Below, piece after piece: positions 1 to 64,000 of a DNA stretch of 64,000 nt. The notes below the pieces were generated by a model. The model worked only from the letters and a program-made list of their open reading frames with translations. It was not told the DNA's origin and did not search any database. Source of the DNA: an uncultured Spirochaetota bacterium (GTDB taxonomy: Bacteria > Spirochaetota > Spirochaetia > SZUA-6 > CAVTHK01); assembly GCA_963734495.1 (NCBI GenBank), contig CAVTHK010000010.1, positions 64,001 to 128,000 on the forward strand. The letters are read 5' to 3'. The number at the start of each line of letters is the position of its first letter. The first letter of the stretch is position 1. The translations under genes and the position numbers were made by a program.

Positions 1-465
1 CGGGAACTCCCCCTTTTGCAGAAGGTGCTCGACTACTTCTGGCACATGGCGCTGCCCATCGTCGCGATGGTGATCAGCGGCTTCGCCGGCCTGACCATGC
101 TCACCAAGAACTTCTTTGTCGACCAGATCAAGCAGCAGTACGTGACTACGGCGCGCGCCAAGGGGCTTACGGAAAAGCGCGTCCTCTACGGGCACGTCTT
201 CCGCAACGCCATGCTCCTGGTGCTCTCCGGCATCCCCGAGGCCTTCATCAGCATCCTGTTCACGGGATCGCTGCTGATCGAGGTCATCTTCTCTCTGAAC
301 GGGCTCGGCCTTCTCGGCTTCGAGGCCGCGATCAAGCGCGACTACCCCGTGATGTTCGCGTCGCTGTACTTCTTCTCGCTGCTGGGCCTGGTGATGCGCC
401 TGGTGAGCGATCTCATGTACGTCGTCGTCGACCCCCGCATCGACTTCGAGTCGAGGGAGGTGTGA
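1..465 (+). CDS. yejB: Peptide (microcin C-type) ABC transporter permease, 5'-truncated by window edge
   Basis: DYFWHMALP...[23 protein letters not shown]...[19 protein letters not shown]...RDYPV...[10 protein letters not shown] matches the YejB/OppB C-terminal half. Confidence 0.88.
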
Positions 466-469
466 CGCG

Positions 470-1504
470 ATGACGGAGCTCGCCAGGCGCAGGCTCGCCA
501 ATTTCCGAGCGAACCGCAGGGGCTTGGTCTCGTTCTGGGTCTTCTGCGTGCTCTTCCTCGTCAGCCTCTTCGCGGACTTCATCGCCAACGACAGGCCGCT
601 GCTGATCTACTTCGACGGCAAGCTCCTGTTCCCCGTGCTCAAGCAGTATCCCGAGACATTCTTCGGCGGGGAGTTCCCCACGGAGGCGGACTACCACGAC
701 GACTACGTCAAGGGGCTCATCCGGAAGAAGGGGTGGATACTCTGGCCTCCGGTCCCCTACTCCTACGACACGGTGGTCTACGGCAAGCCGGCCCCGGCCG
801 CGCCGTCGTGGCGGAACCTCCTCGGCACCGACGACCAGTCCCGCGACGTGCTGGCGCGCCTGATCTACGGGTTCCGCATTTCGGTCCTCTTCGGCCTCGT
901 GCTCACGTTCTTCTCGATGATCATCGGGGTGAGCGCCGGCGCGATCCAGGGCTTCTTCGGAGGCTGGGTCGACCTCGGCTCCCAGCGCTTCATGGAGATC
1001 TGGTCGTCGATGCCGACGCTCTACCTGCTGATCATCCTCTCCAGCGTCGTCGAGCCCGGCTTCTGGTGGCTCCTCGTGATCATGCTGCTCTTCGGCTGGA
1101 TGGGGTACGTCGGCGTCGTCCGCGCCGAGTTCCTCCGCGCCCGCAACTTCGACTACGTGCGGGCGGCGCGGGCGATGGGCGTCTCCAACGTCGCGATCAT
1201 GTTCCGCCACCTGCTTCCCAACGCGACCGTCGCCACGATCACCTTCTTCCCCTTCAACCTGAGCGGCGCGATCACGGCCCTCACCTCGCTCGACTTCCTC
1301 GGGTTCGGGCTCCCTCCCGGCTCGCCCTCGCTCGGCGAGATGGTGAACCAGGCCAGGAACAACCTGCAGGCGCCCTGGCTCGGTCTCACGAGCTTCATCA
1401 CCCTGGGCTTGATGCTCAGCCTGCTGATGTTCGTCGGCGAAGCCGTCCGCGACGCCTTCGACCCCCGCAAGGTGTACGCGAGCTCGTCGGTGGGGGCGGC
1501 ATGA
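470..1504 (+). CDS. yejE: Peptide ABC transporter permease
   Basis: RRRLANFRANRRG, FIANDRPL, LLGTDDQSRDVLARLIYGFRIS, LTSLDFLGFGLPPGSPSLGE, GEAVRDAFDPRK. Confidence 0.9.
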   Translation: MTELARRRLANFRANRRGLVSFWVFCVLFLVSLFADFIANDRPLLIYFDGKLLFPVLKQYPETFFGGEFPTEADYHDDYVKGLIRKKGWILWPPVPYSYDTVVYGKPAPAAPSWRNLLGTDDQSRDVLARLIYGFRISVLFGLVLTFFSMIIGVSAGAIQGFFGGWVDLGSQRFMEIWSSMPTLYLLIILSSVVEPGFWWLLVIMLLFGWMGYVGVVRAEFLRARNFDYVRAARAMGVSNVAIMFRHLLPNATVATITFFPFNLSGAITALTSLDFLGFGLPPGSPSLGEMVNQARNNLQAPWLGLTSFITLGLMLSLLMFVGEAVRDAFDPRKVYASSSVGAA

Positions 1505-3123
1505 GCGCGCTGCTGGAGGTCAGGGACCTTTCGGTGTCCTTCGCCCTCGGCGCGAGGACGCTCGAGGCGGCCAGGCATGTCTCCTTCGACATCGAAAAGG
1601 GGGAATCGCTCGCGCTCGTGGGCGAATCGGGCGCCGGCAAGTCGGTCACGGCCCTCAGCGTGCTGCAGCTCCTTCCCTACCCTCCCGCGTTCCACCCGGG
1701 CGGGAGCATCCGCTTCGAGGGCGAGGAGCTGGTCGGAGCGGCTCCTGAGACGCTGCAGCGCATCCGCGGCAACCGGATCTCGATGATCTTCCAGGAGCCG
1801 ATGTCCTCGCTGAACCCGCTGCACACGATCGAGAAGCAGGTCGACGAGGTGCTGTTCCTGCACAAGGGGATGTCCCGGTCCGAGGCGCGCGCGCGGACGC
1901 TCGAGCTCCTCGGCCTGGTGGGGCTTCCGGAAGCGGAGGAGCGGCTGGGCGCGTTCCCGCACGAGCTCTCAGGCGGCCAGCGCCAGAGGGTCATGATCGC
2001 CATGGCCCTGGCCAACGAGCCGGACATCCTCATCGCCGACGAGCCCACGACGGCGCTGGACGTCACGATCCAGGCCCAGATCCTGACGCTGGTCAAGGAC
2101 CTGCAGAAGCGCTTCGGCATGGCCCTGCTGTTCATCACGCACGATCTGAACGTGGTGCGCAAGGTGGCGGACCGCGTGTGCGTCATGAAGGACGGCGAGA
2201 TCGTCGAGACCGGCACGACCGGCCGCATCTTTTCCGCGCCGTCGCACCCGTACACGAAGATCCTGCTGGCCTCCGAGCCCAAAGGCTCAGCCGGGCCGCC
2301 GCGCGGCGCCGCGCCGCTGATGCAGGCCGACGACCTCAAGGTCTGGTTCCCGATCAAGACGGGCCTGCTGCGCAAGGTGACCGGGTACATCAAGGCCGTC
2401 GACGGCGTTTCCCTCAAGGTGCGCTCGGGGGAGACCCTCGGCGTCGTGGGCGAATCGGGCTCCGGCAAGTCGTCCCTCGCGCTCGGGTTGCTGCGCCTCG
2501 TGGCCTCGAATGGATCGATCACCTACCGGGACCGCCCGCTCCAGGGCCTCAGGTCCAGGGAGCTGCGCCCCCTGAGGCGCCAGATCCAGATCATCTTCCA
2601 GGACCCCTACGGGAGCCTCAATCCGCGCCTTTCGATCTCGGACATCGTCGGCGAGGGGCTGAGGGTTCACAGGATCGCGTCCGATCCCTCCGAGAGGGAG
2701 GGGCTGATCGTGCGGGCGCTCGAGGAGGTCGGGCTCGATCCGGCGACGCGGCACCGCTACCCGCACGAGTTCTCCGGCGGGCAGCGGCAGCGCATCGCGA
2801 TCGCGCGCGCGCTCGTGCTCAAGCCCGAGCTGATCGTGCTCGACGAGCCGACGTCCTCGCTGGACGTGAGCGTCCAGGCCCAGATCATCGAGCTGTTGCG
2901 CCGCCTGCAGGACGAGCACGGGCTCGCCTACATCTTTATCAGCCACGACCTGCGGGTCGTGCGCGCGCTCGCCAATTACATTCTGGTCATGCGCAACGGG
3001 AGGCTCGTCGAAGAGGGACCCCCGGCGGTAATCTTCGAGCATCCGCGCGACCCCTACACGCGGGCGCTCATGACGGCCGCGTTCGAGCTGGTGAGCGTCG
3101 ACGGGGGCGTCGTCAAGACGTAG
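1501..3123 (+). CDS. yejF: Dual-domain peptide ABC transporter ATP-binding protein
   Basis: ATG at 1501 overlapping the upstream stop; two Walker A motifs (GESGAGKS, GESGSGKS) and two signature motifs ([16 protein letters not shown]). Confidence 0.9.
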   Translation: MSALLEVRDLSVSFALGARTLEAARHVSFDIEKGESLALVGESGAGKSVTALSVLQLLPYPPAFHPGGSIRFEGEELVGAAPETLQRIRGNRISMIFQEPMSSLNPLHTIEKQVDEVLFLHKGMSRSEARARTLELLGLVGLPEAEERLGAFPHELSGGQRQRVMIAMALANEPDILIADEPTTALDVTIQAQILTLVKDLQKRFGMALLFITHDLNVVRKVADRVCVMKDGEIVETGTTGRIFSAPSHPYTKILLASEPKGSAGPPRGAAPLMQADDLKVWFPIKTGLLRKVTGYIKAVDGVSLKVRSGETLGVVGESGSGKSSLALGLLRLVASNGSITYRDRPLQGLRSRELRPLRRQIQIIFQDPYGSLNPRLSISDIVGEGLRVHRIASDPSEREGLIVRALEEVGLDPATRHRYPHEFSGGQRQRIAIARALVLKPELIVLDEPTSSLDVSVQAQIIELLRRLQDEHGLAYIFISHDLRVVRALANYILVMRNGRLVEEGPPAVIFEHPRDPYTRALMTAAFELVSVDGGVVKT

Positions 3124-3155
3124 GGCCGCGCTCGCGAGAGAGGTTGAAGGGAGAG

Positions 3156-5004
3156 ATGATGACAAAGGTCCACGCCGGGTTCGCGCGGGTGGTGGCCGCG
3201 GGCCTGCTCCTGGCGGCGGCAGCCGCGGGCGCGCAGACCATCCACCGCGGCAACGGGATCGCGATGCGCGGCGAGCCGAAGTATCGGCCGGGGTTCGCGC
3301 ACTTCGACTACGTCAACCCTTCCGCGCCCAGGGGCGGCAGCGTCGTCTATGGAGACGTGGGGAGCTTCGACAACCTGAATCCCTTCATCCTCAAGGGTGA
3401 AGTCGCAGCGGGCGCCGGCTCGATCTTCGAAGCGCTGATGGTGGAGTCGCTGGACGAGCCGTTCACGATGTACGGCCTCCTCGCGGAGACGGTGGAGTAC
3501 CCCGACGACCGATCCTGGGTCGCCTTTACGCTGAACCCGAAAGCCCGGTTCCAGGACGGCACGAGCGTCACCGCCGAAGACGTGGTCTGGACGTTCGACA
3601 CGCTGAAGACCAAGGGGCATCCCTTCTACCGCTACTACTACAAGGAGGTCCAGAAGGCCGAGGTCACCGCGCCCCGCACCGTGAGGTTCACGTTCGCGGG
3701 CAACCCGAACCCCGAGCTGCCGCTCATCGTGGGCCAGCTCCCCGTGCTTCCGAAGCATTACTGGGCAGGCAAGGACTTCGAAGACACGACGCTCGTCGCC
3801 GCCGGTGGGGAGCGGGCCGTACAAGGTCGCGAGCGTCGACCCCGGGCGATCCATCACGTACGAGCTCGACCCCGGCTGGTGGGGAAAGGACCTGCCCGTC
3901 AACGTCGGACAGGACAACTTCGCGCAGATCCGCTACGACTACTACGCGACGAGGGGGTTCAGCGAGAGGCGTTCAAGGCCGGGAACATCGACCTCATGGT
4001 GGAGAGCACCGCCAAGGAGTGGGCCACGGGCTACAACATCCCGGCCGTCCAGAAGGGGCGTCATCGTCAAGCGCAAGATCCCCAACAACAACCCGCAGGG
4101 GATGCAGTCCTTCGCGTTCAACACCCGCAGGGCGATCTTCCAGGACCGCAGGGTGCGCGAGGCCATCGGGGATGCCTTCGATTTCGAGTGGTCGAACAAG
4201 AACCTCTTCTACGGCGAGTACACGCGGACCAACTCGTTCTTCGCGAACTCGGAGATGGCCGCGACCGGGCTTCCGGGCCCCGCCGAGCTGCAGGCTGCTC
4301 GAGAAGTACCGCGGCAGCGATCCCCGACGAGGTCTTTACCAGGGCCTACGAGCCGCCGAAGACCGACGGCTCGGGCGAGATCCGCGAGGGCCTGAGGAAC
4401 GCGTTCAGGCTGCTCGCGGATGCGGGGTGGAAGGTCACGAACGGGCAGCTCGTGAACACGAAGACCGGCGAGGCCATGAAGTTCGAGATCCTCCTGGTCC
4501 AGCCGGCCTTCGAGCGGATCGTTCTTCCGTTCAAGAACAACCTGCAGCGGCTCGGCATCGAGGTGAGCGTCAGGACCGTCGACACGTCGCAGTACCAGAA
4601 CAGGCTCGACAGCTTCGACTTCGACATGATCGTGGCGTCGTGGGGCGAGTCTCTCTCGCCGGGCAACGAGCAGCGGAACTTCTGGGGCACGCAGGCCGCG
4701 GACACGCCCGGCTCGCAGAACTACGTCGGCATCAAGAGCCCGGTGGTGGACGACCTCGTCGACCGCATCGTGGCCGCGCCGACCCGCGAGGACCTCATCG
4801 CCGCCTGCCGGGCGCTCGACCGCGTGCTCCTCTGGGGCTACTACGTCGTCCCGCAGTGGTACCAGGCCTCCTACAGGGTCCTGTACTGGGACAAGTTCGC
4901 GGCTCCGGCAGCTCATGCCGAAGTACTCGCTGGGCCTGACCACCTGGTGGATCGACCCGCAGAAGGCCGCCACGCTCGACAGCCGCAAGCGCGCGCTGCG
5001 CTGA
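3156..5004 (+). CDS. yejA: Extracellular solute-binding protein family 5 (YejA-like), several frameshifts (probable sequencing errors)
   Basis: Signal peptide, GEPKYRPGFAHFDYVNPSAPRGG, SFDNLNPFILKG, FDFEWSNKNLFYGEYTRTNSFFANSE, SPGNEQRNFWG, RALDRVLLWGYYVVPQWY spread over three frames. Confidence 0.85.
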
Positions 5005-5020
5005 CGTTTCCCACGCGAGG

Positions 5021-6790
5021 TCAGCCCCGTCGAGGAGGCAGCATACCCAGCCCCGCTTCCCTCAGGCCGCGGGCTGCCTCCACGATCGCAGGCCACCAGA
5101 CGAGCAGCTCGCCGTACTCGCGCACCATCGCGCGGCAAAGCTCCATCGCCTCATCCGGGCTGCGCCCGGATCGCAGGTCTATGGGAACCAGGCCGCCGGG
5201 CGTGGTCAGCGCGTCGATGACCGAATCGATGTGCGCCCTCACGTCGGCCGCCCAGTGGTCGGGGGATTCCGAGTAGATGCGCAGCAGGTCTTCGAGGTGC
5301 TCGATATACGCGCTCAGGCCGTGCATCCAGCGATCACGAAGGTAGAGACTGAAGTCTGCCGCGGCGAGAGCCGCGACATCCTTCAGGTAAGCGCCCGTCC
5401 TCGCCAGCCCTTCCGCCCTCGACTGCGGAAGCGCGTTCTGGCTGCGGTCCTCCAGCAGCATGATCACCGTGTCCGAGATGCGGGGCGCCCAGGTGCGGAG
5501 CGCGCCCTCCGGAAAGCTCCTTGCGCCCGGCGGGTCGTGCAGAACAGCCAGCGGAAGATGGCCGACCATGCCGTCGGCGACAGCGGCTCGCAGAACCGCC
5601 GCGAAGACGCCGTCCTCGTTCCGCCCGACCGGGAAGAACGGAGGAAGGAGATCGCGGTTGTCGAGAGCGCTGCACCCGGCCATGAAAGAGCGCCCTTCAG
5701 TGATCGTCAGTCGTTTCACGACCCGGACCATCTCCCGGCTCGACGAAGCGATCGCGTAGCTCTGGGCCGGGGACACGATCGCTTCCCGGTCGTCCCCGGC
5801 GAGGGTCAGCAGGTAGCGAGGCGCAGCCAGACCGCAGTCGCCGGCGATGCCGGCCGCAGCGGCAAGAACGACGGGATCGCTCTTGAGGAGCCTGCGCACC
5901 AGGACCGGTGCTGCGCGGTCCGCGAGAAGCGCAGGCCCCGCCGCCGCGACGCACGCGGAAACCGTGCGGCCGAGCAGCCGCTCGTGCCAGCCTACGATGT
6001 CCACGTCGGCACGAGCGTTGGCGTTCAGCATCTCCGCCCGGTCCCGGTAGGACCTGACAGATGCAGGGTCGTGAAACGAGTAGAGCTCCAGCGTACCCGG
6101 CTCGCCAGAGGCGACGAAACGGTGCACGATGTCATCGTCGGAGCACATCACGAGGTCGCCGACCGTCCCGAGCAGCAGAGAGTTCCGGTTGGCGCCCGCT
6201 GCCATGCCGAACCCGTGGGGGTCGAAAAGCGCGAACTCCGCCAGCGCCGGCGGAAGATCGGCCCGAGTCCGGAGCAGCTCGGCGAGAAATGCACGCTTGC
6301 GGGATATGTCGACGAGGTCGGCGGTAAAGGGCGCTGCCTTCGGTTTCCCCGAATCGTCGAACACTGCATAGCGAACCGGTCGGCCGCCGGCGCGGGTGAC
6401 CGCGACCAGGCTCTCGACGCTCCTCGCCAGAAGATCCGGCCGGTCCCTCGTCACCCATGCCGCGATCGCGATGGCCGGCACGTCGCTCGGGCGTTCGCGT
6501 TCGGCCAAGGCGCGCACGAAATCTGCTTTCGCGAGCAGAAGACCCTCGCGGATCAGCCCGTTGATTCCCGCCTCGATGTTGCGCGCGGCCTCGTCGGGCC
6601 AGCCGGCATCGAGCAGATGCTGGACGTGTCCACGGGCAGTTCTGAAACGATCACACTGCTCGAGGATCTGCGGCAGCGGATCTTCGAGCCGCACGACGCC
6701 GCCGTCGGGCCGCAACGCGAGGGCGCGTCCCTCGCCCGCAGGCACGAACTGCTCAGCACACCCGATGTACTCGGGCTCGGCGGAGGGCAT
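5021..6790 (-). CDS. Hypothetical GT-A-fold glycosyltransferase-like protein with N-terminal winged-helix/RRE-like region
   Basis: Intact ORF of about 590 aa; WVTRDRPDLLARSVESL...YAVFDDS, GANRNSLLL, MCSDDD (DxD-like), PPFFPVGRNEDGVF; start chosen at ATG 6790. Confidence 0.55.
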   Translation of the reverse strand: MPSAEPEYIGCAEQFVPAGEGRALALRPDGGVVRLEDPLPQILEQCDRFRTARGHVQHLLDAGWPDEAARNIEAGINGLIREGLLLAKADFVRALAERERPSDVPAIAIAAWVTRDRPDLLARSVESLVAVTRAGGRPVRYAVFDDSGKPKAAPFTADLVDISRKRAFLAELLRTRADLPPALAEFALFDPHGFGMAAGANRNSLLLGTVGDLVMCSDDDIVHRFVASGEPGTLELYSFHDPASVRSYRDRAEMLNANARADVDIVGWHERLLGRTVSACVAAAGPALLADRAAPVLVRRLLKSDPVVLAAAAGIAGDCGLAAPRYLLTLAGDDREAIVSPAQSYAIASSSREMVRVVKRLTITEGRSFMAGCSALDNRDLLPPFFPVGRNEDGVFAAVLRAAVADGMVGHLPLAVLHDPPGARSFPEGALRTWAPRISDTVIMLLEDRSQNALPQSRAEGLARTGAYLKDVAALAAADFSLYLRDRWMHGLSAYIEHLEDLLRIYSESPDHWAADVRAHIDSVIDALTTPGGLVPIDLRSGRSPDEAMELCRAMVREYGELLVWWPAIVEAARGLREAGLGMLPPRRG

Positions 6791-6853
6791 CAGGGCCGGA
6801 TCGCGTCGCCTTCGTGCGAACACGCCGTGCTCGCTGCCGGCGGCGTCGAAGCG

Positions 6854-7324
6854 TCAACATACCTGGCCCGTCAGGGTCAGCACGTATGAGCCGTTGTCGG
6901 GGTCGTCGCTGACGATCGTCGCCTTCGCGCGCCTGTCGCCGTTAGTGGCTACCAGCGGAAATCGGATCACGAACTCGACTTATTCCCCGGGCTCGATGTC
7001 CGTGAGCTCCGCAGGCTGACGGGTAACACTGAAGAAGCTCGCATCCGTCCCGGAGATGACCACCGGGCGTCGTCCCCTCCAGATTCAGGTACCCCTTCCC
7101 GTCGTTGTAGATGACGAAAGGTCATCGACACCGGACTCGCGGTACAGCACCGGGCCGAAATCGTATGACGAGACCGGCGCTCCCCCCTGCTCGACCGATA
7201 TCTTGGGGTCCAGGACGCTGTACGCCACTATGTCGCGCAGGATGACCGTGTCGCACCCCGAGAGCAGCGCCACGAGGAGCAGCACGACCGGTACGTTGAT
7301 CAGGTTCCTGGCTATTCTTCCCAC
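6854..7324 (-). CDS. Lipoprotein with Ig-like choice-of-anchor-D/ASH-type domain (frame disrupted)
   Basis: Lipobox LLSG/C; fragments YDFGPV, FVIYNDGKGYLNL, VVISGTDASFFSV, IVSDDPDNGSYVLTLTG in changing frames; an apparent in-frame TAA near 6981. Confidence 0.6.
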
Positions 7325-10300
7325 AGCACTACCCCCCTTGTCTGGCTCGCTTCGGCGGCGCGGGCCGCTTCGTCGCCCCGGAGCTCCAGGTACGAGAAAC
7401 GCTCCGCCATCGCCGGCGCGAGCTGCTTGACCCTGGCAAAGGCCTCCCGCGCCGATCCGTAGTTCTCCAGCTCGTGGTGAGCTCGCGCGATCCCGAGGAG
7501 CACGCTCGCGCTGTCCGGAGTCTGCTGCCTCGCCCGCTCGTAGAAGGCCAGCGCAGACTTCATGTCCCCGCGGACGAAGAACAGGTTGCCCAGGTTGATC
7601 AGCGCGGGCGCAAACTCGGTCTGACGGATGGCAAGGCGGAACTGACTCTCCGCCTGGTCGTCGAGGCCGTAACGGGCGTAAACCACGCCCAGCTTGTTGA
7701 CGGACCGCGGGCTGTTGTTGGAGGAGCGTATCTCGGCCTGGACCCTCGCGACCTGCGGCGAGATCTCGCGGTCGACCAGACGGCCCAGCTCGGAGCCGAA
7801 CGCAGCGGCGAGCTGCGACTCGGCCGGCAGCGCGATCGCGACTTCGCCCGGGTACCCGGTCGGCTCGTAGCTCCGCCAGCCTTCGTGAACAGGGTAGAAG
7901 GCCGCCTTGCCGCCGGTCTTGTTCTCACGCCACTCCCGCGCGCCGACATCCCACGCGGTCAAGAAGCCCCCGGCGATCTCCGTGACCTCGACGGGCACCC
8001 ATGCCTTTCCGCCTTCGAAGATGAGGTCATCCGGCCGGACGTAGGCCTGGCGGGCCTCATCGGGCGACTGCGCCAGAGCAAACGCCAGGTAGATGTGGCC
8101 CGGTATCGTTATGAACGCGGTCTCCACGCCTACCGACTCGAGAAGCGCGCTGAACAGGATAGACAGATCGTCGCAGTCGCCGGCCTTGTACTCCAGCGAC
8201 TGCTTGGGGAACTGCAGGAAGTCGATGGTCGAGCCGCTCTTCGAGAACTCCGCGTACGGCGTGCTCGGGTCGACGACGTACTTCATCCCGTAAAGCTTGA
8301 GCGCGGTATGAATGCTCATGGCCGCGAGCACGTTCATGTCGATCGCGCGGCTGCCCCTTTCCCGAGCCAGGCCGGCGGCTGCCTTTGCGAACTTGAGCAC
8401 CGCGGGGTCCTTCGCCGTGACAAAGGCGCTCGCCTTCCGGTCATCGTCCCAGGTCATGGCGTTGCGGCCCTGGATTCTCATGGACTCGATGCGCTCCGCA
8501 GCGCGCTCCCGGTTTCTCACCGTGTACAGCACTGTCACCTGGGTGGAGATCTTGGTGCCCTCGGAGATCGAGAGCACCGCGTCGGTGAAGAGGCCGTAGA
8601 TCTCGAAGTCCCTGGATTCGCCGGGCGGAACGCCGACGGACTCCTGGCGCACCTTGGGATTGTCCATGTACTGACGGGCCAGGAAGCTCACGCGCACGTT
8701 CTCCGCGGGTGCCGCCTCCCAGTTGTGTACCGTGATCTTCCCCACGGGATGATCGTCGTAGTACTTGTAGAACACCGGGAAGATGTTCTCGAAAGTGAGG
8801 CCGCTGATCTCCAGGCCCCGCCCTGGCTGGAAACGCCGCTCCAGGGTCCCCGGCTGCACGTAGTCGGGCGCAGCCACACCTGAAGCGATCCGGATTTCCG
8901 ACCCGAGCGACACGGCCCACGCATCGAACAGGTCCGGGTACCTGCCGTACGAGGCATCTACCCCGATGTGCATCGACGGCGAGACGCGGAGCTTCAGGCC
9001 CGCGCCGGACAGAACAAAGAGGTTCCCGCCGGCATCTCCCGACCCGTCGTTGACGATACCGCCGTAGTATCCAGCCCCGGTATGCACGTCCAAGCTGAGA
9101 TCCGGCGTCAGCCCCAGATCGACGCCGACCTGGGCGCCGATCGTCAGTCTCGACAGGGTCACGTCACCGGGCGTTGTCGCATAGCCGTACCCGACGCCGG
9201 CTCCCGCGTACAGAAAGGGGAACGCCGGGTTCGTCACGATGCCGGACACGTTCAGGCCGCCCAGAAGATCGTAGAGATCGCGATCCTGCCCCACCGGAAG
9301 CTCGACTGTCGGCGCCACGCGGACGGCGAAGGCCGCGACGCCCTGATCGGCGGCGGCAGGGAGCAGCGCGAGCGGGCGCGGCCTCGCCGGGACGCCGCCG
9401 CCAGCAGGTGCAAGCGCGCGCGAGAAGCCCAGCGCGACGACCCACGAGTCCTCGAGATCGAGGTAGCGGCGATAGGATCCCTCGAGGTCCATCGCCCAGG
9501 GTCCTTCGAGCGCGTATGAGAGCCCCGCCCCCGCGGCGACGAAAGCGCCTCCCCCGCTGGCAGACCCGTCGTTCAACAGGCCGTGGTAGTAGCCGCCCTT
9601 CGCAAATGTCTCCAGGGAGACGTTCGGCGCGAGGCCCAGCGACATCCCGACTCCGCCGCCGATGTCGACCCGCGAGAGGGAAGGACCCGCACTTGTCGGA
9701 ACGAACCCGTACCCCAGGTCGCCCGTCATGTAGAGCAGAGGCATCGCGGGGCTGCGCAGCACGGCCGAAAGCTCCAGGCCCCCGCCCGGCGCGTACAGAT
9801 CGGAATCGCCGCCGGCCGGGATCTGCACGACCGGCGCGGCTCTCAGCGAAACGGATGCCGAAACGGGGGGCCTGCTCTCCCTCGGGGGGCCGATCTTCAG
9901 GATGGCGCCAACGGAGACGGTCCAGGTGTTCTGGAAGTCGAGGTAGCTGTCGTAACCGGCCTGGACAGCGACGTCGATTGCCCGGGACGCCTCGTATTCG
10001 AGAGACAGCCCCGCGCCTGCGTAGGGATCGCCTCCCGAGCTCGAACCTTCATTCAGCATGCCGTAGTAGTAGCCGGTACGCCCATAGAACCCGCCCCGCA
10101 GCCCTCGCACGAGATCGATCTCGACGCCGAGTCTCGCTCCCGCCGACAGCCTGGATACCGAAGGTCCCTGCTCCTGCGAGGGCACGTAGCCGTAGCCCAG
10201 GTCCCCTGCCACGTAGACGGCCTGCTGGATGCCCGGGTATACGCGGGCGCTGAGCCCGCCCGCGGCTCCGGCGGTGAGGACGTCCGCATCCGAGCCGGAC

Positions 10301-10407
10301 GGCAATTCGAGGCTCGAATAGAGGTGCAGCAGAACGGGCGATTGCGACTGCGCTGCCGTCAGGGTTGCCGTCAGCAAGAGGACTGTTGGAAGAAACGGTC
10401 TTCTCAC
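7312..10407 (-). CDS. Secreted protein: three tandem outer-membrane beta-barrel-like repeats + Ig-like region + transglutaminase-like domain + TPRs
   Basis: Signal peptide; three ~150-aa repeats; AGDCDD...GHIY...WVPVE motif set; TPR patterns NKLGVVYARYG, LINLGNLFFVRG, LLGIARAHHELENY; GGAGG SD upstream. Confidence 0.75.
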   Translation of the reverse strand: MRRPFLPTVLLLTATLTAAQSQSPVLLHLYSSLELPSGSDADVLTAGAAGGLSARVYPGIQQAVYVAGDLGYGYVPSQEQGPSVSRLSAGARLGVEIDLVRGLRGGFYGRTGYYYGMLNEGSSSGGDPYAGAGLSLEYEASRAIDVAVQAGYDSYLDFQNTWTVSVGAILKIGPPRESRPPVSASVSLRAAPVVQIPAGGDSDLYAPGGGLELSAVLRSPAMPLLYMTGDLGYGFVPTSAGPSLSRVDIGGGVGMSLGLAPNVSLETFAKGGYYHGLLNDGSASGGGAFVAAGAGLSYALEGPWAMDLEGSYRRYLDLEDSWVVALGFSRALAPAGGGVPARPRPLALLPAAADQGVAAFAVRVAPTVELPVGQDRDLYDLLGGLNVSGIVTNPAFPFLYAGAGVGYGYATTPGDVTLSRLTIGAQVGVDLGLTPDLSLDVHTGAGYYGGIVNDGSGDAGGNLFVLSGAGLKLRVSPSMHIGVDASYGRYPDLFDAWAVSLGSEIRIASGVAAPDYVQPGTLERRFQPGRGLEISGLTFENIFPVFYKYYDDHPVGKITVHNWEAAPAENVRVSFLARQYMDNPKVRQESVGVPPGESRDFEIYGLFTDAVLSISEGTKISTQVTVLYTVRNRERAAERIESMRIQGRNAMTWDDDRKASAFVTAKDPAVLKFAKAAAGLARERGSRAIDMNVLAAMSIHTALKLYGMKYVVDPSTPYAEFSKSGSTIDFLQFPKQSLEYKAGDCDDLSILFSALLESVGVETAFITIPGHIYLAFALAQSPDEARQAYVRPDDLIFEGGKAWVPVEVTEIAGGFLTAWDVGAREWRENKTGGKAAFYPVHEGWRSYEPTGYPGEVAIALPAESQLAAAFGSELGRLVDREISPQVARVQAEIRSSNNSPRSVNKLGVVYARYGLDDQAESQFRLAIRQTEFAPALINLGNLFFVRGDMKSALAFYERARQQTPDSASVLLGIARAHHELENYGSAREAFARVKQLAPAMAERFSYLELRGDEAARAAEASQTRGVVLWEE

Positions 10408-10440
10408 GGCCCACCTCCGGAGGTGACCAGCTCGGCCGCA

Positions 10441-10468
10441 ATTATACGCTGCAACACCGATAACGCAA
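10441..10468 (-). promoter_or_regulatory. Putative sigma70 promoter for the barrel/transglutaminase unit
   Basis: TTGCGT-N16-TATAAT on the minus strand, about 35 nt upstream of the GTG at 10407. Confidence 0.55.
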
Positions 10469-10512
10469 GTCCGGCCAACGGGCTCCCGGCGCCGCCCTCT
10501 TCAGAGGGGCTG

Positions 10513-10540
10513 TTGCGATTTCGATGCCGTCGGTTATAAT
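10513..10540 (+). promoter_or_regulatory. Putative sigma70 promoter for the oppF-like/GH51 unit
   Basis: TTGCGA-N16-TATAAT, divergent from the promoter at 10441-10468. Confidence 0.55.
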
Positions 10541-10630
10541 GGCGGCAGTCGCCGACGCTCGCCCCTCGGTGGCCATGACGGCGAGCCGATGACGGACAGG
10601 GGATCGGCCGGAAAGCGCGGCTGCACAGCC

Positions 10631-11609
10631 ATGGAGAACACGCACCTGCTCGAGGTCGAGAACCTCCGCATGTACTTCCCGGTGACCGCCGGCGTCTTCG
10701 GCAGAAGCCTCGGGGACGTCAAGGCGGTGGACGACGTCAGCTTCTACGTCAAGAAGGGCGAGACGCTCGGCCTCGTCGGCGAGAGCGGCTGCGGCAAGAC
10801 CACCACGGGTCACTGCATCCTGCAGCTCCACAAGGTCACCGCGGGCAAGGTCCGCTTCGAGGGAGCGGACCTCGTCCAGATGAAGAAGCAGGAGCTGCGG
10901 CGGATGCGGCGGCACATGCAGCTCATATTCCAGGATCCGTTCGCCTCACTGAACCCCCGCATGACGGCGGGAGCAGATCGTGGGCGAGCCGCTCCTGGTT
11001 CATCACCTCGCACAGGACAGCGCCGCCTTCCGGGAACAGATCGACGAGCTTCTGCGGATGGTGGAGCTCGAGCCCTACATGGCCGACCGCTACCCGCACG
11101 AGTTCAGCGGCGGCCAGCGCCAGCGCATCGGCATTGCGCGGGCCCTGGCCGTCAGGCCGGCATTCATCGTCTGCGACGAGCCGGTCTCGGCGCTGGACGT
11201 CTCCATTCAGGCACAGATCATCTCGCTGCTCGTCAGGCTGCGCGAAGAGCTGCACCTGACCTACCTGTTCATCGCGCACGACCTGGCGGTCGTGAGGGAT
11301 ATCAGCGATCGCGTCGCGGTCATGTACCTCGGGAGGATCGTGGAGATCACGGCGAGCGACGAGCTGTACGCCAACCCGCTCCACCCCTACACGGTGTCCC
11401 TGCTCTCCGCGGTCCCGATACCCGATCCGGTCGTAGACCGGACGCGCAAGCGCATCGTCCTTTCCGGCGACGTGCCCAGCCCGCTGAACCCTCCGAGCGG
11501 CTGCCCCTTCCACCCGAGGTGCTTCAAGGCGGCGCCGATATGCAGCGAGCAGGCGCCGAAGCTGAGGAACCTCGGCTCGGAGCACTGGGTGGCCTGCCAC
11601 CTCGCGTAG
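10631..11609 (+). CDS. Oligopeptide/dipeptide ABC transporter ATP-binding protein (OppF/AppF type), frameshift near 10970
   Basis: [66 protein letters not shown]. Confidence 0.88.
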
Positions 11610-11658
11610 AGGCGCCGCCGGGCGACGGCCGGCCTCACCGACGACAAGGGAGAATCTG

Positions 11659-13176
11659 ATGGAAACCGGCGCAGCAAAGGTCGTCATCGACCGCGACTTC
11701 GTGATCGGAGCGGTGGACCCGCGGATCTTCGGCTCTTTCGTCGAGCACATGGAGCGCGTCGTCTACGGGGGCATCTACGAGCCCGGGCATCCTCTGGCCG
11801 ACGAGGAGGGCTTCCGCAAGGACATCATCGGCCTGGTGAGAGAGATGGGCATCCCGATCGTGCGCTACCCCGGCGGCAACTTCCTGTCGGGGTACAACTG
11901 GCTCGACGGGATCGGCCCCAGGGATCGCCGGCCGAGGCAGCTCGACCTCGCGTGGATCGCGGTCGAGTCGAACGAGATCGGGCTGAACGAGTTCCTCGCC
12001 TGGTCGCGAAAGGCGGGGACCGAGGTGAACATGGCGGTGAACCTCGGCACGCAGGGGATCGACGCGGCGAGACACATCGTCGAGTACTGCAACCACAGCG
12101 GCGGCAGCACCTGGAGCGACCTGAGAAAGGCTCACGGCCACGCGGCCCCCTACGGCATCCGGACGTGGTGCCTGGGCAACGAGATGGACGGCCCGTGGCA
12201 GATCGGGAGCCGGACCGCCCAGGAGTACGGCCGCATCGCCGCCCAGGCCGGGATGGTGATGAAGAAGGTCGACCGGGACATCGAGCTCGTCGCCTGCGGC
12301 AGCTCGAACGACAGGATAGGGAGCTACCCCGAGTGGGACTCGGTGGTGCTCGACCACACCTACGACGTGGCCGACTACATCTCGCTGCACATCTACTATT
12401 CCGGGGTGGGCTCCGACACTCCGACCTACCTCGCCCGGACGCTGGACATGGACAGGCAGATCAAGACGATCGTCGCGGCCTGCGACCTGGCCAGGGCGAA
12501 GAAGCGCAGCCGCAAGACCATGTACCTGTCGTTCGACGAGTGGGGCCTTTGGTCCGAAGAGGAGCGCGCGCATCGCAACGCCTGGAGCTGGCGCTGGGAG
12601 GACGCCAATGCGATCAGCGAGGGGATGTACTCGTTCGAAGACGCCCTGGTGGCCGGCTCCATGCTCCTGACCCTTCTGAACAACGCGGATCGCGTGAGGA
12701 TCGCCTGCCAGGCCCAGCTTGTGAACCACCTTTCGCTCTTCAACTGCGCAAAGGGCGGCGCGTCCTGGAAACAGACGCTCTTCTACCCATTCAAGCACGC
12801 GTCGCTTTACGGACGGGGCACGGCGCTGAGGTGCGTGGTCGACTCGCCTCGCTATGACACAAAGGAATACGGCGGCGTACCGCTGCTCGACACTGCCGCC
12901 GTGGCAGGCGACGGCACGCTCACGATCTTCGCGATCAACCGCGACCTCGAGAAGCCGCTGGTCCTGGAGACGCATCTTCGCGGACTCGGCAGGCAGAAGC
13001 TGAAAGAGCACATTGTCTACGAGAGCGACGACCTCAAGGCGGGCAACACCCTCGCGAGGCCCGACGCGGTCGTCCCGCGCGCCGGCAGCGGATGCGTGGT
13101 CGACGGCGAGCGGTTGCGCGTCGCCCTTCGGCGCGCTTCGTGGAACGTCATCAGACTCGAGAGCGTCAGGCAGTAA
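11659..13176 (+). CDS. abfA: Alpha-L-arabinofuranosidase, GH51
   Basis: FGSFVEH, RYPGGNFLSGYNW, WCLGNEMDGPWQIG (acid/base), SLHIY, SFDEW (nucleophile), ACQAQLVN. Confidence 0.9.
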   Translation: METGAAKVVIDRDFVIGAVDPRIFGSFVEHMERVVYGGIYEPGHPLADEEGFRKDIIGLVREMGIPIVRYPGGNFLSGYNWLDGIGPRDRRPRQLDLAWIAVESNEIGLNEFLAWSRKAGTEVNMAVNLGTQGIDAARHIVEYCNHSGGSTWSDLRKAHGHAAPYGIRTWCLGNEMDGPWQIGSRTAQEYGRIAAQAGMVMKKVDRDIELVACGSSNDRIGSYPEWDSVVLDHTYDVADYISLHIYYSGVGSDTPTYLARTLDMDRQIKTIVAACDLARAKKRSRKTMYLSFDEWGLWSEEERAHRNAWSWRWEDANAISEGMYSFEDALVAGSMLLTLLNNADRVRIACQAQLVNHLSLFNCAKGGASWKQTLFYPFKHASLYGRGTALRCVVDSPRYDTKEYGGVPLLDTAAVAGDGTLTIFAINRDLEKPLVLETHLRGLGRQKLKEHIVYESDDLKAGNTLARPDAVVPRAGSGCVVDGERLRVALRRASWNVIRLESVRQ

Positions 13177-13190
13177 CGCGGCGGCGCCGA

Positions 13191-14049
13191 TCAGGCCCGG
13201 CCGCTCGCCATGCAGGAGCGGATCCACTCGCGCACGACCTCGACGATGCGCGGGCGGATCGCCTCCTGGATGTCCACCGTGTGCGCGGCCCGCTCCATGT
13301 CCTTGAGCTCGTCGCGCAGGCTGGTCAGGTACGTGTGCCTGATGATGGTCCCGACGTTCACCTTGGCTATGCCGTTCTTGATGGCGCGGCGGACATCCTC
13401 TTCAGGGATGCCGGTGCCTCCGTGCAGCACGAGCGGCACGGAGACCAGCTCGTGGACCCGGGCCAGCCGCTCGAAATCGATGTGGGGTTTCCCCTTGTAG
13501 AACCCGTGCGCCGTCCCGATCCCGACGGCCAGCGCATCCACGGCGCAGGCCTCGACGAGCCGGGCCGCCTCCTCGGGATCGACCAGGGCCTGCTCTTCCG
13601 CCGGCCGTTCCCTCGTCCTTGCTCGCGGGTATCCTGCCGATCTCCGCCTCGACGGCGACGCCCTTGCGCCGCGCGTATTCCACCACCTGCTTCACGATCC
13701 CGATGTTCTCGGCCAGCGGGTGCATGGAGGCGTCGATCATGACCGAAGGGTAGCCGGCGTCGATCGCGGCCTTGCAGAGGTCGAGGCTCGCGGAGTGGTC
13801 CAGGTGATGCACGACGGGCACGCGCGCGCGAGCCATCGCGGCGACGCCGATCGCGCCGCACATCTCGATGCCCAGCGCTTTGACGACCTTCGGGATCGAC
13901 GCGAGGAGAATCGGCGCCTTTTCGGCCTCGGCCGCGTCGACGATCGCGCGCATGTCCCATATGTCCGAGTAATTGAAGGCCGGAACGGCGTAGCCCCCCG
14001 CCTGAGCCTTCTTCAGCAGTGTCCTCAGCGTCGAACCGGTTACCACCAT
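13191..14049 (-). CDS. Class II fructose/tagatose-bisphosphate aldolase family, frameshift near 13600
   Basis: GYAVPAFN, HHLDH, SVMIDAS, VEAEIG, DALAVGIGTAHG, PLVLHGGTG, KVNVGT. Confidence 0.88.
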
Positions 14050-14053
14050 TCTT

Positions 14054-15493
14054 TCATCCTCTCAGGTACGTCTCGATCTCTTCGCGCGTAGGCTCCACGG
14101 GGTCGGGCGCGAGGCCCGGGATGTAGCGGCAGGCTTCGAAGAGAACAGGCGCGACGTGGCCGTGGATCCCCACGCAGTGATGGATGTACGGCCCATAGAT
14201 GAACTTGTGCTCCCAGGCGGGCCAGTCCTTGAACTCGATCCAGACCCAGGTTCCGTGCGTGGACGGGCCATCGACGCCGCGACCGTGCCCCATCAGCAGC
14301 GAGTACTCGCCCTTGATGCCGTCGAAGCGGGCGATCGTGATCTCGCCGCCCCGGATCTCCCAGGCGCCGACCATGGGCGCCTTTCGATTGTAGTGGTGGC
14401 ACAGGGCGGGTTCGCAGCCTTCCTTTATGAGGCTCCTCGGGAACACGCCGCAGTGCCAGAAGAGCTCGGCGTTCTTTTTTTCGGGGTGCCGGATCGTCAC
14501 GTCGGCCAGGAAGATCGGGGTCTCCCACAGCCGCGCGGCATGGGCCATCACGGCGGTCACGGCCCCGTGGATGTCGGCCTCGCAGATGGTCGGCAGCCCT
14601 TCGCCGGTCAGCTCGGAGAAGGTGAAGCACGGCGTGATCCCGACGGTCTCGAACATCGGGCCCCAGCACTGCGCCGCGGCCGCCGTGAGCCCCTGCTCCT
14701 CGGCCCAGGTCCGGATGGCCAGGCGCAGCGCGGCCGAATTGCGCAGAAGCGCGGCGTCGAAGTCGATGCGCTTGATGTCGCGCCTGATCTCCGCGACCAT
14801 CTCCGAGATCTCCTCGCGGCGCTCGCTCATGGCCCGGTCGAACATCTTCTTCAAGTCCGGAAGCGTGATCGGGAACACCTCGATGCCGAAGCGCTCCAGG
14901 AGCTCGGCCTCGTTGACCTTGACCGACCAGAACGCCGCGGGACGGACGTCGATCTGGCCGATGCGCATGCCGGAAAACGCCTTGACGACGGCGGCGGCGG
15001 CTATGAAGTTGTCGAACCCGCGTTTCAGGACGGGGTCGCCCACTGGACAGTTGGTGATATAGGTGAAGGGCACCCCCACCCGGCTCAGCACCTTGCTGGT
15101 GGCGAAGAGCCCGCACTGGCTGTCCCGCAGCCTCGAGCCATCCGCCGCGGGCGCGTCGTCCTGCGGCCCCCAGATGAGCAGCGGCTTTCCGACCTTCTTC
15201 GCGAGCCTCACGACCGCGTCCTCGGCGCCGAAGTTGCAGTGAGGAGCGAACACCGCGTCCACCTCTTCGTCGGCGAACTTCCTCGCCACGCGGTCCGCAT
15301 CGGCGTCGTTAAAGAGAAGCCCCTCGGCGTTGAGGAAATCGAGATTGACGAAATCGACGCTCTGCTGCGACAGCCACTGCTCCACGAGCTTCTTGTACCG
15401 GTTCGCCTCACCGACATTGAAGGCCTTCTCGCTGTTCATGGCCCGCCTCGTGGGGGCGAAACCCAGCTTGACCCTGCGCCTCCGTTGCACCAC
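14054..15493 (-). CDS. L-fucose/L-arabinose isomerase family protein
   Basis: KLGFAPTRR, PHCNFGAE, RDSQCG, QCW, ICEADIHGA, FWHCG, TIARFDG, GPYIHH. Confidence 0.8.
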   Translation of the reverse strand: MVQRRRRVKLGFAPTRRAMNSEKAFNVGEANRYKKLVEQWLSQQSVDFVNLDFLNAEGLLFNDADADRVARKFADEEVDAVFAPHCNFGAEDAVVRLAKKVGKPLLIWGPQDDAPAADGSRLRDSQCGLFATSKVLSRVGVPFTYITNCPVGDPVLKRGFDNFIAAAAVVKAFSGMRIGQIDVRPAAFWSVKVNEAELLERFGIEVFPITLPDLKKMFDRAMSERREEISEMVAEIRRDIKRIDFDAALLRNSAALRLAIRTWAEEQGLTAAAAQCWGPMFETVGITPCFTFSELTGEGLPTICEADIHGAVTAVMAHAARLWETPIFLADVTIRHPEKKNAELFWHCGVFPRSLIKEGCEPALCHHYNRKAPMVGAWEIRGGEITIARFDGIKGEYSLLMGHGRGVDGPSTHGTWVWIEFKDWPAWEHKFIYGPYIHHCVGIHGHVAPVLFEACRYIPGLAPDPVEPTREEIETYLRG

Positions 15494-15514
15494 ACCGCCC
15501 TCCTGTTCCGCCGA

Positions 15515-16462
15515 CTATCCGGCGCGGCCCGAACGCTCCATGTACTCGATGACCTGGTCCATGCTCTTCACCGCCGAAGTCGACCCCACCTCCGTGACGC
15601 TTACGGCCCCGACGGCGTTCGCGAAACGGCAGCAGCGCTCGGGGTCCCAGCCGCGCAGGACTCCCGTGAGAAACCCGGCCACGAAATTGTCCCCGGCACC
15701 CGTGGTATCCACGACCTCCGCGGCAAAGCCGCCGATGAGGCTCGCCGCCCGACGCGTCCGCAGGTAGCAGCCCCGGTCTCCGAGCTTGACCACGACGCAT
15801 CCTGCCCCCGAATCGAGCAGGGCCTCCGACATTCTCGCCGGGTCAGTCTCGCCGGTGAGATCCCGGGCCTCTTCGTAGCTCGGGAGCAGGTAGTCCACCT
15901 GCCTCAACGCGTCCCGGATGCCTTTCAGCCCCGTGCCGTAGGTGTCGTGCTTGGTGTCGGCGGCCGTCGTGCAGCCTCTGGCCCGGGCGGCCTCCAGCAG
16001 CGCGGCAGCGCCCGCGCCGTCCAGCGCCGGCAGCGCGAGCAGGCTCCCGATGCATAGGAGACGCGCGCCGGTGGCGAGCGACACGTCGATGTCTTCGAGC
16101 GAAAGCTTCTCGCTCGCGTGCCTGTGGGACAGGAAGTTCCTGCTTCCGTCCCTGTTGATCAGGATCACGCAGGTGCTGGTGCTCACCCTCGGGTCTACCT
16201 GGACCCCGGCGGTGTCGACGCCCGCGGAACGGGACGTCTCGATGAGAAAGCGGCCGAAGCTGTCGTCGCCCACTTTCCCGCAGAGCAGCACCCTGCTGCC
16301 GAGCCGGGAGAGGACGATCGCCTCGTTCATCGCGTCGCCGCCCGCCGTGAGCTCCATCTTCTCCACGAGCGTCACGTCGACGTCGAAGACCGCCCTGCTC
16401 ACGGGCCGGACCGGCAGATTGGCCGCCATCATGCCCACGCACGCCACGTCGTACAAGACCAT
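15515..16462 (-). CDS. PfkB/ribokinase family carbohydrate kinase
   Basis: AGGDAMNEA, GKVGDDSFG, VVVKLGDRG, VVDTTGAGDNFVAGF signature. Confidence 0.9.
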   Translation of the reverse strand: MVLYDVACVGMMAANLPVRPVSRAVFDVDVTLVEKMELTAGGDAMNEAIVLSRLGSRVLLCGKVGDDSFGRFLIETSRSAGVDTAGVQVDPRVSTSTCVILINRDGSRNFLSHRHASEKLSLEDIDVSLATGARLLCIGSLLALPALDGAGAAALLEAARARGCTTAADTKHDTYGTGLKGIRDALRQVDYLLPSYEEARDLTGETDPARMSEALLDSGAGCVVVKLGDRGCYLRTRRAASLIGGFAAEVVDTTGAGDNFVAGFLTGVLRGWDPERCCRFANAVGAVSVTEVGSTSAVKSMDQVIEYMERSGRAG

Positions 16463-16502
16463 CGCCTTTCGGATTGCGGCACTGTCCTGCTTTGAAAGGA
16501 AA

Positions 16503-16529
16503 GGGTGTGGGCGGAGTCCACCCACACCC
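16503..16529 (-). terminator. Stem-loop just downstream of the solute-binding protein gene (mRNA stabiliser or partial terminator)
   Basis: Inverted repeat GGGTGTGGG...CCCACACCC about 10 nt after the stop at 16540; no long U-tract. Confidence 0.5.
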
Positions 16530-16539
16530 CGCTTACGGT

Positions 16540-18261
16540 CTACTTGCCGGCCATCTTGGACTTCATCGCCTGGTCGATCCACAGCGAAGTGATCATCGGC
16601 ATGTACTGGTAGTACGTGGCCTCAACCTCTCCGTAGTAGTTCTTGAGCCAGGGCCAGTAGACGAGGAGACGCGACGCGGCCGCGATCGGAAGGTACGGCA
16701 CGTCGTCGAGGATCTGCAGCGAGAGCTTGCGGAAGATCTCGTTCCTCGCCGCCGGGTCGATCGTGCTCGCGCCGAGCTTGAACTGCGCGTCGACGTCCGC
16801 GTTGGCGTAGTTCGCCGGGTTGATCATCTCGCCGGTCACGTGGAGCTGCAGGGCGCGCACCGGGTTCACGGTCAGCGTGCTCTCGCTGAGGATGTCCTTG
16901 TACTTGTGGCTGAGCCTCAGGGCGTCCTTGGCCCCCGGCTCCATCACCGTGAGCTTGACGTTGACGCCGAACTTCTTCCACTGGTCGACGATCATCGCTC
17001 CCAGCTCCTGCTGGGTCTGGGAGTTGTCGACGATGAACTCCACGGAGAAGCCGTTGGGGTAGCCCGCGGCCGCCAGCATGGACTGCGCCTTTTTCGGGTC
17101 GTAGACGAACAGCTCGGCCTGAGACGGCGGCAGCTTGTCGAGCGGCGTGTAAATGTCGGGCGTGATCAGCGGGTAGGTGTGGATCTCGCCTTCGCCGTAG
17201 AGGGCCTTGGCGATCGCCCGCAGGTCGGTCCCGATCATCACCGCGCGCCTGACTTCCTTCTTGCTGAAGTACTCGGAGTCGTTCTTCAGGGAGAGCCTCA
17301 GGTTCGTGCCCGCGAGGAACTTCTTCATGATCAGGTTGGGATTCGTCTTGAGGGTGCTCTCGTACTGCAGAGGCGCCATCGTGTTGAGGTCGATCTGTCC
17401 GGTGCGCGTCGCGGCGATGGCGGTCGACTCATCGGTGATGATAGGGAACACCAGCTTGTCGATGAACGGGACGTCGTCGTAGACCTTGCCCTTGACCGTG
17501 GCGGTGCCCCACCAGTTGGGGTTCTTGACGTAGGTCGCGCCGGAGCCCGGAACGTAGCTCTGGATCATGAAGGGTCCCGTTCCGGTCGTGTTCCTCCAGT
17601 CGGAGGCGCCGGCCTTGACCTCTTCGGGAGCGTAGATCGGCGTGCACCAGCCGAACGCAAGCAGGTACGACCAGTCCGCCCAGTAGCTGTTGGTGCGGAC
17701 GATCACCTGGTTGCCCGGGCCCCTCTCCACGGATTCGATGAACGGGGTCCGCCCCTTGCCGCTCTTGCCTCCCCTGATCGAGTTCACGTAGCGGTTCAGG
17801 CTGAAGTACACGTCGTCGGCGGTGAACGGCCGGGCCTTCATGCCGATCCTCTCGTTGGCCTGCCACATGATCCCGGCGTTTTCACGCACGTAGAAGATCA
17901 GAGTCTTGGGGTCTTTCCACTCCCACCGTTCGGCGAGCATCCCCTTGAGGTACTGCTCGGGCACGAACTCCTGGAACCCGAACGAATAGGTGTTGTTGCC
18001 CCTGGGGCCGTACTTCTCTATGTCACCGACGGCAAGAAACTCCTTGTACGGGTTCGCCCAGAGGGTCGCCGGGCTCCCCGCGGGGTCGATCGTATCGAAG
18101 CTGTCCGTGCCGTTCTGCACCCAACCGACCCTCACCGTGAGCGTCCCGCCGTACTGGGGCGTCCCTTCGGCCGCGGCTGGGGCGGCCGCCTCCTTGGTGG
18201 GGCTTCCAAAGGCAATCGCCGCCAACAGCGCGAATGCCAGGACGACTAATTTCCGCTTCAT
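16540..18261 (-). CDS. ABC transporter substrate-binding protein, family 5
   Basis: Signal peptide, PQYGGTL, GMLAERWE, FTADDVYFS, GTGPFMI, YDPKKAQSMLAAAGYPNGF. Confidence 0.88.
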   Translation of the reverse strand: MKRKLVVLAFALLAAIAFGSPTKEAAAPAAAEGTPQYGGTLTVRVGWVQNGTDSFDTIDPAGSPATLWANPYKEFLAVGDIEKYGPRGNNTYSFGFQEFVPEQYLKGMLAERWEWKDPKTLIFYVRENAGIMWQANERIGMKARPFTADDVYFSLNRYVNSIRGGKSGKGRTPFIESVERGPGNQVIVRTNSYWADWSYLLAFGWCTPIYAPEEVKAGASDWRNTTGTGPFMIQSYVPGSGATYVKNPNWWGTATVKGKVYDDVPFIDKLVFPIITDESTAIAATRTGQIDLNTMAPLQYESTLKTNPNLIMKKFLAGTNLRLSLKNDSEYFSKKEVRRAVMIGTDLRAIAKALYGEGEIHTYPLITPDIYTPLDKLPPSQAELFVYDPKKAQSMLAAAGYPNGFSVEFIVDNSQTQQELGAMIVDQWKKFGVNVKLTVMEPGAKDALRLSHKYKDILSESTLTVNPVRALQLHVTGEMINPANYANADVDAQFKLGASTIDPAARNEIFRKLSLQILDDVPYLPIAAASRLLVYWPWLKNYYGEVEATYYQYMPMITSLWIDQAMKSKMAGK

Positions 18262-18323
18262 GTCGCCTCCTTAGCGTTGTGCCTTTACCCGGAGCCGGCT
18301 CTCCCGGGGCTCCGAGCCGTCCT

Positions 18324-19268
18324 TCATCCTCCTTCGCTATCCTTCGCGGCCATCCGCCGTCTCATCCTGATCCCGTAACGTCCGGCGCCCTTGAGGCGCG
18401 GGTCCAGAATATCACGCAGTGCATCGCCGAACATGTTCACGCCGAACACCACGATGCCGAGGGCCAGGCCCGGCCAGATGGCCATCCAGGGAGCCATGAA
18501 CATGTAGGAGCGGCCGCTGCCGCTGAGCATCCCGCCCCAGCTCGGCGCCGGCGGGGGCACGCCGTAGCCGAGGAAGCTCAGGCTGGCCTCCACCAGGATC
18601 ATGAAGGGGACGCGCGTGGTGAAGAGGATGATGATCGCGGCCATGATGTTCGGCAGGATGTACCTGACGAGGATCCGGGTCGTCGAGCAGCCGGTGGCGA
18701 CCGCCGCCGTTACGTAGGCGTTCGCCTTGGTCGCGATCGTGGCGCCCCTCACGACCCGCGAGCCGACGATCCCGTACCCCACCCCCATCACGAGGATGAC
18801 GCTCCAGAGGCCGGACCCGATCATCGAGATGACGACCATCAGCACGATCAGGATCGGAAAGCACATCCAGGAATCGACGAGCCTCTGGAGCAGCAGGTCG
18901 AGCCTTCCGCCCACGTAGCCGCTCACCAGGCCTATGAACGTGGAGATGGCCGTCGCGATCGTCGCCGCCGACAGCCCGACGATCACCGAGATGCGCGCCC
19001 CATAGATGATGCGGCTCAGCATGTCGCGGCCCATATTGTCCGTGCCGAGGAGGTAGCGGGCGGACGGCGGGGACAGCATGTCCGACGTGTGCTGCTCGTT
19101 CGAGCCGTAAGGCGCGAGGACGTCCGCGAAGATCCCGGTCAGCAGCAGGAGCAGCGTGATGACGGCGCCGACGGTGCCCAGGGGCTTCTCCCTGACGAGC
19201 CTGCGGGCGAAGACGGCGAATGACGATGGTCTCTTGCGCGGCGTCGTTGCCGAAGCGCTATCGGTCAT
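18324..19268 (-). CDS. Peptide/nickel-type ABC permease (OppC/DppC type)
   Basis: LLGTDNMGRDMLSRIIYGARIS, EASLSFLGYGVPPPAPSWGGML, FGDALRDILDP. Confidence 0.9.
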   Translation of the reverse strand: MTDSASATTPRKRPSSFAVFARRLVREKPLGTVGAVITLLLLLTGIFADVLAPYGSNEQHTSDMLSPPSARYLLGTDNMGRDMLSRIIYGARISVIVGLSAATIATAISTFIGLVSGYVGGRLDLLLQRLVDSWMCFPILIVLMVVISMIGSGLWSVILVMGVGYGIVGSRVVRGATIATKANAYVTAAVATGCSTTRILVRYILPNIMAAIIILFTTRVPFMILVEASLSFLGYGVPPPAPSWGGMLSGSGRSYMFMAPWMAIWPGLALGIVVFGVNMFGDALRDILDPRLKGAGRYGIRMRRRMAAKDSEGG

Positions 19269-19277
19269 CGGCTGCCT

Positions 19278-20231
19278 TCACTTGTGGGAGACCCGCGGGT
19301 CGAGCACGCTGTAGGCCACATCGACGATCAGGTTGATGAGCACCAGGGCGATCGCGTAGACGAAGAGCACGCCGCTCACCATCGTGTAGTCCCTCTTCTG
19401 CGTCGACTCGATGATGAGGCGGCCCATGCCGGGCAGGCTGAAGATCTGCTCGATGGCAACCGTCCCCCCGATCATGATCGGGAGCTGAAGCCCGACGAGC
19501 GTGATCACGGGGATCAACGCGTTCTTCAGAGCATGCCGCGCCACGACCGCCCGCTCCCGCAGGCCCTTCGCCCAGGCCGTCCTGATGTAGTCCTGCCGCA
19601 GCACCTCGAGCATCATCGTCCGCGTCATCCTCATGGTGAGCCCGGACATCCCCATGCCCAGGGCCACGGCGGGGACCAGGAACATCCCGAGGTTGCCGAT
19701 CGGGTCCGCGGTGAAAGGGATCAGCATCAACGGAGGGGAGTGCCCCCACCAGATCGCGGGGAACACGATGATCATGGTGGACAGCCAGAAGTCGGGGACC
19801 GCGATGCAGATGATGGCGAAGGTCCGCGCGGCGTAGTCCGCCCAGACGTCCTGCCTGAGCGCGGAGTAAACGCCGATCGGGAGGGCGATGAGCTGCGACA
19901 CGATCAGCGCGAGGAATCCGAGCTCGAAAGTGACGGGCCACCTCGCCCTGATCTCGTCCGTCACCGGCAGCCGCGACCACAGGGACTTGCCGAGGTCGCC
20001 GTGCATCAGGATGTTCCCGATCCAGCGGCCGTACTGCGTGAGCAGCGGCTCATCCAGCCCCAGGGCGGTCCGCAGCGCAGCCCGGTCGCCGTGGGTGGCG
20101 TAGTCCATCTGGCCCACCATGCGATCCACGATGTCGCCCGGGATGAGACGCATGATGAGGAAGACCGCGACGCTCACAAGGAACACCGTCGGGATCAGCA
20201 GGAGCAGCCTTCGCAGGATGTACGCGCGCAT
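19278..20231 (-). CDS. Peptide/nickel-type ABC permease (OppB/DppB type)
   Basis: YILRRLL, GDLGKSL, LRQDYIRTAWAKGL, HALKNALIPV, EQIFSLPGMG, RDY, LDPRV. Confidence 0.9.
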   Translation of the reverse strand: MRAYILRRLLLLIPTVFLVSVAVFLIMRLIPGDIVDRMVGQMDYATHGDRAALRTALGLDEPLLTQYGRWIGNILMHGDLGKSLWSRLPVTDEIRARWPVTFELGFLALIVSQLIALPIGVYSALRQDVWADYAARTFAIICIAVPDFWLSTMIIVFPAIWWGHSPPLMLIPFTADPIGNLGMFLVPAVALGMGMSGLTMRMTRTMMLEVLRQDYIRTAWAKGLRERAVVARHALKNALIPVITLVGLQLPIMIGGTVAIEQIFSLPGMGRLIIESTQKRDYTMVSGVLFVYAIALVLINLIVDVAYSVLDPRVSHK

Positions 20232-20392
20232 GGTGATCGGGTTCCGTGGCGGGTAGTCTGGGGTACGGGACTCCCGTTGTCAAGGACTACACGCTATGGC
20301 GGCCGGCCCAGGCGGTTCGGACCCGCTCCGAAGCGCCGAGCCCATGCTCAACGCGAGTGTGTGGTAGGATGGCCGCGAATGGAGGACGCGCC

Positions 20393-21872
20393 TTGAACCA
20401 CATATCCATCTCCCTGGAGCGAGTCTCGGGTCCGATCGATCGCAACATCTTCGGATTGTTCAAGGAGTTGCGCCCCATGAATCGCGGCATCTACCAGCCC
20501 GATTCCCCTTTCGCCGATGACGACGGATTCCGCACCGACGTGCTGGAGGCCACGCGTCGCCTGAAAATCTCGAACATCCGCTGCATCGGGGGCAACACCA
20601 TCTCCGGGTACCGCTGGATGGACGGCGTGGGCCCGAAGAGCGACCGCCCGGTGCGCCACGACATCGCTTGGGACCTCATCGAGCACAACCAGGTCGGCAC
20701 CAACGAGATGATCCGCTTCTGCCGCAAGGTGAACGCCGAGCCCTACTTCGTCGTGAACTGCGGCGACGGGGACATGCGGGAGGCGGGCGACTGGGTGGAG
20801 TACTGCAACGGCACGGGCGACAGCTCGCTCGCGAGGCTCCGGCGCGCGCACGGGTTCGACGAGCCGCACCGCGTCACGTACTGGGGGATCGGCAACGAGG
20901 TCGACGGCCCCTGGCAGATCGGCTACAAGACGCCGCAGGAGTACGCGCGCGCCTGCACCGAGTTCGCGAAGGTGATGAAGATGACGGATCCCGCCATCAA
21001 GCTGGTGGCCGCGTTCGTGTCCTCCTGGCGCACCGAGATCGTCGAGAGGGGGCGGCTGCTGCTTGAGCAGGCAGGCGGCCTCATCGACTACATGGCGATT
21101 CACTGGTACGTCGGGAACCCTGGCGGAATCGCGGACCCGCCGGGGCGCGCCGGGGCAGCGCGAGGTCGACTTTGCCACCTTCATGACCCTCTCCGAGCTC
21201 TTCGAAGAGCGCTTGGCCGCCTGCGAAGGGCTGATCCGCGCCGCCCGCCTGGACAACGACATCAAGCGACCGATCCCCCTCGCCCTCGACGAGTGGGCCG
21301 TCAGGCATCAGCCGAGCCGCAACGTGGACCTGCCCCAACGGCTCGAGGACGCTCTGGTGGTGGCCATGAACTTCAATGCCGTCATCCGGCATGCGCATTC
21401 GGTCAAGATGGCGAACTTCTCCGGCCTCAACCGGCGCCTGGTGATGCCCGGCCCGGACGGGATGGTGCTCCAGACCAGCTTCTACCCGTTCGAGGTCTAC
21501 AGCCGGACCTGCGGGCAGGAGGCGCTCGACGTGCGGTGGAGCGGCGACACCTTCGGGGCCGGCGAATACGCCGGCGTCCGCGTCCTCGACGTCTCTGCGA
21601 CGCTGGACCGGGGGCGGAAGGAGCTCGTCGTGTACGTCGTCAATCGAAGCGCGACCCTGCCGGAGGAAACGACGATCGCGTTGACCGACGGGCGGTTCCG
21701 AGGCAACGTGAGCGTGCAGGTGGTCAACGGCCCCGGCATCGAAAGCGCCAACACATTTGAAAGCCCGCGGGAGGTCGAGACGCGGGAGGCGCTCCTGAAG
21801 GCCTCGGGGAGCTCCCTCACGTGCTCGTTCGAGCCTCACTCTGTCACCGCGCTGATCTGTCCCGTCGGCTGA
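20393..21872 (+). CDS. Second, divergent GH51 glycoside hydrolase, frameshift near 21150
   Basis: TTG start after GGAGG; GGNTISGYRWMDGVGP, WVEYCNG, WGIGNEVDGPWQIG, AIHWY, ALDEW, FEPHSVT. Confidence 0.8.
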
Positions 21873-21980
21873 CGCGCTGCACCGTGCCCGGGTGCGCCGT
21901 CCGGACGCCGCTGCCAGGGTAGGTGCACAAACGGCGAAATTTCTGTATGCTGCGCGTGAAGTAAGAAACAAGGGGGGACG

Positions 21981-22481
21981 ATGAAGGGGAAGGTGCGCCA
22001 GTCCAAGAGACCTCTCGTGCGGAACAAGAGCCCCCGCACGCGGTACCACAGCGAGTATGCCACGTGGATGATGATCAGGCAGAGGTGCCGGAACCGCAGG
22101 TGCAGGGACTACAAACGGTACGGGGGGCGGGGAATCACCGTCGCCAAGCGCTGGGACAGCTTCGATACCTTCCTCGATGACCTCGGGCCCAGACCCAAGG
22201 GCTATTCGCTGGTGCGCAAGAGTCCCGATGCCGACTTCTCGCCGAGCATGTGCTCCTGGCGGCCCCGGGCCGAGCAGCAGCGCCACAGATCCGCCAACAG
22301 GCTGACCGAGAAGGATGTCGCCCGCATCCGCGAGCGATACGCGGCGGGTGTTCGCCGCGCGGATCTCGCCCGCAGGTACGAAGTGAGCCTCTCGCACATC
22401 TGCCACATCATCGGCGGCACGAGGTGGAAGCCGGCGACGCCGCCGCGCAAGACGAAACGGCAAGGCGCTCGCAGGCGGTGA
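21981..22481 (+). CDS. Phage-type HNH-like (YGGRGI family) protein with C-terminal helix-turn-helix; nuclease site looks degenerate
   Basis: EYATWMMIRQRC...YKRYGGRGITVAKRWDSFDTFLDDLGPRP; C-terminal LTEKDVARIR...ADLARRYEVSLSHICHII..RW. Confidence 0.7.
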   Translation: MKGKVRQSKRPLVRNKSPRTRYHSEYATWMMIRQRCRNRRCRDYKRYGGRGITVAKRWDSFDTFLDDLGPRPKGYSLVRKSPDADFSPSMCSWRPRAEQQRHRSANRLTEKDVARIRERYAAGVRRADLARRYEVSLSHICHIIGGTRWKPATPPRKTKRQGARRR

Positions 22482-22554
22482 TGGGCGGTGGGGGACTCGA
22501 ACCCACGACCTTCTGGGTGTAAACCAGGCGCTCTACCAGCTGAGCTAACCGCCC
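22482..22554 (-). tRNA. tRNA-Val (anticodon TAC), CCA not encoded
   Basis: Minus strand GGGCGGT TAGCTCAGCTGGTAGAGCG CCTGG TTTACAC CCAGA AGGTC GTGGG TTCGAGT CCCCC ACCGCCC A; cloverleaf with perfect acceptor stem. Confidence 0.92.
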
Positions 22555-22566
22555 GAATCGGTCCCG

Positions 22567-22595
22567 AGGCTAACACGCGGCCCGCGGGCGGTCAA
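22567..22595 (-). promoter_or_regulatory. Putative sigma70 promoter of tRNA-Val
   Basis: TTGACC-N17-TAGCCT with extended -10 TG. Confidence 0.55.
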
Positions 22596-22667
22596 CGCAG
22601 ACGAAATGCCGGCGTGAGCGGAACCGCCCGAGGACTTTTCTCCAATCTCGCGAAAACCCCGATTCCC

Positions 22668-22696
22668 TTGCGCCGGTTGTGGAGAGGTGCTATAAT
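22668..22696 (+). promoter_or_regulatory. Putative sigma70 promoter of the receiver-domain gene (probably leaderless mRNA)
   Basis: TTGCGC-N17-TATAAT with extended TG; in-frame GTG at 22703. Confidence 0.6.
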
Positions 22697-22702
22697 CAGC
22701 AT

Positions 22703-23068
22703 GTGCCGACAGCCGTGCGCTCAGCGAAGATTCTCATCGTGGAAGACGAGTACCTCATTGCCCTTGACGAGCAGAACAGGTTGCTGTCGATGGGCTTCGA
22801 GAACGTGGTCCTCACGAGCTCAGGCGAGCTCGCGCTCGACCGGGTGCGCGTCGAGTGCCCGGACCTCGTCCTGATGAACCTCAGCCTGGCCGGCAAGATG
22901 ACCGGCGCGAGCGCGGCGGAGCTCATTCGCAGGCAGTGCAAGGCCGCGATCGTCTTCGTGTCCGCGTACTCGCCCGAGCGCACGGGAGTCCATCGCGGCG
23001 ACCTCTTCCTCAGGAAGCCGTTTACGGACCAGGCGTTCCGCAAAGCGATCGAAAGCGCCCTTCAATAG
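22703..23068 (+). CDS. Single-domain response regulator receiver (phosphoacceptor Asp replaced by Asn)
   Basis: KILIVEDEYLIA...PDLVLMNLSLAG...IVFVSAY...FLRKPF. Confidence 0.8.
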   Translation: MPTAVRSAKILIVEDEYLIALDEQNRLLSMGFENVVLTSSGELALDRVRVECPDLVLMNLSLAGKMTGASAAELIRRQCKAAIVFVSAYSPERTGVHRGDLFLRKPFTDQAFRKAIESALQ

Positions 23069-23120
23069 CCGCCCGCGGAGGCCGGGCGCCACGACGCCGC
23101 CCCCGCCGCGAGCGCCCGGC

Positions 23121-23579
23121 TCAGATCGCGAAGTCCTGCCCCTGCTTCACGCCCTGCGAAAGCTTCTCTCCGCCTTCCTCGAGGATGTCTTTGAGGGTGA
23201 GCCCCGAAAGGAATTCGTTGATCACGTTGTTGAACTTGTGCCAGGTGTGCGTGAGGTGACAGGTTTCCGTGCGCGCGCACCGCTCCGGATCGTGAGGGTC
23301 GGTGCACGGAGCCGGGAAAGTCGGCTCCCCCACCGCATCGAGTATGTCCTTGACCGACACCTCCGCGGGCTTGCGGTTCAGGACGAAACCGCCGCCGGGC
23401 CCGCGCACGGAAGAAATGATCCCCGACTTCTTGAGCTTGAAAAAGATCTGCTCCAGGAACTCGGGCGAGATCCCCTCGTCCGCCGCTATGGTCTTGATGG
23501 AGATGGGCCGGTTCGCGTAGGAGGCGGCAAGATTCAAGACGGCCCGCACTCCATACCGTCCCTTTGTGGTAAGTCTCAT
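23121..23579 (-). CDS. Rrf2 family transcriptional regulator (IscR/CymR-like, three Cys)
   Basis: MRLTTKGRYGVRA, FLEQIFFKLKKSG, SVRGPGGGF, C-x8-C-x5-C followed by His. Confidence 0.88.
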   Translation of the reverse strand: MRLTTKGRYGVRAVLNLAASYANRPISIKTIAADEGISPEFLEQIFFKLKKSGIISSVRGPGGGFVLNRKPAEVSVKDILDAVGEPTFPAPCTDPHDPERCARTETCHLTHTWHKFNNVINEFLSGLTLKDILEEGGEKLSQGVKQGQDFAI

Positions 23580-24507
23580 TCGTATAACCCCGTGCTTAAA
23601 TACTTGTCACCCCTGTCGGGGAATATGACTACAACGAGCTTTCCGGCGCTTTCCCGCCGCCGGGCTACGCGGCAGGCCGCATGGGCGGCCGCCCCCGAGG
23701 AAAACCCGGCTGCGATCCCCTCGGTCGAAGCCAGGCGCCGGCACATCTGCATGGCCTCCTCGTCGCGGACCGGCACGACCTCGTCGATGACGCCGCGGTC
23801 GAGGACGCGAGGCACGAAGCCCGGACCGAGGCCCTGGATCGCGTGGCGTCCGGGCTCCCTGCCGCAGAGCACCGCGGAGCCCGCGGGCTCGACGGCGACC
23901 ACCTTGACGCCGGGCTTCTTGCGCTTGAGGTACCGCCCCACTCCGCTCACGGTGCCGCCGGTACCGACGCCCGCGACCACGATGTCGACCTTCCCTTGCG
24001 TGTCATCCCAGATCTCGACGGCCGTCGTGCGCTCGTGGGTCCGCGGGTTCGCCCCGTTGCTGAACTGCTGGAGCATGAACCCGCGCGGCTGGCGCTCGAG
24101 GATCTCTTCGGCCTTCTCTATCGCGCCGCGCATGCCCATCTCACCCGGCGTGACCACGATCTCCGCCCCGTAGGCCCTGAGCAGCCTGCGCCGCTCGTCG
24201 CTCAGCGTGTCGGGCACGGTCAGGATCAGGCGATAGCCCCGGATCGCGCACAGGCAGGCCAGGCCGACGCCGGTGTTGCCGCTCGTCGGCTCGACGATCA
24301 CGCTGCCTTTGCGCGAGAAGACCCCGCGCGCTCCGCGTCCTCGATCATCGCGACGACGATCCGGTCCTTGATGCTTCCCGGTCGGGTTGCAGAACTCGAG
24401 CTTCGCCGCGATCCTCCCGTGGCCGCCCGGAGGAGAGCCGGTCGAGATAGACCATCGGCGTGCGCTCCGACGAGCTCTGCGACGTGCGCTGCGATCCTCT
24501 GCCGCAT
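23576..24507 (-). CDS. cysK: Cysteine synthase A (frameshifts in 5' part)
   Basis: AKLEFCNP, SIKDR, EPTSGNTG, QQFSNGANP, GVGTGGT, HAIQGLG, FSSGAA, FPDRGDKYLST. Confidence 0.88.
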
Positions 24508-24579
24508 CCCCTTCTTCCATGACTTGGCGCCATCGCCAAGCCCCCTGGCCCCCTTTGGGGCTCCAGCCGCGTGGGCTAC

Positions 24580-25890
24580 TCAGCGCGTGTATCTTAGCCC
24601 CTGCGTAAGATATCCGCAAGGGACCGCTCGCTTTTTTCGAGCCTCGGGCTGCCTCAGCGCGGACCGGCCACGCGCCTCAGGAGCATCGCCCGGAAGCCGC
24701 GGCGCCGCTGATCGCGCAGCACCCGGAAGCGCGGATCCAGGCCGCCGATCCTCGCGACCGCCCCGCTCGGGCCGCGAAACGAGCAGAAGCCCGCCCGGCC
24801 GCACGAGCCGCTCGGCGTTCGCCGCAAAGCGCGCCTGCCAGCGCCAGCCCGGGTCGTCGTCGGGCGAGAACGCCACGAAATCGGCCTCGCGCTCCACGAG
24901 GAAATAGAAGGGAAGGTGAAGGGTTTCGATCCGCCCTGCCGCCGCGCCCGCGGCGAGGGCGTTCACGCGCGAGACCTCCAGCGAGAGCAGATCGCGGCCT
25001 GCGAGCACGAGGGCCGACGGCCGCGCCGCGTCCGAGCAGCGCTGCCGGCGAGATGGCCCTGCCCCGGCCGCCAGAACCCCCACACGCCCTCGGGGCGTTC
25101 GTCTCCCAGCGTCTCCAGCGCCGAGCTCCTGCTCGTAGCTCGGCGTGTCGAAGTCCGGCAGCCCGTAGACCGTCGTCATCTCGTAGCGCGGCGCCTCCGG
25201 CCTCGAAGCGCCCCGCGTGCCGCAGGAACGGCGCCAGCCACGCCGCGGACGCCCGCGTCGTCTGCCCCTCCCGCGTAGTGGTAGACGACGTGCTCGCGCG
25301 TCTCCTCGGTGAAGCAGCACTTCCCGCCCCTGCGCCCCGATGGCGGAGCGGATCAGCTCCTTGAGCGGCGTCACGACGACGACGGCGACGCGGCCGCCCG
25401 GCCGCACCAGCGCGGCGAGCCGGCGCACCAGCGCCTCGAGAACCGGGTGACCCGCCTTGGCCGGCAGGTTGGAGACCGCCAGGTCGTAGGGGCCGCCGAC
25501 GCGCGCGTCGAGCACGAGGCTGCCAAAGGGGCGCACGCCGGCGGCTGCGTTGAGACGGGCGTTGGCGGCGGTGAGCGCGACGGCGAGGGCGTCGCGGTCG
25601 ACGGCGTCCACAGTCAGTGCCGGGATACGCGGCAGCCAGCGCCGAGCGCGAGCACGCCCGTGCCGCAACCCGCGTCGAGCGCGGACCGCGGCGGCCGCGA
25701 GGTCCGCCTCGCTGCGCGAGGGTCTTGAGGAGCAGCCGAGAGCCCGTGTCGACGTCGAAGCTGCTGAAGAGGGACTGCGAGAGATCGAGCGAGAGGCGGG
25801 CGCTGGAGAACCGGAACGAGACCCGCTTGTTGACGATGCCTTCCGGGAGGCCGCCGCCGTCGCCAGCGCGGCCTTCCGGCTGCGGCGCCG
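24580..25890 (-). CDS. Class I SAM-dependent methyltransferase (MTS/RsmC-like), heavily frameshifted; boundaries approximate
   Basis: Fragments LSQSLFSSFDVDTG, VDAVDRDALAV, YDLAVSNLPAKAG, GLPDFDTPSY. Confidence 0.6.
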   Translation of the reverse strand, partial: RRRSRKAALATAAASRKASSTSGSRSGSPAPASRSISRSPSSAASTSTRALGCSSRPSRSEADLAAAAVRARRGLRHGRARARRWLPRIPALTVDAVDRDALAVALTAANARLNAAAGVRPFGSLVLDARVGGPYDLAVSNLPAKAGHPVLEALVRRLAALVRPGGRVAVVVVTPLKELIRSAIGAQGREVLLHRGDARARRLPLRGRGRRRGRPRRGWRRSCGTRGASRPEAPRYEMTTVYGLPDFDTPSYEQELGAGDAGRRTPRGRVGVLAAGAGPSRRQRCSDAARPSALVLAGRDLLSLEVSRVNALAAGAAAGRIETLHLPFYFLVEREADFVAFSPDDDPGWRWQARFAANAERLVRPGGLLLVSRPERGGREDRRPGSALPGAARSAAPRLPGDAPEARGRSALRQPEARKKRAVPCGYLTQGLRYTR

Positions 25891-25895
25891 TCAGT

Positions 25896-26454
25896 TCACG
25901 CGCTCCACGTATTCGCCGGTCTCGGTGTTGATGAGGATCTTGTCGCCCTCCTTGATGAAGAGCGGGACCCTGACGCTGTACCCGGTTTCGATCGTGACGG
26001 GCTTGGTGGCGCCCGTGGCAGTGTCGCCCTTGAGCCCGACATTCGCCTCGCGTGACCGTGAGGACGACCTTGAACGGGCACCTTGATGTCGATCGCCTTG
26101 CCTTCGTAGACGATCAGGTCGTAGGTCGAGCCTTCCTTGAGCCAGTTCTGGCGGTCCTCGAGGCCTTCCTTCTCGACCGCCATCTGCTCGAAGCTCTCGT
26201 TGTCCATGAAGTGGAAGCTCTCGTCGTCGGCGTACATGTACTGCGCCGGCCGCATGTCGACCTGGATGTCCTCGACGTTGTCAGGGGTCTTGAAGGTCTG
26301 CTGGATGCTGCGTGCCGGTCTTCAGCCCCTTCATCCGCAGACGGACAAAGGCCTGACCCTTGCCGGGGTTGACGAATTCGCGCTCGACCACGAGACAGGG
26401 CTCTTCCTTGATCAGAAGGAACATGCCCTTGCCTATCTGACCCGCCTTGATCAC
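25896..26454 (-). CDS. efp: Elongation factor P (frameshifted)
   Basis: [48 protein letters not shown]. Confidence 0.9.
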
Positions 26455-27430
26455 GTGTCTTCCTCCAGGGAGAACTCGGAGAACGAGTACGACATCACAC
26501 CTTCTACTTGATTTAGGCCGGAGAGTAGCATGAAGAGCCGATCCATGCCAAGGGCGACGCCGGAGCATCGCGGGAAAGCGGCCGTCGAAGACCTCGAGCA
26601 GCCCGGTGTCGGGCGGGTGCGCGACGCGGCGCCCGGTCCTTGCGCGCGCTCTCGTCTGCGAAGAGCTCCTCGAGCCGCGCGCGGTCGGTCTCCTCGGTAA
26701 AGCAGTTGGCCATCTCGACGCCGCCGACGTACAGCTCCCATCGCTCGGCCCAGAGCCCGCGCGCGCGGGCGAGCGTCGGCACGCCGCTCGGCCAGTCGGT
26801 GAGCAGCAGCGGCCGGCCGCGGGGAGGCCGCGGCTCGACCCCGACACGAGCAGCCTGTTGAAGAGCTGCTCCCACGTCTCGTCGTCGGCGGCGTCTCGCC
26901 GCACTCCCGCGCCGCGGCGAGGAGCGCCCCCCGCTCCTGCAGCCGCTCGAGGTCGAGGCCCGCCAGGCTGCGGAACGCGTCGTTCATCGAGAGCCGCAGG
27001 CAGGGCGGCGTCGCCGTCCGCGGCCCGCCCCCAGGGCGGCGAGCAGGTACGCGAGCAGCTCGTCGGTCAGGTCCGCGGAGTCCATGTAGTCGGCGTCCAC
27101 CGTGTACCACTCGAGCATCGTGAACTCGGGGTTGTGGTAGCGGCCGAGAGCCTCGAAGTTGCGAAAGGACTTGCAGATCTGGAAGAGGCTGCCGGAGCCG
27201 CGCGCCAGGAGCCTCTTCATCCAGAGCTCGGGCGACGGGACGAGAAAGAGCTCACGGGCGGCGAGGCAGCGCGGGTCGATCCACTCGGTGCGGAAGACCT
27301 CGAGCGCCGGCTCGGGGATCAGGGCGGGCGCAAGCAGCGGCGTCTCGACCTCGAGATAGCCCCTCTCGAGAAAGAAGCGGCGCGACCTCCTGGTAAAGCG
27401 CGCCCGGCTGCGCAGGAGCTCGACATCCAT
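26451..27430 (-). CDS. epmA: EF-P lysine aminoacylase (GenX/EpmA), frameshifted
   Basis: GYLEVETPLL, SPELWMKRLLA, FQICKSFRN, HNPEFTMLEWY, RWELYVGGVEMANCF, SGVALGMDRL; adjacent to efp. Confidence 0.85.
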
Positions 27431-27455
27431 GGGTTCGCGCCTGCCGGCCCCGGGC

Positions 27456-28813
27456 CTACAGGCGCTCCATCGTGAGGGCGCTTCCCGGCGGACGCCCGGC
27501 GCGGGTCCTCGCGGGAGACCCGCTCCACGCGCTCGCGCAGGTCGCGCAGCCCGTTGAGCGCGATGCCCGCGCAGGCCGGCGACGCGCACGTTCGGCTCGG
27601 GTTGTCGAGAAAGCGCTCGAAGAGGCCCCGCGACGCCCCGATGACCGGCGGCCAGGCGGGACGCGGTCTGCTCGACGATGCGGTTCGTCGTGCTCGTGAC
27701 GGCCCCATTCGGCGGCGACGACCTTCTCGATGGCGTCGACGCTCCCCTCGAGGTCGTGCCCCAGCAGCGCGTCGAGGCGCGGCCATGCGGATCTCGAGGC
27801 TCGCCGCCGGCGGACGCGTACAGCTCCGCCACGTGTCCGGCGCGTCCCGCGTCGCCTATCCGGCCGAGCGCCTCGATCGCGTCCAGCCTGACCCGCGGCA
27901 CCGGATCGCGCCGGGCCTTGTACGCGAGGATCGCGACGGCTCCGCGCTCCTTGCGCTCGGCGAGTGCCTTGCAGCCGGTGCTTCGCACGCGCCAGTTGGA
28001 GTCCTTGAGGGCCTGCTCGAGCAACTTCGCTCACGCCGGGCTCGTCGAAGCGACCGAGGGCCGACGCGGCATGAGCGCGCAGCAGCGCGTCGTCCTCGGC
28101 GAACAGCGCCCGCAGCAGCGGGCACCGCCCGCGGGTCGCCGAGCCGCCCCAGGCTGTCGGCCGCGTACATGCGCCACGTCTTGTCCTGGGAGCGGTCTCG
28201 ACGATGGTGGCCAGCTCGTCAAAGGCGGGCGCGTAGCGCAGCGCCCCGAGCGACGAGGATCATGTCCGGCTTGAGCTCGGCGGGCGTGCGGTCGTCCCGG
28301 AGCTTGCGCGAGCAGGAGCTCGCCCGCGCCCGGGTCCGTCTTGAGGGCGCGCACCGCAGTCCCGGCGACCGCCAGGTCGTCGCTGTCGGTGAGCCGCCGA
28401 GCCGCGGCGGGCGAGCCCGCTCGAGCCGATCGCCGCGAGGTAGCGCAGCGATCGCGACGGTCAGGTCGTCGCCCGCCGCCGGGTCGGCGCGAGAGGCGCC
28501 AGCGCCGGCCTGCTCGCCCGCCCGCTCCTCGAGCACGCCGAGGTAGTCGAGCACCTTGACGCGCACCTGGTCGGAGCGCGAGCGCGCGACGAGCCGCACC
28601 ATCTCGGGCACGAGCGCGGTCTCGTGCGCCGCTCTGCATGGCGTCGAGGACCGCGATGATCTCGTCGTCGATGCCGTAGGAGAGGCGTGTCGCGCCACTC
28701 GCTCGACGCAGGCTCCGCGCCCCTTCCCTGCGCGGGCGCCCGCTGCCTGCCCGAAGACGGCGAGCGCGGCCGCGAGCAGCGAGGCGCGCAGGGCGGCGCG
28801 GGCGCGCGCTCAT
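27456..28813 (-). CDS. HEAT repeat-containing protein, frameshifted
   Basis: LEQALKDSNWRVR, DPVPRVRLDAIEALGRIG, YAADSLGRLGDPRAVP. Confidence 0.6.
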
Positions 28814-30396
28814 CCGCGCCTCCGCCCCGAGCAGGTCGCGCGCGGCCTGCACGCGGAGGCCGCGGTAGACGAGCAGCGTGACGCCGGCGAACAGCGCGAA
28901 CCCGGCCAGCACGAGGCCGAGCCGCGCGCCGCACGGCCGCCGCGGCCGCGCGCGCAGGCGGTCAGCGCGCGGAAGCCCAGCAGCGCGAGCGTCGGCAGGC
29001 AGCATCCCTGCCGCGACCCGCGCAGCCTCCAGCGCCAGCCGCCTGCCGTCGATGCGGCGGCCGAGCCGCGCGCGCGCGGAGGCCACGAGCAGGACGAGCC
29101 CGACGGTGAACGCCGAGGAGTTGGCAACCGCGAGCCCCACCACGCCCAGCGCCGTCCCCTTGAGCCAGATCGAGAGGCCCGACGTCGACGGCCACGACCA
29201 CGACCGCGGCGGTCCAGAGCGGGGTGCCGGAAGTCGTGCAGCGCGTAGAACAGGCGCTGCAGGAACGTGAACAGCCCGACGCTCGCGAGCCCTACGGAGT
29301 AGCCGGTGAGCACGCGCGCGGTGAGGTCCGGTGGCGGCGGACGTGAAGGCTCCCCGCTGGTAGGCGACCTCGATCATCGACCGGCCCTCGAGGAGGAAGA
29401 AGACCGCGGCCGGCACGAGCAGGGCGCCGAGCAGGCGCATCCCGTAGCTCGTCGACTCGCGCAGCGCGTCGGTGTCGCCGTCGGCGGCCTGGCGGCTCAT
29501 GCGCGGGAACAGCACCGTGGTCACCGAGGCGGACAGCACGCCGAAGGGAAGCTGCCAGAACACGACGGCGTAGCTCATGGCGGACGCGCTGCCTTCGGCC
29601 AGGCCGCTGGCAAAGCGCAGGGCCACGAGCTGGTTGACCGCGTAGATGGACGAGGTGGCGACAAAGGGCACCCAGAGCTCGCAGCACGCGGCGCAGCTCG
29701 GGCGACAGCCAGCGCCGCGCGGGCAGCAGGCGGTAGCCGAGGCGGGCCGCGAACGGGACCTGGGCGACGAGCTGCACGATCGCCGCCCGAGAGCACGCCG
29801 ACCGCGAGGCTGTAGATGCCGAGCGACCGGTGCAGCATCAGCAGCGCGGCGATCACGCAGAAGGAGAAGAACAGCGGGCGTGAGGGCGGGCAGCACGAAA
29901 CGGTTGTGCGTGTTGAGCGCCCCCATCAGGATCGCGCTGAGGCTCACCAGGATCAGGTACCAGGCGATCCAGCGGAAGAGCCCGGCCGCCAGCTCGAGCT
30001 GCTCCGCGGACTCGAACTCCGTGAAGAGCCCGACGGCCTGCCGCGGGAACAACGGACGGCCAGGACCAGCAGCGGGACGAGCGTCACGAGCAGGAAAGTC
30101 ACGACCTCGCGGAAGAGGCGCCCCGCGGCGTGGCCGCCCGCCCTGGCGGTCCTCCCTGACCACGAGCTCGGACAGCACCGGGATGAACGCGGAGGACAGC
30201 GCGCCCTCGGCCATGAGCTTGCGGAGCGTGTTGGGGATGTTGAACACGGCGTTCAGCACGTCGGCTTCGCCGGTGGCGCCGAAGAGGGCGGCGATGATCG
30301 CGTTCTTGACGAACCCGAGCAGCCGTGTCGTCATGCGTGCACGCCATGACGACGGCGCTCGTGAGCCGCGCTGCGGCGGAGGGTGGTGTCTGCTAT
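28810..30396 (-). CDS. murJ: Lipid II flippase MurJ/MviN, frameshifted; start approximate
   Basis: RLLGFVKNAIIAALFG, FNIPNTLRKLMAEGALSSAFIP, FWQLPFGV, AYQRGAF, LQRLFYA. Confidence 0.85.
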
Positions 30397-31176
30397 GGCC
30401 GTCCTCCCGGGCTTCCCGAATCGAACGCCAGCTCCGCGGGCACGCCGCCGCCGGCTTCCTCGACCCTCACGGTCCAGCGGCCGGGGCCGGGGACCAGCCA
30501 GCACGCTCGCCTCGCGGCCCGGCGAGAGGCTCAGGCGGCGCGCGAGCACCTCTTTCCCGTCGACGAGAGCGCGCACCGTGACCGGGCTGACCGCGCCCCG
30601 GCGGCGCTCGACACGGCGAACTGCAGCGGCGTCCCGGCGGCCACCGGCGCCGCGAGCGAGGCCCGGACCGGGTCCCCGTCGATGCGCATCACGAAGCGGC
30701 CGGGGCCGGCGACGAGGAGACGGCGCGCCTCGAGGAAGCGGTCGCGGTAGTACGGCTCGTCCATCGACGAGACGATCACGCCCGTGGCCGGGCCCCTCGG
30801 ACGCGGCGTGCACGAACGACCGCCCGTCGAGCGCGATGCCCACGTGCGACGGCCCGCCCGTCGTGTCGAAGAACAGCAGGTCCCCCGCCCGCGGCGCGCC
30901 TTCGATCCGCTCGCCCCGCTCGATCAGCCCGGCCACCGTGCGCGGGCAGCTTCTCGCCCGCCGCGGCCGCGTAGACCGCGCACACGAGGCCCGGAGCAGT
31001 CGACGCCGTTCGCGTCGATGCCCGCGTCGCGGTACGGGCACGCCGCGGTATCCGAGCGCCTCGGCCGCCACGCGGCGGCCGCCTTCATCCACATATTCGA
31101 CGTTCGCCCCGAACGCTGGTGCCATGGCCGCGGCCATCGCTGCCGCCAGGGCGGTCCGAACGAGGGTCCGTTTCAC
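30393..31176 (-). CDS. NlpC/P60 (C40) family peptidase, frameshifted
   Basis: Signal-like N-terminus, GVDCSG fragment, LPRTV, AGDLLFF, SHVGIAL, FVHAAS, VIVSSMDEPYYR. Confidence 0.8.
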
Positions 31177-32356
31177 GCCGCTCCTCCCGTTTCGATTGTC
31201 GGCATCACGGCTCCCCCCGGGGCGCCGGTCGACGAAGGCGCCGGCTGAAGGCCCCGAAGCGCGCCTCGCGGATGGCCCGCCGCGCCTCTGCGATCATGTC
31301 CTGGATGAACCGCAGGTTGTGCTGCGTCGTGAGGACGGCGGCCAGAATCTCCTTCGCCTTGAACAGGTGCCTCAGGTACGACCGCGAGGCCGTCCGGCAG
31401 GCGTAGCAGCCGCACTCGGGATCGATCGGCCGCTGGTCGAGCCGGTTCTTCTCCAGCCTGAGGTTGAGGTTGCCCGTCGCGGGTCAGCGCCAGCGCGTTG
31501 CGGGCCGTCCGCGTGGGGTAGACGCAGTCGAACAGGTCGATCCCCTCCTCCACCGCCTGGAGAATGTACTCCGGAGTCCCTATGCCCATCACGTACCGCG
31601 GCCGGTCCGCCGGAAGCAGCGCCGCGGTAAACGCGAGCATCTCGCGGAAGCGGCCCGGCTCCTCGCCGACGGAGAGCCCCCCGATGGCGCACCCCGGCAG
31701 GTCGAGCGCGACGATCTCCTCGGCGCTGCGCCGACGCAGGTCGCGAAGAAGTTGCCCTGCACGATCCCGAAGAGCTCACCGGGCTCGCCTGGCTCGCGCG
31801 GCCCGCCATGCTCGCCGGGCTCGCCGCGGCGCTCCAGCCAGCGCGCGCGGCTGCGCCGCGCCCAGCGCGTCGTCTGCGCCGCCGCCTCCTCGGCCTCGTC
31901 GCGGCCGATCCCCGGCGGCGTGCACACGTCGAGCGGCATCATCACGTCGCTGCCGAGGCTCACCTGCGCGTCGATGACGTCCTCGGGCGTGAGATTGTGC
32001 CGCGATCCGTCGACGTGGGAGCTGAAGGCCACCCCCTCGTCCTCGACGCGCCTGTACGGCGTCAGGGAGAACAGCTGGTATCCGCCCGAATCGGTGAGGA
32101 TGTTGCCTCCCCAGCCCATAAAGCGGTGCAGGCCGCCCGCGGCCGCGATCACGTCGATCCCCGGCCGCAGGTACAGGTGGTAGGTGTTGGAGAGGATCAT
32201 CCGGATCCCCAGCTCGTCGAGCGCGTCCAGCCTGACCGCCTTGACGCTGGCGTTCGTGCCCACCGGCATAAAGGCCGGCGTCTCGACCCGCCCGTGGCCG
32301 AGCGAGAGCAGACCCGTGCGCGCCTTGCCGTCGCGCGGCCCCGCTTCGAAGCGCAT
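31173..32356 (-). CDS. tgt: Queuine tRNA-ribosyltransferase, frameshifted; 3' end approximate
   Basis: TPAFMPVGT, NTYHLYLRPG, ILTDSGGYQ, FGIVQG, PRYVMGIGTP, DLFDCVYPTRTARN. Confidence 0.9.
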
Positions 32357-32363
32357 GGGGACC

Positions 32364-33444
32364 TCAGGTCCGGGCCACGCGGAAGAGCCCGACGCCGACG
32401 CCCAGGAAGAGCACGAGGCTCGCCCAGGCCCCCGTGATCGGGGACAGCAGCCCGTTGCTGGCCATCGTCAGCGCGACGAGCTGCAGCACGTAGTAGCCGA
32501 CGGCGATCCCGAGGGCCGCGAGAAGGCTCAGGAACAAGAAGTTCCTCCTGAAGAGCCCGCCCACCGAGCCCGCGATCAGCACGACGACGAGCGGCGTGCA
32601 GGCGAACGAGTACTTGCGGTGGTACCAGCTCAGGGCCTCCTGGTACGGGAGGCCCGCCGTCTGCAGCGATTCGACGTACTGCCGGGCGTCGCCCACCCGC
32701 ATCTCCTCGACGCGGTCCGCCATGCGGCGGAAGATCGAAGGGCCTTCGTTCAGGGCGTCGGACTCGTAGACGGAGACGTCCGACTCCAGGACGCGGCCGT
32801 CGTTCCCGCGGCGGAAGATCCGGCAGTTGCGCAGCACCCAGTGCCTGCCGTTCCACTCGGCCGCGTCCGCCTCGTACCTGGCGGCCAGGCCGCTCGCGGC
32901 GTCGCGCTCGACGATGGTCACCCCGCTCAGGGCCTGCTGGCGGTCGTTGAAGTAGGCCGCCTGGTAGACGAACTTCCGGTCCGGGCTGGTGATCGTGACG
33001 TTCGTGTTGCTGTAGGAGACCGACTGCTTGAGCAGCGTGCGCGTCAGCTCGTTCTTCGCGCGGAAGGTCCGGATCACGACCGCGTCCTCGAACACGAAGG
33101 ACCCCACGCTCAGCAGGGCTCCGACGACGATCAGCGGGCGTCACGAAGCGCGCGAGGGAAATCCCCGAGAGGAAGATCGAGATCAGCTCGTTGTTCGTGT
33201 AGTAGGTGCCGAGGGCGTACGCGACGGCGAACAGGAGCGCGACGGGCAGCGCGTAGGAGACGCACTTGGGCAGGTACAGCAGCGCGACCCGCCCGATGTC
33301 CGCCAGCGTCACGTCCTCGCCGACGTATCGCCACAGGTTGGAAAAGACGTCCATCAGCTCGAAGACGAGCACGAACATCGCGAGGAAGACGATGCAAAGA
33401 TGCGGGCGAAAGTGGGCGAGCAGCATGGCGTGGAGCGTCTTCAC
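32364..33444 (-). CDS. lptG: LptF/LptG family permease (LptG-like), frameshifted
   Basis: YLPKCVSYALPVALLF, NNELISIFLSGISL, C-terminal LSPITGAWAS; paired with upstream LptF-like gene. Confidence 0.75.
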
Positions 33445-34704
33445 GGGTGGGACCTCGTGGCGAGCAGCGTCGTCCCCGCGGCGAGCACGACGACGTTCGG
33501 CAGCCACATGGCGAGCAGCGGCGAAAAGGAAGCGCGCGCGCCGAAGCGGTAGCTCACGATCAGCATGGCCCAGTACAGCCCCGACATCACGATCCCGAGC
33601 GCGAACCCGAGGGTCCGGCCGCTGCGCCTCGCGAGCAGGCCGGCGGGAAAGGCGAACACGACGAACACGAGACAGGAGAGCGGGCTGGCGAACTTGCGGT
33701 GGAACTCGAGGAGGTACGCCTGCAGGGTCCGGTCCAGCGGAGGCGGCGCGCTGTCCCTGGCGACGTCGCCCGCGAGGCGCGCCGCCTCGTCCGTTTCGGC
33801 CCGCGTGAGGCCGCGCTCCATCGCGTCGAGCATGGTGAGCGAGAGCCGGTAGCGGCCGCGGCGTGCGCGCTCCGCGACCGCGGAGATCTTCTGCTCCTGC
33901 GCGGAAGCGCATCCCCGCGATCTCCCGGTACACGTCGACGGAGCTCTTCTCGGCCGGCCCGGGGTTCACCAGCGACACGCTGATGTCCTTGAGCAGGATG
34001 TTGTAGACCATGCGGTCCGCGGCGGCGTACTCGTAGTTGCCCTTGTCCCGCGGCTTGGCGCTCAAGTCGAAGACGCCGCGCAGCTCGAGAGCGACGGCCC
34101 CCCGCTCGTCCGTCGCGGGCACGAGCACGGCCTCGTTCGCCGTGATGACCCGCTTCCGGTTCTCGCTGTCCTGGTCGATGATCATGATCGGCCGGATCCG
34201 CCGGCCCGAGACGTCGCCGGTGACGATCACGGTGTTCTCGTACCGTTTGACCGAGTACGGCTCGAGCTCGATCGCCGGGTTCTGGAAGATCACCCGCCGC
34301 AGCATGCTCTTCAGCCCGATGTTCCCCAGCGGAAGGAACAGGTCGTTGAAGACAAAGACGGCCGCCGAGAGCGCGAGCGCCGTCATCAGCATCGGAAAGA
34401 AGATCCTGGCGAGGGCGATGCCCGAGGCGCGCAGCGCCATGATCTCGCGGTCGCCGGCGAGACGGCCCACGGCCATGAGGGCGCCGACGAGCGTCCCGAA
34501 CGGGAGCGCGTAGGTCACGATGATGGGGAGGGAGTAGAAGACGAGCAGGGCCACGTCGCCGATGGGCACGCTCTTCGAGAGGATCCGCTCCGCCATCAGG
34601 AGGAGCTGATTGACGAAGAAGATAAAGAAGAAGAAAAGGAAGGCGACCAGCACCGCGACGAGAAGCTCGCGGGTCACGTAACGATTTACCGTGCGGTAAC
34701 TCAT
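33441..34704 (-). CDS. lptF: LptF/LptG family permease (LptF-like), frameshift near 33880
   Basis: [36 protein letters not shown]. Confidence 0.78.
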
Positions 34705-35171
34705 CGTGCGGACCCCGTCCGTCCGGCTCCCCGGCCCCCTAACGGCCGGTCGAGCCGAACCCCCCGCCGCCCCGGTCGGAGCCCTCGAGCCCCTCGACCG
34801 CCGTGAACCCGGCTCGCGCCACCGGCGCGAGCACTGCCTGAGCGATCCGGTCCCCCGGCTCGATCGTGAACGCGCTCGTCGCCCAGGTTGACCAGCAGGA
34901 CCATGATCTCTCCCCGGTAGTCCGAGTCGATCGTTCCCGGCGAGTTCAGCACGGTCACCCCGTGCTCGAGCGCGAGACCGGAGCGCGGTCTCACCTGCAG
35001 CTCGTAGCCCGCCGGCACCTCGACCCGCAGCCCCGTGGGCACGAGCCTGCGCTCGCCGGGCGCGAGCACCATCGGCGCCTCGAGGGGCGCCGCCAGGTCG
35101 GCCCCGGCCGAGCCCGCCGTCCTGTACGCCGGCAGCCGCCCGCTCGCGGTCGTGCATCGGATCGGAATCAT
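34701..35171 (-). CDS. dut: dUTP diphosphatase, frameshift near 34870
   Basis: [49 protein letters not shown]-like end. Confidence 0.9.
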
Positions 35172-35177
35172 GGCCTT

Positions 35178-36440
35178 TCAGTACGCGAGCCGCAGGCGCT
35201 TCCAGTCGCGCCCCCTGCGGCCCCCGTAGACCGTCAGGTTGAACGTCCTGCGCCGCGACCAGGTGCCGGATCACGCCGCGGACCTGCTCCGTGGTCACCG
35301 CCTGCAGGCACGCGATCGATCTCCTCGTACTCCTGCGGCTGCCCGAAGAACATCTGCAGGCGAACGAGGCGCTTCATCCGGCTCTCGACGTCGGACTTCG
35401 ACAGGATGAGGCTGCCGATGAGGTGCGACTTCGCGTCCTCCACCTCCTGCTCGCTGAGCGGGTCGTCGAGCAGCCGGGCGATCTCCGCGTCCACGGCGGC
35501 GAGGAGCGCCGCGGCCTGCTCGGGGGCGCTGCTCGCGTAGACCGACCACAGCGACACGTCGCTGTACAGCGTGCGGAACGCTCCGATGCTGTAGCACAGG
35601 CCGCGCTTCTCGCGCAGCTCCTGGAACAGGCGCGAGCTCATCGACTCGCCGAACGCAGTGCTCATGACGAGCGACCCGTAGATCGAGCGCCGTGTTGCCG
35701 TAGGCGCTCTCGAAGTCGGTGCCGAGGTAGATCTGCTGCTGGTTGGTGCGCTTGGGGACGACGCGGCGCTCCACCTGCCTGAGCGGCGGCACGCGCTTCG
35801 ACGGCGACCCGTCGCTTCGGGCGGCGTTCGTGCCGGCCGACAGCGCCCGCTCGAAGCGCTCGACGAGCTGGTCCGCGTCCACGTCGCCGGCCACCGAGAT
35901 CGTGAGCTGCGAGGGGCTCCAGCGCTCGCGATGGAAGTCCAGCAGCCGGTCGCGCCTGATCGCCTGCACGTCCTTCGACGTCTCCCGTGATCTTGCGCGC
36001 CAGCGGGTGGGTCCCCCAGAGGCCGACCGAGTAGGCTTCGAAGGCGCAGTCTTCGGGCGAGTCCAGGTAGCCCTGGATCTCGTTGACCACTACCGTCTTT
36101 TCCTTCTCGATCTCCTCCTCGGCAAAGGTCGAGCCGCCGACCATGTCGCGAGAGGACGTCCACGACGAGCTCGAGGTGCGCCGCCGGGACGTGGCATGGA
36201 CGCAGACGGTCTCTTTCTCGGTGAACGCGTTGATCAGCCCGCCGACCCTGTCGATCTCGCGGGCGATGTCGAAGGCCGAGCGGCGCGCGGTGCCCTTGAA
36301 CACCATGTGCTCGAGAAAGTGCGAATAGCCCGCGCGGTCGGGCTCCTCGTCGCGCGACCCGGCGAGACTCCAGAGCCCCACCGCCACGGCCTCGGACCCC
36401 GGGACGACGTCCACGAGGAGCCGTGCGCCGCTCGACAGGA
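35178..36440 (-). CDS. M16 family (pitrilysin-like) peptidase, frameshifted; start approximate
   Basis: GYSHFLEHMVFKGT (HxxEH), INAFTEKE, MSSRLFQELREKRGLCYSI. Confidence 0.85.
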
Positions 36441-36449
36441 GCTCTCGAG

Positions 36450-38684
36450 TGAATCAACCCTATCTCCGCCTGCGGCCTCGAATCGGACCTCGGCCCGCGG
36501 CCGTGACCGCCGCCGTGATCGCCCGCGGACGCTCCTGGCGCCTGTCATCCGGCTCGCGGCGCTCCCGTGGCTCGCCCGACGGGCCCGAGCCTCCGGAATC
36601 GGGCGAGATCGGCGTCGATGTAGCTGAGGTTCAGCCGGCCCATGCGGTCGATCTCCACGAGCCTGACCGGGATCTCCTGGCCCTTCGTGGAGGACGTCGC
36701 TGACCTTCTCGACCCGCTCCCTGGCGAGCTTGGAGATGTGCACGAGCCCTCGCGGCCCGGCATGAACTCGACGAAGGCGCCGAAGTCCATGAGGCGGCGG
36801 ACCGTGCCCTGGTAGACGCGGCCGATCTCGGGCTCCTCGATGAGGCCCCTGGATGATCTGGGCCGCCTCCTCGGCGCCCGCCTTGCTGCGGCAGTAGATG
36901 GTCGTCGAGCCGTCGTCCTCGATCGAGATCTTCGCGCCGGTCTTGTCCGTGATGCCGTTGATCATCTTGCCGCCCGGTCCGATGATCAGGCCGATCTTGT
37001 CCGACGGGACCGTGAGGCTGATGACCTTGGGAGCGAACTCCGAGATCTCGCCGCGCGGCGGTCTCGATGGTCTGCCCCATGATGGACAGGATGTGCAGCC
37101 GCCCCTCGCGCGCCCGGTTCAGCGCCGCGCGGAGCACCTCGGACGTGACTCCCTGGATCTTGATGTCCATCTGGAAGCCGGTGATCCCGTCGCGGGTCCC
37201 GGCCACCTTGAAGTCCATGTGGCCGAGGTGGTCCTCCTCGCCGAGGATGTCGCTCAGCACGACGAACTTGTCGTCGCCCTGCACCAGGCCCATCGCGATC
37301 CCGGCGACCGGCTTCTTCATGGGAACGCCCGCGTTGAGCAGGCTCAGGGTCGTGCCGCAGACCGTCGCCATCGAGGAGGAGCCGTTGGACTCGAGGATCT
37401 CGGAGACGACACGGACCGTGTAGGGGAACTCCTCCTTGGTCGGCAGCATCCGCTCGACGGCCCGCTGCCGCCAGGTGACCGTGGCCGACCTCGCGCCGCC
37501 CGGTCCCGAGCCTCCCCGTCTCGCCGACCGAGAACGGCGGGAAGTTGTAGTGCAGCATGAAGTGCTTGCGGTAGTCGCCGTCGATGTCGTCCATGATCTG
37601 CTCGTCGTAGGGGGTGCCGAGCGTGATGACGACGAGGGCCTGGGTCTCGCCCGCGCGTAAAGAGCGCCGAGCCGTGCGTGCGGGGCAGCACGTCGATCTC
37701 GCAGGTGATGGGCCGGATGTCGCGCGGCGCCGCGACCGTCGGTGCGCAGGCCCTTCTCGAGGATCGACTTGCGGACGATCTCAGTCTCCATGTCCTCGAA
37801 GAGCTTGTCGAGGTCCTTCGCGCGCTCTTCGGGCACGAGGCCCGGATGAGCCTCGACGAACTGCCGTCTTGACCTCGCGCATCGCGTTGCCGCGGTTCTG
37901 CTTGCCCTTGACGAAACAGGCCTGCTCGAGCCGGGCGTAGACCCACTGGCGGATCTGCGCCTCGGACTCGAGGCCGGCGGGCGCCGGCTTGAGCGGCATC
38001 TTGGGCTTGCCGGCGAGCCTGCGCAGCTCCTCCTGCAGGGCGCACAGGTCCTTGATGGTGCCCGCGGCGTGCTCGATGGCCTGGATCATCACTTCTTCGG
38101 AGACCTCGTTGCCCCCGCCCTCGACCATCGTGATGCCCTGTGCGCCGCCGGCGACGACGATGTCGAGCGTCGAGGCCTTGATCTCCTCGAACGTCGGGTT
38201 GACGATGAGCTCGCCGTTGACCTGCGCGACGCGCACCGCGGCCACAGGTCCCGTCGAACGGGATGTCCGAGATGTGGACGGCAGCGCAGGCGGCCAGCAT
38301 CCCGAGGATGTCGGGCGGGTTGACCTGGTCGGTGGCGATCGTCGTCGGGATGACCTGGATGTCGCGGCCGAAGCTCTTGGGAAGAGCGGCCGCAGGGGCC
38401 GGTCGATCAGGCGCGAGACGAGGATCTCCTTGTCGCGCGGCCTGCCTTCGCGTTTGTAGAAGCCGCCGGGGATCTTGCCCGCGGCGTAATACTTCTCGTT
38501 GTAGTCGACCATCAGGGGAACGTAGTCGATCCCTTCGATCTCCCGGTCGGACGCGCAGACCGTCGCGATGACGGTGCTGCCGCCCGCACCTGGCGACCAC
38601 GGCGCCGTTCGCCTGCTTGGCCATGTGGCCCGTTTCCAGGATCAGGTCGGTCTCCCTGATCCGGTACTTGACTTGTTGTGTCAT
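36450..38684 (-). CDS. pnp: Polyribonucleotide nucleotidyltransferase, frameshifted; 3' end approximate
   Basis: [72 protein letters not shown] and S1 domains. Confidence 0.93.
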
Positions 38685-38703
38685 CCCTGTGTCTTTCCCG
38701 ATC

Positions 38704-38973
38704 CTACTTGCGCAGGCTGAGTTTTTCGATCAGCGCCCGGTAACCTTCGAGGTCCTTGCGGCTGAGGTAGTTGAGCAGACGCCGGCGCTGGCCCACCAGC
38801 TTCATGAGGCCACGGCGCGAGTTGTGATCCGCCTTGTGCACTTTGAAGTGCTCCGTCAGGTGCTGGATCCTGCCGGTGAGCAGCGCGATCTGAACCGAGG
38901 TCGATCCCCAGTCCTTCTCGTTCTTGCCGTACTCGGCCACGATCTTCTCTCGATCCGCTTTCGTAATCTGCAT
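38704..38973 (-). CDS. rpsO: 30S ribosomal protein S15
   Basis: [41 protein letters not shown]. Confidence 0.97.
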
Positions 38974-39056
38974 GAACGCACTCTCCTTATCGGGGGTCGG
39001 CTCGAACGCGGGGCACGACCCGTCTGATTCTACAAAAAAGGCCCGAATCGCGTCAA
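38974..39056 (-). promoter_or_regulatory. rpsO promoter and structured leader (candidate S15 autoregulatory element)
   Basis: TTGACG-N18-TAGAAT (39056-39027), then GGGTCG...CGACCC stem directly before the AAGGAG SD. Confidence 0.5.
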
Positions 39057-39948
39057 TTCACCCCGGCGAACACCGCGACGAACCGCGGAGCGGACCCCGG
39101 CGGCCGCTCCAGCACGGCGAGGAGGCGCCCGTCGCGGCCGAACAGCGCCTTCGCGCGCGCGTCCTCCGGCCACGGTCCGAGGTCCTCGGGCCGCGGCAGC
39201 CCGCCCGCGGCCACGCGGGCCGCGACCGGCGCCTCGACCACCGCCGAGACGATCCCGTCGAGCCGCGGCAGAAAACTCCTCGCGTCCAGCAGCCGGCCGG
39301 GCTCGAACGACTCCGGGGCGACGGCCTCGGCGCGCGTGAACGGGCCCACCGACTCCCTGGTCAGCTCCACCACCGTGGCCCGCGACCCGCAGGCGATCGC
39401 GATGTCCCGCGCGAGGGACCGGACGTAGGTCCCGGCGCTGCACCGCACCCGCAGGTCCGCGAAGGGAGGCTCGTAGCCGACGAGCTCGAGCGACGCGACG
39501 CGGACCTTCCGCGGCGCGAGGTCGGGCTGCTCGCCGCGGCGCGCCAGCCTGTATGCGCGCTCCCCCTCGTGATGGACCGCTGAGAAGAGCGGCGGCACCT
39601 GCTCCAGCTCGCCGACAAAGCGCGGCAGCGCGGCGCTCAGTGCCGCTCCGTCCGGCGGCGGCGCCGTCGGCCACCACCTCGCCCTCCGGGTCGAGCGTGG
39701 AGGTCTCCTCGCCGAATCGCACGCGCGCGGAGTAGCCCTTCTCCAGCCCGGCGAGCAGGGGCGCGAGGCGCGTGATACCGGCCCGTCAGCGCCACGAGCA
39801 GCCCTCTCGCGAATCGATCGAGCGTCCCGGTGTGGCCCACCCGCCCCGTGCCCAGCGACCTCTTGACCGCGCCCAGGGCCTGGAACGAGGTGATGCCCGC
39901 CGGCTTGTCGAGGAGCGCCAACCCATCCGGGGGCCGGCGCACCCGGGA
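39053..39948 (-). CDS. truB: tRNA pseudouridine(55) synthase, frameshifted
   Basis: [48 protein letters not shown]. Confidence 0.9.
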
Positions 39949-39993
39949 TGGGCGGCCATGCGGCTCGCTCGCCGGGTCAGTCGCGCCCCCCGC

Positions 39994-40397
39994 TCAATCC
40001 GCGAGCCCTCCGAAGGATGCGCTATCTCCTCCAGCTTGCGCGCGAGCTTGAAGCCCCGCTCGATCTGCGTGTCGAGCACGAAGTGCAGCCTCGGGGTCAC
40101 CCGAAGCGTGAGATGCTCGCTCAGCAGGTGCTGTATGTAGCCCGCGGCGTGATTGAGGGCCTCGATCGCGCCGGCCCGCCGGGTGCGCGCCTCCGGGCTC
40201 TCGTCCTCCTTGCCGGTGCTGCGGTCCACCATCGAGATGAACACCTTGGCGTCCCGCAGGTCGCTTGGCCGCCCGGACCTCGGTCACGGTCATCATGCGC
40301 TGCAGACGCGGGTCGCGGACCCTGCCGCGCGCGAGGATCTCGGAGATCAGCTCGGCGAGCAGGCTCTCGAGCCTATGCTTCCTTAGGTCCGCCGCCA
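39994..40397 (-). CDS. rbfA: Ribosome-binding factor A, frameshifted
   Basis: [34 protein letters not shown]; canonical position after infB. Confidence 0.85.
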
Positions 40398-42999
40398 CGC
40401 CGCCCGCCTTCGCTCGAGTTTCTTCGCCAGCTCGCGGACCTCGAAGGCCTCGATCACGTCGCCGACCTTGATGTCCTGGTAACCCTCGATGCCGATGCCG
40501 CACTCGAAGCCGGCCTCGACCTCGCGCGCGTCGTCCTTGAAGCGCTTGAGCGACGAGATCTTGCCCTCGTAGACCTGCACGGCCTCGCGGATGAGCCGCG
40601 CCTGCGCGTTGCGCCGCACCTTGCCGCTGGTGACGTAGCAGCCGGCGATCGTGCCCACCTTGGGCACCTTGAAGACCTGCCTGACCTCGACGGTCCCGAT
40701 CGTCTCCTCGCGCAGCTCGGGGGCGAGCATGCCCTCCATCGCGCTGCGGATGTCGTCGACCGCGTCGTAGATGATGTTGTACTTGCGGATGTCCACCTTT
40801 TCGCGGTCCGCGAGCGCCTGGGCGGTCGTGGTCGGCCGCACGTGGAACCCGACGATGATCGCGTTGGACGTGGCGGCGAGCAGCACGTCGCTGTAGTTGA
40901 TGGCCCCGGCCGAGGCCTGGATCACGGTCAGCTTGACCTCGTCGGTCGAGAGCTTTTCCAGGCTCTGACTGGAGGGCCTCGACCGAGCCGTGAACGTCCG
41001 CCTTGACGATGACGTTGAGCTCCTTGACCGCGCCCTGCTTGAGCTGCTCGTAGAGGTTGTCCAGCGTGACCTTGCTCACGTGCTGGGCGCCCTCCATCCG
41101 CTTGAGCTCCTGCCGCTTGGTGCCGATCTGGCGGGCGCTCTGCTCGTCCTCGGTGACGTGGAACGGGTCGCCCGCGTTCGGCAGCCCGTCGAGGCCGAGG
41201 ATCTCCACCGGCGTCGCGGGCGGCGCCTCCTCGAGGCGGTTGCCCTTGTCGTCGAACAGGGCCCTGACGCGGCCGGCGAAGACGCCCGCCACGAAGGGGT
41301 CGCCGATGCGCACCACGCCGCGCTCGATGAGGACCGTCGCCACGATGCCGCGGCCCAGGTCGACGCGCGACTCCACGACCCGGCCCGAAGCGCGCACGCT
41401 GTAGTTGGCCCTGAGCTCGAGGAGCTCGGCCTGGAGCAGGATGGCCTCGAGCAGCTTGTCGATGCCCGTCTTCTTGAGGGCGGACACCTCCACGAACAGG
41501 GTCTTGCCGCCCCAGTCCTCGGGCATCAGCTCGTGCTCGGACAGCTGCTGCTTGACGCGCTCGACGTTGGCGTCGGGCAGGTCGACCTTGTTGACCGCCA
41601 CGATGATCGGCACGCCGGCCGCCTTGGCGTGGCTGATCGCCTCGAGGGTCTGCGGCATGACCCCGTCGTCCGCGGCCACCACCAGCACGACGATGTCCGT
41701 GATCTGGGCGCCGCGCATCCGCATCGCCGTGAACGCCTCGTGGCCGGGCGTGTCGAGGAACACGATCCTCCCCTGCGGGAGGTCGACGGCGTAGGCGCCG
41801 ATGTGCTGCGTGATGCCGCCGTGCTCGGTGGCCACGACGTTCGTCTCGCGGATCGCGTCCAGCAGCTTGGTCTTGCCGTGGTCGACGTGGCCCATGATCG
41901 TCACGATGGGAGGACGTGGCTTGAGGTCGCCGTCCTGGTCCGCCTGCTCCTGGATCACGGTCTCTTCGTAGAGGGAGACGACGTTGACCTTGGCCCCGTA
42001 CTCCTGGGCGAGAAGCGCCGCCGTCTCGGCGTCGATCTGCTGGTTGATGGTGACCATCATGCCCATGCCCATCAGCTTCGAGATCAGCTCCGAGCTCTTG
42101 AGGTTCAGCTTGCGGGCAAGCTCCGAAACCGTGATCGATTCGAGGATGGCGATCTCCTTGGGGACGGGGTTGGCGCGCTGCGCGGCGCGCTTCTTCATCT
42201 GGAGCGCCTTCTCCTGATGCTCTTCCTGCTCCCGCCGCTTCGCGTAGTCCGACTGCTTCCTCTTGGTCTTGAACTTGCGGTGCGCGCCCGGAGCCTCCGG
42301 CGCCGGAGGCGGCCCGCCCGCCTGGCCGGGACGCGAGCCGCCGGGGCGCGGCCCCATCGGCCGCGGCCCGAACGGGCGCCCGCCGGGGGGCCTGGGGCCC
42401 ATCGGCCGCTGGCCGAACGGCGGCCGCGGGCCGGGCGGACGGTTGCCGAAACCGCCGCGCATCGGGGGCCGCGGGGCGCCCATGCGCTGGCCTTCGCGCA
42501 CCGAAGGCCGGGGCATCGTGCCCTCCCGCACGCTCGGCGGGATGGCGCGGACCACGGTGCGCGGCGGCGCCTGCGGCGGCCGCTCCTGCGGCCGGGGCCG
42601 GTCGCCTGCCGCGGGCGGCGCGGCTGCTGCAGCCGGCCGCGCGGGCGTTGCGGCAGCCGGCCGCACGGGCGCCTCCGCCGCGGACGCTCCCGCGACCGCC
42701 GCGGGCCGCGCCGCTTCGGCGGTCCTCTCGCGGGGCGCCGGCGGGGGCGGAGGTGCGTCGGCAAGGGCCGGGGCAGGCTCGGCCGCGACCGGGGCCGCGG
42801 CAGCGACGGGCTCGGCCGGCGCGGCGACGACCTTCTTCACCACGATCCGTTTCTTGACCAGGACCTTCTTCCTGGCGTGCGCCAGGGATTCGGCCTCGGG
42901 AGCGGGGACCGGAGACGGCGCGGGAGCCTCTGCGGCGGCGGGCGTCTTCTTCGCCTTGATGAGCGTCGTTTTCTTCTTTGCTGGTTTCTCGTCAGACAT
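40383..42999 (-). CDS. infB: Translation initiation factor IF-2, frameshift near 40965
   Basis: [63 protein letters not shown]. Confidence 0.96.
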
Positions 43000-43093
43000 G
43001 CTTTTGGGCCCTGTGGTCCGGCGTACCCGTCGGATTCCGTCCCTGCTCCTTCAATCTGCTCGCCGACTCACTCTCGCGAACCATCGGCCTCGC

Positions 43094-44773
43094 CTACTTC
43101 CCACCCGAAGACTCCGGCTCTTCTTCCTCGACAACTTCCACGCTCTCTTCGATCAGGCCGCGGATGGCGTGCGCGTTCTCGGGCGTCATCCCCTTGAGCT
43201 TCGCGAGGTCCGCCTCCTCGAGCTCGAGCAGGTCCTCGATGCGATCGAGGCCGTTCGAGCGGAGCACCGCCACCTGGTCGGGCGTGATGCCCGGGAGCTC
43301 GGCGATGCTCGAGATCTCCTCTTCGACCACCTTGACCTGGGCCGCCAGGGGCGCGGGCTGCGCCGGCTGCCCGCCCGGCCCGGCGGGCTCGCCCGGCGCG
43401 CCTGGTTCGCCGGGCTCCGCCCCGGCAGGCTCCGCCGCCGGCGCCGCGGCCTCCGCGGCCGCTTCGGCGCTCTCCTCGTCGACGACTTCGACGTTCTCCT
43501 CGATCGCCTTGCGGATCGCGTTGGCGTCCTCTGCCGAGAGGCCCTCGATTCCCGCGATCTCGCTCTCGCCGAGGGCGACCAGGTCCTCGATCATCTCGAT
43601 CCCGGCCGAGCGCAGGAGCTGGATCTGCCGCTCGGACAGCCCCGGGAGCTCCGCGACCGTGACGATCTCGCGCTCGTCCTCGACCTCGCCGAACAGGGCG
43701 GAAACGGCCCTCTTGGTCTCGGCGCCGAGGTCCATCTCCTGGAACTGCTGATCGTTCTTCACGTCGATGTTCCAGTCGACGAGACGGTTGGCGAGCCGCA
43801 CGTTCAGCCCCTGCTTGCCGATGGCCAGTGAGAACTGGTTCTCGGAGACCACGGCGAGCGCGTGCTTCTTTCCCTCGTCCAGCAGGACGACCTGACTGAC
43901 CTCCGCAGGGCTCAGAGAGTTGCGTATGAACATCCGGGGATCCGGGTCGTACTTGACGATGTCGATCTTCTCGCCCTCGAGCTCGCGCACGATCGCCTGG
44001 ATGCGCACCCCCTTGACGCCGACGCAGGCCCCGACGGGGTCGACGTCGTCGCGGTTGGAATAGACGGCGATCTTGGTCCGGTAGCCGGGCTCGCGCACGA
44101 TCTTGAAGATCTCCACGGTGCGGTCGTAGATCTCGGGCACCTCGAGCTCGAAGATGCGCTTGACGAACTCCGTGTGCGTCCGCGAGAGCACGATCTGAAG
44201 GCCCGAAGGCGTCTTGTTCACCTCGTAGATCAGGGCCTTGATCCGGTCGTTGGCGTGGTAGATCTCGCGCGGGGACTGGAAGCGCTTGGGAAGGATGCCC
44301 TCGGTCTTTCCGAGGTCCACGTAGATGGTGCCGTTGCGCTCGCGCTGGTAGTAGCCGATCACCATCTCCCCGACCTTGTCCTTGAACTCCGAGTACAGCG
44401 TGTCCTTCTGGATCTCGCGGAGGGTCTGCCGCGCCTTCTGCTTCGCGCTCTGCACGGCGATGCGGTCGAACTCCGCCGGGTTCACCTCGATGAGGAGCTC
44501 GTCGCCGATCTCGCACCCCTGGTCGTAGTCGAGCGCGTCCTCGAGGGCGATCTCGGTGACGGGGTCGTAGACCTCGTCGACGATCTTCTTCTGGGAGTAG
44601 ATCGTGACTTCGGTCCCTTCGTCGCTGAACTTGACCACCGCGTTCTCGGAGGTGCCGTACTTTCTCTTGTAGGCCGCGAGCAGCGCTTCCTCTATCGTCT
44701 TGAGCACGAGCTCTTCCGAGATGCCCTTGTCCTGGACGAGCTGCTTGATTGCCTGTGACATCTGCGAAGACAT
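43094..44773 (-). CDS. nusA: Transcription termination/antitermination factor NusA with duplicated C-terminal HhH repeats
   Basis: FDRIAVQSAKQ, REPGYRTKIAV, DPVGACVG, SLAIGKQGLNVRLA. Confidence 0.96.
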   Translation of the reverse strand: MSSQMSQAIKQLVQDKGISEELVLKTIEEALLAAYKRKYGTSENAVVKFSDEGTEVTIYSQKKIVDEVYDPVTEIALEDALDYDQGCEIGDELLIEVNPAEFDRIAVQSAKQKARQTLREIQKDTLYSEFKDKVGEMVIGYYQRERNGTIYVDLGKTEGILPKRFQSPREIYHANDRIKALIYEVNKTPSGLQIVLSRTHTEFVKRIFELEVPEIYDRTVEIFKIVREPGYRTKIAVYSNRDDVDPVGACVGVKGVRIQAIVRELEGEKIDIVKYDPDPRMFIRNSLSPAEVSQVVLLDEGKKHALAVVSENQFSLAIGKQGLNVRLANRLVDWNIDVKNDQQFQEMDLGAETKRAVSALFGEVEDEREIVTVAELPGLSERQIQLLRSAGIEMIEDLVALGESEIAGIEGLSAEDANAIRKAIEENVEVVDEESAEAAAEAAAPAAEPAGAEPGEPGAPGEPAGPGGQPAQPAPLAAQVKVVEEEISSIAELPGITPDQVAVLRSNGLDRIEDLLELEEADLAKLKGMTPENAHAIRGLIEESVEVVEEEEPESSGGK

Positions 44774-44776
44774 GCG

Positions 44777-45235
44777 TTACCTTCGGACCTCCAGCGTCTG
44801 GTCGAGCCTGGCCGCTCGAATGTCTGCGAGGTTGACCACCCTCGCGCTCCCATCCTGCTCCAGAGTGAGCAGATCGCCCTCGATCCCGCGGATCGTGCCC
44901 TTCGTCCACTCGGACTGCCCCTGGAGGAGGAGCCGCACGCCGCGGTTGCGGAAGATGGCGTACTCCTCTTTCCTCTTCAGGCGCCTGTCGATCCCGGGCG
45001 ACGAAACCTCCATCGAGAGATCGGCGAGCCCCTCGATCATCTCGAGCCTCGGCCTCACGGTCCGGGAAACCAGCGTGCAGTCCTGCACGCTGATCCCGGG
45101 CTCGCGGTGGATGACCAGCCGGACGTGGGTGAGCCGGCGGCTTCGGTGCAGGGCCAGCTCGACGAGGCTGAAGCCCAGCCCCTCGATCAGCGGCCTGATC
45201 TCCGCCTCGACCACTTTTTCCACGTCGGCGACCAC
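44777..45235 (-). CDS. rimP: Ribosome maturation factor RimP
   Basis: GISVQDC, MEVSSPGIDRRL; first gene of the nusA-infB operon. Confidence 0.92.
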   Translation of the reverse strand: MVADVEKVVEAEIRPLIEGLGFSLVELALHRSRRLTHVRLVIHREPGISVQDCTLVSRTVRPRLEMIEGLADLSMEVSSPGIDRRLKRKEEYAIFRNRGVRLLLQGQSEWTKGTIRGIEGDLLTLEQDGSARVVNLADIRAARLDQTLEVRR

Positions 45236-45262
45236 GGGCCCACCTGCCGTTCTTCCGCAGGC

Positions 45263-45293
45263 GAAAAAAAAGAGTCTCTCTCAGACTCTTTTT
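45263..45293 (-). terminator. Intrinsic terminator-like attenuator in the rimP leader
   Basis: Minus strand AAAAAGAGTCT-GAGAG-AGACTCTTTTTTTT between promoter and rimP start. Confidence 0.7.
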
Positions 45294-45323
45294 ACCTGCA
45301 AGCCCAACGGATGTAACAAACCA

Positions 45324-45352
45324 AGCATAACAAGAGCCCGCGCGCGTGTCAA
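45324..45352 (-). promoter_or_regulatory. sigma70 promoter of the rimP-nusA-infB operon
   Basis: TTGACA-N17-TATGCT with extended TG. Confidence 0.7.
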
Positions 45353-45472
45353 CCTTGCCGGGGCGATTCGACGGCGATCGGGCGATCCGCGGCGACCGGG
45401 CGATCGCTGCCGGCGGGTGGCCTGGGGGACGCCGGACCCCGGCGGGTTCCGTGGGCCTCGCTCCGCGCGGCA

Positions 45473-46186
45473 TCAATCGATCGCGAGCGTGACCAGGCGC
45501 ACGCATCGCGCGCCGTGGGCCAGCAGCACCCGCGCGCACTCGTCGGCGGTCGCGCCGGTCGTAAGGACGTCGTCGAGCAGCACGAGGTCGGTCCCGGCGC
45601 GGAAGCCGTTGCCGCGGTAGACGATCCTGCCCCGCATGTTGGCCGAGCGCGCCGCGAAGTCGAGGCCCTTCTGCTCGCCGCCCCCGCGGCGCTCCAGGCA
45701 GCGCACCACCGCCACGCCGTGCCGGCGCGCCAGCGCGCGGCCGATCTCCCCGACGTGCTCCCAGCCCCTGCGCCTGAGCACCCGGCCCCTGCCGGGCACC
45801 GGCACGACGGGCAGCCCGGGCCACGCCTTCTCGAGCGCGGCCGCGATCCACTCTGCAAAGAGACGGCCGAGGCGGCGCCTGCCTTCGAACTTGTAGAGGT
45901 AGAGCAGCTCGCGCACCGCGCCCGCGTAGACGAACAGCGGCCGGGCGCTCTCGAAACAAAAGCTCCTCTCCCGGCAGCGCGTGCAGAGCTCCCGCTCGAA
46001 CATCAGGGCCGCCCCGCAGACCCGGCAGCGCGGGCCTTGTATAGGGCGGATGCCCGCGAGGCAGCCGGCGCAGACGGGGTGCGAAGAGCGAGCAGGGAAC
46101 GCGGCGAGCTCCAGGCCGCAGAGCAGGCAAGACCCGGGGAACAGGAGGTCGAGCACCGCCTCCGCGGCGGCGCCGATGTTTGACAT
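45473..46186 (-). CDS. comF: ComF family protein (double zinc ribbon + phosphoribosyltransferase domain)
   Basis: FPGSCLLC, CAGC, CRVC, CTRC; VPVP; LLDDVLTTGATADEC. Confidence 0.85.
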   Translation of the reverse strand: MSNIGAAAEAVLDLLFPGSCLLCGLELAAFPARSSHPVCAGCLAGIRPIQGPRCRVCGAALMFERELCTRCRERSFCFESARPLFVYAGAVRELLYLYKFEGRRRLGRLFAEWIAAALEKAWPGLPVVPVPGRGRVLRRRGWEHVGEIGRALARRHGVAVVRCLERRGGGEQKGLDFAARSANMRGRIVYRGNGFRAGTDLVLLDDVLTTGATADECARVLLAHGARCVRLVTLAID

Positions 46187-46208
46187 CGCGATGAGCGTAA
46201 CTTAAGAT
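46180..46208 (+). promoter_or_regulatory. sigma70 promoter for the 46254 gene, overlapping the comF start codon
   Basis: TTGACA-N17-TAAGAT. Confidence 0.6.
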
Positions 46209-46253
46209 GGTAAAGGAGTCTACGACGAATCGTCGAGGCAACGGGAGGGGAAG

Positions 46254-46787
46254 ATGAGGATCACACCGGGGGAAACGCCCGATCGCGAGCCGCGGCCGGT
46301 GGCGAGCGGCCGCCCCGAAGCCGCGCGCGCTCCGGGATCGCGCGGCGGGCGACCCGCCGCCGATGTCGCCTCCGAAAGCTTCGTGCCGCGCTCGATCGCG
46401 CGGTCGCAAATGGTAGTGGCGGGGCTCAGGCAGATGCAGGTCGCGCTCGAGCGAGGGGAGAGCATCGACGTCGGTGCGCTCGTCTCGGCGGTGCGCTTCG
46501 ACGGAGAGCCCGTCCTCGCTTCGCGCGAGGGAGAGCTGCAGGAGGTCGCGCGGATGCGCGACGCGGGGCGGCTTGCGCGTCTGGTCGAGAACACGGAGAG
46601 CAACGCGATGGCGCTGCTCGCGAAATCGGGATTCGCGGGCCGTCGGGACCTTCTCGCGGCGGACGGGAGCCCGGCCGAGCTGCGCGCGCTCCTCGACAGG
46701 ACCATCGCGGCGCTCGCCTCCCGCGGCTCGGAGCCATCGAGGCTGCGGCCCGAGCGCGTGATCGAGCTCCTCAAGCCCGCCCCGTGA
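46254..46787 (+). CDS. Hypothetical protein (predicted helical)
   Basis: Strong SD GGGAGGGG and promoter upstream; fills the gap between comF and the Sua5-family gene. Confidence 0.65.
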   Translation: MRITPGETPDREPRPVASGRPEAARAPGSRGGRPAADVASESFVPRSIARSQMVVAGLRQMQVALERGESIDVGALVSAVRFDGEPVLASREGELQEVARMRDAGRLARLVENTESNAMALLAKSGFAGRRDLLAADGSPAELRALLDRTIAALASRGSEPSRLRPERVIELLKPAP

Positions 46788-47343
46788 GGTTCTCGGGGAG
46801 CCTGACGGCGCCCTGCCTGATGACGCGGTAGGGACTCGCAGTCGCGTCCACGACCGTCGAGGGCGAGGCGTCGACCCTGTCGCCGCCGTCGACCACCAGG
46901 TCCACTTCGCGCTCGAACCGCGACACGATCTCCGCGATGCGCCCGAGCGGCGGGTCGCCCTCCCTGTTGACGCTGGTCGACACCAGGGGAAGGTCGACCG
47001 CCGCGAGCACGTCCCGCAGCCAGGCGTCGGCGGGGACCCTGAGGGCCACGGTGCCTCCCCCGATCGCCGGAAAGACGATCGTCAGCGGGCCGGGCCAGAA
47101 CGGCCGCAGGGCAGGCGGCAGCGCCATCGTCGAGCAGCGGGCGAGCCAGGACTCGCTCGCCACGAGCCGCAGCAGCGGCTTCGACGGGTCCCTTCGCTTG
47201 ATGCGGCTGATGCGCGCCTCCGTCGAAGGCGCGACCCCGACCAGACCGTAGATCGTGTCGCACGGGATCACGGCGACCCCGCCGGCCCGCAGCACGCGGA
47301 CGAGCGAGGCGAAGGTGTCAGCTTCGTCGAGCCGTACTACCAT
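46771..47343 (-). CDS. tsaC: L-threonylcarbamoyladenylate synthase (Sua5/YrdC/TsaC family)
   Basis: GGVAVIPCDTIYGL, IKRRDPSKPL, FWPGPLTIV, ALRVP, STSVN, PSTVVD, IRQGAV. Confidence 0.85.
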   Translation of the reverse strand: MVVRLDEADTFASLVRVLRAGGVAVIPCDTIYGLVGVAPSTEARISRIKRRDPSKPLLRLVASESWLARCSTMALPPALRPFWPGPLTIVFPAIGGGTVALRVPADAWLRDVLAAVDLPLVSTSVNREGDPPLGRIAEIVSRFEREVDLVVDGGDRVDASPSTVVDATASPYRVIRQGAVRLPENLTGRA

Positions 47344-47776
47344 GGGCGATCAGCCGGCCCGCGAGGCGCAGCAGCGCGTAGGCGGCGATCGGAAAGACGA
47401 GGAGCGCGAGCCGGAGCGTCCCTTCGCGGCCCGGGGCCATTTCCGCGGCCGTCACGAGCTGGCCGATGGTCCTGCTTTCTCCCCGCTCCGGCAGGCCCTC
47501 GAGCGCGACCCTGTGCTCTCCCGGCCTGTAGTACCCCAGGTCGCGCGCCAGCAGGACGACGGTCTCGGGATCGGACGAGAGGCTCCGCAGCTCCTCCGTC
47601 AGCTCTTTGTTGATGCGCTCGAGCGCCGCGAGGTTCTCTTCGAGCGCGCGCTCGCGCCGCTGCAGATCGACGCGCTCCCGCACCCCGAGCGGGCCAAAGA
47701 CCGTCGTATAGGCTATGGAAAGGACGAGTCCCAGGTAAATGCAGAGCACGGGCCGCAGCAGCCTCATCGTTTCCAT
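47318..47776 (-). CDS. Septum formation initiator family protein (FtsB/DivIC-like)
   Basis: N-terminal TM helix, FGPLG, coiled coil, LSSDPETV..LARDLGY..PGE. Confidence 0.75.
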   Translation of the reverse strand: METMRLLRPVLCIYLGLVLSIAYTTVFGPLGVRERVDLQRRERALEENLAALERINKELTEELRSLSSDPETVVLLARDLGYYRPGEHRVALEGLPERGESRTIGQLVTAAEMAPGREGTLRLALLVFPIAAYALLRLAGRLIAHGSTARRS

Positions 47777-47827
47777 TAACGGACAGCCCGCAAAACGACT
47801 TGACGCTCTCGAAAAACTCCATCGTTG

Positions 47828-47889
47828 TTGACACGCCCCGGAGGCGGGTTTAAAGTAATCGATAAAGTGGCTCGAAGTGTAACCGATAA
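47828..47889 (+). promoter_or_regulatory. Tandem sigma70 and sigma28(FliA)-type promoters
   Basis: TTGACA(47828)-N17-TAAAGT(47851) and TAAA(47863)-N15-ACCGATAA(47882). Confidence 0.65.
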
Positions 47890-47929
47890 TTAGGATGTCC
47901 TAAAGCCACTTCCGCGCGAGGAGCACGCG

Positions 47930-49678
47930 ATGGCGGTCGATCAAGACAAAGAGCTGGACCTCGAGGATCTGGATCTCGATCTCGAGGAGGCGGGCTCCGA
48001 GCAGTCGCGCGGCCGGGTCCTCTCGGAGGACGACCTCGAGCAGTACGGAGTCTGGATCAAGGTCAAGCCTCACACGGTCGACGAGGGAGCGGCGAGGGCA
48101 GAGCAGGAACCTCGGCTCGAGAGCCTCGAGCAGCAGGCCGCGTCGAGCCAGGACACCGCACTCACCGAGGAAGAGGAAGAGCTCCTCGGGAGCCTCGAAG
48201 AGAGAAGCTTCGCCGAGCCGGTCGAAGTCGACGAGGTGAGCGAGCTTTCCCTTCCTGCCGAGGAGGAGCTGGGCGCGCTCGAGCCCGAGGGCGAGCAGGT
48301 CGATCTGCCGCTCTCCGAAGAGCCCGCGCGCGGAGAGCGCTTCGCAGAGCTCTCGTCGCTGGAAGAGGAGCTCAACGCGGGGAAACCCGCGGGCGCCGCG
48401 GGAGCGGTCCCCCGCAGCCAGGTCCTGGCGAAAATTGAAGAAGAGCTCGCGGCCATCCGGGGCGAGCTCGCCGCTCTCAAGGGCGAGCTGGTGAGCCTTC
48501 GGAAGCCCGGAGGCGGAGGCGCGGCAAAACCCGCCGAGGGCGAGAGGGAAGCCGGCTTCTTCGCCGACGACAGCGACGAGACGATCGCGCTCACCGGGGA
48601 CGAGCTCGACAACATCCTGAACACCGCCGAGATCACCGAGGAGGAAGCGACCGAGACGGCCGCCGGCGAGGAGCTCGCGGATCTGGCGGTTCCGGCCGAG
48701 CCGGAGGCCGGAGGCGAAGAGATCTCGCTGGAGCCGGTCGCGGAAGCCCTGGCCGGGGAGGCGGCGGCTGTCGAAGCCATCCCGCTCGACGAGCCAATCG
48801 AGGAGGCGCTCGAGGAGGCGCCTGCCTTTGACACGCAGGCGATCTCGCTCGAGATTCCCGAGGAAGAGCCGTCACTCGCCGAGAGCGTCGACCTCGAGCT
48901 GCCGGACATCGAAGAGATCGGGCTCGACGCCCTCGAGGAGAAGCCCGAGGCGCTCGAAGAGGCCGCGGCCGAGCCCATCGAGGACCTCGAGATCGAGCTC
49001 ACCGACGAAGCCGCGCAGGAAGGCCAGAAAGGCGCCCCGATCGCCGAGGCGGTCGGGGAAGCCGCCCTCGAAGAAGAGGCCCTCGAGCTTCCCGCGCTTG
49101 AGGAGGAGCTGGAACCCTCAGGCGAGGAAGAGCTCGTGCTCGACGTACCCGAGGAAGTGAGCGCGGATCTCGAGCCGCTCGAGGCTGTGGAGGCCGAGGC
49201 AGCGGAGCCCGGGACCGCGGAAGCGCTCGAAGAGGAGATTTCGCTCGAGCTCCCGGAGCTGGGGGTCCCCGTCGAGGAGGCGGCCGCCGCGCCCGAGGAC
49301 CTCTCGCTCGAGATTCCGGAAGAGGAGATCGCGGAGGCCGCCGGGATGGCAGCCGGCGCCCCTTCGGCGGTCGAAGCTGCCGAGAGCGTCGAGCCCCTGG
49401 AGGAGATCGAGGAGATCGAGGAGATCGAGGCCGCCGAGGAGCGTCCGGAGCCCGCGACCAGGGCCGCCGCGGCGGCGCAGGCCGTCGGCCCCGCCAGGCA
49501 GGCGCCCGCTGGCGCGCATGGCGCGATCCCGAGCGGGCTGCGGGACGAGATCAGGACCGTCCTCAAGTACATGGATCAGCTTCTCGAGGCGCTTCCGGAC
49601 GACAAGATCAAAGAGTTCGCGGACAGCGAGTATTTCGAAGTCTACAAGCGTCTCTTCGACGAGCTCGAGATCGCCTGA
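47930..49678 (+). CDS. Very acidic, largely disordered conserved hypothetical protein (spirochaete type)
   Basis: Glu-rich; blocks DLEQYGVWIK, coiled coil, GFFADDSDETIALTGDELDNIL, C-terminal EIRTVLKYMDQLLEALPDDKIKEFADSEYFEVYKRLFDEL; GAGGAG SD. Confidence 0.85.
   Translation: MAVDQDKELDLEDLDLDLEEAGSEQSRGRVLSEDDLEQYGVWIKVKPHTVDEGAARAEQEPRLESLEQQAASSQDTALTEEEEELLGSLEERSFAEPVEVDEVSELSLPAEEELGALEPEGEQVDLPLSEEPARGERFAELSSLEEELNAGKPAGAAGAVPRSQVLAKIEEELAAIRGELAALKGELVSLRKPGGGGAAKPAEGEREAGFFADDSDETIALTGDELDNILNTAEITEEEATETAAGEELADLAVPAEPEAGGEEISLEPVAEALAGEAAAVEAIPLDEPIEEALEEAPAFDTQAISLEIPEEEPSLAESVDLELPDIEEIGLDALEEKPEALEEAAAEPIEDLEIELTDEAAQEGQKGAPIAEAVGEAALEEEALELPALEEELEPSGEEELVLDVPEEVSADLEPLEAVEAEAAEPGTAEALEEEISLELPELGVPVEEAAAAPEDLSLEIPEEEIAEAAGMAAGAPSAVEAAESVEPLEEIEEIEEIEAAEERPEPATRAAAAAQAVGPARQAPAGAHGAIPSGLRDEIRTVLKYMDQLLEALPDDKIKEFADSEYFEVYKRLFDELEIA
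49400..49429 (+). repeat. In-frame 9-bp tandem repeat (GAGGAGATC)x3 encoding EEI repeats
   Basis: Read directly from the sequence. Confidence 0.8.
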
Positions 49679-49694
49679 TATAAGTCGTCCCGGC

Positions 49695-50732
49695 ATGGGT
49701 CTCTACGACAAGGTCAAGGCGACGAAGAAAGAACCCCCGACCGGCGGCGGCCTTCTCCAGAGGAGCCTGAGGACGCGCGCGGGCGGCCCCGTGCCGCCCG
49801 CGGCTGCGCCGTCGGTCCAGCGCGCGTCGCCGGCTCCCGCCGCGCCCGCCCGCCCCCGACCCGCGGCAGCCCCCGCGCCTGCAGCGCCCGCACGCGCCGC
49901 CGCGAGCGGCCGGACTGCAGAGGCGGCGCGACACGCGCCCGCGCCGCAGCAGACTGCCGCGGAGGCGCTCGCATCCGCCGTCGCGCGGCTCGAGGCTGGA
50001 ATCGACGCCCCGCCGCTGCTCTTCGAGCTCCTGGTGCACGCGCTGAAGCTCGAGAGAGCCACCTTGTACCTCGCGGACTACGCGCGCGGCGCGTTCGTCC
50101 CCTGCGCGTCCCGAGGGCCGCAGACGCGCTCGGTCAAGCCGGTGAACGAGCGCGTCGAGAGTCTCTTCGACTCCGACGAAGTGCGCCGCCTGAGCCCCCA
50201 GACCGCCGGGATTCTCGGCGAGCCGGCCGCCGGGGCAGAGCTCAGGTTCAGGTCGTACCGCAGCGGCGACAACCCCGTCGGCCTGCTGGTGTTCGCCCCG
50301 CCCGCCGCGCCCGTCGACCACGAGTTTCTCGCTGCCGCCCTGGGCCATCCCGAGATCGTGTCCCTCCTGCTCGCGTCCAGCGAGCAGCTGGGCGAGTTCC
50401 CGCCCGTGAATCTCGGCAGCCTCGTGGGAGTCCGACCCGCCGGGCAGAGCATGCTGCTCTCCATCTCGTACCGGGACATCGCGGCGGCCCTCAAAGCGCG
50501 GGCGCCGTCGGTGGACGCCGCCTGGTTTGCCGACGCGCTCCAGCGGATGGTCGCGCGCCTGGTCGGCCCTCTCGGAAGAGTCGGAGACCTCGAGGGCGTC
50601 CCGGTCGCCGTCCTGACGGAGCGCACGATCGACGCGGAGATCCTCACGCACCAGTCCTCCCTGCTCCTCGGCCGCTACCTGCGCTCGCTGCGGCCGCTGC
50701 CCGCTCTCGTCGTCACCCAGTCCGCCGGATGA
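49695..50732 (+). CDS. Hypothetical protein (Pro/Ala linker, possible degenerate GAF-like domain)
   Basis: MGLYDKV...GGLLQRSL, AP-rich linker, LERATLYLADY..GAFVPCASRG; stop overlaps next start. Confidence 0.6.
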   Translation: MGLYDKVKATKKEPPTGGGLLQRSLRTRAGGPVPPAAAPSVQRASPAPAAPARPRPAAAPAPAAPARAAASGRTAEAARHAPAPQQTAAEALASAVARLEAGIDAPPLLFELLVHALKLERATLYLADYARGAFVPCASRGPQTRSVKPVNERVESLFDSDEVRRLSPQTAGILGEPAAGAELRFRSYRSGDNPVGLLVFAPPAAPVDHEFLAAALGHPEIVSLLLASSEQLGEFPPVNLGSLVGVRPAGQSMLLSISYRDIAAALKARAPSVDAAWFADALQRMVARLVGPLGRVGDLEGVPVAVLTERTIDAEILTHQSSLLLGRYLRSLRPLPALVVTQSAG

Positions 50733-52300
50733 TGCTCGAGCGCGGCACAAGTCGTTCCGGACAACCCATCCTCCTCTGGCGCGGCAAGCCGCTCCATTCC
50801 ACCTACGATCCCGTGAGCGAAGCCCGGCGCTTCGCGCGCACCGTCGTCGAGGGCCTGCCGGCTTCGCCCGTGATCGTGATCGTCGGAGCAGCGCTCGGCT
50901 ACCTTGAAGCCGCCGTTTCCGCCGAGCTGCCGGGGGCCCGCCTCCTGCGGGTCATGCTGGACCCGGCGATCGCCGGCCTGGAGTCCGAGCCGCCGGCGGC
51001 CCCCGGATGGCATCCAGGCCTGGGCGGCAGCCTGGGGGCCTTTCTCGGCAAGTCGCTCGACGAATCCGACGTGGCCGGGCTCCGGGTCATCGAGTGGGCC
51101 CCGTGCGCGGCGGCCTGGCCGGAGCAGGCGGCGCTCGCGCGGCGCGAGATCCGCGATTTCGTTCAGAGCCTGCGGGCGAGCTACGCCACCACCGCCTCGT
51201 TCGGGCCGCTCTGGCTGCGCAACACGCTCGCCAACTTCGTCGGGCTGACTCGGATCGGCAGGTTTGCGGAGCCCCGCGGGGCCGTCTGCATCGCCGCGTC
51301 GGGGCCTTCGCTCGCCGAAGCCGTTCCCGCGATCGCGCGCTGCCGCGACCGCATGGAGCTGTGGGCGCTGCCTTCGGCGGTCCGCGCCCTTCTCGCCGCC
51401 GGGCTTCGGCCCGACCTCGTGGTGCTCACGGACGCCGGCCTCTACGCTCTTCAGCACCTGAGCGAGCTCTGTGCTCTCCCGGTCCCAATGCCGGTCGCGA
51501 TGCCGCTCGCGGCTGCGCGCGGGTCCTGGCGGCTCTCCGGCAGCGTCCTGCTTTTCGCCCAGCCCTTTCTCTTCGAGAAGGAGCTCGCCGCGCTCCTCGC
51601 TCCCTGGCCGCTGCCCGTGATCCCCCCGCAGGGCACCGTGGCCGCCAGCGCCCTGCAGCTGGCGGTGGCCGTGGGGCACAGGATCATCGTGTTCGCGGGT
51701 CTCGACTTCTGCTTTCGCGACGTGCTCTCGCACGCGCGGCCCAGCCTTTTCGAGATCTACCACTCGGTCCGTTCCGGCAGGATGACGCCGTTCGACGGCG
51801 CGCTCTTCGCCCAGGCCGCGGATGCGCAGGGCGACCGCCGCGCGCGCACGACCCCGGCGCTCGAGGCGTACGCGCGCTGGTTCGCCGCGGCCGCGCTGCC
51901 CGCCGGCGTCAAGGCCGTGCGCCTCGCTCCGAGCCGCGTCCCGCTGCCGTCCCTCGCTCCGCTGGAGCCGCGCGAGCTGCCGGATCTGCTGCCGGCGCCC
52001 GCAGCCGCGGCTCACCCGCCCTCGCCCGTCGCGCCGCCGCCAGGGCGCGCCGCGGTCGCCGCCGCGGCGGTCGGCCGGTGGATGCGCGAGCTCGACGAGG
52101 TCCGGGGCGAGTCCCCTTCGCGCTGGCCGCCGCTGCCGAGGGAGCTCTGCTTCTTCCTCGATCTGCCCGGCTACGCGCAGGCCAGGAGCCGCGGCGGCGC
52201 CGCGGACGAAGCGGTCGCTTCGGCCCTTTCCCGGCTCGCGAGCCTGCGCTCCAGGCTCGAACCGGCTTCGATCCGCGGGGAGGACGCCGGTGAGCGGTGA
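50729..52300 (+). CDS. DUF115/Maf (motility-associated factor, MptE-like) family protein
   Basis: LHSTYDPVSEA, FGPLWLRNTLAN, IAASGPSL, PDLVVLTDAG, GTVAASA, IVFAGLDF. Confidence 0.8.
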   Translation: MMLERGTSRSGQPILLWRGKPLHSTYDPVSEARRFARTVVEGLPASPVIVIVGAALGYLEAAVSAELPGARLLRVMLDPAIAGLESEPPAAPGWHPGLGGSLGAFLGKSLDESDVAGLRVIEWAPCAAAWPEQAALARREIRDFVQSLRASYATTASFGPLWLRNTLANFVGLTRIGRFAEPRGAVCIAASGPSLAEAVPAIARCRDRMELWALPSAVRALLAAGLRPDLVVLTDAGLYALQHLSELCALPVPMPVAMPLAAARGSWRLSGSVLLFAQPFLFEKELAALLAPWPLPVIPPQGTVAASALQLAVAVGHRIIVFAGLDFCFRDVLSHARPSLFEIYHSVRSGRMTPFDGALFAQAADAQGDRRARTTPALEAYARWFAAAALPAGVKAVRLAPSRVPLPSLAPLEPRELPDLLPAPAAAAHPPSPVAPPPGRAAVAAAAVGRWMRELDEVRGESPSRWPPLPRELCFFLDLPGYAQARSRGGAADEAVASALSRLASLRSRLEPASIRGEDAGER

Positions 52301-53903
52301 CAGGCTTTCCGCCAACCTGCACGCGCTCGAGCTCCGGTTCCCTCGACTCGCGGCCGCTGTCCGCGGCGCCCGGCCCGCCGGCGACGTGAGGGTCGAGCCC
52401 GCCCGCAGCGGCGACCCGGTGCCCGTCGTGCGCGCGGCCGGGCGCGATTGGTACCTGCATTCGCGCTACGACCCGCGCTCCGAGGGGGCCCGCGCCGCCG
52501 GCGCCGTTCCGCAGCCTTCGTTCGCCGTGGTCTTCGGGCTGGGGGCCGCCTACCACCTCCGCGCCCTCCTGGGGCTGGGCGGCATCAGCGGCACGCTCGT
52601 CGTCGAGAGCGACGTTTCCCACTTGCGCGCCCTCGCCGAGGCCGTGCCGCTCGAAGACGTCCTCGCGGACCCGCGGGTGCGGCTGCTGGTGGGGGCCTCG
52701 CCTCTCGAGGTCGAAGGGGCGCTGCTCGCGGCCTACCAGCCGGTGCTCTGCGGCCCTCTCTCGCAGCTCGCGCTGGAGCCCCGCCTCCGCACGGCGCCGG
52801 ACTATTTCCTGGCCGCGGCCGCAGCGGTGACGCGGGCCTCGCGCCGCAGCGCGGGGGACATGGCCGTGCAGGCGCGCTTCGGGAGGCGCTGGTTCGTCAA
52901 CATCCTGGGAAACCTGCCGCTCATCGGCAGGGGCGCCGTTCTCCCGCCCCCGGCGAGCCTCGCCGTCGTCGTCGCCGCCGGCCCTACCCTGGAGGCGTGC
53001 GCCGGACGCGTCGCTCGCGCGGAGGGCGCAGGCGCGCTGGTGATCGCCACCGATACGGCGCTGCCGGCGCTGTTGCAGCTCGGGATCACCCCCGCGGTCG
53101 TGCTGTCCATCGACTGCCAGGCCGTGAGCTACCGACACTTTTTCGGCGGTCTCCCGCCGGGCGTGTGTCTCGCCCTCGACGCGGGATCCCCTCCTCTGCT
53201 CGGGAGGCTCGTGCCACGGCCGCTCTTCCTCGCCAGCCCTCACCCGCTCGCGGCGCTGGTCGCGCGGACCTTAGCGACGCTTCCGGCCCTCGACACCTCC
53301 GGCGGCAACGTGACCCACGCCGCCGTTGGCCTCGCCTCCCTTCTCGGGGCCCGGGAGGTCGAGATCGTCGGGGCGGACTTCTCGTACCCCGGCGGCAGCC
53401 CCTACGCGCGGGGGACGTACTTCTTCCCCTGGTTCCAGTCGCGCTCGACCCGGCTCGCCCCCGCCGACAGCGCGATCGTCGCGTTCGTTCTCTCCGACGC
53501 CGACGCGCCCGGGACGCGGGACGCGGCGGGAACCCGCTACCGATCGCGCAAGCTCGAGGGCTACCGCGAGAGCCTGCGGGACCGCTACGGCCCGCTCGAG
53601 GAGCCGGAGCCGGGCGTGCTGCGGTGCCGGCCTGCAGGCGCCGCCGTTCAGCAGGAGCGCGGCCTCGCCCCCGCGGCCGGCGGGTGGCGCGCCTGGCTCG
53701 CCGCGTACCTGAAGGCGCTGCGATCGCTCTCGCCGCCCACGGCGCCGGCGACTGCGTTCTGGAGCGCCCTCGGCATCGAGGAGCGAAACCTGTGGACCAC
53801 TCTCCTCCCCGCCGCAGCGGCGATGCCGCCGGGCGATGCCGAGGAGCGCCTCGAGGCCGCGCGGGCATGGTCCTGCCGGCGGATCGCGGAGAGGCTGGCG
53901 TAG
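52290..53903 (+). CDS. Second DUF115/Maf family protein
   Basis: LHSRYDPRSEG, FGLGAAYH, FGRRWFVNILGNL, AAGPTL, IATDTA, SIDCQ, SGGNVTH, IVGADFSY. Confidence 0.8.
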   Translation: MSGDRLSANLHALELRFPRLAAAVRGARPAGDVRVEPARSGDPVPVVRAAGRDWYLHSRYDPRSEGARAAGAVPQPSFAVVFGLGAAYHLRALLGLGGISGTLVVESDVSHLRALAEAVPLEDVLADPRVRLLVGASPLEVEGALLAAYQPVLCGPLSQLALEPRLRTAPDYFLAAAAAVTRASRRSAGDMAVQARFGRRWFVNILGNLPLIGRGAVLPPPASLAVVVAAGPTLEACAGRVARAEGAGALVIATDTALPALLQLGITPAVVLSIDCQAVSYRHFFGGLPPGVCLALDAGSPPLLGRLVPRPLFLASPHPLAALVARTLATLPALDTSGGNVTHAAVGLASLLGAREVEIVGADFSYPGGSPYARGTYFFPWFQSRSTRLAPADSAIVAFVLSDADAPGTRDAAGTRYRSRKLEGYRESLRDRYGPLEEPEPGVLRCRPAGAAVQQERGLAPAAGGWRAWLAAYLKALRSLSPPTAPATAFWSALGIEERNLWTTLLPAAAAMPPGDAEERLEAARAWSCRRIAERLA

Positions 53904-53923
53904 AAGGTCGCGGACAGGGGCGT

Positions 53924-54331
53924 TCAGGGCCGGCGGGCGCGTGTCACCCTTCGGAACAGACCGCCGAGACGCCGGACCAGCCGCGCCGCGGGTCCCGGGT
54001 TCAGCTTCCGCTCGAGCCGCGAGAAGCCGCCGGCCATCTCGTCGGTCGTCAGCGCGAGGCGCTGCACGTTCTCCTCGAGCTCGAGCTCCATCCTCTCGGC
54101 GGCCGAAAGCCGCCCGGTGACGCGCGCGGCGATCGTGTCCCAGCCGAGCTGCCGGGCCGCCTCGAGGCGGCGCCGCCCCGCGATCAGCTCGAAGTCTTCG
54201 CTCACCACGATCGGGCTGATCTGCCCGTACCTGCGCAGGCTCGAGACGAGCGCCGTGAGGTCGCCGCAGTCCCGGCGGACCCGCCGCCGCACCCGTACCT
54301 TGTCGAGCGGTATCCTCCGGAAGTCGTCCAT
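53924..54331 (-). CDS. Stand-alone ParB N-terminal (ParB/Srx, CTPase-fold) domain protein
   Basis: LVSSLRRYGQISPIVV, LIAGRRRLEA, EENVQR; no HTH or dimerisation domain. Confidence 0.82.
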   Translation of the reverse strand: MDDFRRIPLDKVRVRRRVRRDCGDLTALVSSLRRYGQISPIVVSEDFELIAGRRRLEAARQLGWDTIAARVTGRLSAAERMELELEENVQRLALTTDEMAGGFSRLERKLNPGPAARLVRRLGGLFRRVTRARRP

Positions 54332-54343
54332 CGTGCGGCGGCG

Positions 54344-56824
54344 CTACTCGAGGAGGGGGTTCTTCGTGTCCGACGCGGTGCCGCGGCGCGACGGCTGGTC
54401 GAACACGTTCGGCTGCTCGGCGGCGCCGCTCGCCGGCACGTCGAAGCTCATCTGGAAGAGCGAGCTCCGCAGGTTCTCCACGATGTCGCGCCGCATGTCC
54501 TGCTCCTTCTTCGGAAGGTCCGAGAACGTGCGGGGCTCGGTGCCCGCGAGGAACACTTCCTCCCTGACCTTCTCGCCCGGGGTCGGCAGCATCCCCGTCG
54601 CCTGGCTCACGGTCACCCGCGCGACGCCGTCGAGGGGAGGCGCAAAGTCCTGCTTGGGCAGGCCCCCCTGCGCGCGCTTCATGAACTCGGCCCACACGGG
54701 GCCGGCCGCCGTGGCGCCCGTGACGTCCAGGCCCAGCGAGTTGCCGGGGGTGTCGAAGCCGAACCAGATCGCCGTCGTGATGCGCGGGGTGAAACCGATC
54801 GTCCAGGCATCGGACCAGTTCTGAGTCGTGCCGGTCTTGCCGGCGATCGGGATGTCGTCGAACCCGCCGACCTTCCAAGAGGCGTACGCCAGCGTCCCCC
54901 AGCGCACCGTGTCCCGCAGGATGTCCGTCATGACGTAGGCCGTCTGCGGCGACATGATCTGCGCCTCGGGGCGCCTCATCCGCGCCAGGGCCTCGCGCTC
55001 GGGTTCCAGTATGGTCTTGCCATCCCTGTCCTGCACGTAGCGGATGGCGATCGGCTCGATCCCGCGTCCCTGGTTCGCGAAGGTCGCGAAGGCCCGAGCC
55101 ATCTCCAGCGGCGACACCGAGCAGACGCCGAGCCCCAGCGGGTACTTGCGGGGGAAGTCGGCCTCGATCTCGGCCCGGTCCGTCACCCCGAGCATCCGGG
55201 ACGCCCGTTCGATGGCCGCGTCGAACCCGACCGCCTCGAGAACCTTGAGCGAGGGGACGTTCATGGACTTGGCCAGGGCCTCGCGGACGGACACCCTTCC
55301 CTGCCATTCCCCTCTGAAGTTCAGCGGCACGTAAGGAGTGCCGTCGTCGTTCCAGAACACCGAAGGCCGGTCCATGATCATGGTCGCCGGGGTGACCTTG
55401 CGCTGCTCGATCGCGGCCGAGTAGTACAGCGGCTTGAACGACGAGCCCGGCTGCAGCCCGCCCTGCACGGCGCGGTTGAACTGGTTGGTGCTCGAGAACC
55501 GCGATCCGCCGACGACGGCGTACATGTACCCCGTGCGCGAGTCGAGGCAGACGAGGGCGCCCTCGACGATGTTCTTCTGCTCCTGGCGATGCAGCTGCTC
55601 GGCGGAGATCTGGGCGGGCTTCTTGAGCTCCTGGATGTCGAACATCGTCGAGACCAGGTCCATCACCGGCCCCATCTCCGTGTTGAAGATCCGCTCGGTC
55701 TCGCTCCGCTGGCGGCTGCCGGCGGCCTTGACGTCGCCCAGATCGAAGACCGACGCCAGCATCTCCACGAGCGGAACAAAGGTCGCGTCGCCGTGCCGCG
55801 CCCGGGTGTCGGTCTGCTCCCGGTACAGGTCGTTGACCTTCTTGATCCCGGTGTCCATCACCTCGTCGGCGATCTTCTGATAGTCGAGGTCCAGGGTGGT
55901 GTAGACCTTGAGCCCGCTGCGGTAGATGTCCTGGGAGCCGAGGAGCATGTCCTCGAGCTGGACGCGGACGTACTCGCTGAACCAGGGCGCCTTGTCCTCG
56001 CGCTCCGAGAACGCGCCGTAGCTCGCGTACCGGGTAAAGTCGTAGCTGTTCCAGTACTCCTCGAACGACACGTCCGCCGCTTCGCGGGTCGTGTAGCCGA
56101 GGCGCACCATCTCGTCCAGGATCTGTTTCTGCCGCTCCCTCGCCGTCTCGGGGTTCTTGAGCGGCGAGTAGCGGGTGTGGCTCGCCAGCACGTTGACCAG
56201 GAGCACGGCCTCGGCCAGGCTGATGTCCCTCACCGACTTGCGGAAGTAGTACTGCGAGGCCGCCTCGACGCCGTTCGTGCCTCCGCCGAACGGCATCTCG
56301 TTGAGGTAGAACTCGAGGATCTCGTCTTTCGCGTAGCGCATCTCGAGCAGCTTCGCGTACCAGAACTCCTTGAGCTTGCGCCGGATCGTGTACTGGCGGC
56401 GGTCGGCGAACTTGTTGCCGGCGACCTGGATCGTGAGCGTGCTGCCGCCGCCGCGGAAGGCGCCGGTAAAGTAGCCCAGGGCGGCGCTGAGGATCCTCTT
56501 CGAGTCCAGCCCGTGATGGTGGTAGAAGTTGTGGTCCTCGCGGGTCAGGACGGCGTTGATCAGGTTGCGGGGCACCTCGTCGAGCGACACGATCTCCCGC
56601 TTCTCGTCGGAGAAGAACTCGGTGATCAGGCGTCCCTTGATGTCGAAGAGCTGCGTGGGAAGCGCCGACAGGGTGACGTCGAGCTCTTCCTGGGTGTCGA
56701 AATTCCGGATGCCGGCGAGCGTCGACCCGAGGGCCACGCCGATCAGGAGTGCCGCTCCGTAGGCTCCTCCGATCAGCAAGGGCAACCGGCGTTTCGACGA
56801 CGTCAGGTGGCGCAGAAAGCGCAT
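54344..56824 (-). CDS. Class A penicillin-binding protein (PBP1A family)
   Basis: EDHNFYHH, GGSTLTIQ, RKLKE, ILEFYLN; QPGSSFKP (SxxK), SMN, KTGT. Confidence 0.92.
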   Translation of the reverse strand: MRFLRHLTSSKRRLPLLIGGAYGAALLIGVALGSTLAGIRNFDTQEELDVTLSALPTQLFDIKGRLITEFFSDEKREIVSLDEVPRNLINAVLTREDHNFYHHHGLDSKRILSAALGYFTGAFRGGGSTLTIQVAGNKFADRRQYTIRRKLKEFWYAKLLEMRYAKDEILEFYLNEMPFGGGTNGVEAASQYYFRKSVRDISLAEAVLLVNVLASHTRYSPLKNPETARERQKQILDEMVRLGYTTREAADVSFEEYWNSYDFTRYASYGAFSEREDKAPWFSEYVRVQLEDMLLGSQDIYRSGLKVYTTLDLDYQKIADEVMDTGIKKVNDLYREQTDTRARHGDATFVPLVEMLASVFDLGDVKAAGSRQRSETERIFNTEMGPVMDLVSTMFDIQELKKPAQISAEQLHRQEQKNIVEGALVCLDSRTGYMYAVVGGSRFSSTNQFNRAVQGGLQPGSSFKPLYYSAAIEQRKVTPATMIMDRPSVFWNDDGTPYVPLNFRGEWQGRVSVREALAKSMNVPSLKVLEAVGFDAAIERASRMLGVTDRAEIEADFPRKYPLGLGVCSVSPLEMARAFATFANQGRGIEPIAIRYVQDRDGKTILEPEREALARMRRPEAQIMSPQTAYVMTDILRDTVRWGTLAYASWKVGGFDDIPIAGKTGTTQNWSDAWTIGFTPRITTAIWFGFDTPGNSLGLDVTGATAAGPVWAEFMKRAQGGLPKQDFAPPLDGVARVTVSQATGMLPTPGEKVREEVFLAGTEPRTFSDLPKKEQDMRRDIVENLRSSLFQMSFDVPASGAAEQPNVFDQPSRRGTASDTKNPLLE

Positions 56825-56830
56825 GGATGG

Positions 56831-56860
56831 AGTGTATTTAGACCTCACCGGCCTTGTCAA
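56831..56860 (-). promoter_or_regulatory. sigma70 promoter of PBP1A (probably leaderless)
   Basis: TTGACA-N18-TACACT ending about 7 nt before the ATG at 56824. Confidence 0.6.
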
Positions 56861-56982
56861 CGATCATGGGTCGCCCCGTCGCGCCGGGGCGCGGCGCCCC
56901 CCCGGCGGCAGCCTTCATCCGGCGGGTGGGCGGTCGAGCTCGCCGTCGTCGGCCGGGCGGTGCCGCCCGCGCGTTCCGGGGC

Positions 56983-57012
56983 AAAAAAAAGGCCGACTGC
57001 TTCCAGTCGGCC
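56983..57012 (-). terminator. Rho-independent terminator
   Basis: GGCCGACTG-GAAG-CAGTCGGCC (9-bp stem) followed by 8 T on the minus strand. Confidence 0.88.
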
Positions 57013-57072
57013 CGCTCTTGGAACTGTCGGCTAATATAGTAAACTGGGAGGGGAACTATACTTCGCCGACAT
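56983..57072 (-). ncRNA. Candidate sigma28-dependent small RNA (~90 nt) with C-rich loop
   Basis: Own promoter, long 5' hairpin with loop UCCCCUCCCAGUUU, 3' intrinsic terminator, no ORF; locally AT-richer than the flanks. Confidence 0.65.
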
Positions 57073-57077
57073 TACCA

Positions 57078-57105
57078 TTATCGACCCCTGGCCCGGAAGG
57101 CTTTA
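57078..57105 (-). promoter_or_regulatory. sigma28(FliA)-type promoter
   Basis: TAAA-N16-GTCGATAA versus consensus TAAA-N15/16-GCCGATAA. Confidence 0.7.
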
Positions 57106-57107
57106 TA

Positions 57108-58089
57108 CTATTCTTCCTTTATCACCAGATCCAGCGCAAGAGAAACGTGATAGTTGTGGCCCTTCCGAACCTCGATTTTCCTGCTTACGTTCGTCTCTCC
57201 CAGCTTAAATCTAATCGTGTGTATACCCTCTGTCAACTGTCGCCTTTCGCCCGGAGCGAGCTCCACGCGCTCGCCGTCCAGGTAGACGACGGCCCCCGCG
57301 ACGGAGTCCACCGACAGGAATGAGGCGACCGGCGAGAGGGCTATCTCCAGCCGCGTCGTCTGGCCTGGCCCCACGGCGAAGGACGCCGTCTCTTTCTGGA
57401 ACGCGTCCGAGACCACCTCGAGCTGGTGCACGCCGGCCTCTACCTCGAGCGGGACCTTCCCCGGCTCGACGGATGCCGAATCCAGCAGAACCTTGACCGG
57501 CTCCTGCCGGAACCCCTCCGGGCCGGGTGATCCTGATGTCGACGAGGCCCCGATTTGCGATTTCGGCCTTGAAGGTCACGAAAAACGGCCTGTCGAGAAT
57601 GGAGTCCGGGATGCCTTTCATGATGGGCTGGATCACGAGAATCACGGGAAAGCGCTGCGGAGGCACGGTCTCCGCCACCAGGACCGGCTCCGGCCCCTTC
57701 TCGGCCGCGGGGCTTCCCCCGGCCACGGGAATGCGCACGAACGCGCGCGTCGCGGGCGGGAGCGCTTGAAAAAGGACGCGGCGGCCGGTAAAGACGCGCT
57801 CGCCCTTCGTCGGGGCGGGGCTCACGTCCGAGTAGAGCGCGACCGCAAAACTATCCGCGAACCGGCGCAGGGCGTCCGAGATCACCACTTCCGCGACGAC
57901 GGCGCGGAAGAAGCGCGCATCCGCCGGCAGGCCGACGGCGGCGAGCTCGTCGGGCTTGAGGCTGATGCTGGGCTGCAGGTCGGCCCGGGGCTCCAGCGCC
58001 ACCAGGGTCGTCGAGGCGCCCCTGATCGTTTCGGCGGCGATGGCCGCGCCCAGGACCGGAAGCAGCAGGAGGCCGAATATCGCTTTCAT
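57108..58089 (-). CDS. Secreted PEGA-like domain protein, frameshift near 57500
   Basis: Signal peptide; GVHQLEVVSDAFQ, AGAVVYLDG, GIHTIRF. Confidence 0.6.
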
Positions 58090-58992
58090 CGCTGGTCGAT
58101 CCGGATCAGCGGGAGCGGGTCCCGCAGCGATCCCTTTCTGCGGATCTCGAAATGCAGGTGCGGACCGGTCGACCGACCGGTTGTCCCGACCTTGCCGATC
58201 ATCATACCCGAATGGACCTCCTGGTTCAAGGAAACCAGGGCTTCGCTGAGGTGGCCGTACACCGTCTCGTACCCTCCCTGATGGGACAGCCTGATGAAGG
58301 TACCCAGCACCGGGTCCTGGCCGACCTCGGCTACCGTCCCGTCACGCGCCGCCACCACGGTCGTCCCTTCCGGGGCCGCGATGTCGATGCCGTCGTGGAA
58401 CTGCGGGTGGCCCGTGAAGGGGCTCGCTCTCGTCCCGTAGAGCGACGTGAGGCGCCCGCGGGCGCCCAGCGGGAAGCGGAACAGGATCCTCAGGAAGAAG
58501 GCCCTCTCGACGGGGTTGAAGCGCTCGCCCGGGAAGAACGTGAGGCGCCGCTCGCCCGAAGCCCCGCGCACGGTGACCCCGATGCCCCCGCTCCTCCGCG
58601 CCGACCGTCGAGGAAACCAGCACGTCCTCGAAATCGTTGGCCGGCTCTTCGGGAACGAAGAGCCCGGGCATGTTCGGAAGAACGAGCGAGGAGCGCTCGT
58701 CGAGGTCCTCGGGATTCGTCAGGCCGTTGGCCGTGGCGACCGCATCGTAAGGGAGGCTCAGCCGCGCGGCGAGGGAGAACAGATCCTCGCGGGAGCGGTC
58801 GTAGGAGAACAGCGTGAGCGGAGGCCGCAGCCTCGCGTCCCCTCTGGCGGCGGCAAGCTGGTACGCTTCGACGTCCTGCTCGAGCTGCCGGAACGTCGGA
58901 TCGCGGGAATCCAGCCTCGCGATCCGCGGGTAGTCCGCGGCCGCGATGCCGCAGGCGGCGGCCGCCACGAGGAGCACGGCCGCGGCTTTCAC
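58086..58992 (-). CDS. M23 family peptidase with LysM-like region, frameshift near 58590
   Basis: DLFSLAARL...TANGL; FHDGIDIA (HxxxD), YGHL, TGRSTGPHLHFE. Confidence 0.85.
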
Positions 58993-59394
58993 CGCGCCCA
59001 CAGGCCCACCGCGAGCAGCAGGGCGGCCGCGGCCGCGGCGCCCAGGGCAGGCCGCGCCGACGCGAACGCCCAGAGCCCCGCGTACAGCAGCCCGAGCACG
59101 AGCGCGGCGCGGCCGGTCCGCAGCAGGAAGGGCAGCAGCGCCCCCCGCAGGCCGCGCGCACCGCGCCCCGCCCCGGCGGCGAGGCGTCGCACCGCCCAGG
59201 ACCGCGAGGCCCGCGGCGAGGCAGCCGATGACGGCCGCGTTGAACACTGTGCGGTGCGCCGTGGCGAGGTACCAGAACGGCAGGACGACGACCATGCTTG
59301 CCGCGGCCGAAACGGCGAGTACCGCGAGCAGGAGCCCCAGCCTTCGTGCGAGGGACGCGTAGGCCCGCCCCAGGCGCCTCGCGAGTCCGCTCAA
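58989..59394 (-). CDS. Small membrane protein, frameshifted
   Basis: Hydrophobic segments across two frames; GTGA-type overlaps with both neighbours. Confidence 0.5.
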
Positions 59395-60333
59395 CGGGAT
59401 GGCTCACCCTCCTGCAGCGTGTCGCGATACCCGCGGGCGACGTCGGCGCGTCCGAGCCGCTCCGCCGTCTCCGCTGCCAGCCGCGCTGCATCCTGCAGGC
59501 CGGCGCGCACGTCGGCCCTCGGCTCGACCGCGGCGAGCGACCGGTACACGAGCACCGCGCGCCCGAAGTAATCGAGCGCCTTCTCCGAGTCGCCCGCCCG
59601 CGCGGCGAGCCGCCCCAGCGCGACGTAGTCGTTCGCGATCCCCCGGCTGTTCTCGACCTTCCGGTCGCTCGCCAGCGCTTCGCGGGCCAGATCCTCGGCC
59701 CGGGCGTACTGCCCGCGCTCGCTCTCCACGCTGGCCAGCATGTAGTAGTTGGACGCCGCCTCGCTCCAGACCTTCTCGCGGACGTTGATCGCGAGGGCCT
59801 CGCGGAAGAGCGCTTCGGCTTCCGGGCTGCGGCCCAGCCTGCGCAGCGCCGAGCCCTGGTTGTGGAGCATGACGGCGCGGTCGGTCGTCGGCCAGCCCGC
59901 GGCCGGCGAGCGCCTTGACGAAGAGCTCGAGCGACGCCGCGAACTCCCCGCGGGCGAACGCCGCCTCGCCGAGATTGTTCTGGGCCTTGGCCACGAGCGC
60001 GGCGTCGCCCAGATCCTCGCCGATGCGCAGCGCTTCGGTGAACTGGCGCGTCGCCTCGTCGTTCGCGCCCCGGGCGAGGGCCACTTTCCCGAGCGAGTTG
60101 TACGTTTCAGCGAGCCCCGCCCGGTTGTCGGCGGCGGCGTTGTACGCGAGCGCCATCGTGAAGAATCGCCGGGCCTGGTCGAGGTCGCCCTTGCGATAGT
60201 AGTCGTTTCCGAACCGCGCGAGCTCCGCGGCCCTGTTCTTCTGCTCGAAGACCTGGTCCTGGTTCTTCGGCGCCGACGAGCAGGAGACCACGGCGGCGGC
60301 GAGCGCCGCGAGCAGGCAGGCGCGAGGCTTCAC
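59391..60333 (-). CDS. TPR-repeat lipoprotein, frameshift near 59880
   Basis: Spirochaetal-type lipobox VVS/CSSAPK; TPR motifs YNSLGKV, QNNLGEA, HNQGSAL. Confidence 0.78.
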
Positions 60334-61457
60334 TAAAAGGACCCGTCCCTGCTGCTGCTGAACGTGGGCGGCTGGCTCTTCTGCACCGTGATCCCGCCGC
60401 GCAGGAGGGGGTTGTTCTCGAGACCCTGCAGCACGTTCTCCGTGTGACCCGAGGATCGTCGAGAATCTGCGGAGTGCTGTCGGACACGAATCGCGTGACG
60501 CTCTCGAGCTCCGCGACGATCGCCCCCAGGCTCTTGATCATGGCGAGCACCTCGTCGTAGACGGCGTTGTTGTCGTCGAGGAAGCTCTTGAGGGAGCCCT
60601 TGGGGTCGATCAGCCTCGGGACGAGCCCGGTCGGGTCGGCGGTGATCGACTCGATGTTCCTGGCGAGCTTCTGCAGGTCCTCCATGAGGAGCGAGGCCTG
60701 CGTCGCCGTGCGGTCGATCGTGCGCGCGAGGACGTCCGTCGACGTCTTCACGTTGCCGAGGATGGCCCCCGCCGGGCCCGGTGTCCCTGCCGGTCGCGAT
60801 GCGGTCGAGCGAGGTCACCAGGCTGTCGACGTCGGCCAGGAGGGCGCCGAGCTGCGTCTCCTTGTCGCCCCTGACCGCGTCCTCGAGAGCCAGGGTCAGC
60901 TCCTGCACGTTGTAGAGGACGCCGTTGAGGGACTCCAGGACGGGCCCCGCGTTCGCTATCAGCGCGCCGATGGAGTCGTCGCCTCCCTCGCGGTCGACGA
61001 GGCCCCTTCGCACGAGATCCTTCCCCTCTTTCGTGTCGAGAGAGACGATGTAGGAGCCCTGCGGCCAGCGGCGGCTTGGGCGGGTCCTGCGCCTTTCCCG
61101 GGTGGAAGAACAGGCCGCCGCCGAGGCCGATCGGGCTGGTCGCGTGCTCGACGACGGAGTTCTCGAGCACGACGCTCCTGTAGTAGCGCTCGAAGATGCG
61201 GAAGTCGACGCGGACCTCCCTCTTGTCCGCCACGAACGTGACGCGCTCGACCCTCCCGACCTCGAAGCCCTTGAGCGTGACGGGCATCCCGGCTTCCAGG
61301 CCCGCTACCCGCTGGCGAAGAGGGTGTAGAAGTTGTAGCCCCTCTGGAACCACCGCTGGTTGGCGCCGACGAAGACGATGGCGACGGCGAGACCCGCGAG
61401 GCTGAGAAGGATAAAAAGACCCACGATCTGGTTGAGGAACTTCATCCTCAGTCTCAT
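60333..61457 (-). CDS. mlaD: MlaD/Mce family protein, several frameshifts
   Basis: NQIVGLFIL, GLEAGMPVTLKGFEVGRV, long helical region, LENNPLLRGG. Confidence 0.8.
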
Positions 61458-61465
61458 AGACCACC

Positions 61466-61495
61466 ATTCTAGGCGCCGCCTTTTCGGCCTGTCAA
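61466..61495 (-). promoter_or_regulatory. Internal sigma70 promoter before mlaD
   Basis: TTGACA-N18-TAGAAT about 9 nt before the ATG. Confidence 0.55.
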
Positions 61496-61523
61496 CGAAC
61501 GCGAGGGGCCGCGCGCCCGGCTC

Positions 61524-62328
61524 TCACCCTTCCTCCATCGACCAGGGCCGCTCGTTCAGGAGGTCCAGCAACTCGGTGTCGTAGGCGGCGGCCTCGCCCA
61601 TGACGTCCGCCAGCACGCTCTGGGTCACGGGGTTCCGGCTCGAGCGGACCCTGGTGAACTCGCCCGCCTCGACGAGCTCGCCCTGCCGCAGGATCACGAG
61701 GTAGTCGGCGAGCCACGAGGTCAGCTTGGGGTCGTGGGTGACCGTGATCAGGGTACGTCCCTCGGCCTTGAGCTCACGGATCATGTCGAGGATGACGCCG
61801 CCCGCTTCGCGGTCCACCGAGAGGGAAGGCTCGTCCATGAACACGATCGTCGGATTCATGATCACCGCCCTGCAGAATGAGATGACCTTGCGCTCTCCGG
61901 CGGAGAGCTGCGCCGGCCGCAGGGCGGCCTGATCTTCCAGGGACGTCCTCCGCAGCAGCCGCATCACCCGCTCCTCGATCTGCTTGTCGGTCAGATCGAA
62001 GTGGTACTCGAGCGGGAAGGCGACGTTCTGGTAGGCGGTGCGGTTTTCCCACAGAGCCGCGTCCTGGAAGACGAACCCGCTGCCCTTTCGGATGCTCGCT
62101 GAGCTGCCGGTCGCTCACCTGGTTGATGTCGGTGCCGTCGACGAGGACCGAGCCCCTGTCCGGCGGCATGATGCCTGCCGCCGCTTTCAGGAGCGTGCTC
62201 TTGCCGCACCCGGAGGGCCCCATGATGATGGTGCTCTGCCCCCTGGGAAAGGTCACGGAGATGTCCTTGAGGATCTCGTACCCTTCGGAGCTGAGCCGCA
62301 CGTTCCTGAGCTCGACCGCCGATTCCAT
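61524..62328 (-). CDS. mlaF: ABC transporter ATP-binding protein (MlaF-like), frameshift near 62090
   Basis: GPSGCGKST, FVFQDAAL, LSAGERK, FMDEP, VTHD. Confidence 0.82.
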
Positions 62329-62337
62329 CTCCGCGAC

Positions 62338-63114
62338 CTATACGTAGTACACGAGCGTGATCAGAGCGTCCGCGAGAATGCAGAGCACGAACCCCTGCCC
62401 GACGGCCCGGATGGCCGCGACGGGAACCTCGGTCGAGGCGACCCTGACGCTGAAGCCCTGGTACGTCGCGACGGTGCCGATAATGGCGCCGAACACCGCG
62501 GACTTGACCATCGAAGAGATGATGTCGACCGCCTTGAACGCCGCGATGAGCTTGCGCAGGTACTCCGCCAGCGAAAGAGGGGTGAGCAGCTGAGCCACGA
62601 AGTAGGAGCCGATCAGGCCGCTGAAGTTGAAATAGATGGTCAGCACGACCATGGAAACCACGGTCCCGATAAAGCGAGGCGCGACGATGTAGGAGATCGG
62701 GTTCACGCCGACCGCCACGTAGGCTTCGACCTGGTGGCTCACCACCATGCCGCCGAGCTCCGTCGCGATCGCGGTGCTCGAGCGAGCGGTGAGGATGAAG
62801 GCCGTGAGGATCGGCCCGAGCTCCCGCGTGATGACCGTGATCAGGATCGTGTAGATCAGGTTGCTTTCGCCAAAGGCCGGCAGGAGGGACGAGCCCTCGA
62901 TGATGATCACCGCCCCGATCGCGAGCGAGATCAGCGTGATCATGCCCAGGGCCTGCACCCCGGTGAAATAGATCTGCTGCACCAGCACCCGCATCCCCAC
63001 CCGGTTGCGCCGCAGGAAATGCAGGGACTCCACCACGACCCTGTAGAAGAAGCCCGTGGCGTAGAGCAGGTCGCGGACCCTATGGGTGAGCCAGGCGCCG
63101 AGTGCTTCGACCAT
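62338..63114 (-). CDS. mlaE: MlaE family ABC permease
   Basis: QIYFTGVQAL, RELGPILTA, ARSSTAIATELGGM, IVAPR, TEVPVA. Confidence 0.88.
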   Translation of the reverse strand: MVEALGAWLTHRVRDLLYATGFFYRVVVESLHFLRRNRVGMRVLVQQIYFTGVQALGMITLISLAIGAVIIIEGSSLLPAFGESNLIYTILITVITRELGPILTAFILTARSSTAIATELGGMVVSHQVEAYVAVGVNPISYIVAPRFIGTVVSMVVLTIYFNFSGLIGSYFVAQLLTPLSLAEYLRKLIAAFKAVDIISSMVKSAVFGAIIGTVATYQGFSVRVASTEVPVAAIRAVGQGFVLCILADALITLVYYV

Positions 63115-63194
63115 TGACACGACGGCCCATGATAGCAGCAAGGAGAGGGGGGAGCAACCTGTCCGGCGTTGCTGTCCTCGGCAGGGCGGGCGCC

Positions 63195-64000
63195 CTACAC
63201 CAGCCTGCGATGCACGAAGCTGCGGCGGCCGTCGACGTAGTCCGCGACGGTATGCCCGTGGCCCGTGACCCGGAACTTGTGGATCGTCAGGCCCTCCAGC
63301 CCCACCGGACCGCGCGCGTGGATCTTGTTGGTCGATATCCCGACCTCCGCGCCCAGGCCGTACCGGTAACCGTCCGCGAAGCGCGTGGAGCAGTTCCACA
63401 TCACGGAGGCCGAGTCGACCCGGTCGAGAAACGCGCGCGCCGCGTCCCCGTCGGCGGTCACGATGGCGTCGGTGTGATGACTGCCGAACGTGTTGATGTG
63501 GTCGATCGCCTCGTCCAGGCTCGCGACCACGCGCACCGCGAGGATCAGGTCGTTGTACTCCGTCCGCCAGTCCTCGTCGGTGGCCGGCTTCGCCCCTGGA
63601 ATCAGCGCGAGGCTCTCCGCGTCGCAGCGCAGCTCGACCCCGGCGAGCCGCTCGGCGAGCGCAGGCAGGGTGCGCGGCGCGACGGCGCGGTGCACCAGCA
63701 GCGTCTCGATGGCGTTGCAGACGGCGGGGTACTGGCACTTGGCGTCGTACGCGACCGCGAGGGCCATCTCCTGGTCCGCCGACGCGTCCACGTAAAGGTG
63801 ACACACGCCCTCGGTGTGCCCGAGCACGGGGATGCGCGTGTTGTCCTTGATGCTGCGCACCAGCTCGTTGGAGCCGCGCGGGATGACGAGGTCGATCAGG
63901 TGGTCGAGGGCGAGCATCTCGCGCATCTCGGACCGGCTCGCCACCAGCTGCACCGCCTCCGCGAGGTCGGGCTGGACGGAGCGCACCGCCTGCTGGACCA
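63195..64000 (-). CDS. proA: Gamma-glutamyl phosphate reductase, 5'-truncated by window edge
   Basis: [68 protein letters not shown]. Confidence 0.95.

Follow-up and report, generated by a model that had tools for sequence, protein, structure and literature searches.

A small RNA found across much of the spirochaete phylum, with a sigma-28-type promoter motif and a C-rich loop complementary to ribosome-binding sites

The window, a 64,000-nucleotide stretch of DNA from an uncultured Spirochaetota bacterium, carries a compact unit on its minus strand (57105-56983), between a gene for a secreted PEGA-domain protein and a gene for a class A penicillin-binding protein (PBP1A). The unit consists of a sigma-28-type promoter, a two-step hairpin displaying UCCCCUCCCAGUUU and an intrinsic terminator, with no conserved reading frame. 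In the direction of transcription, the features of the locus are:

57108..58089, minus strand: upstream gene for a secreted PEGA-domain protein (PEGA domain E = 8.5e-10), frameshifted near 57514-57521
57102..57105, minus strand: -35-like element TAAA, read in the sequence
57078..57085, minus strand: -10-like element GTCGATAA, read in the sequence
56983..57072, minus strand: predicted small RNA (sRNA) transcript of ~90 nt, its 5' end inferred and its 3' end taken as the U-tract of the terminator
57065..57071, minus strand: 5' arm of the outer stem P1, UGUCGGC, from the fold and covariation
57055..57062, minus strand: 5' arm of the inner stem P2, AGUAUAGU, from the fold
57041..57054, minus strand: apical loop of 14 nt, UCCCCUCCCAGUUU, the presumed seed, from the fold and invariant columns
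57033..57040, minus strand: 3' arm of P2, ACUAUAUU, from the fold and comparison of relatives
57025..57031, minus strand: 3' arm of P1, GCCGACA, from the fold and covariation
56983..57013, minus strand: intrinsic terminator with a 10-bp GC-rich hairpin, GAAG loop and U8, from a terminator scan
56831..56860, minus strand: sigma-70-type promoter of the PBP1A gene, TTGACA-18-TACACT, from a promoter/terminator scan
54344..56824, minus strand: downstream gene for PBP1A (transglycosylase E = 7.4e-55, transpeptidase E = 9.7e-25)

An earlier note on this DNA had proposed such a unit, and a re-reading of 57105-56983 found the promoter, stems, UCCCCUCCCAGUUU loop and terminator that it listed, letter for letter and each in its place on the minus strand. 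The terminator scan independently recovered the hairpin at 57013-56991 and the eight U at 56990-56983. The exact 5' end probably lies at about 57072, which is 6-8 bases past the -10 element and at the foot of the outer stem. Upstream, the stop codon of the PEGA gene (57110-57108) ends 2 bases before the -35 element; the gene is one open frame in a genome of the same genus and two frames in the window. The sRNA is single-copy in the 5.38-Mb assembly, where blastn and a covariance model (R1) each gave one match, and R1 scores the predicted transcript at 84.5 bits.

The predicted fold is far more stable than expected for its composition: a 101-nt stretch folds at -40.6 kcal/mol against a shuffle mean of -24.5 (z = -5.3), and none of 200 shuffles was as stable. 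It is also preserved by covariation. In 101 distinct homologues, paired cells make up 96.0% and all 22 stem pairs have changed on both sides. The covariation score is 0.524, a value that none of 500 shuffles attains (0.202 in shuffles) and that drops to 0.103 or less when partners are slid; the consensus structure behind these values was given by hand and the homologues were realigned with the covariance model, so the alignment is fitted to the model and favours the structure. Two-sided changes affect 6 of 6 model pairs in P1 (97.0% of cells paired), and compensatory changes affect 9 of 9 in the terminator (97.1%). On a plain MAFFT alignment, in which the 3' arm of P1 is misaligned, RNAalifold returned the terminator only. 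The window's P1 5' arm could also pair with the 5' arm of the terminator, but relatives' terminators, read by eye, do not keep this pairing, and an anti-terminator was rejected.

While the stems vary in this compensated way, the loop core UUCCCCUCCCA is nearly unchanged. Loop columns are invariant in 105 aligned sequences, and CCCCUCCC is kept in 30 of the 30 distant homologues examined. P2 behaves differently at different distances: its sequence is near-invariant within the window's order, and in family f7 and other orders it is swapped for other paired sequences such as GGAUGG/CCAUCC. Within the order, the almost invariant stretch spans 28 nt including the stem, more than pairing of the loop with an mRNA needs, which hints at an additional reader of P2, such as a protein. 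The RNA might on this basis be a protein binding site or decoy, in which a protein reads the C-rich loop and the AU-rich stem and complementarity to mRNAs is secondary. We consider this quite improbable: the stem is freely replaced outside the order and in f7 with the loop constant, specific mRNAs have kept the loop's complement, even outside the Shine-Dalgarno core, and no candidate protein was identified.

Of 40 genomes of the window's order, 39 have the sRNA core, as do all 20 further regions that were checked, and a 26-mer from the core has at least 119 exact matches in public genomes, all 80 titled records being spirochaetes. Across the phylum, 34 of 150 sampled genomes gave a covariance-model match. 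Related genomes are not independent, and counts such as these overstate the statistics. Among the carriers are free-living members of the window's order as well as other spirochaete lineages, some of which have small complete genomes. Five genomes without an sRNA match, searched with lax filters, yielded terminator-like matches only.

The earlier note had recognised no known family here, and the Rfam searches agree. An Rfam 15 scan of 56000-58000 of the window (E up to 10) yielded three matches, all at chance level and none reaching its gathering threshold, and nine distant homologous loci gave no gathering-level match. The sole match overlapping the sRNA, suhB/mmgR (RF00519, alpha-proteobacteria), scored 14.4 bits against a gathering threshold of 41 (E = 10) and was rejected, with the terminator alone aligned; that family's consensus has CCUCCC before its terminator, but the C-rich part of the model aligned to a gap in the spirochaete sRNA. 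The literature searched contained no description of this sRNA or of its loop sequence. The sRNA represents a new family within a kind of RNA already known.

The claim that the unit holds no open reading frame needs to be qualified. The window's transcript would have AUG as its first codon and could be read through 13 codons, so the claim stands only in that relatives do not conserve the frame. Among relatives, 16 to 21 bases separate the -10 element from the invariant core, so a frame through the conserved part of the sRNA is not kept, and we rejected a small open reading frame as the function of the locus. Among the RNA-library runs listed, 15 of 17 contain a short portion of the stretch. Relatives' contigs that are 90-99% alike span the sRNA in four metatranscriptome runs, which come from three studies (56978-57085, 56982-57172, 57013-57160 and 57017-57250), although ends, strand and level are not readable from the contigs and the libraries may contain DNA. 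Judged by sequence comparison, the ~90-base unit appears to be a real non-coding RNA gene.

Its neighbourhood is partly constant. On the same strand, PBP1A is the gene directly downstream of the sRNA at 18 of 20 loci of the order; outside the order the same holds for 24 of 30 loci, one of them in a 1.14-Mb genome. Upstream, an M23 peptidase gene is present at 18 of the 20 and at 9 of the 30 distant loci. The gene immediately upstream varies by family: at 12 of 20 loci it is the PEGA gene, and at others it is the M23 gene. This phylum-wide position next to PBP1A, together with RNA-library contigs that extend from the upstream gene into the sRNA, invites a reading in cis, as a leader or attenuator feeding sigma-28-dependent transcription into PBP1A or as the terminator and insulator, with a conserved hairpin, of the upstream M23-peptidase/PEGA operon. 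We give this very little credence. The unit has its own promoter motif between the upstream stop codon and the sRNA, the upstream gene is not constant between families, the terminator is strong and conserved, and no conserved alternative anti-terminator pairing was seen in alignments read by eye. PBP1A also has a promoter of its own. The earlier note had suggested one of sigma-70 type, and the scan located it as TTGACA-18-TACACT; of 20 loci in the order, 16 have a promoter of this type, and 15 of these have the first start codon 6 bases past the -10 hexamer, which places the promoter for a leaderless start. The PBP1A mRNA would then begin at its ATG, whereas a transcript reading through from the sRNA would bring it no ribosome-binding site. 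With its own promoter and terminator and a changing upstream gene, the sRNA is better described as the stand-alone unit that had been proposed. The trans-acting model that we prefer leaves the position beside PBP1A across the phylum unexplained.

FliA (sigma-28) recognises TAAA followed, after 15 or 16 bases, by its -10 element. In 120 aligned loci the promoter motif of the sRNA reads TAA, 15 bases, G(A/T)CGATAA, with fixed spacing. At a constant distance from the -10 element, the T, A and A of the -35 element are kept in 97, 111 and 108 of the 120, and the G at -2 is kept in 100. All 121 distinct loci match CGATAA with at most one mismatch, 107 of them exactly. The sigma-28 -10 element GCCGATAA occurs exactly in family f9, and the window's GTCGATAA is close to it; the TAAA-type -35 element lies ~15 bases from the -10 octamer, the window's own spacer being 16 bases, one more than the 15 of its relatives. 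Even among distant loci, 13 of 30 carry the strict motif where 0.5 would be expected. In many loci, as seen by eye and uncounted, the -35 TAA doubles as the stop codon of the upstream gene, so part of the conservation of TAA may have another cause.

A strict genome-wide sigma-28 pattern gave two matches in the window's genome and missed the sRNA because its spacer is one base longer. As a yardstick, a strict pattern picked up 3 of 35 flaB promoters and a relaxed one 11 of 35, where 1.7 would be expected; the comparison is a loose one because the flagellin -10 elements in the window's order read CCGAnnAT. The sRNA motif agrees with the mapped sigma-28 promoter of Treponema denticola flaB2, for which the published account gives a -10 element of CCGATAA and a -35 element of TTAA (PMC9481697). 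The sigma factor itself is encoded in the window's genome (fliA, TIGR02479, 288.9 bits against a cut-off of 189.6) and is above cut-off in 149 of 151 genomes of the phylum, so near-universal that it offers little phyletic contrast with the sRNA; one of the two genomes lacking it is 99% complete and has no sRNA match. Transcription of the sRNA is probably driven by FliA.

The earlier note saw the C-rich loop as an anti-Shine-Dalgarno element, and mRNAs of the same genomes support this reading. With at least nine contiguous complementary bases at the ribosome-binding site as the threshold, the complement of the loop was found at fliF in 27 of 30 genomes, at an AAA+ ATPase gene in 27 of 30, at ftsZ in 23 of 30 and at nrdD in 18 of 30, against 0 of 76 for neighbouring control genes (flgC 0/26, fliE 0/21, fliG 0/16, PBP1A 0/13). 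A Pfam scan of the sampled sites took in 35 of 36 candidate ORFs and left one out. Some genomes have further complementary sites at fliO, fliP and a gene for a spirochaete coiled-coil protein. The G-rich target form, (AAAC)UGGGAGGGGAA, stands directly 5' of the start codons. In the window's genome, duplexes with the candidates are computed at -21 to -28 kcal/mol and those with the controls at -9 to -13. With its conserved unpaired loop and these conserved complementary sites on mRNAs, the RNA has the features of a base-pairing seed.

At ftsZ the sites reach into AAACUG, with 13 to 15 of 15 bases complementary in five genomes and 15 of 15 in one. The 16S tail, GGAUCACCUCCUUU, is canonical and cannot explain this extension, so the flanking complementarity is specific to the sRNA. 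In the AAA+ leader, a local CCUU/GGGG hairpin offers another explanation for the bases 5' of the G-run. Outside the order, at least eight complementary bases are present at 9 of 10 ftsZ and fliF sites in genomes with the sRNA, versus 4 of 10 sites in genomes without a match.

The correspondence between sRNA and sites is imperfect in both directions. Family f9, with genomes of 2.8 Mb, has the sRNA, but its ftsZ complement is only 7 bases and that at fliF is less. Three genomes without a detectable sRNA retain GGGAGGGG(AA) at fliF, one of them also at ftsZ, so either the motif can exist without the sRNA or the sRNA escaped the model. Lineages giving no sRNA match yet retaining GGGAGGGGAA at fliF exist. 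Family f7, tried as an aflagellate control, failed in that role, with flagellin in 0 of 3 but FliF in 6 of 6 and FliA in 5 of 5.

The direction of regulation is suggested by where the pairing would fall. Pairing over the Shine-Dalgarno core blocks 30S binding in known cases. The predicted duplexes cover that core itself, which argues for repression. They could conceivably activate: with the same sRNA, promoter and targets, translation might rise because a loop-loop contact opens or remodels the leader hairpin or makes the mRNA more stable. The leader folds lend this some substance. Of 28 minimum-energy folds of fliF leaders, 21 have a paired start codon and 22 leave at least five of seven bases of the G-run unpaired; for ftsZ leaders both figures are 18 of 30; and the loop complement can lie inside a hairpin loop of the target, as in the ftsZ leader of genome G029. 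These folds are of single sequences of 48 nt and are weak evidence, and the pairing stops short of the stem that hides the start codon. We think activation unlikely.

The explanation we favour, with confidence somewhat above even, is that of a trans-acting, stand-alone sRNA, timed by sigma-28, whose C-rich loop occludes the G-rich Shine-Dalgarno sites of a few mRNAs and lowers their translation. It takes as established by sequence comparison the structure, its conservation, the fixed-spacing promoter motif, that fliA is present and that complementary sites are conserved; that loop and mRNA would pair inside cells, and that the outcome would be repression, we infer. Polymerase with FliA would initiate at ~57072, and the intrinsic terminator would end the transcript at 56983. 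The two-step hairpin would hold the 14-nt apical loop single-stranded as a seed, and the seed would pair with the G-rich Shine-Dalgarno regions of the fliF (flagellar MS ring), ftsZ, nrdD and AAA+ ATPase mRNAs and, in some genomes, with those of fliO, fliP and the spirochaete coiled-coil protein gene. Such pairing would bar the 30S subunit from these sites and reduce translation, so that, once FliA is active, initiation of new basal bodies would be damped along with cell division and the anaerobic supply of dNTPs. The earlier note had cast the RNA as a flagellar late-class regulator. The sites at fliF, fliO and fliP fit that description, but the conserved sites at ftsZ, nrdD and the AAA+ ATPase gene make it too narrow.

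More speculatively, an ancient sRNA may act in much of the phylum as a cell-cycle checkpoint that couples completion of the flagellum to division, to the start of basal bodies and to the supply of DNA precursors, a possibility that we hold only tentatively. Once hook-basal bodies were finished, FliA would be released and the sRNA would dock by loop-loop contacts on leader hairpins of ftsZ, fliF and nrdD. Its place between a peptidoglycan hydrolase gene and PBP1A would, under such a checkpoint, link it to the remodelling of the septal or flagellar wall.

In the literature searched, the sole case that we found of post-transcriptional control of spirochaete flagella was that of CsrA acting on flagellin (PMC9481697). 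The candidate described here is sharply defined, with a promoter motif, a structure backed by covariation, an invariant seed and a short list of conserved candidate targets. That list joins flagellar initiation (fliF, fliO, fliP) with cell division (ftsZ) and dNTP supply (nrdD), and the sRNA would make the coordination of periplasmic flagellar assembly with division in spirochaetes directly testable. With so wide a distribution, a result in one tractable species would apply broadly.

Unpaired C-rich or C/U-rich loops that pair with G-rich ribosome-binding regions are found in RsaE/RoxS of Firmicutes, in the hairpins of Staphylococcus aureus RNAIII and in Helicobacter pylori RepG, and RNAIII pairs partly through loop-loop contacts. 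The spirochaete sRNA resembles these RNAs in setting a C-rich loop against G-rich ribosome-binding regions, a pairing that is here predicted, but differs from them in promoter class, phylum and predicted regulon, and had no significant Rfam match. Control by sigma-28 has its own precedents. In Campylobacter jejuni, the sRNA CJnc170 (FlmR), which depends on FliA, is reported to cut flagellar length and motility when overexpressed (PMC11187230), and it is a late-class RNA whose feedback acts on flagellar biogenesis, similar to what the sequence predicts here. CJnc170 belongs to another phylum and was absent from our Rfam scan matches, and the predicted targets of the spirochaete sRNA include the early gene fliF but also ftsZ and nrdD. 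In Escherichia coli, UhpU, MotR, FliX and FlgO are base-pairing regulators of flagellar number and motility under sigma-28 control, and are reported to be UTR-derived, Hfq-binding and conserved in only some Enterobacteriaceae (PMC10578931); among spirochaetes, Borrelia burgdorferi is reported to lack an Hfq homologue (PMC11607428). Unlike the E. coli RNAs, the sRNA described here is not derived from a UTR, with its own promoter motif and terminator and a varying upstream gene, and it extends through much of a phylum. Whereas MotR and FliX are reported to pair within coding sequences, the spirochaete sRNA is predicted to pair at ribosome-binding sites, and to do so through a hairpin loop.

Every element of the small RNA that the earlier note had listed can be read directly in the window, on the minus strand and exactly as written there.

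Small RNA and flanking genes in the window
57108-57575, minus strand: C-terminal PEGA-domain part of a secreted protein, upstream (domain search)
57110-57108, minus strand: stop codon of the upstream PEGA gene
57105-57102, minus strand: TAAA, -35-like element, then 16 bases to the -10 element
57085-57078, minus strand: GTCGATAA, -10-like element
57071-57065 and 57031-57025, minus strand: outer stem, UGUCGGC / GCCGACA
57062-57055 and 57040-57033, minus strand: inner stem, AGUAUAGU / ACUAUAUU
57054-57041, minus strand: 14-nt loop, UCCCCUCCCAGUUU
57013-56991, minus strand: 10-bp GC-rich terminator hairpin, preceded by a 12-nt linker
56990-56983, minus strand: eight U
54344-56824, minus strand: class A penicillin-binding protein (PBP1A) with transglycosylase and transpeptidase domains, downstream

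The stretch folds at -40.6 kcal/mol against a shuffle mean of -24.5 (z = -5.3; 0 of 200 shuffles equal it), a terminator scan independently recovered its terminator hairpin, and the sequence is single copy in the 5.38-Mb assembly. An M23 peptidase gene lies beyond the PEGA gene. The PEGA gene itself (57108-58089, minus strand) is broken over two frames near 57514-57521, either by a real frameshift or by an assembly error; its counterpart in G001, a genome of the same genus, is a single open frame.

The promoter is kept at fixed spacing among relatives, and the stems and the loop are conserved too. Of 121 loci, 107 have CGATAA exactly and all have it with at most one mismatch. When 120 distinct loci are aligned on the -10 element, a G stands two bases 5' of CGATAA in 100 of them, and T, A and A occupy -21, -20 and -19 in 97, 111 and 108. 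The derived motif, TAA-N15-G(A/T)CGATAA, with the first base of the outer stem about six bases later, matches the sigma-28 consensus, TAAA-N15-GCCGATAA. It also agrees with the mapped sigma-28 promoter of Treponema denticola flaB2, which has CCGATAA at -10 and TTAA at -35 according to PMC9481697. Thirteen of 30 distant loci carry a strict form of the pattern (0.5 expected); homologues in families f9 and f20 have TTAAGTTT-N11-GCCGATAA and TAAAGTAT ... CCGAAAAT. In many loci (judged by eye, uncounted) the promoter TAA also ends the reading frame of the upstream PEGA gene, which has conserved last codons, but the constant distance from TAA to the -10 element is predicted by a promoter and not by a stop codon alone. 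FliA is encoded by the window's genome and by 149 of 151 genomes of the phylum; one of the two genomes lacking it (1.2 Mb, 99% complete) has no small-RNA match either, a single case. Among the flagellin genes of the window's genome, one has CTAAA-N15-TCCGACAA, and a relaxed sigma-28 motif occurs in 11 of 35 flagellin upstream regions of relatives (1.7 expected).

The stems vary yet stay paired: AUAUAGU/ACUAUAU of the inner stem is replaced by AUUAAGU/ACUUCGU in family f7 and by GGAUGG/CCAUCC in f9. In an alignment of 102 model-fitted matches (101 distinct rows, two spurious antisense matches retained), standard pairs fill 96.0% of cells versus 79.7% in shuffles, both-sided changes occur at 22 of 22 pairs (330 cells versus 59 in shuffles), and the covariation score is 0.524 versus 0.202 in shuffles (reached by 0 of 500) and at most 0.103 with slid partners, figures that are biased toward structure because the alignment was fitted to it. 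Compensatory changes at 8 of 9 terminator pairs are already present in a plain MAFFT alignment. The loop is kept more strictly: its core, UUCCCCUCCCA, is constant or nearly so among homologues, its columns are invariant in 105 order-level sequences, and CCCCUCCC is found in 30 of 30 distant homologues.

Scanned permissively against Rfam 15, positions 56000-58000 gave three matches, all with E of at least 2.3. The only one overlapping the small RNA, suhB/mmgR, scored 14.4 bits against a gathering score of 41 and aligned with the terminator alone, and we rejected it as an identity. Nine distant homologous loci likewise gave no gathering-level match, the outcome that the earlier note had named as support for novelty, and a search of the main texts of articles found no description of the RNA or, among the papers listed, of its loop sequence or the complement in bacteria. 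The small RNA is a real feature and a new RNA family.

By blastn with the 136-nt unit, the core is present in 39 of 40 genomes of the order, covering eight families, and the one genome without it is 78% complete; the loop is kept in all 20 loci returned and in all 20 further regions inspected. An exact 26-mer has at least 119 matches in public genomes (one per species), and among the matches listed all 80 titled records are labeled as spirochetes (Spirochaetaceae, Spirochaetales, Spirochaetia, Spirochaetota, Marispirochaeta, Sediminispirochaeta or Spirochaeta). With a covariance model derived from 105 sequences, 34 of 150 genomes sampled across the phylum give a match at E ≤ 0.01, and all of them lie outside the window's order, since no further member of the window's families is in the sample. 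These matches cover four other families of the class as well as f20 (13 of 14 genomes), and include a reduced 1.14-Mb complete genome. Strict filters found no match in families f21 (0/16 genomes), f26 (0/15), f24 (0/6) and f15 (0/5), and a re-search of five of these genomes with lax filters gave terminator-like matches only.

Within the order, 18 of 20 loci have PBP1A downstream in the same orientation and 18 of 20 have an M23 peptidase gene upstream, with a PEGA gene between in 12; outside the order PBP1A is downstream in 24 of 30 loci, including that of the 1.14-Mb genome. As the earlier note had claimed, PBP1A has its own sigma-70-type promoter, which a promoter scan places just before the gene in the window (TTGACA-18-TACACT). 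The pattern TTGACA-N16-19-TAnnnT recurs in 16 of the 20 loci of the order (L001-L020; window 56822-56860, minus strand), and in 15 of those 16 the -10 hexamer is followed six bases later by the first start codon, and no Shine-Dalgarno sequence is present. This points to translation of PBP1A from a leaderless mRNA. Since read-through from the small RNA would yield a PBP1A transcript without a ribosome-binding site, the small RNA reads as a stand-alone unit. Its linkage to cell-wall genes is ancient, and the stand-alone reading offers no explanation for it. Contigs of relatives cover the small RNA in four metatranscriptome runs from three studies, carrying no information on starts, ends, strand or level, and some also include the end of the upstream gene; we give these contigs no weight. 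We regard a real, stand-alone RNA with a sigma-28-type promoter as highly probable.

Five genomes have a canonical 16S 3' end, GGAUCACCUCCUUU, so the loop is a look-alike of the anti-Shine-Dalgarno sequence that differs from it in its flanks. In the window's genome, 10-13-base runs of the loop's complement, AAACUGGGAGGGGAA, lie immediately 5' of the start codons of fliF, fliO, ftsZ, nrdD, an AAA+ ATPase gene, prkA, a response-regulator gene, a SpiroCoCo-family coiled-coil gene and a gene for a 458-aa protein without a family match. The 11-mer UGGGAGGGGAA occurs 246 times in 41 genomes, 41 of these being the small-RNA gene, against 126 for the reversed control (summed from a table). Of 60 such sites sampled from 15 genomes, 36 have a start codon no more than 21 bases downstream that opens an ORF of 100 aa or longer. 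Pfam, run on 35 of these ORFs, identified FliF and FtsZ (four each), NrdD (three), FliO and HATPase_c (two each), and FliP, a FliI-like ATPase, FlaG and a response regulator (one each). Five more sites precede AAA+ ATPase orthologues, truncated ORFs without a Pfam family that were recognized by their common N-terminus; three of the five are also among the loci given by the AAA+ orthologue search.

The SpiroCoCo-family gene (NCBIfam NF047514 or NF047516 and C16:61504-64332 in the window's genome, G000) begins directly after UGGGAGGGGAA both there and in G001 (L212), as does a gene with comparable weak coiled-coil Pfam matches in G031 (L241), making it another conserved candidate target. A 177-aa ORF in the window (46243-46787, plus strand), without Pfam or NCBIfam match, has GGGAGGGGAA one base before its ATG and is a possible further target. 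A partly palindromic conserved GUUCCUGGGAGGGGAAC occurs among the flagellar genes, some 3 kb from fliF (G014:C1:2385631-2385641, L203; G020:C143:8796-8806, L198; G032:C1:3946190-3946200, L206), and the 21 bases downstream of it hold no start codon of an ORF of 60 aa or more.

For each gene, we searched orthologues from as many as 30 genomes of the order for at least nine contiguous complementary bases within 30-45 bases before the start codon. Sites were found for fliF in 27/30, the AAA+ ATPase in 27/30, ftsZ in 23/30 and nrdD in 18/30 genomes (some nrdD starts in family f3 are probably mis-assigned). Control genes from the same loci, with heuristically assigned and in part probably wrong starts, gave none: flgC 0/26, fliE 0/21, fliG 0/16 and PBP1A 0/13. 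Most exceptions among the targets are an A-to-G change that still allows a G-U pair. At ftsZ the complementarity extends into AAACUG, unrelated to the 16S tail; G029 matches at 15 of 15 bases, G001 and G010 at 14, and G003 and G004 at 13. For the window's genome, the duplexes have calculated energies of -21 to -28 kcal/mol with the candidates versus -9 to -13 with flgC, fliG and flaB. In family f7, AAA+ ATPase and NrdD orthologues were not found in 6 of 6 genomes; FliF is present in 6/6 and FliA in 5/5 genomes searched, and Flagellin_N (PF00669) in 0/3 (G007, G014 and G020, two of them single-contig).

Beyond the order, nine of ten ftsZ and fliF sites in five RNA-bearing genomes (four other families) keep at least eight complementary bases, the tenth being a run of G, versus four of ten sites in five genomes without a small-RNA match. 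This contrast fits but is unclean, and is a hint only because the genomes are few and related. GGGAGGG(GAA) is kept at fliF in three genomes without a match, and f9 has the small RNA, yet its ftsZ keeps only seven complementary bases and its fliF fewer; f10 keeps GGGAGGGGAA at both genes. Genome G150 (f11, L302) carries the small RNA with a TTAAA ... GCCGATAT promoter and encodes FliA; the FliF query gave no match in it, and nine consecutive G make up its ftsZ site.

Minimum-energy folds of the leaders (-30 to +18) bear on the direction of regulation. In the fliF leader (G000:C2:251380-251436; relatives L270-L297), the fold pairs the start codon in 21 of 28 genomes and leaves the G-run mostly unpaired in 22: a conserved upstream CGUUCAUU can pair with AAUGAACG, the start codon and next bases, leaving GGGAGGGG in a loop. 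The ftsZ leaders are similar in 18 of 30. Such structured leaders give room for loop-loop contacts with the small RNA, and so leave room for it to activate its targets instead of repressing them. In the AAA+ leader an upstream CCUU pairs with the 3' half of the G-run, another reason for the bases before the G-run to be conserved.

The complement of the loop was not found in 35 flagellin 5' regions of relatives. In 29 of 35 (L140-L175), a hairpin-like motif with GGA in its loop precedes an AAGGAGG ribosome-binding site and looks like CsrA-type binding sites. Two flagellin genes of the window's genome are nearly identical together with their upstream regions (G000:C4:6300-6530 and G000:C15:6040-6250), with two single-base indels and one substitution between them over about 200 bases, and are either a recent duplication or redundant contigs.

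The mechanism best supported by these comparisons of sequence is occlusion: FliA would drive transcription of the small RNA, which would act in trans through its C-rich loop to cover the G-rich ribosome-binding sites of fliF, ftsZ, nrdD, the AAA+ ATPase gene and a few others. We consider this mechanism as a whole somewhat probable, and hold it less firmly than the existence of the RNA. The C-rich-loop regulators of Firmicutes and Helicobacter have a comparable mode of action. So do the sigma-28-dependent RNAs of E. coli (UhpU, MotR, FliX and FlgO; PMC10578931) and Campylobacter (CJnc170, or FlmR; PMC11187230), but the spirochete RNA belongs to none of these families.
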